DNA of 62,991 bases, filler included, from Collodictyon triciliatum (Eukaryota), in NCBI GenBank assembly GCA_043381765.1. It is 14 parts of 14 records of this genome, joined end to end, with 100 filler letters (N's around TTAATTAATTAA, not from the genome) between each part and the next. Parts side by side here need not be neighbours in the genome. Positions count along the whole stretch, not along the records: positions 49,584 to 53,986 come from JBHJMP010006138.1; 13 more parts are not named here. The stretch is one strand, 5' to 3'. Of this stretch, positions 1-62,991 are shown piece by piece (position 1 is the first letter of the stretch; each line of letters begins with the position of its first letter). A program made the translations under genes and the position numbers. The notes below the pieces were generated by a model. That model was given only the letters and a program-made list of their open reading frames with translations, made no database searches and had not been told where the DNA came from.

Positions 1-13614: not shown

Positions 13615-13880
13615 AACGTGGCGCGCTAACCAACCGTAAAGTCTGTGATAGGTACGCGATCAAGTCTGCCGGAAAGGGAACTCTAGCGAAAGAGCCGAAA
13701 GTTCCAAATGGTTGTCCAAGAAATGAAGGAATAGCCCCACCTTGGCGATGGCGCACAAAGGCCCAAAATCCTCACTCCAATTCACATAAGCCTTTTTTCG
13801 CTTGAATCTTGGTGTGATTATATGCATGTGTTTTTCTTGGATTCTTCAGAGAATGGAACATATACAAAGTCACTTGCTCG

Positions 13881-14441
13881 ATGGAAACCCAGGGCGATGT
13901 AGTGAACTTCTCTCCTGGAAGCGAATCGGCAGCAAAATATGAGCAGTTTACTGGTCAACATGATTTATTCGATAAAAAGAATTGTAGACATGGAATCGAA
14001 ATAAGCAGCCAGTACACTTCGACAGCTCTATCCTCCTTCAAACATGTGAAAAAATACGAGACAAGAAATGCTACGGTCAGGGGCTTTCTTGTTGGATTTT
14101 GTATTACAAGTTTAATGGGTCTTGTGATGCTTGCGCTGTATCAGAGGGCTTCGATCCGGACGGATCTAGTTATTCTGATTGGTCTGGTGATTCTTGTGAC
14201 AAAATGGTTTTTGATTGGATTAGTGACTACATTTCTAATGGATTCTGGGGTTTTATTCTGCATCACAGGTATGATATTTATATTTGTGCTCTCCATGTAT
14301 GCAAGAACGATAAAGATTGTTCGGAGAGTGCTCCTCACCGTTTGGATTCTTGTCACTCTATTTATTGTTAGCGCCATATCCATCTGGGTTGAATATGAAG
14401 ACAAATGTATCTTATCTGGGATTGATTCTTGTGCGCTATAA
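13881..14441 (+). CDS. Hypothetical intronless membrane protein (~4 TM segments)
   Basis: 186-aa ATG-TAA ORF with four hydrophobic stretches after a hydrophilic N-terminus. Confidence 0.6.
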   Translation: METQGDVVNFSPGSESAAKYEQFTGQHDLFDKKNCRHGIEISSQYTSTALSSFKHVKKYETRNATVRGFLVGFCITSLMGLVMLALYQRASIRTDLVILIGLVILVTKWFLIGLVTTFLMDSGVLFCITGMIFIFVLSMYARTIKIVRRVLLTVWILVTLFIVSAISIWVEYEDKCILSGIDSCAL

Positions 14442-15037
14442 AATCAGATTCGGCCAGACGAAAATGGGTTTAATGCAATATTAATATCAGCGTTTCTATC
14501 GTTTGTTTACATATTTACTTTTCTTTTTTATGATGGCACCTTCATATAAGGTGCCAAGAAATATTCTACGAATCTCCGTAAATTCTAAAATTGAGAGGAC
14601 GGGATATACTCCCTTTTTTTATATAAAACAAAAAATAATACCATAATCGTTCAATAACTTGATAAATTAAAATAGTATTGTTATCATAGTAATCATATTT
14701 CTATTGGTACGTTCAAATTTGTAATACACCTGTAGAGAAACTGGATCTAATAATTATATTATAGACTTAAATACATCGAAATATCTTTTAAAATTGTGGT
14801 TTACATAAAATAGAGAAGATACCTATCCATAATCATGATATCTTGATAGTGCTTTTATGTGTAGCACACATTATTTCTCCTAACAGATAAAGATATTTAT
14901 TATCAAGAGACTCTTAGAAGAGATATAACAAAACAATTACATTATTCAAATATCTCTTAACTGTCAGGGAAAAAAAAACATTTATAGGTGTTTAAAAGCA
15001 TTCTACCAACATTCTATCAACAATTATCGGAGCAAAC

Positions 15038-15869
15038 ATGGAGTCTGATAGAGGCCAGAGCCATTTGATCCAAAAAATATACTCCGGTACTGACTTTGAG
15101 GAAAGAGATATCGATGGCTCAGTGGAACCAAAAATCCAGGAGAAAGATAATTCGGAAGCTGCACAAATAGACACACCGATTACAGAAGAGGAAGAAGAAT
15201 GGAAACCCCAACCGAAAAAGAAAATGTTTGCCTTTGATTGGAAAAGTGGATTTGTGTCCCCATTTGTTCCAAGTCCAGTTCAAGTTGCCAAAGATGCCTC
15301 AATGTCCATGGGTCTGACCGAATCTGACCATGTATTCGACCTGGGGTCTGGAGAGGGGCATCTTTTGTTAAACTTTATTGCAGGCTCTGGGTGCAAAGGT
15401 GATCTACCTATATGCAAATTAATTTTTTCATTCAATTAGAATCAATCAAATTTAGCTGGAATGATTCAGAAAAACAATCTTAATAAAATATGATTCTGTA
15501 TGCAGGGTTTATTTTTTTTACAGAATGATTTTTTCTTCTGTAGGGACGGGCATTGAGCTGGACGCTAATCTTGTAGAGAAGTCAGTATCTATCGCCAGGG
15601 ACATGAATCTATCCAACCACGTGGAATTCATATGCCAAGACATATTCCAAGCTGACCTGTCCTACGCATCGGTCATTGTATTTTTTCTTCTACCAGAGGC
15701 GATAAAGCGTTTGATATCTTCCTCAGCGATACAAGAGGCGTTTGAGCGTGGTGTCCGTTTCGTTAGTATTCGTTGGCCAATAGAACCTTGGATTCAACAC
15801 CTTGATAATGGAGTTACAGAGGAAGAATACCGTTCGAAACAATTCTTTATATACAGAAGAAATAAATAG
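15038..15869 (+). CDS. Class I SAM-dependent methyltransferase (FAM173/DOT1-like type), 2 exons
   Basis: SPFVPSP..VA, VFDLGSGEG (motif I), intron ~15399-15544, GTGIELD (motif II), FICQDIFQADLSYASVIVFFLLPE, RFVSIRWPI. Confidence 0.85.
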
Positions 15870-16239
15870 AAGGAAAAAAGTGAATGGGATGCACAAGAAA
15901 AAAAAGATACAAGGAAAAGTAAAAGTAAAAAAATATACGGTACATTTATCACCATGATTTTCCAACAAAAACAATTCAAGAAGCGTTTTTGGCGTTTTTG
16001 TATATAAATTTTATCGAAAACGCGTTTTTTTAAATCTGGCTCGTCGATTGCTAATGTGCGTATAACAAGGCTTCATTACGGCTGCGCTTTTGCTGGCACT
16101 CACGAATTCTCTCAGTGTTCGTTTCACCCGGTATCCTCAACCGAGACACAGGTACGACTCCGCCCGCAGACACATCTGCCCGCCGATGCACAGCCAAACG
16201 ACTCTCCTAACAATAAAAAAAATGACTGAAAATTATATA

Positions 16240-16317
16240 CTTAATGATGACTACTTTCCCTTGAATTCCAATTCAATTTCTATCCCATTCTATCGGTGTC
16301 GCGCCCATCGCTGAAAG
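16240..16317 (+). ncRNA. Candidate box C/D snoRNA in the 5'-UTR intron of RPS25
   Basis: Box C ATGATGA 16244-16250, box D CTGA 16311-16314, terminal CTT/AAG stem in kink-turn register. Lies in a GT(16152)..AG(16469) intron. The D-guide CTATCGGTGTCGCGCCCAT resembles the antisense of LSU rRNA domain I (..GGCGAGAGACCGATAG..). Confidence 0.6.
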
Positions 16318-16477
16318 AAGCGACAAATACCACTCATTTACCATAATAATGTCTTCTTCATCGTAAATATTCAAAGAACAATTCCTAATCAATGGTTTAT
16401 TTCACACCAACCACACTATCTTATGGTCGCCATTCATGCACTGTCCATCGATCCGCCTATTCACGCCAGGTTAAAAC

Positions 16478-17107
16478 ATGGTAAGCCCTCCGATCACCTC
16501 ACCCTTCCCATGACCCAAAGCAATGTTAGCAACTGTCTCTAATTCCGAGTGATCATCCCAGGCCAAGAAGGAAGAAACCTCCAAGAAGGACTCCGCCAAG
16601 AAGGAATCCTCCAGCTCCGGCGGAAAGCAAAAGAAGAAGGTTCTCCAGCCAACGATCTTGCGGTTTACTTGCCCCACGTACTTCTGGAAACCCACGAACA
16701 TTACTACCATAGTCCGCCAACTGACACATACACTACCTCTTGCAAACCCTGTAGAAGTGGTCTAAGGGAAAGGTCCGCGAAAAACTCAACAACAATGTCT
16801 ACCTCGACAAGGCCACCAGCGACAAGTTGGTTAAGGAAGTCTCCACCTACAAGGTCATCACCCTCTCTGTCATCAGCGAGCGCCTGAAGGTACAACACCC
16901 AAGCCCCTTTTCTCCCAGCTAATCGTGTATTCTGGCCTGCAACAGACAAACCTATGACCGCACATGAAGCTTGACTCACCTGCCGCCATGAACCAGGTCA
17001 ATGGCTCTGTTGCCCGCCGCGCCATCCGTGAGCTCCTCGCCAAGAAGCTCATCCGCCCTGTTGTCCAGTCCACCACACAGGCCATCTACACCCGCGCCAC
17101 CCACTAA
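16478..17107 (+). CDS. RPS25: 40S ribosomal protein S25 (eS25), 4 coding exons
   Basis: [95 protein letters not shown]. Confidence 0.96.
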
Positions 17108-17307
17108 ATGTGTTGTTTCATAACAAACGCCCGTTACCACCTGTCCCTTGACTCGACTGATTCACTGCGCCTAGGCTGTTTTGATGACTCCTTGTGTTTA
17201 CTCACAAATACACGTAGCAGACTGGGTTGGTGGTGATGTGATCGTCACTCTTTATCGAAGTGTCTGTCCCCCTTGTAGATCAGTCGACAAGAATATTCCG
17301 CGCGTGG

Positions 17308-17817
17308 CTAAGCGACGGTTTTCTTGTACAGGACATTGGAGAAGGTGCCCACAAACTCGTCGTAGCTGATCTCTCCGTCTGTGAGCAGAGGAGACAGGCG
17401 GATGAGTGAGGTGGCTTCAACTTCAACGTGTCCGGCAGGTTCTAATCAACGGAGACAGACCTTTGTTGACGTCGAGAGTCTCCATCAGAGTGTCCACTTC
17501 CGTTGCGCTGAACGGCTCGGGGAGTTGCTCGTTCAGAGCACCCAAACCCTGCATAAACTCGTCTCGCGTGATGGTGCCTGTCGGTGGAGCGATAAAGAGT
17601 GTTGTGTGGATTGGAATAAGAAAAGGAAAAGGAAAAGGAAAAGGGAAGGGGAAAGGAAAAGGAAAAGGAAAAGAGGGGAAGCAGCGACTTGATTCTATGT
17701 GTTTCTATTGCGCTTACCAGAGCCGTCGAGATCCAAGTAGTAGAAGGCGGAGCGCAGGGTTGCGCGATTGCGGAACAGTTTCGAGGCGAAGATGGAGATG
17801 AGAGACGAACCCATCGC
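17308..17817 (-). CDS. EF-hand pair protein C-terminus, similar to PPEF/rdgC phosphatases (5' truncated)
   Basis: Three exons: KLFRNRATLRSAFYYLDLDGSG|TITRDEF...TLDVNKD|GEISYDEFV...KTVA*. Two canonical EF loops. Confidence 0.75.
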
Positions 17818-17841
17818 CTGGAATAAGACACCATAAGATGC

Positions 17842-17844
<3 letters not shown>

Positions 17845-17874
<30 letters not shown>

Positions 17875-17946
17875 TGTATGTATGTATGTATGTATGTATG
17901 TATGTATGTATGTATGTATGTATGTATGTATGTATGTATGTATGTA
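17845..17946. repeat. (TATG)n microsatellite at contig end
   Basis: Tetranucleotide run. Confidence 0.97.
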
Positions 17947-18399
17947 NNNNNNNNNNNNNNNNNNNNNNNNNNNNNNNNNNNNNNNNNNNNTTAATTAATT
18001 AANNNNNNNNNNNNNNNNNNNNNNNNNNNNNNNNNNNNNNNNNNNNACGCGTATGACAGACGTCGGAGTACGTGCTGGAGAAATGTGGTGTGTATGTGTC
18101 ACAAAGTTTGGAAGAACCCGTTCGACCCCCCGTTGCTTCGCAGCGTCCCCTTTCTACCAACCCCCAAGTTGCCTATTGATTGAGTAGACTCCTTGTTTTG
18201 TTATTGCGCCACTTAATCGGCCACCAAAACTTGCGTCTCCCTTTTCATTCTTGCTTCCCGCACATCCAATGGAAAAACACAAGCCGCGACCCGTCAAATG
18301 TTTTGCATGTTGCAACTAGTTTTTCTGGTTCCAAAGCTGGCGCGGAAAAACCCCGAGTTTCACGTAAGTCTAGGAAGACCCGTGAAAGAGAGCCGCCTG

Positions 18400-19474
18400 C
18401 AAGTCCGTCTGAGCGGATAGTATTTTTGCACGGGGTCGAGCAAGTCGTTTATAACAAGAACAAGGCCCGCAGACTCACCGATGCGCTCACCCGACAGCGA
18501 AGGCCTTTGCCTGATAGCCTTCCCCACTGCAGAAAACGCCCGAAAGCTTCTGGAGCTGAAGCAGGTAAGTTTGATCGATATTACGATCAGCTTCAGCAGA
18601 GGTAAACCAACAGAGACCTTGTTGATGCTCTACCAACTACCGCTGGACGTGTGGCCACAACTCCTTCATGAGGAGCTGAAGCCGTTCAGACCGACCCACG
18701 TGGACATAAAAAAGGACAAATGCTTCTTCACAGACACGGCCGTGGTGAAGGTTCTTTGTCACAAGAACCAGCTCCCTGCAAAGTTTACGGTCATGTATAA
18801 GAAGTGTCCAAAGCGCATCCTCAAAGAGCGTCCGCCAGCTGCGAACAACGAACGACAAGTAAAAGCCCCGCAAAAGATTACACCCGCCAAGCAGACAAGC
18901 AGCAACAGAGACAAGGAAGCCAAGGCCAGGCAACAACTGAGTCCGCAAGACTCACAGCAGATACGCGCATACAGCGACAGCGACGATGACGTGGAGGAAA
19001 TCTCGGTTCCTCTTCAGAATCCTCGCACTCGAGTCCTCCACCGCCAACACCGGACAAGCCCGCACATCGCAAGACCCAAGAGCAGCGCATCTCCAAACCC
19101 CGAAAGAAATCCCTTTTAAACTACCCATTCAGACTGACATGAATATGGTTAACATAGGAGGCATCAAGGCAGTCTTCGTTACTTATCCGAAAGGATACTC
19201 CAAAGCGAAGGCAACACAAGAACCAGCGCCCACCAAAGATAGTCCGTTTACCCTGCCCCAGCCCGTCGCACCGAGAACCAAGGAGCAAGAGCAAACACCA
19301 CAAGTCGAATCCAAGCTTGGAACTTCACACACTAAAGACAGTCCGAGCAAGCAGGAGCGTATGTTTCTAAAACCACAAACGCGTATCCATACTCCGGTTA
19401 AGCAAAGTCCACTGCCGGCTACGCATGGTTCCGAAACCAGGGGACGGTCAAGCGCCACTTCCGATAATGCCTGA
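18400..19474 (+). mobile_element. L1/Tx1-like ORF1 (gag/RRM-type) relic, frameshifted
   Basis: Intronless, higher GC. LIAFPTAENARKLL..I.F..TLLMLYQLPLDV..LLHEELKPF pattern followed by a P/Q/S/T-rich disordered tail, split over three overlapping frames. Confidence 0.55.
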
Positions 19475-19686
19475 CAAACAACGATGTATCGCTTTTTGTC
19501 TGAATCTTTCAGCAAAAAACGTAAGGAAAGTGACCCGTTGTCTCTTTAAAAGACTCATAGTGTGTAATGAAATAGGATGCAAACCTTGTCTGAGATAGGT
19601 GGTTGAAAGGACTCGTCGGAACCGATTTTCGAAGTAACTGCCATGTGCGTACTTTCTTAAAATAATTATTTAAACTTCTATGATAA

Positions 19687-21097
19687 TTTTTTTATTCTTC
19701 CTTTCAACTTTGTGCAGGATAGTGAAGGTGTTGGATTTGGTTCTCTAGCCATCGTTTGCATGGGCGCTACTTGGTGACATTGAGGTGGCAGAGAAGTAGT
19801 CGGTAATCAGGAATTGCATCCTGCGGTTCGGCCTGTAGCCTGGGTCTTCTGCCTGCATGAGGGGGACAAGGCGAGGTTTAATATCCTTCTCAGCCTCTTT
19901 CCACATGTCTCTTCTCACAGGGTCTGATTAGTAGAGAACGTGCAGGTGGCGAAAGAGGCTGTTGAGGAAAGAGATTTGTATGATGTCATCCAGTCTATTA
20001 CAGGAATGGGTGGCTGGTTGTTGAGTCTTGCTTTGCGTGAGTGCATGCGCGCCATCCACATAGTCCATAGCAAATGGCCTCGCGTCACTGCCCAGAATGT
20101 TTTTGCCTCTGGACGCAGCTGTTGCAGAGGCCCAAATATCGCCTGTATTGGGCCAACAGCCGCAGCCGTCTTGAGTGTCAGTCGAAGAATCTCGCCGGCT
20201 GTTTCGCGCAGGTTTTGAGGGAAGGGACATTGCACAAACGTGTGCTCCATGGGTTCATCACGGTTGGTGCAAAGTGTACATTGTTGGGAGTCTTTGCCAG
20301 CTTTTGCCGCGCGTGTGCCTATCCATAGCTCCCTATTGGTGATATTAAGCATTAGAGCGATGATTTGGAAGGACTTGCGGTGTTCGTGCTTGTCTCCAGC
20401 TTGCGGTGAGCGGGGTGTGGGTGATGCCCAGTGTTTCTCCCCATCGTTGATGTTTTGACTTTTTGTAGGGAGTTGGCGGCGATATATTGTATCGAAAGAA
20501 TTCGGAGTAGGCCATAGCCATAGATAACTGAGTATACTGGGCACCGTTAGACGAGCGTTCGTTCTTGAGGCGGAAAAAGAATGGCGACGGGATGTCGTAT
20601 GAGATTGGTCAGCCTGAGCGCCATTTTCCTTTGTTATTCAGGACGGCTGTGGTTGGCTGTGCATCTTGTGTGCGGAATGCGGTGGAGCCTGGCGTTGTGA
20701 TGTATGAGCCGTCTTCTTTGAATGAGATTTCTCTGACGGTGGCCGCGTTGCCTTCGTGAACCTGTTTGGTGATGCAGAAGCCTTTCTGGTTGTCCCAGCA
20801 TATTTGTCTTGCTGCTGATGGCTCGTTTAGGGGTATTGTCATTTCGTAGTGATTATACAGAATCTGCCAACGCGAGAGCAAAGGCATTGGTGCGTTTGGA
20901 GGTGGTCGTGTGATTGTTCTTTGTTTCAACTGTGTTTTGAAGTCTCCACACAGTTTTGTGATGAGTTTCTAGATCACATTTTGCCAAAACCCTTTCGGCT
21001 GCATGAACATGTCCGTCCACCACTTCATGGTCAGTGATATACATGCGGGTTTGGGTGTGATGAGTCCAACACCTAAAACCCCCTTTGAGAAAGAGAG
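19687..21097 (-). mobile_element. 5'-truncated L1/Tx1-like LINE (ORF2 C-terminus, 3' UTR, A-tail) with probable TSD
   Basis: KGVLGVGL..MKWW..FWQNV thumb region; CTLC..EPMEHTFVQC zinc-binding motif; FW..LLWTMWMAR; internal stops. Ends GCACAAAGTTGAAAGGAAGAAT(A)7. TATGATAATTT is repeated at 19679-19689 and 21103-21113. Confidence 0.85.
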
Positions 21098-21611
21098 TTC
21101 AGTATGATAATTTAAATCAGCATTAGCAGCACAGAGGAAGAAAAAAATCCGAATTCCTTGGTATTTACGGAGGTAAAAATAGATTCCATCTGAAAAGAGA
21201 AATATAATGCACGGCTTATAATAATTTATAGTAAACTAATACATAGATATTTTAAAAAACCATTAATATCAGATTAAATATTTGAGATTTAATTTTGATA
21301 TTCAGTGACACAGGATGACATAATTCTTCAATTCAGAATCTTGAGTGAAGCGGCAGAAAGAAAGCAAATCAAGATCTTCAAAAAACATAAGAGAATATAA
21401 CATTCAAATAAATACTTCAATAAATTTTAGAAAAGGTCATTTATATTTGGAAGCAACTAAGTGCTTCAATATGTAAAAATTACATAAATTATTTACCAAA
21501 ATAATTCAATGGAACTCCATTAAGTCACAAAAAATCTTCTTCATATGACTGGGACGTGTATTCTATACATAATTCACCATAAAAGATGCCAAACGAATAT
21601 TCATAATAGAT

Positions 21612-21630
21612 CTTTAAATCGAATAAAGGA
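21612..21630 (+). mobile_element. Micro-retroposon family A, older copy
   Basis: CTTTAAATCGAATAAAGGA (1 mismatch to consensus). Flanks TATTCATAATAGAT / TATTCAGTACTGAT may be a decayed TSD. Confidence 0.5.
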
Positions 21631-21995
21631 TAATTTATTCAGTACTGATTAGAGCCAATATCAATATTTTATTAAAAACAACTAGCAGCGATTATTATTG
21701 AATAAATTATGATATACATGTTGTAATAATCGAAAAATATAGTATAGAAAGTGAAACATAAAATAAAAACTCTCAAATGAATCTATTTGTACAATTTGCA
21801 AGAGACCATGAACAAAACACAATTACGCAGGTAAAAAAAACAGAAGTAAATCTAATAGTTTGAATATAGCAGTAGCCACAGGAAAACATATTGAAACCTC
21901 ATGCACCATTGAGGTGTCATGAGACAGAATCTTTGAAAAATTATGCGAAAGAAACCTTCATGGAAATTAACCTCTTCAACCCATGGGCATTAAAC

Positions 21996-22075
21996 ATGTC
22001 AACTTCGCGGAAATCAACCACGTCGACTTCGCGGAAATCTACCATGTCGACTTCGCGGAAATCTAAAATGTCAAC
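21996..22075. repeat. 24-bp minisatellite, 3.3 copies
   Basis: Unit ATGTCGACTTCGCGGAAATCTACC with few substitutions, no spacers. Confidence 0.9.
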
Positions 22076-22558
22076 AGAACATAAAATTTTCCATATAACA
22101 GGCATTTAGTCCAGTACTTAAATGTAATTATCACGTCCTCCAATGAAAAAAAAAAAGCTCTCTTACTATTAGAAACAAAAAGCTCCTCACTTATGTGGGA
22201 GACAATAGTGTCCCTGAAAATGCCTGTGATATTGTTAATCATGTCCTGGTCATCTCTTGTTATCAAAGCCCTCTCTGTCTTGCCCTGCGAGTTCAGTATT
22301 GAATTTTCATTTCTCTTTCTGTTCCTTTTCTCTTCATACTTCAAGCAGAGCAGTAGACCCAGTAAAGAGGAAACCACCTAGCGAAATGCAGCACGTTGAC
22401 TCGGAAGCCTTGGAAACTGACATCACAGCCCGGTGAGAGTTAGCCTTGTTACNNNNNNNNNNNNNNNNNNNNNNNNNNNNNNNNNNNNNNNNNNNNTTAA
22501 TTAATTAANNNNNNNNNNNNNNNNNNNNNNNNNNNNNNNNNNNNNNNNNNNNTCCTCG

Positions 22559-22641
22559 GACAAGGACAAGGACAAGGACAAGGACAAGGACAAGGACAAG
22601 GACAAGGACAAGGACAAGGACAAGGACAAGGACAAGGACAA
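22559..22641. repeat. (GACAAG)n intronic repeat
   Basis: 6-mer tandem array. Confidence 0.95.
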
Positions 22642-22721
22642 TACAAAAAATTAATTAAAAGGCATAACACACAAAAGCACACAAAAGCACACACGCGAAA
22701 CACAATCATTGACATTCCTAC

Positions 22722-24858
22722 CGCCAGTCGAGGTCGTCCATTCCGATGCGGGAATCTCTGCCACATCTTTATCGGCATGTCCATCACGGTCACTATAAGA
22801 CGCAGTCAGTCTTATCGTCTTATCATCAGCGCCTGCAGATTAATGATGTACACTTTACAACACTCCTCTTTTCCCTTTTTATTTCTTTTTTTTTTTAAAA
22901 AAAAAAATTACACTTGTCTTAGCTTTGAGAAATACATGCACTTTTAGGGAATTTTTCTCCTTTTTTTTTTTTTACCGGAGATGGGTTTGATTAAATCGTT
23001 AAAGGTAAAGATTCAGTGAATAAACAATAATAATAAAAACTATAAGAAAGAGTGAAAAAAAAATAATGAAAGAAAAAAAGCTGAAGGCTGAACCTGTTGG
23101 TTGCTCTTTTTCTTTCAAGCGAACGAGGATGACTCCGCCTTTGGTTCCTTCCTCACTTGTGCGACTCGGAAAGAGCGTGTTGACCTGTCCATACGCAGAA
23201 CGTTTTAAGATTTTTTAAAAATCAAATGGAAATAAACACAAATTACATATAAGATGTCGCCTTTGGCTTGAGCTGCTTCGGGACTTCCATAAACCTAATA
23301 TCATTTTTTGGTCAAATTAAATACACTATATCTCCATGTGTTTTCAAATTCTAGACAACAGCAAGCAAGGGTTTCTTGAATCACATGTTCACAGACTGCC
23401 GAGCCAGGTATTATCGCCAAACCCACACACCTTTTCGATTTCGTAGAATGTGCTCTCGAATTTCAGACTTAGGTCAAACACAAGAGGAGTCACAATCAGG
23501 TCAAATTCCTGGCAAAGATGAAGCGTTCGTCAGTATACTTTATATATATATATGTCCTCACGCATATTGATGTATCGGAGGGAAGTATTCCTGTAGTAAA
23601 CAGCGACAACCTCATTGATTTTTTCGTTGAATTCTTTTCCATTGTGTACTGAAAAATAGTTTGCACCTCTTACTTTGGTGATGGCTATGTAAAAGTTTGT
23701 GTATAATTGATTATTATTTTTTTACTGGAAAATAAAAAAAAATGCGTGTCATTGCATAATAAAAATTGTTCATATTGCACATCAAACCCTCATACATTCA
23801 ATCAACTCTGATTGAAAGTCCAGTCCAATCCCCACAAACGTGGAATAGATTTTATTGGCAGCTGCTTCCTAAAACAAACAAATACTTCAATCCGCAGCTT
23901 TGCCTAGTCTTTTGCTTTGCATCCCCGGAAATTAAATCACATAATATGATATATTTTCTCAGCAATTAAATAGTTGCATGAAAGAAGTTCACAAAGTCCC
24001 ACTTTTGTGATTTGAAGGAGTTCGTTTTCATCGATGTTGCCAGTGTTGGGCATGGCATCCGTCAAAAATATGATTCTGTTGTCGTATCCCTCCAGTATGC
24101 CCAACTCTTTGAAATTGGCAACAGCCATACGAAGTCCAGCCTCCATGTTTGTCGCTTCACAAAACGAATGACATCATTAATATGAATACAGCGTTCTAAT
24201 ATTTTTTCATCATCTTGAAAGCTTCGTATTTGCTTGCAGATTACGAATGTACACCAAATATACTGTGAATGAGTGAATCCTGCCATAGCTCTCTATCCTG
24301 TTAGCTTTCATTTCAGACAGCGCAGAGATTCAGGTGTGATATGGTATATTCGTATACATGTATATATGTACCTCCGGCTGGTTGAACTTCCAAAAGATGT
24401 TTCTTTATACTCGCCATATCAGTCGTTCCGACAGTGCGAAAAGGCTTCATTTGTGGGGATAATAAAAAAAAAATATGAATATATATATATACCGTTATAA
24501 TCAATTGTGGATACGGGTTGGTGGTCGAATTACCTTGGCCAAGTAGGCGTCGTGGTCAAATAGGACTATTCCGAGTCTGTCTTCCGCGTTGAGATGGTCG
24601 ACCATACTTGCTAAGCTCTATGAATAAAAGTGAGGGCTAGCGAACCAAATCCAAAATCTCCATCATCTTGCACAAATTCAAAGGAAGAATATGATAAAGT
24701 GAATAAAAGTAAGGAAAAGTTGGGATGATGAGGCGCTGGCGAGAATCAGACAGTAGTCTTGAAATCAAGGTGAAAATAAAAGAGAGAGAGAAGGAGCAAA
24801 CCTTGGTTGCAAGCTTCAATTTTGTCTCTGTCTCGCTCTCCTCCCCTCTTTTTTTTAA

Positions 24859-24950
<92 letters not shown>

Positions 24951-45079: not shown

Positions 45080-48000
45080 TCTGGAGAAATTAGTATTGTC
45101 CTGCGCTGATGATAGAGACCCAGTGCCTCACGATTTGCTCTCCAACTTATACTCTGAGCTTGGAGAAGACGACTTTACTCACAGTGTTTTGCAGAGGAGG
45201 TCGTTCGGAGAAGAGACACGTGTGGCATTATCGCTGCAACAATATGGATACTGGCAGAAATCTCAAGAACTTATCTTAAATATAATGATAAAAAATGCAC
45301 ATTCTGCAACTGCAGAAAACCGAAATCATGAGATTTCTTTATGGCAAGACAAGTGGTTGACATGTTGCCGTCACCTCAATCAATGGGATACCTTGGTGGA
45401 CTTTTCAAAATCAACCAATATACCTGAGCTGTTGCTCGAGTCATCATGGAAGCAAGGAGAATGGAGTACGATGAAAGAAGCAGTATCATTTAACAGTCCA
45501 GATACTATTCAATCTTACAAGAATATAATGTATCAGCTCTATGTTCTAGTTCAAGGAAGAAAATTACCAGAATTTAAAGAAATGTTGTCCAAATGCTTTA
45601 ATATGTTATTGATTCAATGGCAAAATCATCCATTTACTCCTTGTCATGCGCACAGCAATCTACTCCCAGTGTTTCAGCAAATGATTGAACTTCAAGAATC
45701 TTTGACTATTATACAAGAGTTTGAGAACTCGGAACGAGCTCATGTAAGCTGATTCAAATTCAGAAAAAATGCTTTAAAACAAACCCTAGATTATTTTTTT
45801 ATCTACTGGTGTATCCCATTACGTGTTAATTTTTTTCATGTTACGTTCTTTTACGTTCTTTTACATTCTTTTACATTCTTTTACATTCTTTTACATTCTT
45901 TTACATTCTTTTACATTCTTTTACATTCTTTTACATTCTTTTACATTCTTTTACATTCTCTGTCGTTTCCCTTTTACGTTCTCTGTAATTTTTCTTCCTT
46001 TTCTTTTCCTTCTTTCCTGTCAAGGATTTTTAATGTTATCAATATTTTTCTATTCTTAAAACCTGAACAAGACTTCTAATATTAAACCCCCAAGGCTTTA
46101 CGGCTCATTCGTGGCATTCTCTCTGCATGGAGAGAAAGGTTGCCCAATGCATGGGAAGACATGACCGTATGGAGCGATCTCCTGCAGTGGAGGCATCATC
46201 TATTTTCTGTTATCACATCGTCGCTACAGGCATCTGACCCGACTCCATCTTCTTCTTTCATGGGATATCACGAAACCGCATGGACTATCAACAAATATTC
46301 CAGAATAGCTAGAAAACATAGACTTGTTGATGTATCCCTCTCTGAACTTAACAGGATATACAGCTTGCCTAATATCGAGATATCGGATGCATTCGTCAAG
46401 CTAAAAGAACAAGTAAAGTGTTATTTTCAAGTGCCTGGTGCATACAAGACTGGTTTGGACACAATCAACAGCACAAACTTGGATTATTTTACAAAACTGC
46501 AAAAAGCAGAATTCTTTCGACTTAAGGCTGAATTTCAGCACTTGCTTGGTCAGAACGAGGAGGCTAACAACTCTTTTACAACATCGATGCTGACAGATGA
46601 TAATTTGTCCAGTGGATGGATTGCATGGGGTCTTTTCTGTGACCAAATTTTCCAACAAGACCTCAAGAAGCTCCATTGGGCAGAGTATGCATTAACATGT
46701 TTCCTGTCCGCGGCTCGAACAAAGTCAGACCGCGCCCGAAGATTGCTCTCTAGAGTGTTGGTACTCCTCACGTATGACGATGAGTCAGGTATGCTCTCGA
46801 AGAACTTTGAAACAAACGCAGAGAACATCGTTCCGTGGGTCTGGTTGTCTCATGTTCCATATATGTTGAATGCTGTCCAACATAGCGACAATTCAGTGTT
46901 CAAAAAGATATTGACAAAACTCTGTAGTGTGTATCACCAGGTGATTTTTATTCTATTTTATTAATCCATTTTCATTATATTTTCATTCTATTTTTATTCA
47001 TCTCAATCACTCTTAAGATATTATCGAATGAAACAACGTAATGATATTCTAATTGAAAATAAGACACACATATGGTCAAAAGGAATTCAATATATTCTTA
47101 TTTTTATTTATTCATTTCAACATTATTTAGAGCATGTTTTACCATATTCGCACCTTTCTTCTTCGACAAAGGCGGGTTGCGATGGAGCATATACCCTATC
47201 AGTTACTTTCGTCTTTGCCTCACAAATCAATGAGCCCATGGCAACTAAGTTTGCAATCAACTGCCCATCCTCTATCTGCTCCGGTAATTCAGATCAATAT
47301 TTGTTTTTTGTTTTTTTCCTTAGCTTTGTAGTTCAATTAAGCTGCAACCTTCAGCTTATCTTTTTTAAAAAAATTCTTTTTATTAATATTAATATCTTTA
47401 CTCTTCGATATAGGGAATGAACCAGTCCAGCGCGAATGCTCAATGTGCGTAATCAATATTTTCATTACGTGGTTTCGTTGTTGTTTTTTTTAAGAAAAAT
47501 TAAATGTATCTATTAGGCTTGGCGTTTGCCGAATCCCTAATGACTAACCTAAGGAAATCCAACGTTACTCTTGTTAATGAGCTCGAGCACATTGTTGAGG
47601 AAATATGTAATCGACTGCGACCAAGTCCAGAAGATGAGATGATTTCTCAATTGAATAACTTGTTAATACACTGTATTAAAGTATGATAACAAATGACTTT
47701 CTCCTTTGTTATTTTGCAAATTGATATAAAGATAAAATAAAAACACAGCTTATTTTGATTAGAGTTATATTTATTTTATCTTTTACATCATAATTTATCA
47801 TGAAAAGTAAACTATTATTCCCTATAAGACCCCCTTTAAGACGATTGTGGACAAGCAACCCTTGACTGGCTCACTACCAGAACACTTGGACCATATCTGG
47901 TCTTTATTCTTTCAATTCGATGATGGGCACCCGAGAAGTGAAGTGGTATGATATTATAATTTGTTAATTCGATCGATTTTGTTTTTGCTATTTTTAAATT

Positions 48001-49286
48001 ACCTTCGAATTGTGAGGGATGTAGATATAGGTGGTTATCTACTCTCAATGTAAGCTTCATATTTTCACTTCAATTTTCACCTGCTTTTTCTTTTAGTTCC
48101 TTAGCTTTGCGGAAGAGTACAAACTTATGTTTGAAAGGGATTTCAAACATTCGAATATGACTGTCTCAACTTTGATTACAAATATTATGAAGTGGATTCA
48201 GGCTCTGGGTGAAAAAGTGAGTTGACCTTTTCTATATACGGGAGAAGGAAAAGAAAAAGTAGCATTCTCCCTGGTCGAAGTTTATCAAAGTTACAGGGTC
48301 TGATACAATCTACTTATTCAACGAAGTAACTTACGATTACTTCTATAAGATTTCGATGGCAAAATCCCGACAGTACTTGGACAGAACAAGTCGCCTTCAT
48401 TCTGAGAATATCGGAAAATCATTTGATATCCCTGGTCATTTTGCCGATGTAATTATCTCGAAATTCAACATAACACATTTTCATGATTTCCTTGTCTTAA
48501 GACTTTATGTAAATATTCATACAGGAAAGGGAGCCGAATTCTGAATCTCATGTGCGACTGGAGAAATTTGATATTGAATCACCCATGGTCAAGATAGCAG
48601 GGGAGTACAAGAGAAGGTTGATATGCATCACTCAAATTTTTGTGATTTTTTGAATTTTTTTTATTTCACATTAACCATTCATATTTACTTAAGATACGGC
48701 TTAGTGACTACCTGTGGCTGGTTTTATATTATTATCTACCGTATTGTAATGCTTGTTTGTTTTCTTGGGGTTTGGTTTGATAGATTGGCCATGCTTGGGG
48801 TAAATGGGAAAAAGTACTACTTCACTGTGGAGTCTTCATTCATTCCATTTGCACCTAACGAGCTGCGTATCTATCAAGTATTCCAATCGATGAATCGCTT
48901 TATTCGCAAGAACATCGGTTGCCGAAAACGTGGCATGTCGATGGCCATCCCAACCATCATTCCACTCAGTCCGCATGTCCGTCTAGTCGAAGATGACCCT
49001 AGGTAAATCCTTCATTCCAAACATTCACTGATTCAAGAGTAATCATTTTTAAAAGTATACACTATATCCATTTAGGGGATTTTTTTCTTGCAAAATGATA
49101 ATAATAATGTATTGATATACTTCCCTCCCACGTGATTGACCTTTCATTCATTTCTCTTCTATTACCTTCATCAGTCACGTAAATATGTATGATGTGTACG
49201 CCAACCACTTGGCTCAGTTTGGTGAAGACCCAGAACTTGTCATGTTGTTTGCAAAAGATCGAGCGATATCCGTACCAAATTATAGA
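45080..49286 (+). CDS. TRRAP: TRRAP/Tra1 PIKK-family protein, internal FAT to kinase-like region (both ends truncated)
   Basis: LYSELGEDD, LWQDKW..C..LNQWD, WRERLPNAWEDMTVWSDLLQWR, GYHETAWTIN..IARKH, RIYSLPNIEISDAFVKLKEQVKCY, LDTINSTNLDYF, RLAMLGVNGK, PLSPHVRLVEDD. Confidence 0.93.
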
Positions 49287-49362
49287 GTAAACATCTTATC
49301 TATCAGAACACACGCAATTATCAAAATTAATTACATGTGTACCATAGAACAGCTGCCAAGTG

Positions 49363-49478
<116 letters not shown>

Positions 49479-49729
49479 TTTTTNNNNNNNNNNNNNNNNN
49501 NNNNNNNNNNNNNNNNNNNNNNNNNNNTTAATTAATTAANNNNNNNNNNNNNNNNNNNNNNNNNNNNNNNNNNNNNNNNNNNNTAAAAACAGAAAATAAA
49601 AACAGAAAATAAAAACAGAAAATAAAAACAGAAAATAAAAACAGAAAATAAAAACAGAAAATAAAAACAGAAAATAAAAACAAAAAATAAAACAAAAAAT
49701 AAAACAGAAATAAATAGCCAATTGATGTA

Positions 49730-52700
49730 AACTTGATATTTTGCTGAACTTCTCATCAGTTTTCACACTTTCACGGAAGATATATTTCACATCAGCAACG
49801 ATAATCAAGGCTCCAGAAATAGTTTGGTTTGAGGTAAATTGGTTTGCTTGAAGTTTTTGAACCAATTTCTCGTCAAGGGTAGATTTTAAAGCCTTTTGAT
49901 TTCTTTCATTCTCATCAATCAGTGTCCCAACAGCCTAGGTATTTGGGGCATGATACCATTTTCAGACTTTTCAAAATAAATGTGAATCGAAAATACCTCT
50001 GTCAGCCGGGCTTGGTCAAGGAATTCCTTCCGACACGTATAATCTCTTGATACAGCGTATAAATAAAATAGAAAGGACGGAAACACGGTAAAAGAGATGA
50101 TGAAGTACGATATCCCATAGCTCTCATATCTATAAATAAAGCAGAAAGTGAGGATATATTAAAGAGTAGTTACCAAAGATTGGTACATACTACTCACATT
50201 TGATTATGATACATAAATATCGTGAGCAAAGATATTCCCATCCATAGAGCCAGTTGGCGTGCAAAATGAACTGTAGTAACAGTTATGGATACTAGAAAGA
50301 ATATTGCCACTTTGTATATCTCAGAATAGATTATCGTAAAACTATACCAATTCAGAATACAACCGTAAACGGAATGATTGAATATTAGTATTATTCTACC
50401 GAGGGAAAAAATTCCATAGATGGAGCCCATGATTATCGGTATATTCCATTCATCCAGCATTCGACCCATTATTTGTTTATAATCCAACAGGTAATACGTG
50501 GTCGAGAGCAAAAAAAGGATTGGAAGAATAACAAAAAATCGAAGTGCCATGATAATGGTCTTATTATCGCTAAATGTTTGACAATTCATTAAAATTTGGT
50601 AATCCACGAGCCCATATAACAAGTTGCAAATAGTAAAGACAAAATTTTGGAGCCTGTAAAATATTATTTTGCATTAGCTCAGATGAGATTACTATAAAAA
50701 ATTTTCTATGAGAATAATCTAATGCACAAAATTGAAAGGAAGAATAAAAAAAATGAGAATAATCTAATTACGAAATTATTCTTTTGTTCCGATAGGTTTT
50801 GATGCTATCTATAAAATCAAGTTCTTGTTTCTTGTCTAGAAAACGTAAATCCCCAAAATATCTCGCGTAAGCTCTCTGACCAAGGCTATAATGAAAATAA
50901 TCTTGCCATTTTTCAAGTCCCTTGTGCATCAAAATGAAAATAAGTATGTCATAAAAGAGAAAATAATTGAACAAAACAATTGCAAATTTTAATTATTTCA
51001 CCTCTTCATCGCACAGCCCAAATATATTCTCTTTTGAACCCCTGACTTGATTATTTAGCTTTTCTTGATGACTGTGTTTCGAACTTTTTTCGACATATTT
51101 GGAATAAATTTGGCGGAGAAAAAACATCTCCTGAAAATGGTTTCGAAGGGGCAGTTTTTCAAATAAAGCAATCCCATCCTGGTTAAGAGATTTACTAGTT
51201 TTTAAATGCACTTCAAAATCTCTGCAGATGCTTGTTTAAATATATGTTAAAATCCAAATGTGTAACCTTAATTGCTATTTTATCGGCCCAAAGGTTTCTA
51301 GTCTTTTTATCTAGAACTATTGTTCCCTCATCAGCCACAGCTAAACAATCCATGGCAGATGTCAATCCTGAGCATTAGATACTTTTGATGAATACTAAAT
51401 CAAAATATCGCCTTTAAGTTTTTCTTACCTTGACCAATTATATCAAAGTTGAATTTGGAACATTCTATCATCCCTCCCTCCACAAATCCAGTCCCTATAC
51501 CGATTTTTATATAGATCTATCGTTTGAGATGTTTTTAGTAAGAAAATTGTCGCATTTTTGAATTGTAGATTTCAGTGTCCAATTTTTAACAGATGTTTTA
51601 TGCGATATGAACCAGACGTGCTTAGGCCTCATTTCACAAAAATCTTTTAACATGTCGCATGCAGATTTTAGAATGTCTTTATTATCTTCCCCGAATAGGC
51701 CAGAGACAAACTTTAAGTGTAATTTTACTTATTGAATACAATTGGTGTATATAATATTTTTTAATTCTCTACAACGCCTGTGGGCAGTTCGCATCATATA
51801 AAGTCTTTATATGACTCACCGTAACACATAAACCTATGTTTTTAAAAACAATCAGTCAATGCTATCTAACGAATCCCAATCGAAAAATACAATTGAAATG
51901 AAACTGCATCACCTGCTGATTTCACTCTATGGATAAGACTCCTATAATTAAAAGTTTTTTGTTATAAATAAATATGGAAATACTCTGCAACGTTTTATAT
52001 CCCTCTAATTATCGGTCACCTTTCAGAAATGCATATTATCAACCTAAAATAGTGCCATCAAAAACCAATTAATCAATTATCACCGAAAACATAGAGAAAG
52101 TGACAAAACTTGAAAATTTAAACAAAGGAGGTCGAACCCGTAAGCCATCTCAATTTCGGCGACAATGTCGCCAAAGGCTTGGGTATTCTGCATACGCAAA
52201 TTAAATTCTACACACATCACATTCACTTCTGGCATCAGAAATGACATGTGGACTCCCACACCACGATCGACTACAATATTCATAACTGGTCTGCATTATT
52301 TAATCAGTTAATTTTTGTTGCTAGTGTGTCAATAGTGCTAATACTCGCGCCTGTAAAGGGAAAAGCGATGCAATTAGGAGAGTATTTTCTAGAAACTTAC
52401 CTAGGGTATATATTTGACAGCAAAAAATTAGTTCGCTTCTTAATCCTTGTTACTCGCTTCTTTATCGATTGAAGTTTTTTTCTAAAGTAAAATGAGCTAT
52501 AGAGGAATTGGTAAATCTAAATAGTAGTAAATTTGAAAGCAATAATACGATGTACATTTTGATCAAATAATGCACTTTTTTCTTTGGACTTCCACCAGCC
52601 TGAGGATTGTGATGCTAAGAATGGATGAAAGAAGTAGCGGGGTCATACACCGAAACAGAATCACGCTGCTCAGTGAAGTAACATAAGAAATCACTGAAAA

Positions 52701-53745
52701 TAAAAATATGTTGGCGAATGCCGTGATTAACAACTGTGTCGTATATTCACCCCGAAGCACAACAGTGAAAGCCTATGAAAATAAAATTTTTATCATTCAA
52801 ACTTTTTCAAGGAGTAAAAGACTTTTGTTGAGGAATTTGAGCACGTGCTTACCAATATGATTATATCGATTTCAGTAAGTATTCTTTGGGGCTCAATTAA
52901 TGATGGGATTGTTATTGCGATGCAAAGCGCAAAGTAATAAAGACTGACAGTTCGATAATAAGCCCTAAAATTAAATAAATTCAGAGACTATAACAATAAA
53001 CCCTCTTGATATTATACTGACCTCACGAATGACTCAAAATTACCCCCTTTGAGCTTTTGTTTGATATAATAGCAACATAAGCATACAGAAGCGCAGCAAA
53101 TCGACGTCAAACCATAGCTCAACATCCATACCAAAGAGTACCCTAAACTAAATTAAAAATATTCGACTATAAATTAGATTATTGCTTTTGTTTGAGGCAT
53201 TTCCTATAACCTTGTGAGAAGTCAGTGTTGCATTGAAGCTGACTTAGCGACTTACGATGAATATACTTGAAAGATTGAATACAATGTCCCCAGGAAACTA
53301 AATCTCGTCAAAAATGGCAATCCATAAAGCATTGACTCCATTTTATATTCTCTTTCAAGATTCGTATCTTTAAACCTAATATTGCCATATTTCACTATTG
53401 TCATGAAGATTAAACTTATTCTCAGCCGCATTTTTCTAGAGTATATTACCTAAGTTTCATATGGTCAATGTCGCCAGAGGGTATGGTGCTGTCTTCCTCG
53501 ATATTTTCAATGATTTCACGGAGCAAATATGATTTTATGAAAGGGGCACCAACCCATTCTTCAAATAAACGCCCCAAATTGGCCATTTGAGGTTCCTTTA
53601 TTTGTTCTGAGGCTTGAATAGTATGATTTACTTCTCTAACTTTCATGTGCAAGTATTGACCTTTGCGCTCTACCGTGGCATACCTGGTCGATTGCTGAGA
53701 AGTTGCGCTCCCTGCAAAATTGTCAGTGTTCCAATTCTCTTCCAT
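49730..53745 (-). CDS. Membrane class III nucleotide cyclase-like protein (TM block - cyclase - TM block - cyclase start), divergent, 3' truncated
   Basis: Reconstructed exons: TM block; NFLLSNIYPR|PVM; EVNVMCVEF; HRVKSAGDA; FVSGL..SACDML; IYIKIGIGTGFVEGGMIECSKFNFDIIGQG|LTSAMDCL..GTIVLDKKT; second TM block; KALKSTLDEKLVQKL..ALIIVADV. Confidence 0.68.
50708..50768 (+). mobile_element. 29-nt 3' tip of the 19687-21097 LINE family (family B) with perfect 16-bp TSD, intronic
   Basis: ATGAGAATAATCTAAT [GCACAAAATTGAAAGGAAGAATAAAAAAA] ATGAGAATAATCTAAT; insert differs from the LINE terminus by one base. Confidence 0.9.
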
Positions 53746-54129
53746 CGCTATATATATAAAAGGAAGAGAATTACAAACAAGCAGGCGAGTGATTCTCACC
53801 GTGTAAGAGTTAAAAAAAAATTAAACGGTTCGACAACTAAGAAAAGTCACTCAAAACTAACTAATCAATAAAATTCAATATAGGGAAAAAGATAAAAAAG
53901 ATAAAAAAGATAAAAAAGATAAAAAAGATAAAAAAGATAAAAAAGATAAAAAAGATAAAAAAGATAAAAAAGATAAAAAAGATAAANNNNNNNNNNNNNN
54001 NNNNNNNNNNNNNNNNNNNNNNNNNNNNNNTTAATTAATTAANNNNNNNNNNNNNNNNNNNNNNNNNNNNNNNNNNNNNNNNNNNNAATTATGAATCATG
54101 ATTTATCTATTAATTATTGTTTTTTTCAG

Positions 54130-57100
54130 TCTTTGGATAAAGTGGGAGACCTGCTGGTTGGATTTTTCTTGGAGTCTTTTGAGAATTCGTTCTTGTTGTC
54201 TGTTCTGAATGTGCGTCTTGGAAAGCATCAGACAGAAGGTATGCAATTTATTATATTTTTGATGAATTTTTGTCATGAATATGAGTTATATATGGATACG
54301 TTCAATAATTTATCAATTTACAGATGCGAAGACTGCTGATTACTTGAATCTTGGTCGTGTCTACAAGAACCTCCAAAAGTAAAAAAATAAAAAAACGTTA
54401 ATGATTGTTAAATAGGACATGACATGATGTTTATAATGCCAACTTTCTAAAATAAAAATTAAAAAGCTGGGCTGAGTCCATGGTCTACTACAAGAAATGT
54501 CTCAATTCAGTCGAGAAAAATGAAGATGATTCCCTGCGTATTGCTACCATTCATGAAGAAATGGGAATCATCTATCAGCAACAGGATAAGTAAGGATGGC
54601 TTTCAACTGTAAAATAAATTATGAATAATGTTTAAAAAAGGAATTATTCTTATTTGCTTATTAAATAGGATCGATGAAGCTCTTGATGAATACAAGAAAT
54701 CACTGGACTTTAGAGTCAAACAACTGGGTGAGAATGACTTGCAAGTGGCCCAATCACATGACCGCTTCGGAGACATCTACGTGAAGCAGTCAAAGTAATA
54801 ATTGATCATTTATAGACGTTAACATTCTAACCTTTTTTTTATTTTTGTAAATATATTTGCTGATCAATTTTTTATGATAGGAATGAGCAAGCTCTAGATG
54901 AATACACAAAGGCCATGGAAATCCGCCAAAAGAAAGTCGGAAACGAGCATCCTCTTGTCGCAACATCGTACCAGAACTATGGCCATGTCTCTCTTGCTGG
55001 GAAAAAGTAGCACATATTCATTCGATTAAAGACAGTTTTTAATCTACTTATAATTTGAAAATATTAATATAATTGAATCATCAAGGTATGAAGAGTCTAT
55101 TGAAAACTACGAGAAGGCGAAATCAATCCTTGAAAAATCGCTGGGAGCTAAGCATGCATCTGTTGCCTCGACAATCCAGTTTATTGCAAACGTTCATCTT
55201 GCCAGTGGAAAGTTTGGATTTCTAAACTACAGATATTTTCATAAAACAATTATTATTCAATTTTTGCAAAATATATTTGGCTTCATATATTTCATTGTAT
55301 GGACTCTATTTGGGGTTAAAATTATGCATCATATAATCCTAACAAAATAAATATCAAAACTATCGTCTTATATAGGAAAACTGAGGCCTTATCCTCACTT
55401 AAGCAATCGCTGGATATTTTCATGTCTGCCCTGGGTGAAAATCATCCCAATGTTGTGGCCTGCTATGAAATGATTGGAGACATCAGCCATGATTTGAAGG
55501 AGTATCTCTTTTTATTAATTATTATTACATATTTAATTGAAAACAATAATTTATTTACTCTTATTATCTTAGCTTTAAGGGTGCTCTGGAGGCGTATACA
55601 AAGACGCAGGATATTCGCGTGAGAACACTGGGCGAAAGACATGCTGATTATACAACTGCTCTGGAGAATGTTGGCCGAACAAACTTTGAGCTTCAAAGGT
55701 AGATTTTTCTATTTGTTAAAAATTCGAATATTTTGATTAAAAGCAGTAAAAAAAACAATAAATATTGAATAATCAATAATATGCATGCATTTAGATTGGA
55801 CCAAGTAGTTGAATACTTCCAGAAGGCAGATGCGTTCAGAAAGGAGACCAAGACCATCATGTCAATGAAAGACACCCATCAGATTGACAACATTATCCGC
55901 CTCATGAAAGACAAGAAACAGCATGAATTAGTCATTCAGCTGTACAAAACAGCTGCTGTTAGACATGGTGAAAAGTCATCCTATGAAAATTGGGACTGCT
56001 GGGTGGCTTGTGAAAATGCGCACCAATACTGCAAAGAGAACAAGCTGTATGAAAGTGGCGTGGCATTCTGGGCTGAGATGAGAGACAGATTCGCAGACAA
56101 ATTCGGATGGATTCACCCCAGAACATTAAATTCTTGCGAATACTTGTCCGTTCATTCAAAAGAAATCGAAATCAACAAAGAGCCTGTTGAGTTTGCAAGA
56201 GTCAAGGAATTCATCAGTGAAACTCTTGATGATGCAAAACTGGATGAGGAATGGAATCGTGAGCAAATCATTGCGTCATTATTCAGAATTGTCTACATGT
56301 CAAAGACTGATGAGAGCAAATCAAAGGCTGCATCTGATGCAATCACACTTTTGAATTTCATGAATGTTTCGTTCGGTGGGATGGATTTATCAAACATCAA
56401 AATTCCAAATGCAAATCTCAGTAATTCAATTCTTGATGGTGCAAACTTTGCTGGTGCAAACTTTGCTGGTGCCAACTTGGATGGTGTTGATTTCACAAAT
56501 TCGATGCTTGGTGATTGTGTTTTTGATAATGCGCATATGAATAATGTGAAATTCGGAATTCCTCATGATAAATTAGAAGGCCATACAAATAATGTCAATA
56601 GTGTTTGCAGCATTCAAGGACCGAATGGTGAAAAGTGGCTGGCTTCTGGAAGTAGCGATAAAACAATACGTATTTGGGATGTAGCCACAGGAAACCAAAT
56701 CAAAACATTAGAAGGACATACAGAAGCTGTCAATAGTGTTTGCAGTATTCAAGGACCGAATGGTGGACATTGGCTGGCTTCTGGAAGTAGAGATAAAACA
56801 ATACGTATTTGGGATGTAGCCACAGGAAACCAAATCAAAACATTAGAAGGTCATACAGAATGGGTCTGGTGTGTTTGCAGTATTCAAGGGCCGAATGGTG
56901 AAAATTGGCTGGCTTCTGGAAGTAGGGATAAAACAATATGTATTTGGGATGTAGCCACTGGAAATCAAATCAAAACATTAGAAGGTCATGCATATTTTGT
57001 ATTGAGTGTTTGCAGCATTCAAGGACTGAATGGAGAACAATGGCTGGCTTCTGGAAGTCAAGATAGAACAATACGTGTTTGGGATGTAGTGACAGGAAAC

Positions 57101-58051
57101 CAAATCAATACATTAGAAGGGCATACAGGCTTTGTCATGAGTGTTTACAGTATTCAAGGACCGAATGGTGAAAGTTGGTTGGCTTCTGGAAGTGAAGATA
57201 AAACTATACGTATTTGGGATGTAGCCTCAGGAAACCAAATCAAAAAATTAGAAGGACATACAGGAGCTGTCTGGAGTGTTTGCAGCATTCAAGGACCGAA
57301 TGGCGAAAAGTGGCTGGCTTCTGGAAGTGATGATAAGACAATACGTATTTGGGATATAGTGACAGGAAACCAAATCAAGACATTGGAAGGACATACAGAA
57401 TCTGTCATGAGTGTTTGCAGCATTAAAGGACTGAATGGTGAAAATTGGCTGGCTTCTGGAAGTGATGATAAGACAATACGTATTTGGGATGTATCCTCAG
57501 GAAATCAAATCAAAATATTGGAAGGTCATACAAATGATGTCAATAGTGTTTGCAGCATTCAAGGACCGAATGGCGAAAACTGGTTGGCTTCTGGGAGTGA
57601 TGATAAAACTATACGTATTTGGGATGTAACCACAGGAAACCAAACACACAGCCTGCAAAAGTCAGAAGTGACCTACACCCAAGGAAAATACCTCGTCAAG
57701 AAAGAAAAGCCAGACGAAGTCATCGCAGTATTCAACAGAACAAGCGATGCGATGAACATGATTGACACCAACAGAATACAAGATGCAAGGACAGTCCAGA
57801 TTATCGGCCCAAGAAAGCTGCAAGGTGGAAACATCCAAATCAAAAATGTCACGGGATTAAGTCGATTCAACAAATCCCTTCAACTTTCTATCGGTGCTGT
57901 TTCCTATGATGCGGACTTTGCTGCCTATTGTGAGCAGGGTAAGTTCACCAAGTTCCAGGCTCGGATGATGGCTGAGTGCTATGAGAATGGATGGGGTGTG
58001 GAGAAGGACACTGAGAAGGCGGCTGATTGGAGACAAAAAGCCACAGCTTAA
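54130..58051 (+). CDS. TPR (kinesin-light-chain type) - pentapeptide - 8x WD40 - Sel1-like protein (5' truncated)
   Basis: 42-aa TPR exons (..LGENHPNVVACY..IG..), then one 55795-58051 exon with AASDAITLL..DLSNIKIPNANLS..ANFAGANLD, eight 45-aa GH..WD repeats and CYENGWGVEKDTEKAADW. Confidence 0.92.
56573..57652 (+). repeat. Eight 135-bp coding tandem repeats (high-identity WD40)
   Basis: Units start at 56573, 56708, 56843 ... 57518 with exact 135-nt spacing. Confidence 0.95.
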
Positions 58052-59283
58052 CAAGGTAAGTAGTATAGTAAATGCATATTAATATATGTTCGTTAACTAG
58101 AATCATTTTAGATGGAGAGATTCTCTGCGTTTTTTTCAAGCAGACCTCCGCTTTTTTCCCACAAGGACGCTCCATGAAAACAGAATAAAACCATAAAAAA
58201 TTGACAGCAAAGCTGATCGATCTCTGTTGCAACCATTGTATTTCTATTCCTTTCCTTTTTCTTTTCTTTTCTTTTTTCTTTTTCTTCTTTTCTTTTTTTT
58301 TTCTTCTTTTTTCTTTTTTCTTTTTTCTTTTTTCTTTTTTCTTTTTTCTTTTTTCTTTTTTCTTTTTTCTTTTTTCTTTTTTCTTTCTTCTTTTTTCTTT
58401 CTTTTTTCTTTTTCTTTTTCTTTTTTTCCTTGTCTTCTTTTTTCCTTTTTTTCTTTTTTCTTTTTTCTTTTTCCTTTTTTCTTTTTTCTNNNNNNNNNNN
58501 NNNNNNNNNNNNNNNNNNNNNNNNNNNNNNNNNTTAATTAATTAANNNNNNNNNNNNNNNNNNNNNNNNNNNNNNNNNNNNNNNNNNNNTTTTGTTTTTT
58601 GTTTTTTGTTTTTTACTTTTTGCTTTTTTGTTTTTTTGTTGTTTTTTGTTTTGCTTTTTTCATTTTTTTTTTTTAACGCTCAGTAAAACCAAAATAACTT
58701 AAAATATGTTTGCTGGATGTAGGGTGACTTGATATGAGAAATAGAAAACCCAGCAGGGGCACGAAAAGCCGCCGGGTTGGAGGACGGGGGTATGGACTCT
58801 GATCGCGTTGTGCCCAAGCCGCATGTTTTGACAAGCAAAGACCCAAATTGGCGAAAAATATTACCGTATATAATATATCATTAAAATTATAATAATACCA
58901 TAAATAATATACGATATTTAGTAGTTATAATAGTAATAGGTACTATATTATAGTTTATATTTCACTAAATGGAATCATTCATAGCCACTTATCTACGTCC
59001 ATAGCGTTCCTGGGTTTGGAACCTGACTACTGTGCATGACAAGTCTGTCGCATCAGATGCTCCATGAACGCAAGAAAACTGTGGCAAAGCGCCCCCATTC
59101 TCCCACCCATAGTCTGCGATACGTTTGCATCTCATCATCTAGGCTGCAGAGACACTTTGATGCCAGAAGCAAAAGCAGAGGCAGAGGAAGAAGCAGCGTT
59201 TTGTCCTACCTGCCACTCATTTCTCCGTTCACCATGTCGTAACACCTCGTGTCTTTTTCCATTCAGGATTCATCTGCTTCAGG

Positions 59284-62200
59284 ATGCAGAGGATTGCTCT
59301 CTTGCAAGCAGGCAGCCGAGCAACGACCACGCGCTTGCTCTTGCTCTTGCTCTTGTTCGCTCTTTCGCTCCTTGTTGCGGAGGCGTCTGTGACTCAGCAG
59401 AGTGCCTTTACTCCAGAGGCAGCAGCTTCGTACGACCTCTTCGGCGCAAGTGTTGATTTGTCCAGCTCTTTTGCCTTTGTGAGCGCACCCGATCGCTCCG
59501 TCGGTTCTGCAGAGCGCCAAGGAGCCGTGCAGATTTTCCAACGAAGTGAAGCCCTTTGAGCCGCGACGTCTCTTTTGACAGCCCAGGATGGCCAGGCGTT
59601 CGATGGCTTTGGGCATATAGTTTGTCTCACAGAACTGCGAGCAGCTGTTGGAGCTCCACATCATGATGGAGGAAGCCCGCCACTCCAAGATAGCGGTGCT
59701 GTGTTTGTATACACACTGAGTGCCGGGTCTTGGGGTCTTTCAACAAAGCTTCTGGCCTCCGATGCCGCCTCCAACGACGGTTTCGGCTCATCTCTTGCCT
59801 TGAATGACGAGATGCTTTTGGTCTCTGCGCCTCAGAAAAACGTCGGTTATTTGAGAGGTGTTGGAGCTGTCTATGTTTTTTCGCTTGGCGGCTCTGCTGT
59901 TTGGTCTCAAGTGGACACACTCAGTCCAGTTGATGTCCTCCCGGGAGACTTTTTCGGAGTCTCTGTCGCTTTGGGAGGAGCTAGTAGCACGACTTTTGCT
60001 GTTGGTGCCTGCGGGCAGGGCGATTACGGAGTTGTTTATATCTTCACAAGACAGTCGACAGTAGGCATGCATTTGTTTTCTCAGCAGCAGAAAGTCATCC
60101 CGGCTGGCGTTTCTAAGGGTGGTCGCTTCGGTTCTTCTCTTGCCATGTCCGGTTCTTATATCTTAGTCGGGTCACCACTTGACACAGTGAATGCAAAGTC
60201 TCAAGCAGGTTCCGTGTCAGTTTATACGCTGAATGGGTCTGTATGGAGCTTACAGCAAATACTCGCTGCCCCCGATGCAGCCAGCGGAGATAATTTCGGA
60301 GTTTCTGTTTCCTTAAGCCCAGGAACTGCTATTGCCCTCATCGGTAGCAAATATGCGGATATCGGATCTCAAACGAACCAAGGCGCATCATACTTGTTCA
60401 CACGGGCACATTCTACGTGGCAAATGGATTCGAAAGTGACATCTAACAATGGGGAATCGAATGACGAGTTTTCATCAGTTGCATTGACAGAGTATCATGC
60501 ACTCGTGGGCGCACCTCGGAAGACCCTGTCAGGTGTGTCAACACTCACTAATGCCGGTTCAGCATATGCTTTCTCTGTCTCTGTTAGCCAACAAGGTTTT
60601 TTTTTTTTAAAAAAAAAGGTTTTAAACATGGGTATCAATATAACATACCATACTATGAAAGACCTCTAAGACTGGTGAGGAAAATGCCTCAGAATCTTTT
60701 AAATTTTACATAAAACAGGTTTCACTTCCACATTCTCCAACAGTCAGTCCCCATCGTCCTCCAATAGCCAGTCTCCATCGTCCTCCAACAGCCAATCTCT
60801 GTCATTCTCCAACAGTCAATCTCTGTCATTTTCCAATAGCCAGTCTCCATCGTCCTCCAACAGCCAATCTCTGTCATTCTCCAACAGTCGATCTCTGTCA
60901 TTTTCCAACAGCCAGTCTCCATCGTCCTCCAACAGCCAATCCTCCTTATCATCCGATACTCAATCACAGACAAGATCTGCCGCTATCATGTCCGTCTATG
61001 CAGACAATAAGTCTAAATCTGAACATTTAGGATATCAAGTAGCTGTCAGAAATGGGATTGCAATCATATCTGTACCTGTGTGTGTAAATCCCTCTACAGA
61101 GAAAACATGCGATGGAGGTCACTTTTTGATTTACAAAAAGAATCCAACAGGCTGGATTTTACACCGCAAGGTGCGAAGTCCTTTTCGAAATAGAGATAAT
61201 AAGTTTGGATGGACTATGGAACTGAACGACAATTACCTTATCGTTTCATCCCCAGACTCAAAATTTAGAAGCGTAGAAGTTGGTTCAGTCGTATTCTACA
61301 CATGGAGCACAATTGCGGATTCCTTTGTGAAAGACTCTGTTATTAATTTTCGGAAAATGAAACCCAAGTACAACTTAGGAAGCTCTATGTCCAACTTTGT
61401 CAATACGACAGTTGTAGGAATGCCAGAATATGATGCATCCTCTGATGCCGAAAATTCTGGTGGTGTTCATGTCTACAAAAAGATTGAAGACAAAAGATGG
61501 GGGAAAAGAGTTACCATCACTGCGCAAAGTCCCGTCACTAATGGCAAATTTGGGCACTCTGTGTCAATGCACGGTAGCTTAAGATTTGCTGCATCCAACT
61601 TCCCCTATGATGGAAGTGCACACGCGGTCTTTATTTTCGACTATTCCAGTTCAAAATGGTCACTCCGGCAAACGATATCAAGCGGTGGAAAGCTAGGATT
61701 TGGATGGAGAATTCGTTTTTTCGAGGGCGTGTTGTATGTTTCTGCTATCGATGATAGCGTCGATGAGTCCTATGCGGGGTCAATATCCACCTATGAGCTG
61801 AGCCAAGGTGAAGAATACACATATAATTCTGATATCAAGCCGAACGATATCATCCCTGGAAAACACTTTGGATACAGTTTCAGCCAATCTGAAGATGGAA
61901 GTAGACTCGTTGTCGGCGCAAATCCGTGCCAGCAAGGACAATCATGCGGCATAAAGGGTATGGACTTAATTTACAATCATGATAAGCTTAGTTCACTTAA
62001 TTGCACATATTAATTTATTTTAAAGAAAAAAGAGCAAATTTTAACTTTTTTTTTTTAAAAAAAAAATAATCGAAAAAAAATACACCATACCATAAGGCTC
62101 CATTTACATCTTTACGAGAGATGATAATCGATGGATAGAGTGTTACAGCGCAGATTCGCCGGTCTTGGACGGCTCAGATGGGTTCGGTTTTGATGTGGCC

Positions 62201-62284
62201 ATAGAAAACAGAACTGTCATGGTATCTGCACCATTTAATGGCGATAATGCTCGAAGTGGAGTGACCTACTTCATCGAAAAATAA
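59284..62284 (+). CDS. Secreted FG-GAP (integrin-alpha-type) double beta-propeller protein with Ser-rich linker; in-frame TGA at 59557
   Basis: Signal peptide; repeated FG.S+A+....+VGAP....G+V+++ units; introns ~60596-60718 and ~61959-62095; ends YFIEK*. ORFs 59284-59559 and 59575-60669 are in the same frame. Confidence 0.82.
60733..60945 (+). repeat. 24-bp coding minisatellite (~9 units) encoding (F/S)SNSQS(P/L)S
   Basis: Tandem TYYTCCAAYAGYCARTCTCYRTCR units with a 72-bp higher-order period. Confidence 0.9.
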
Positions 62285-62991
62285 AGCTACTCTCGTATAA
62301 AATATACCTTTTCAACTGCGGTGAAATCCTCAAATATTTCACTTGGACTAAAGCCCTTTAAAAATTATATATAAATACAAATTTATGTGCACAATTTCCA
62401 CCTTTCTGTGGTATGGGGGTCGTTTTAAGTAGTCAATTTGTTAGTTGATATATGTTTATTTCGACATTGTCGAACTGAATTCTAATATATAAAGAAACAA
62501 AACATTTTACTTTATAACATGCCTCCTTTCGATTCAGTCCCAACTCTCGCGTTTCTTTTCAACATTGTAAGAATTCAAGTTTTATTCTAATAGAATTTAG
62601 GTTGCCACCCGGTTGCGTCAGCAAAGTAAGGGAAACCTCCTCATGAAGTCGGCGTGGAGGTTCCAAAATTTGAAAATTGTTACTCTCTAGAGCCTCATAT
62701 TTCTACCTTTAATATTGGCCAGCTGGGCTTTCGTGGATGAAAGGCTGATGAAAGCATAGTATCTGAGATAAGAGAGTGCTGTCATTGACTTTGGTTGTCT
62801 GTCTCACATTGCCATCAAACTTCTAAACCAAGAAAATGTAATTGGGAGCAATTATGAAAGAAAATTATCTGGATATCAAAAGTAATTGAAGCTGTATATC
62901 TTAGGCCTTAATTATGGCGTATTGAGCTACATAGACATTCCATGATATTATATATTAAAAATATGGCTCATTAATTTTACCCACTCCTGTC

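Follow-up and report, generated by a model that had tools for sequence, protein, structure and literature searches.

A 29-nt LINE stub in the genome of Collodictyon triciliatum and extreme 5' truncation in two sister LINE families

In this work we have investigated a 29-nt insertion at 50708-50768 of a Collodictyon triciliatum sequence (GCA_043381765.1) and the LINE families to which it and similar insertions belong. The sequence, referred to below as the window, is the whole stretch of 62,991 nucleotides that was analysed; it consists of 14 contigs of about 4.4 kb with N spacers, from an assembly of 75 Mb in 14,576 contigs. The insertion is a dead, 5'-truncated tail of an L1-type LINE, here named family B, and as a single event it is ordinary; that it originated by truncated TPRT is very probable. 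On the genome scale the pattern is an extreme variant of known 5' truncation, with most copies ending within 60 nt, far below the hundreds of bases in human L1, and one family (A) stopping at a single base in about three cases out of ten. We consider truncated TPRT with frequent early abort to be the best explanation of these stubs, with a probability of roughly 55%.

Results

The 29-nt insertion

The insertion and its flanks are composed as follows.

50708-50723, plus strand: left TSD, 16 bp, sharing its final T with the LINE as 1 nt of microhomology
50724-50745, plus strand: majority-allele tip of the family B 3' UTR, comprising the final 22 nt of the LINE, from BLAST and the allele listing
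50746-50752, plus strand: A7 tail (A8 counting the first TSD base)
50753-50768, plus strand: right TSD, 16 bp, the same as the left one

The two repeats, 50708-50723 and 50753-50768, are exact 16-mers (ATGAGAATAATCTAAT), and the 29 nt between them (50724-50752) are made up of 22 LINE bases and A7, the tail being ambiguous between A7 and A8 because the TSD begins with A. In a BLAST comparison the insert matched 19687-19716 on the opposite strand at 29 of 30 positions (E 1.4e-9), base 30 of the match being the 1-nt microhomology with the final T of the left TSD. The repeat comparison and BLAST agree with the sequence-only reading, which had described a perfect TSD around 22 LINE nucleotides and an A-tail with one mismatch. 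As a chance control we used 100 Markov-simulated windows; neither the tip with at most one mismatch nor any 16-bp direct repeat within 100 nt appeared in any of them (0/100 for each). The insert carries the majority allele of the tip, and the G allele of the LINE copy in the window was present in 2 of 100 tips among the matches listed. When the empty allele was sought in three public runs, from nine with small shares, the site 50708-50768 was bridged in none of the three.

The same reading had taken the motif for the true 3' end of the LINE and had named beforehand the finding that would speak against this. We searched with the last 114 nt of the LINE, scored 40 of 555 candidates and took 30 loci, one of which was the window copy itself. 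All 29 other loci, which are the best-scoring copies, end at the motif, followed by an A-rich tail and then by unrelated flanks.

The 1.4-kb LINE copy in the window

A longer copy of family B is present elsewhere in the window.

19679-19689, plus strand: TSD (11 bp) at the 3' end of the 1.4-kb LINE
19690-21102, minus strand: family B copy, 5'-truncated and decayed, with the end of ORF2 including zf-RVT, a short 3' UTR and an A tail
21103-21113, plus strand: TSD (11 bp) at the 5' end of the 1.4-kb LINE

A LINE had been placed at 19687-21097; the element is indeed there, but its own 11-bp TSDs move the limits to 19690-21102 and take in three A's of its tail. The copy is about 92% identical to other long family B copies, is devoid of EN and RT, and contains stops and frameshifts. 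Since it is a broken copy with the minority allele, it is not the source itself, and we regard it as a sister copy of the insert and not as its parent. At its 5' joint, 28 nt (21075-21102) found no match in any other family copy fetched and resemble a GGLG-type coding motif; they may derive from a template switch to another RNA. An inverted (twin-priming) origin of these 28 bases was also considered and rejected, with no match in the loci compared.

Family B proteins and classification

The ORF2 of one copy (L266) contains an APE endonuclease (PF03372, E 1.9e-16, residues 6-231), and the RT of family B was recognised as PF00078 (E 8.8e-28) with a YADD motif. A copy on contig C5561 has an ORF2 which begins with the APE endonuclease, with an RT carrying YADD, while a copy on C1491 has an open C-terminal part of 565 aa with zf-RVT (E 4.7e-8, a CCHC zinc knuckle) as the sole Pfam family and no match to RNase H there. 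The best ORF2 copy contains an assembly gap. No open frame was seen upstream of ORF2 in the sole B copy with an intact ORF2 start. The best solved relative of family B in the PDB is human L1 ORF2p (E 7.6e-45), with R2 reaching 1.6e-19 at best, and the nearest of 86 database proteins is 34% identical.

In a quick IQ-TREE analysis of the RT (77 rows; 12 of 89 rows with a short or over-long RT match omitted, and neither human L1 nor a Tx1 reference included), families A and B were sisters (SH-aLRT 100) inside the branch of five plant LINE hits, with the insect hits and four of the five RNase H (PF00075) hits set apart at a support of 100. One match labelled 'Transposon TX1' fell on the A/B side. 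A third LINE family, represented by L269 (C4856, minus strand), has an RT about 33% identical to that of B and groups with A and B in the tree. Judged from its sequence, family B belongs to the L1/Tx1 group, within which a tree built without reference sequences does not separate L1 from Tx1. The Tx1 clade comprises site-specific L1 relatives, and family B resembles them in the domain order and size of ORF2 but differs in that no specific target sequence was found, the flanks being unrelated across 117 and 72 family B sites. The proposal of an L1/Tx1-like source thus holds for the family; it holds neither for the window copy as the source nor for Tx1 in the strict site-specific sense, which is not supported. 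At the nick sites, within AT-rich surroundings, position -1 was a T in 67 of 94 sites of B and 53 of 72 sites of A, and the A at +1 and the lack of A at -1 are biased by the calling of the tail boundary.

A hand count gave at least about 55 of 147 genome-wide RT matches with 80% or higher identity to B, compared with 993 tips. A second B subfamily, which has a C-rich run, TCGG before the tip and an extra A in the tip, made up 21 of the 117 sampled sites and is likewise mostly 21-45 nt long (including L221, L234, L238, L304 and L311). In one case (L268, C9098, about 700-850) a short B tip with an apparent TSD lies inside the endonuclease region of another B copy.

Family A and other stubs in the window

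Five family A tips and one older family B stub were found within the window.

4218-4238, minus strand: family A tip, 16 nt and A5, with no adjoining TSD recognised
10018-10036, minus strand: family A stub, 12 LINE nt and A tail, with an imperfect TSD of about 14 bp
21612-21630, plus strand: decayed family A tip, 18 nt with 1 mismatch and without a clean A tail
24621-24710, plus strand: older family B stub, covering the 3'-terminal 60 nt or so with 84% identity, flanked by direct repeats of 11 bp
25607-25662, minus strand: family A stub, 18 LINE nt and A6, with a perfect 16-bp TSD
34920-34976, minus strand (outer limits approximate): family A stub, 18 LINE nt and A tail, with a TSD of about 16 bp containing one mismatch

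Family A had been attributed to a second LINE family, and this proved correct: the long copies of A possess EN and RT, and their C-terminus is homologous to that of B. Identity between the two families is about 62% in the RT and 36% in the C-terminus of the long A copies. On C2558 the A 3' region is linked to the RT, to the start of EN and to an upstream open frame; in the family A copy L408 an open frame lies upstream of ORF2. Shared tips join six of the 14 window contigs, to which extent they bear out the idea that all come from one genome; they are silent on the other eight. Three of the window contigs were located in the assembly (C6127, C6131 and C6138). A-type and B-type tips directly abut each other at L027, L049 and L303, which suggests that later insertions use A-rich tails as targets.

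Copy numbers and lengths

Exact B tips are numerous genome-wide, with 529 matches to 22 nt and A4 (reversed control 0) and 993 matches to 12 nt and A5 (control 4). For family A, each with A5, we counted 1,700 tips of 11 nt, 1,309 of 16 nt and 292 of 28 nt, the controls being 0. One other public run yielded 7 contigs with the B tip which continue upstream as family B sequence.

A first sample taken from the first-listed contigs contained 117 B sites, obtained with mixed search thresholds of 12 nt and 22 nt, and 105 A sites. As many as 100 of the 117 B sites and 93 of the 105 A sites were no longer than 50 nt. A TSD of 11-23 bp was present at 94 B and 72 A sites, among which the median length was 35 nt for B and 18 nt for A and the median TSD 16.5 and 17 bp, respectively. 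The per-copy A sample comes from the first contigs only and is supported by the whole-genome counts. Our second B sample comprised all 81 genome copies matching the 16-nt tip with A9 and then T, 72 of which were new; their median was 37 nt, with 62 copies up to 50 nt, 69 up to 63 nt and 71 up to 100 nt, a TSD in 58 and a contig end or gap cutting 7. Two of the 81 copies, L341 and L382, share near-identical flanks on two contigs and represent one insertion, in a duplicated segment or in two haplotypes of the assembly, so that the counts include some events that are not independent. The 5' ends of B are all LINE sequence and form a continuum from 13 nt to more than 1.4 kb, and the 22-nt insert at 50708-50768 lies in the lower part of this broad distribution.

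Expressed as a stop rate, family B stopped 67 times over 1,965 nt at risk within 16-63 nt, or 0.034 per nt, and 7 times over 2,179 nt further out (0.0032); family A stopped 92 times over 1,402 nt within 11-45 nt (0.066) and 7 times over 1,327 nt further out (0.0053). In both families the rate drops about tenfold past the first 45-63 nt. This fall is well below the scale of assembly collapse, although collapsed repeats and broken contigs do leave copies longer than about 150 nt under-counted. Tail length showed no correlation with body length in A (rho -0.13, p 0.33) or in B (rho 0.02, p 0.86), so that stops track the position on the RNA more than the total length of the cDNA.

Fixed starts and rejected patterns

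Family A has a sharp peak of stops at 17-19 nt, with 43 in 212 base-steps at risk against 49 in 1,190 elsewhere (p 5.5e-14), and none of 2,000 constant-rate simulations reached it (one gap-side copy left out). Genome-wide, base 18 is the first LINE base in 385 of 1,309 A tips, the base before it being non-LINE, where a constant stop rate would give 89-102. Most base-18 tips in the sample adjoin their TSD, and they are therefore not a variant subfamily.

No single fixed start was seen for B in either the first or the second sample. A 10-nt periodicity suggested by clusters at 22-25, 33 and 42 nt in the first sample failed replication among the 72 copies not sampled before: p was 0.91 at 22-25 nt, 0.08 at 42-45 nt and 0.29 at 42 nt itself (2 stops of 30 at risk). 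The stop at 33 nt alone held, modestly raised (6 of 42, p 0.003), and two polymorphic positions inflate it through chance matches. Two spikes, at 26 and 31 nt, were rejected as artefacts that arose when polymorphic sites and members of the second subfamily were aligned to a single reference copy. Folding of the RNA was no better than that of shuffles (z -1.14, 0.37 and -0.05), with no significant hairpin and no stable structure at the stop sites, and we discarded RNA hairpins as a stop signal.

Discussion

The LINE 3'-end identity, the TSD, the tail, the enzyme domains, the copy numbers and the lengths are all observed, and they can be accommodated in a model of the following kind. The APE endonuclease would nick the AT-rich site TTCT|ATGAG, where the LINE RNA would anneal by its A tail, and the RT would copy the tail and 22-23 nt. 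The other strand would be nicked 16 nt away, the short cDNA would be joined via one microhomology base, and fill-in would produce the TSD. The order of the nicks and the cause of the early stop are what we infer. In the published model of 5' truncation the top strand is nicked while the first strand is being made and synthesis of the second strand begins prematurely (PMC7617806). According to the same source the TSDs of L1 range over 7-20 nt, so the medians of 16.5 (B) and 17 (A) fit TPRT.

As to why the stubs are so short, we give about even odds to early abort. Both sister ORF2 proteins would then be prone to abort during initiation, over the first 20-60 nt, and processive later, with an early switch to second-strand synthesis or joining in the initiation phase. 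The positions at which copies pile up, sharp at 18 nt in A and broad over 16-63 nt in B, would be set by the RNA sequence or by the protein. Microhomology was found at 24 of the 94 junctions of B and 29 of the 72 of A, or at 24 of 51 (B) and 29 of 49 (A) when junctions with extra bases are set aside, compared with about 80% in 5'-truncated human L1 (PMC2912911), and a level this low would rather suit a template jump from the free end of an RNA. In genomic copies, an RT that halts looks the same as one running off the end of a short RNA.

The main rival to early abort, which we find possible though rather unlikely, is that the template was already clipped: LINE RNA would be degraded 5'-to-3', or sliced by host defence, to a 3' piece shielded by the ORF2p and poly(A)-binding protein sitting on it, and ORF2p would copy this stub to its end and then jump to the top strand at the nick. 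In A, the start at 18 nt would in that case be a protein footprint or a cut site, which suits the 385 of 1,309 A tips at exactly base 18 where 89-102 are expected. Many joints are blunt and microhomology is modest, as such run-off would have it, and the TSDs are of full length, a pattern tied in PMC2912911 to full-length and trans-mobilised copies, although this last argument is weak because short TSDs fall below the detection threshold used. The lack of a single start in B, despite an RT about 62% identical, counts against a clipped template. Could the truncation itself be ordinary and smooth, the excess of stubs having arisen later from selection against long copies and from repeat collapse in a fragmented assembly? 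The 14,576 contigs, the long copies often found at contig ends or with gaps and the contig end or gap that cuts 7 of 81 B copies would agree with this, as would the length-dependent selection on LINEs and the many CR1 insertions below 50 bp described in Anolis (PMC5389967). Yet copy number falls at 20-60 nt, far under the length at which repeats collapse, and selection or assembly, which can thin long copies, cannot prefer 18 over 22 nt; we therefore think this account improbable.

Still less probable, and by a wide measure, is an independent micro-SINE which borrowed the LINE tail and spread from its own master copies. Copy number is very high and A has a dominant start, but 18-40 nt is too short for an internal promoter, B subfamily variants are present among the stubs, and the 5' ends of B vary continuously and are always LINE sequence, which largely refutes the idea for B. 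SINEs of the UnaL2/UnaSINE type have LINE tails with stringent stem-loops. Our stubs resemble that type in being short elements with a LINE 3' end, but they differ from it in having no SINE head or promoter, a variable 5' end in B and no significant stem-loop. Chance AT-rich similarity or an assembly artefact is hardly credible at all: the motif is A-rich and the window consists of joined short contigs, but 0 of 100 simulations and 529 exact matches against 0 in the reversed control refute it, and contigs from other public runs carry the tip too, with LINE sequence upstream of it.

Early abort and a clipped template could each provide a molecular ruler that sets stub length in two sister LINEs whose insertions would be chiefly discrete 3' stubs, either an ORF2p checkpoint between initiation and elongation or a footprint left after host RNA decay or slicing. 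We put this forward tentatively and hold it to be doubtful on balance. If it were true, at least 2,700 natural insertions would map the commit/abort step of TPRT at single-base resolution, and the two families, with 18 nt sharp and 16-63 nt broad, would allow tail-swap tests of the cause of 5' truncation.

Compared with known systems, both families share with 5'-truncated human L1 (PMC2912911, PMC7617806) an ORF2 of APE, RT and zinc knuckle, an A tail and a TSD of close to 16 bp. Their 5' ends likewise vary, their targets are apparently AT-rich with T|A at the nick, and microhomology and extra bases are each present to some degree. They are unlike it in that microhomology is below the roughly 80% of human truncated L1, the TT|AAAA preference seems weaker and the tails are short, mostly 5-14 A. 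The 'severely truncated' L1 insertions of tumours average 585 bp (PMC3514663), whereas the medians here are 37 nt (B) and 18 nt (A), and an insertion of poly(T) only is known in NF1 (PMC3219598). Also comparable are the CR1 insertions of Anolis carolinensis, many of them below 50 bp with only the 3' end and with family-specific truncation profiles, but CR1 is of another clade and, in the relevant part of that study, declines smoothly with distance, with no single-base start described (PMC5389967). Anole L1 is similar in either truncating early or tending to finish, but its early phase extends up to 1 kb, here to 60 nt (PMC5389967). Preferred 5' truncation positions in L1-mediated insertions have been reported for human SVA (PMC10681720), but those hotspots are internal, only 'potential' and among 127 copies, whereas about 29% of our A tips of at least 16 nt start at one base, 18 nt from the tail. 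In the literature searched, with subscription papers mostly outside it, we found no description of a genome dominated by 20-50 nt stubs of the L1 group or of a fixed start near 18 nt.

The cause of LINE 5' truncation is still debated (PMC2912911, PMC7617806), and a related pair of families with differing profiles is a natural test system. Stubs of 20-50 nt escape standard repeat annotation and may be overlooked elsewhere, and in this genome they add thousands of small indels, some inside introns.

Host context and other features of the window

The insertion appears to lie within a host intron.

50654-50771, minus strand: predicted host intron (GTAATT...CTAAT...TTTTACAG), read by eye, with the insertion antisense within it

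The predicted intron is 118 nt long, or 73 nt without the insert and the duplication, and the TSD begins four bases in. As read by eye, its removal would join two open frames in phase; the host frames around it gave no significant Pfam match. On the host strand the insert (50714-50752, minus strand) presents a T-rich tract and then TAG, which might act as a cryptic splice acceptor within the predicted intron. Short pieces of 49800-52800 were found at 95-100% identity and low depth in three public runs (two freshwater and one aquaculture metagenome), and the organism or a close strain therefore occurs there.

A separate dispersed repeat occupies 18047-19656 (plus strand), with a diverged copy at 38091-38606 and matches of 74-92% in ten other fetched loci, some of them overlapping; other copies extend past 19656. 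Its open frames at 18421-19119 and 18941-19474 look LINE ORF1-like by eye and had no Pfam match. As the ORF1 of A or B, 18421-19474 was rejected, with no tblastn match upstream of ORF2 in L408, L266 or L409. At 55769-58051 (minus strand) a frame of 760 aa shows, by eye, about eight WD40-like repeats of 135 nt, nearly identical to one another, with pentapeptide-like repeats ahead of them. Ordinary eukaryotic genes were recognised by eye at 8545-8923, 37401-37766, 45080-46964 and 59560-62013 (an alpha-tubulin end, a cyclophilin, a TRRAP-like piece and FG-GAP repeat proteins).

Follow-up and report, generated by a model that had tools for sequence, protein, structure and literature searches.

Introduction

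The DUF4062/TeTIR-NACHT proteins, which in animals include TEP1, NWD1, NWD2 and NPHP3, carry either WD40 or TPR-type repeats at their C-terminus, as far as the accessible text of the preprints on this family goes, and the same text reports that TEP1 is an active NADase and that human NPHP3, NWD1 and NWD2 displayed no NADase activity in the preprint's assay. In the fungal NWD proteins, according to the available portions of Dyrka et al. 2014 (PMC4986451), the variable positions of the WD40 repeats lie on the binding face and evolve under diversifying selection, and repeats count there as having high internal conservation when they are 85% or more identical over a length of 100 aa or more. Searches of the literature found a NACHT domain together with pentapeptide repeats and WD40 in prokaryotic systems only, and returned nothing relevant for Diphylleia and NACHT; an architecture with both WD40 and TPR is not described in the accessible main text of the work on protist NACHT/NLR proteins, supplementary domain tables aside.

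The window, that is, the whole stretch of 62,991 nt that was analysed, consists of 14 unrelated contigs of about 4.4 kb (4402-4414 bp) with spacers of the form N44-TTAATTAATTAA-N44 between them, and the gene under study occupies a single one of these contigs (54087-58489), from the freshwater microbial eukaryote Collodictyon triciliatum. The original prediction for this locus was an NLR-like receptor module with TPRs in place of the NACHT domain. We consider it likely that the locus is the 3' half to two-thirds of a large STAND/NLR-like gene cut by the contig end, the missing 5' part of which would most likely encode an N-terminal effector and a NACHT NTPase with the helical domain that follows it.

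Results

The gene model is partial and comprises nine exons (54130-54238, 54324-54378, 54467-54589, 54669-54794, 54881-55006, 55086-55211, 55376-55501, 55573-55698 and 55795-58051, plus strand) with a 1057-aa product, GT-AG borders at all introns and a TAA stop codon at 58049-58051. Its features are the following:

54087..54129, plus strand: 3' end of an upstream intron, AT-rich with a terminal ttttttcag; the contig begins at 54087, cutting the gene
54130..54378, plus strand: exons 1 and 2, pre-TPR helices and first TPR (colinear with Diphylleia P0053 from residue 1068; RNA joints 54238/54324 and 54378/54467)
54467..55698, plus strand: exons 3-8 (123 nt, then five of 126 nt), one 42-aa KLC-type TPR unit each (TPR_12 matches per exon; RNA joints)
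55795..58051, plus strand: exon 9, a single exon of 2257 nt with linker, pentapeptide block, WD40 repeats, tail and stop codon (gene model, RNA contigs)
55796..56311, plus strand: helical linker, predicted eight helices, like a degenerate KLC-type TPR solenoid (AlphaFold2 model, pLDDT 85.6)
56312..56359, plus strand: junction helix with the AAS.A.TLLNF motif, predicted to cap the pentapeptide beta-helix (helix 172-187 of the model; motif conserved)
56354..56554, plus strand: pentapeptide-repeat beta-helix, predicted about 12 rungs (PF00805, PF13599, model)
56573..57652, plus strand: eight WD40 repeats, each exactly 45 aa (135 nt) long (PF00400, Tandem Repeats Finder)
57653..58048, plus strand: conserved C-terminal tail, made up of a few strands, a loop of low confidence and four helices at the end (conserved columns; model pLDDT 65)
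57965-58042, plus strand: single Sel1-like repeat (PF08238, 25.5 bits)
58056..58111, plus strand: 3' UTR intron, 56 nt, GT-AG, 5 nt past the stop codon (an X1 contig whose loose end behind 58055 equals the letters at 58112)
58256..58489, plus strand: T-rich low-complexity run at the 3' end of the contig (low-complexity/repeat analysis)

Intron 1 is in phase 1, and introns 2-8 are all in phase 2 and fall at the identical place within each TPR unit. Recent exon-intron duplication, considered on the basis of intron similarity, was rejected, with only 11-13-nt AT-rich matches between introns. Recoding of TAA was likewise ruled out because the stop falls a few residues from the ends of the homologues. 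A second copy of the gene was not found in the other 13 contigs, and the entire 62,991-nt window held no Rfam family.

All eight predicted introns were seen as joints in contigs of the RNA-library runs X1, X3 and X7, which bears out the contrast, already drawn in the original prediction, between an intron-dense TPR half and a single 2257-nt exon for the rest. In fact, record 20 of X3 joins exons 6, 7, 8 and 9, with the TPR exons spliced onto the large exon. The TPR and WD parts are therefore one spliced transcript, and not the separate transcripts that had been named beforehand as the outcome speaking against the prediction. In the DNA run X2, an independent run, depth was zero at every listed joint, and X2 contigs cover introns and exon-intron boundaries, one of them matching 152 nt without a single differing letter. 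Of the 15 joints listed, six are non-canonical and probably stem from misplaced paralogues, and up to 21 distinct X1 contigs lie over one spot in the non-repeated tail, which hints at a multi-copy family. In no sequencing run did the share of sampled words exceed 0.13, too little by itself for a statement on habitat or strain. The contig is short and has a low-complexity end, as might be expected of an assembly chimera or a functionless pseudogene fragment, but the spliced RNA contigs in three RNA-library runs, the independent DNA contigs across exon-intron boundaries and a frame open across nine exons and 1057 codons leave that explanation with next to no credibility.

At its 5' side the contig ends only 43 nt upstream of exon 1, which opens at a splice acceptor, without a start codon; the gene is cut by the contig end and its 5' part is missing from the 4.4-kb contig. 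Transcribed sequence continues beyond this point. Record 17 of X3 matches 54128-54236 (1 other letter) and then runs upstream in a 255-letter loose end, whose last codons (30 letters visible) read YKDAYGSLA(K), the aligned place being YKDTYGSLIK in P0053 and YKDAYANLIK in P0054. Furthermore, an X7 RNA contig carries the upstream intron back to an exon end, with GTAATT after it.

P0053 (2619 aa), P0054, P0162 and P0052 are transcripts of Diphylleia rotans, with names from EukProt; all four are transcriptome models of this single species, and three are 5'-incomplete. Residues 1-1056 of the C. triciliatum product align colinearly with residues 167-1215 of P0054 (41.9% identity) and residues 1-978 with 1068-2139 of P0053 (40.7%), so that residue 1 lies downstream of the NACHT domain of P0053; identity is 29.9% with P0162 and 30.1% with P0052. 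All four keep the same order: pre-TPR helices, TPRs, linker, junction motif, pentapeptide block, WD40 repeats with a 45-aa unit and the conserved Sel1-like tail; P0053 and P0052 have many more WD repeats. The sole complete transcript, P0053, reads CH-DUF4062-NACHT-helical-TPR-linker-pentapeptide-WD40. Within its first 994 residues the CH domain scores 43.3 bits, DUF4062 (379-470) 42.4 bits, above its cut-off of 24.7, and NACHT (653-817) 25.5 bits, just under the cut-off of 26.7, with nSTAND1 (24.8 bits) and NPHP3_N (23.2 bits) also matched. P0054 and P0162 start at P0053 positions 902 and 930, just past the NACHT domain. With WD40 and TPR repeats and a NACHT-bearing colinear homologue, the reading of the locus as an NLR-like sensor module of a microbial eukaryote holds, and a NACHT domain in the upstream part of the gene itself is most likely, judging from one full-length homologue (about 41% identity) and 30 upstream RNA letters.

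Another way to account for these data is a protein that is complete, or nearly so, and has no NACHT domain; the TPR array would replace the NTPase before the linker-pentapeptide-WD40 part and form a switch-less two-sensor scaffold. A domain search of contig 54087-58489, with its 5'-cut gene, found no NTPase domain, and P0052 (2520 aa) starts with TPRs and a methionine and shows no NACHT among the best 25 of 41 families. However, P0052, a Trinity model, may lack its 5' end, and since the contig cuts the gene on its 5' side, the absence of NACHT from the contig is not an observation. The splice acceptor next to the contig end and the RNA that extends 255 nt or more upstream of exon 1, with homology to the part of P0053 that follows its NACHT domain, make a NACHT-less protein very unlikely. 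Given the cut contig and the colinearity with P0053, in which DUF4062 and NACHT lie upstream of the TPRs, the claimed replacement of NACHT by TPRs is most probably an artefact of truncation; in a string of short contigs, a domain "missing" at a contig edge is no finding.

In the TPR region, TPR_12 (PF13424) was the top Pfam family for six of the seven exons tested (E 2.8e-6 to 0.11, 13-28 bits each). Scored exon by exon, single exons peak at 27.9 bits, under the TPR_12 cut-off of 30.1, as each exon supplies a single 42-aa unit to a model of 77 positions; in the colinear P0054 the same family reaches 136 bits. Mean identity among the TPR units is 28%. The linker matched no Pfam family, and the top fold matches of its model were the TPR domains of KLC1 and KLC2 (E 0.005-0.05). 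As fold searches of both models (linker/pentapeptide and tail) returned nothing at E 0.001 or better, the TPR-like reading of the linker and the Sel1-like reading of the tail are weak ones, and the linker model gives a faint suggestion that this region may be a degenerate TPR-like continuation of the TPR alpha-solenoid.

The AAS.A.TLLNF motif at the junction is common to P0053, P0054, P0162, P0125, P0094 and P0056. The adjoining pentapeptide block scores above threshold for PF00805 (48.3 bits, cut-off 20.2) and 39.4 bits for PF13599, and contains a 15-nt tandem repeat at 56433-56486 (Tandem Repeats Finder). Its model shows strand bridges at 5-residue steps, consistent with about 12 rungs, and has weak fold matches to QnrB1, Rfr23 and Np275. 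The TPRs, linker, junction motif, pentapeptide block and eight WD40 repeats originally predicted were all confirmed, in position as well as in kind. For the Sel1-like end the outcome is divided: one repeat is recognised and the top fold matches of the tail model are Sel1 proteins, but the repeat falls short of the PF08238 cut-off of 30.7 bits and the fold matches reach only E 0.06-0.4. The tail has 20 invariant columns in common with the four Diphylleia proteins, and an ESM Atlas search with it gave no usable match.

The uneven distribution of introns had originally been taken to suggest fusion to an acquired or retroposed module. On this view, exon 9 as a whole or its pentapeptide-WD40 block would recently have been gained by retroposition or horizontal transfer and joined to an intron-rich TPR gene. 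Several observations go in this direction: exon 9 is free of introns over 2257 nt, whereas the TPR half has an intron for every 126 nt, GC3 falls from 0.47 in the TPR exons to 0.27 in the WD and pentapeptide parts, and the succession of junction motif, pentapeptide and WD40 behind a NACHT domain, which the original prediction had also put forward, does occur in the unrelated, intron-less P0125 (NACHT 59.5 bits, residues 92-261; motif from about 505). Nevertheless, GC3 drops in the WD and pentapeptide parts only, the same exon having 0.48 in the linker and 0.52 in the tail, which matches the TPR exons, and the eight WD units are copies of one, so that their codon usage is effectively one sample. 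Moreover, the whole domain order is common to the four Diphylleia transcripts at 30-42% identity, and the 45-aa repeat period is present in P0053 and P0054 as well, so any fusion is old and predates that divergence. A recent acquisition is thus quite improbable, and the claim is not supported. Intron positions are not comparable with Diphylleia, for which transcripts alone are known.

The WD40 array scores 277 bits over eight stretches with PF00400, and its best match among solved structures is a chain named Tako8 (query 260-613, E 8e-66). Tandem Repeats Finder delimits it at 56572-57644, with a period of 135, 7.9 copies, 85% matches, no indels and a score of 1468. Identity between the repeats is 78-93% at the nucleotide level and on average 79% in amino acids (range 71-89%, 28 pairs), below the fungal value of 85%; in the Diphylleia proteins the repeats are much less alike, with means of 52%, 42%, 32% and 31%. 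Variation concentrates at positions 6, 7, 9, 21, 28 and 38 of the 45, where identity is 16%, as compared with 88.6% once these six are left aside, and 141 of the 266 pairwise non-synonymous differences sit in these 6/45 columns. A crude dN/dS of about 1.9 at the six columns, versus about 0.21 elsewhere, is descriptive only, since the columns were picked after inspection and gene conversion among the repeats violates the assumptions. This pattern makes a recognition role for the WD array plausible, and to that extent the candidate non-self recognition receptor of the original prediction keeps its plausibility.

The same architecture might instead serve a housekeeping, non-immune role, as an NPHP3-like ciliary or TEP1-like particle scaffold of a flagellate with the repeats as assembly platforms. 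P0053 carries a CH domain, NPHP3_N and, with 89.7 bits in P0054, TPR_NPHP3 were matched, both under their cut-offs, and, in the accessible part of the NWD1 paper, animal DUF4062-NACHT members have described non-immune roles. Such a role is rather unlikely in view of the near-identical WD repeats with six hypervariable positions, of at least four diverged paralogues in the one Diphylleia species and of the many variant contigs in one run. In addition, a HMMER search of 1.84 billion representatives found, among the 150 matches listed, linker relatives only in Diphylleia and two short fragments, a distribution unlike that of a conserved single-copy gene. A word-indexed protein search with region 1-255, including the pentapeptide block, gave 51 matches, all 51 of them generic pentapeptide-repeat proteins, and with the linker alone (residues 1-185) none among 91 and 233 candidates (longer and near lengths); P0053 and P0054 were missed too, so the lack of matches stems from the word index and does not point to absence. 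Scans of metagenome contigs with the linker and with a 3-row alignment yielded 227 and 162 pattern matches, none upheld by tblastn, and no genomic relative with an upstream flank was recovered.

Discussion

The C-terminal superstructure-forming repeats of STAND/NLR proteins are present in the C. triciliatum gene as WD40 and TPR repeats, and where DUF4062/TeTIR-NACHT proteins have a WD40 or a TPR region at the C-terminus this chain has both. A variant of the DUF4062/NACHT STAND family with TPR and WD40 together would be new. Like the animal proteins TEP1, NWD1, NWD2 and NPHP3, as the accessible preprint text depicts them, P0053 has DUF4062 adjoining a NACHT-type NTPase, with helical and repeat domains after it; in contrast to their WD40 or TPR repeats, the C. 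triciliatum/Diphylleia family has both, along with a pentapeptide beta-helix and a Sel1-like tail. P0053 also has an additional N-terminal CH domain, a part of the protein that lies outside the C. triciliatum contig. The effector region of this full-length relative comprises CH and a TIR-like DUF4062 domain, and the C. triciliatum gene may carry a similar effector.

The sensor arm would then consist of a KLC-type TPR alpha-solenoid passing into a degenerate, TPR-like linker, a pentapeptide beta-helix, short and rigid, with its capping helix, an eight-bladed WD40 propeller and a small Sel1-like helical tail. By analogy with APAF-1, TEP1/NWD1 and fungal NWD/HET-E, we hypothesize that this repeat arm keeps the NTPase off, that a ligand bound at the variable face of the propeller and/or in the TPR groove would free it, and that the NACHT domains would subsequently oligomerise and bring the effector domains together. 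APAF-1, in the available descriptions, is likewise a STAND NTPase that its C-terminal propellers keep inactive until a ligand binds, a likeness to be taken as a mechanistic analogy only, since it belongs to the NB-ARC clade, has a CARD effector and two propellers, and is without TPR or pentapeptide repeats. An immune or non-self role of the gene is suggested by such analogies.

With the fungal NWD/HNWD proteins (HET-E, HET-D, HET-R), as they appear in the accessible text, the locus has in common tandem near-identical WD40 repeats that vary at few positions; it differs in its unit of 45 aa versus 42-43 aa, in its non-fungal origin and in the TPR and pentapeptide repeats upstream. If NACHT and DUF4062 are indeed encoded upstream, WD40 and TPR, described so far as alternatives, would be joined through a pentapeptide beta-helix, and near-identical WD repeats of the fungal style, with hypervariable positions, would occur in a little-studied protist group. 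This would bear on the spread of repeat-shuffling receptor diversification and of TIR-like NADase effectors among eukaryotes. More tentatively, and with some doubt, we may picture a deep-branching freshwater protist lineage with expanded DUF4062 (TIR-like)-NACHT receptors, a family otherwise present only in the CRuMs flagellate Diphylleia among the sampled sequences, whose TPR-pentapeptide-WD40 composite sensor would diversify like that of fungal HET-E/NWD, through nearly identical repeats whose contact positions are hypervariable, as an independent, non-fungal case coupled to a NAD-cleaving effector.

Part of this arrangement recurs in P0125 and P0188 (3631 and 4127 aa), which likewise have the junction motif, a short pentapeptide block and a WD40 array, whereas in these two proteins NACHT and a helical domain directly adjoin the motif, without a TPR array. 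Both are intron-less single ORFs on contigs of 13-18 kb.

Gene model and transcript evidence

By three-frame reading and splice-site inspection, nine exons were predicted on the + strand of the contig carrying the gene (piece 13 of the window, 54087-58489, 4403 bp), and the joined frame holds 1057 open codons closed by a TAA stop at 58049-58051.

Predicted exons and 3' UTR intron
54130-54238, +, exon 1
54324-54378, +, exon 2
54467-54589, +, exon 3
54669-54794, +, exon 4
54881-55006, +, exon 5
55086-55211, +, exon 6
55376-55501, +, exon 7
55573-55698, +, exon 8
55795-58051, +, exon 9
58056-58111, +, 3' UTR intron (56 nt, GT-AG, starting 5 nt past the stop codon)

The predicted introns are GT-AG throughout, with lengths of 71-164 nt and a GC of 0.21, and evidence for the 3' UTR intron comes from a loose RNA end that carries the letters found at 58112. 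Public runs were compared at a likeness of at least 88%, namely the RNA-library runs X1 (a presumed RNA run), X3 and X7 (freshwater metatranscriptomes) and the DNA run X2, the share of sampled words in any one run being at most 0.13. In the 15 of 27 joints on which the joint figures rest, contig joints agree with all eight predicted introns, seven of them exactly, and those at intron 3 occur in diverged copies with one to seven substituted boundary letters. The DNA run displayed zero depth at all listed joints, and its contigs span intron sequence, one of them with 0 other letters over 55671-55822. Furthermore, record 20 of X3 (576 nt) joins exons 6, 7, 8 and 9, reaching 56020 in the last of them. 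The TPR half and exon 9 are consequently spliced into one RNA, as the original prediction supposed, rather than forming separate transcripts.

Six of the 15 listed joints (54213-56061; e.g. 54213/54465 and 55453/55587) are non-canonical, with one X1 contig each and, in some, replaced letters between the two sides. These joints probably represent paralogues or TPR register shifts, and such paralogues may carry another number of TPR units. At place 58000, within the non-repeated tail, as many as 21 different contigs of X1 were counted, which hints at many paralogues or variants of the gene; a tblastn search with the spliced protein, run over all 14 window pieces, detected no second copy.

Probable upstream architecture and relatives

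The TPRs had been proposed to stand in place of a NACHT domain, but truncation of the contig is the best explanation, as the RNA continues upstream. Record 17 of X3 matches 54128-54236 with one other letter and extends 255 letters further upstream, unlike the genomic intron; 30 letters of this extension encode YKDAYGSLA, with a K added across the junction, and the aligned place reads YKDTYGSLIK in P0053 and YKDAYANLIK in P0054, two Diphylleia rotans homologues. An X7 contig carries the genomic intron upstream to an exon end, then GTAATT. Taken together, the two contigs establish that the gene extends upstream, in register with a NACHT-bearing homologue. This homologue, P0053, is the sole complete protein of the four from Diphylleia.

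Domains in the first 994 residues of P0053, upstream of the shared region
191-277, CH
379-470, DUF4062, 42.4 bits
653-817, NACHT-type NTPase (NACHT 25.5 bits, cut-off 26.7; nSTAND1 24.8; NPHP3_N 23.2)

We therefore consider it likely that a NACHT domain is located upstream of the part of the gene held by the contig. The first residues of P0054 and P0162 correspond to P0053 positions 902 and 930, immediately past the NTPase, and the two proteins lend this no independent support.

A HMMER search of the linker and pentapeptide region against 1.84 billion representatives returned 15,754 matches at E <=0.001, nearly all of them generic pentapeptide proteins. Among the 150 matches listed, the linker is matched by P0052, P0053 and P0054 (query 2-259, 34-42% identity), in part by P0162, and by the short fragments P0056 (80%) and P0070 (70%). 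P0052, P0053, P0054 and P0162 are Trinity transcripts of Diphylleia rotans in EukProt, and the protein from the joined exons aligns colinearly with P0054 (window 1-1056 against 167-1215, 41.9% identity), P0053 (1-978 against 1068-2139, 40.7%), P0162 (29.9%) and P0052 (30.1%).

In the distant protein P0125 (member P0188), a clear NACHT (59.5 bits) is followed by a helical domain that directly adjoins the junction motif AAS.A.TLLNF, then by the pentapeptide block and many WD40 repeats. The earlier statement that this unit can follow NACHT thus holds in P0125, if not in the taxa then named. Another match, P0094, has the motif and pentapeptide block twice, with WD40-like repeats after each, and P0052 is matched by the linker query in two stretches; judging from these sequences, the unit would act as a duplicable cassette.

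Domains of the encoded protein

TPR_12 was the best family in six of seven TPR-region exons tested singly (Pfam, E 2.8e-6 to 0.11), all below its cut-off of 30.1 bits with one exon per query. The 190-aa linker matched no Pfam family. Its AlphaFold2 model, for which five homologue rows were supplied, is confident (pLDDT 85.6, pTM 0.75) and displays nine helices and then about 12 beta rungs spaced five residues; the best fold matches, at E 0.005-0.08 only, are kinesin-light-chain TPR domains and the pentapeptide proteins QnrB1, Rfr23 and Np275. On this model, the linker probably extends the TPR solenoid in degenerate form, with AAS.A.TLLNF as its final helix, which probably caps the beta-helix. 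The pentapeptide block itself scores 48.3 bits (Pfam cut-off 20.2). Within it, a 15-nt tandem repeat at 56433-56486 (3.6 copies, 89% matches, ANFAG repeated) suggests recent slippage.

On the large exon, WD40 reached 277 bits in eight stretches, alongside many beta-propeller families (Pfam), and Tandem Repeats Finder reported 56572-57644 with period 135, 7.9 copies, 85% matches, zero indels and a score of 1468. Each of the eight units is exactly 45 aa long; among them, DNA identity is 78-93% and mean amino-acid identity 79% (range 71-89%). Positions 6, 7, 9, 21, 28 and 38 are 16% identical, the remaining 39 positions 88.6%; 141 of 266 pairwise non-synonymous differences fall in these six columns, and the 147 synonymous ones are scattered along the unit. 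A crude Nei-Gojobori dN/dS is about 1.9 for the six codons, compared with about 0.21 for the rest of the unit; these values are purely descriptive, the six columns having been selected post hoc and recombination left out of account. The Diphylleia proteins share the 45-aa period, but their repeats are far less alike (mean 31-52%). The closest solved structure by sequence (query 260-613, E 8e-66) is a chain named Tako8 by its depositors, which we take to be a designed propeller with eight-fold symmetry.

The C-terminal 132 aa are conserved: a 147-aa piece aligned with the four Diphylleia proteins has 24 invariant columns, and 20 of these fall within the tail. A single Sel1-like repeat was found at 25.5 bits, under the Pfam cut-off of 30.7. 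The tail model is mediocre (pLDDT 65); its four-helix end (pLDDT 83-94) has a weak fold likeness to Sel1 proteins (E 0.06-0.4).

Origin of the TPR and WD halves

Exons 3-8 measure 123 or 126 nt, with one 42-aa TPR unit each, and introns 2-8 are of phase 2, at the same site in each unit (intron 1 is of phase 1). The TPR units are ancient duplicates, on average 28% and at most 38% identical, and their introns have in common only AT-rich matches of 11-13 nt. The pentapeptide and WD40 parts (56366-57652) have a GC3 of 0.27, against 0.48 in the linker (55796-56365) and 0.52 in the tail (57653-58048) of the same exon, and 0.47 in the TPR exons.

Fusion to an acquired or retroposed module, as formerly suggested, is not supported, since the domain order is common to proteins just 30-42% identical and the GC3 drop spares linker and tail. 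The low GC3 may reflect a single founder unit, the eight WD units being copies of one. The two arrays differ in intron density, and their mode of growth is the simpler explanation: the TPR array would have grown anciently by duplicating exon-plus-intron units, and the WD array within one exon, where repeats would stay homogenised.

Putative role and novelty

According to two preprints (bioRxiv 10.64898/2026.05.01.722283, 10.64898/2026.09.21.753143), DUF4062/TeTIR-NACHT proteins bear WD40 or TPR repeats, for which signal sensing is proposed, and TEP1 is an active NADase. In fungal NLRs, as described in PMC4986451, the repeats are highly conserved except that a few positions, located on the binding face, are under selection. 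Due to this family context and fungal precedent, a receptor role for the window gene is plausible by analogy; a non-immune, NPHP3-like scaffold role is a live rival. Within the main texts of CC-licensed PMC papers and bioRxiv preprints, no description was found of a eukaryotic NACHT-family protein with TPR, pentapeptide and WD40 parts, nor of such genes in Diphylleia. Within this scope, the architecture is new to the known NACHT family, and the copy on the contig shows it only in truncated form.

Contig context

The window is interrupted by 13 N44-TTAATTAATTAA-N44 spacers and thus consists of 14 pieces ordered by length, from 4414 down to 4402 bp, with GC of 0.32-0.44. The rest of the window is physically unlinked to the contig of the gene, and genes on either side of any spacer are unlinked. 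Low-complexity runs at contig ends are the likely causes of the assembly breaks.

Spacers and low-complexity runs
4415-4514, 8924-9023, ... 58490-58589, spacers (window 1-62991)
53890-53986, end of the preceding contig, 9-nt GATAAAAAA-type repeat
58256-58489, end of the gene's contig, T-rich 7-nt repeat

A Pfam scan covered 11 of the 19 window frames of at least 170 aa, seven of the 11 giving no match. A strong FAT match (146 bits) in frame 46086-46961 (+) of another contig argues that this frame belongs to a predicted TOR/PIKK-like kinase gene. The last contig has a GC of 0.43, above that of the gene's contig, and two open frames on it, at 59560-62010 (+), contain FG-GAP_2 repeats (188 and 41 bits). 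Frame 19918-20637 (-), with zf-RVT at 29.1 bits, is probably a retroelement remnant.
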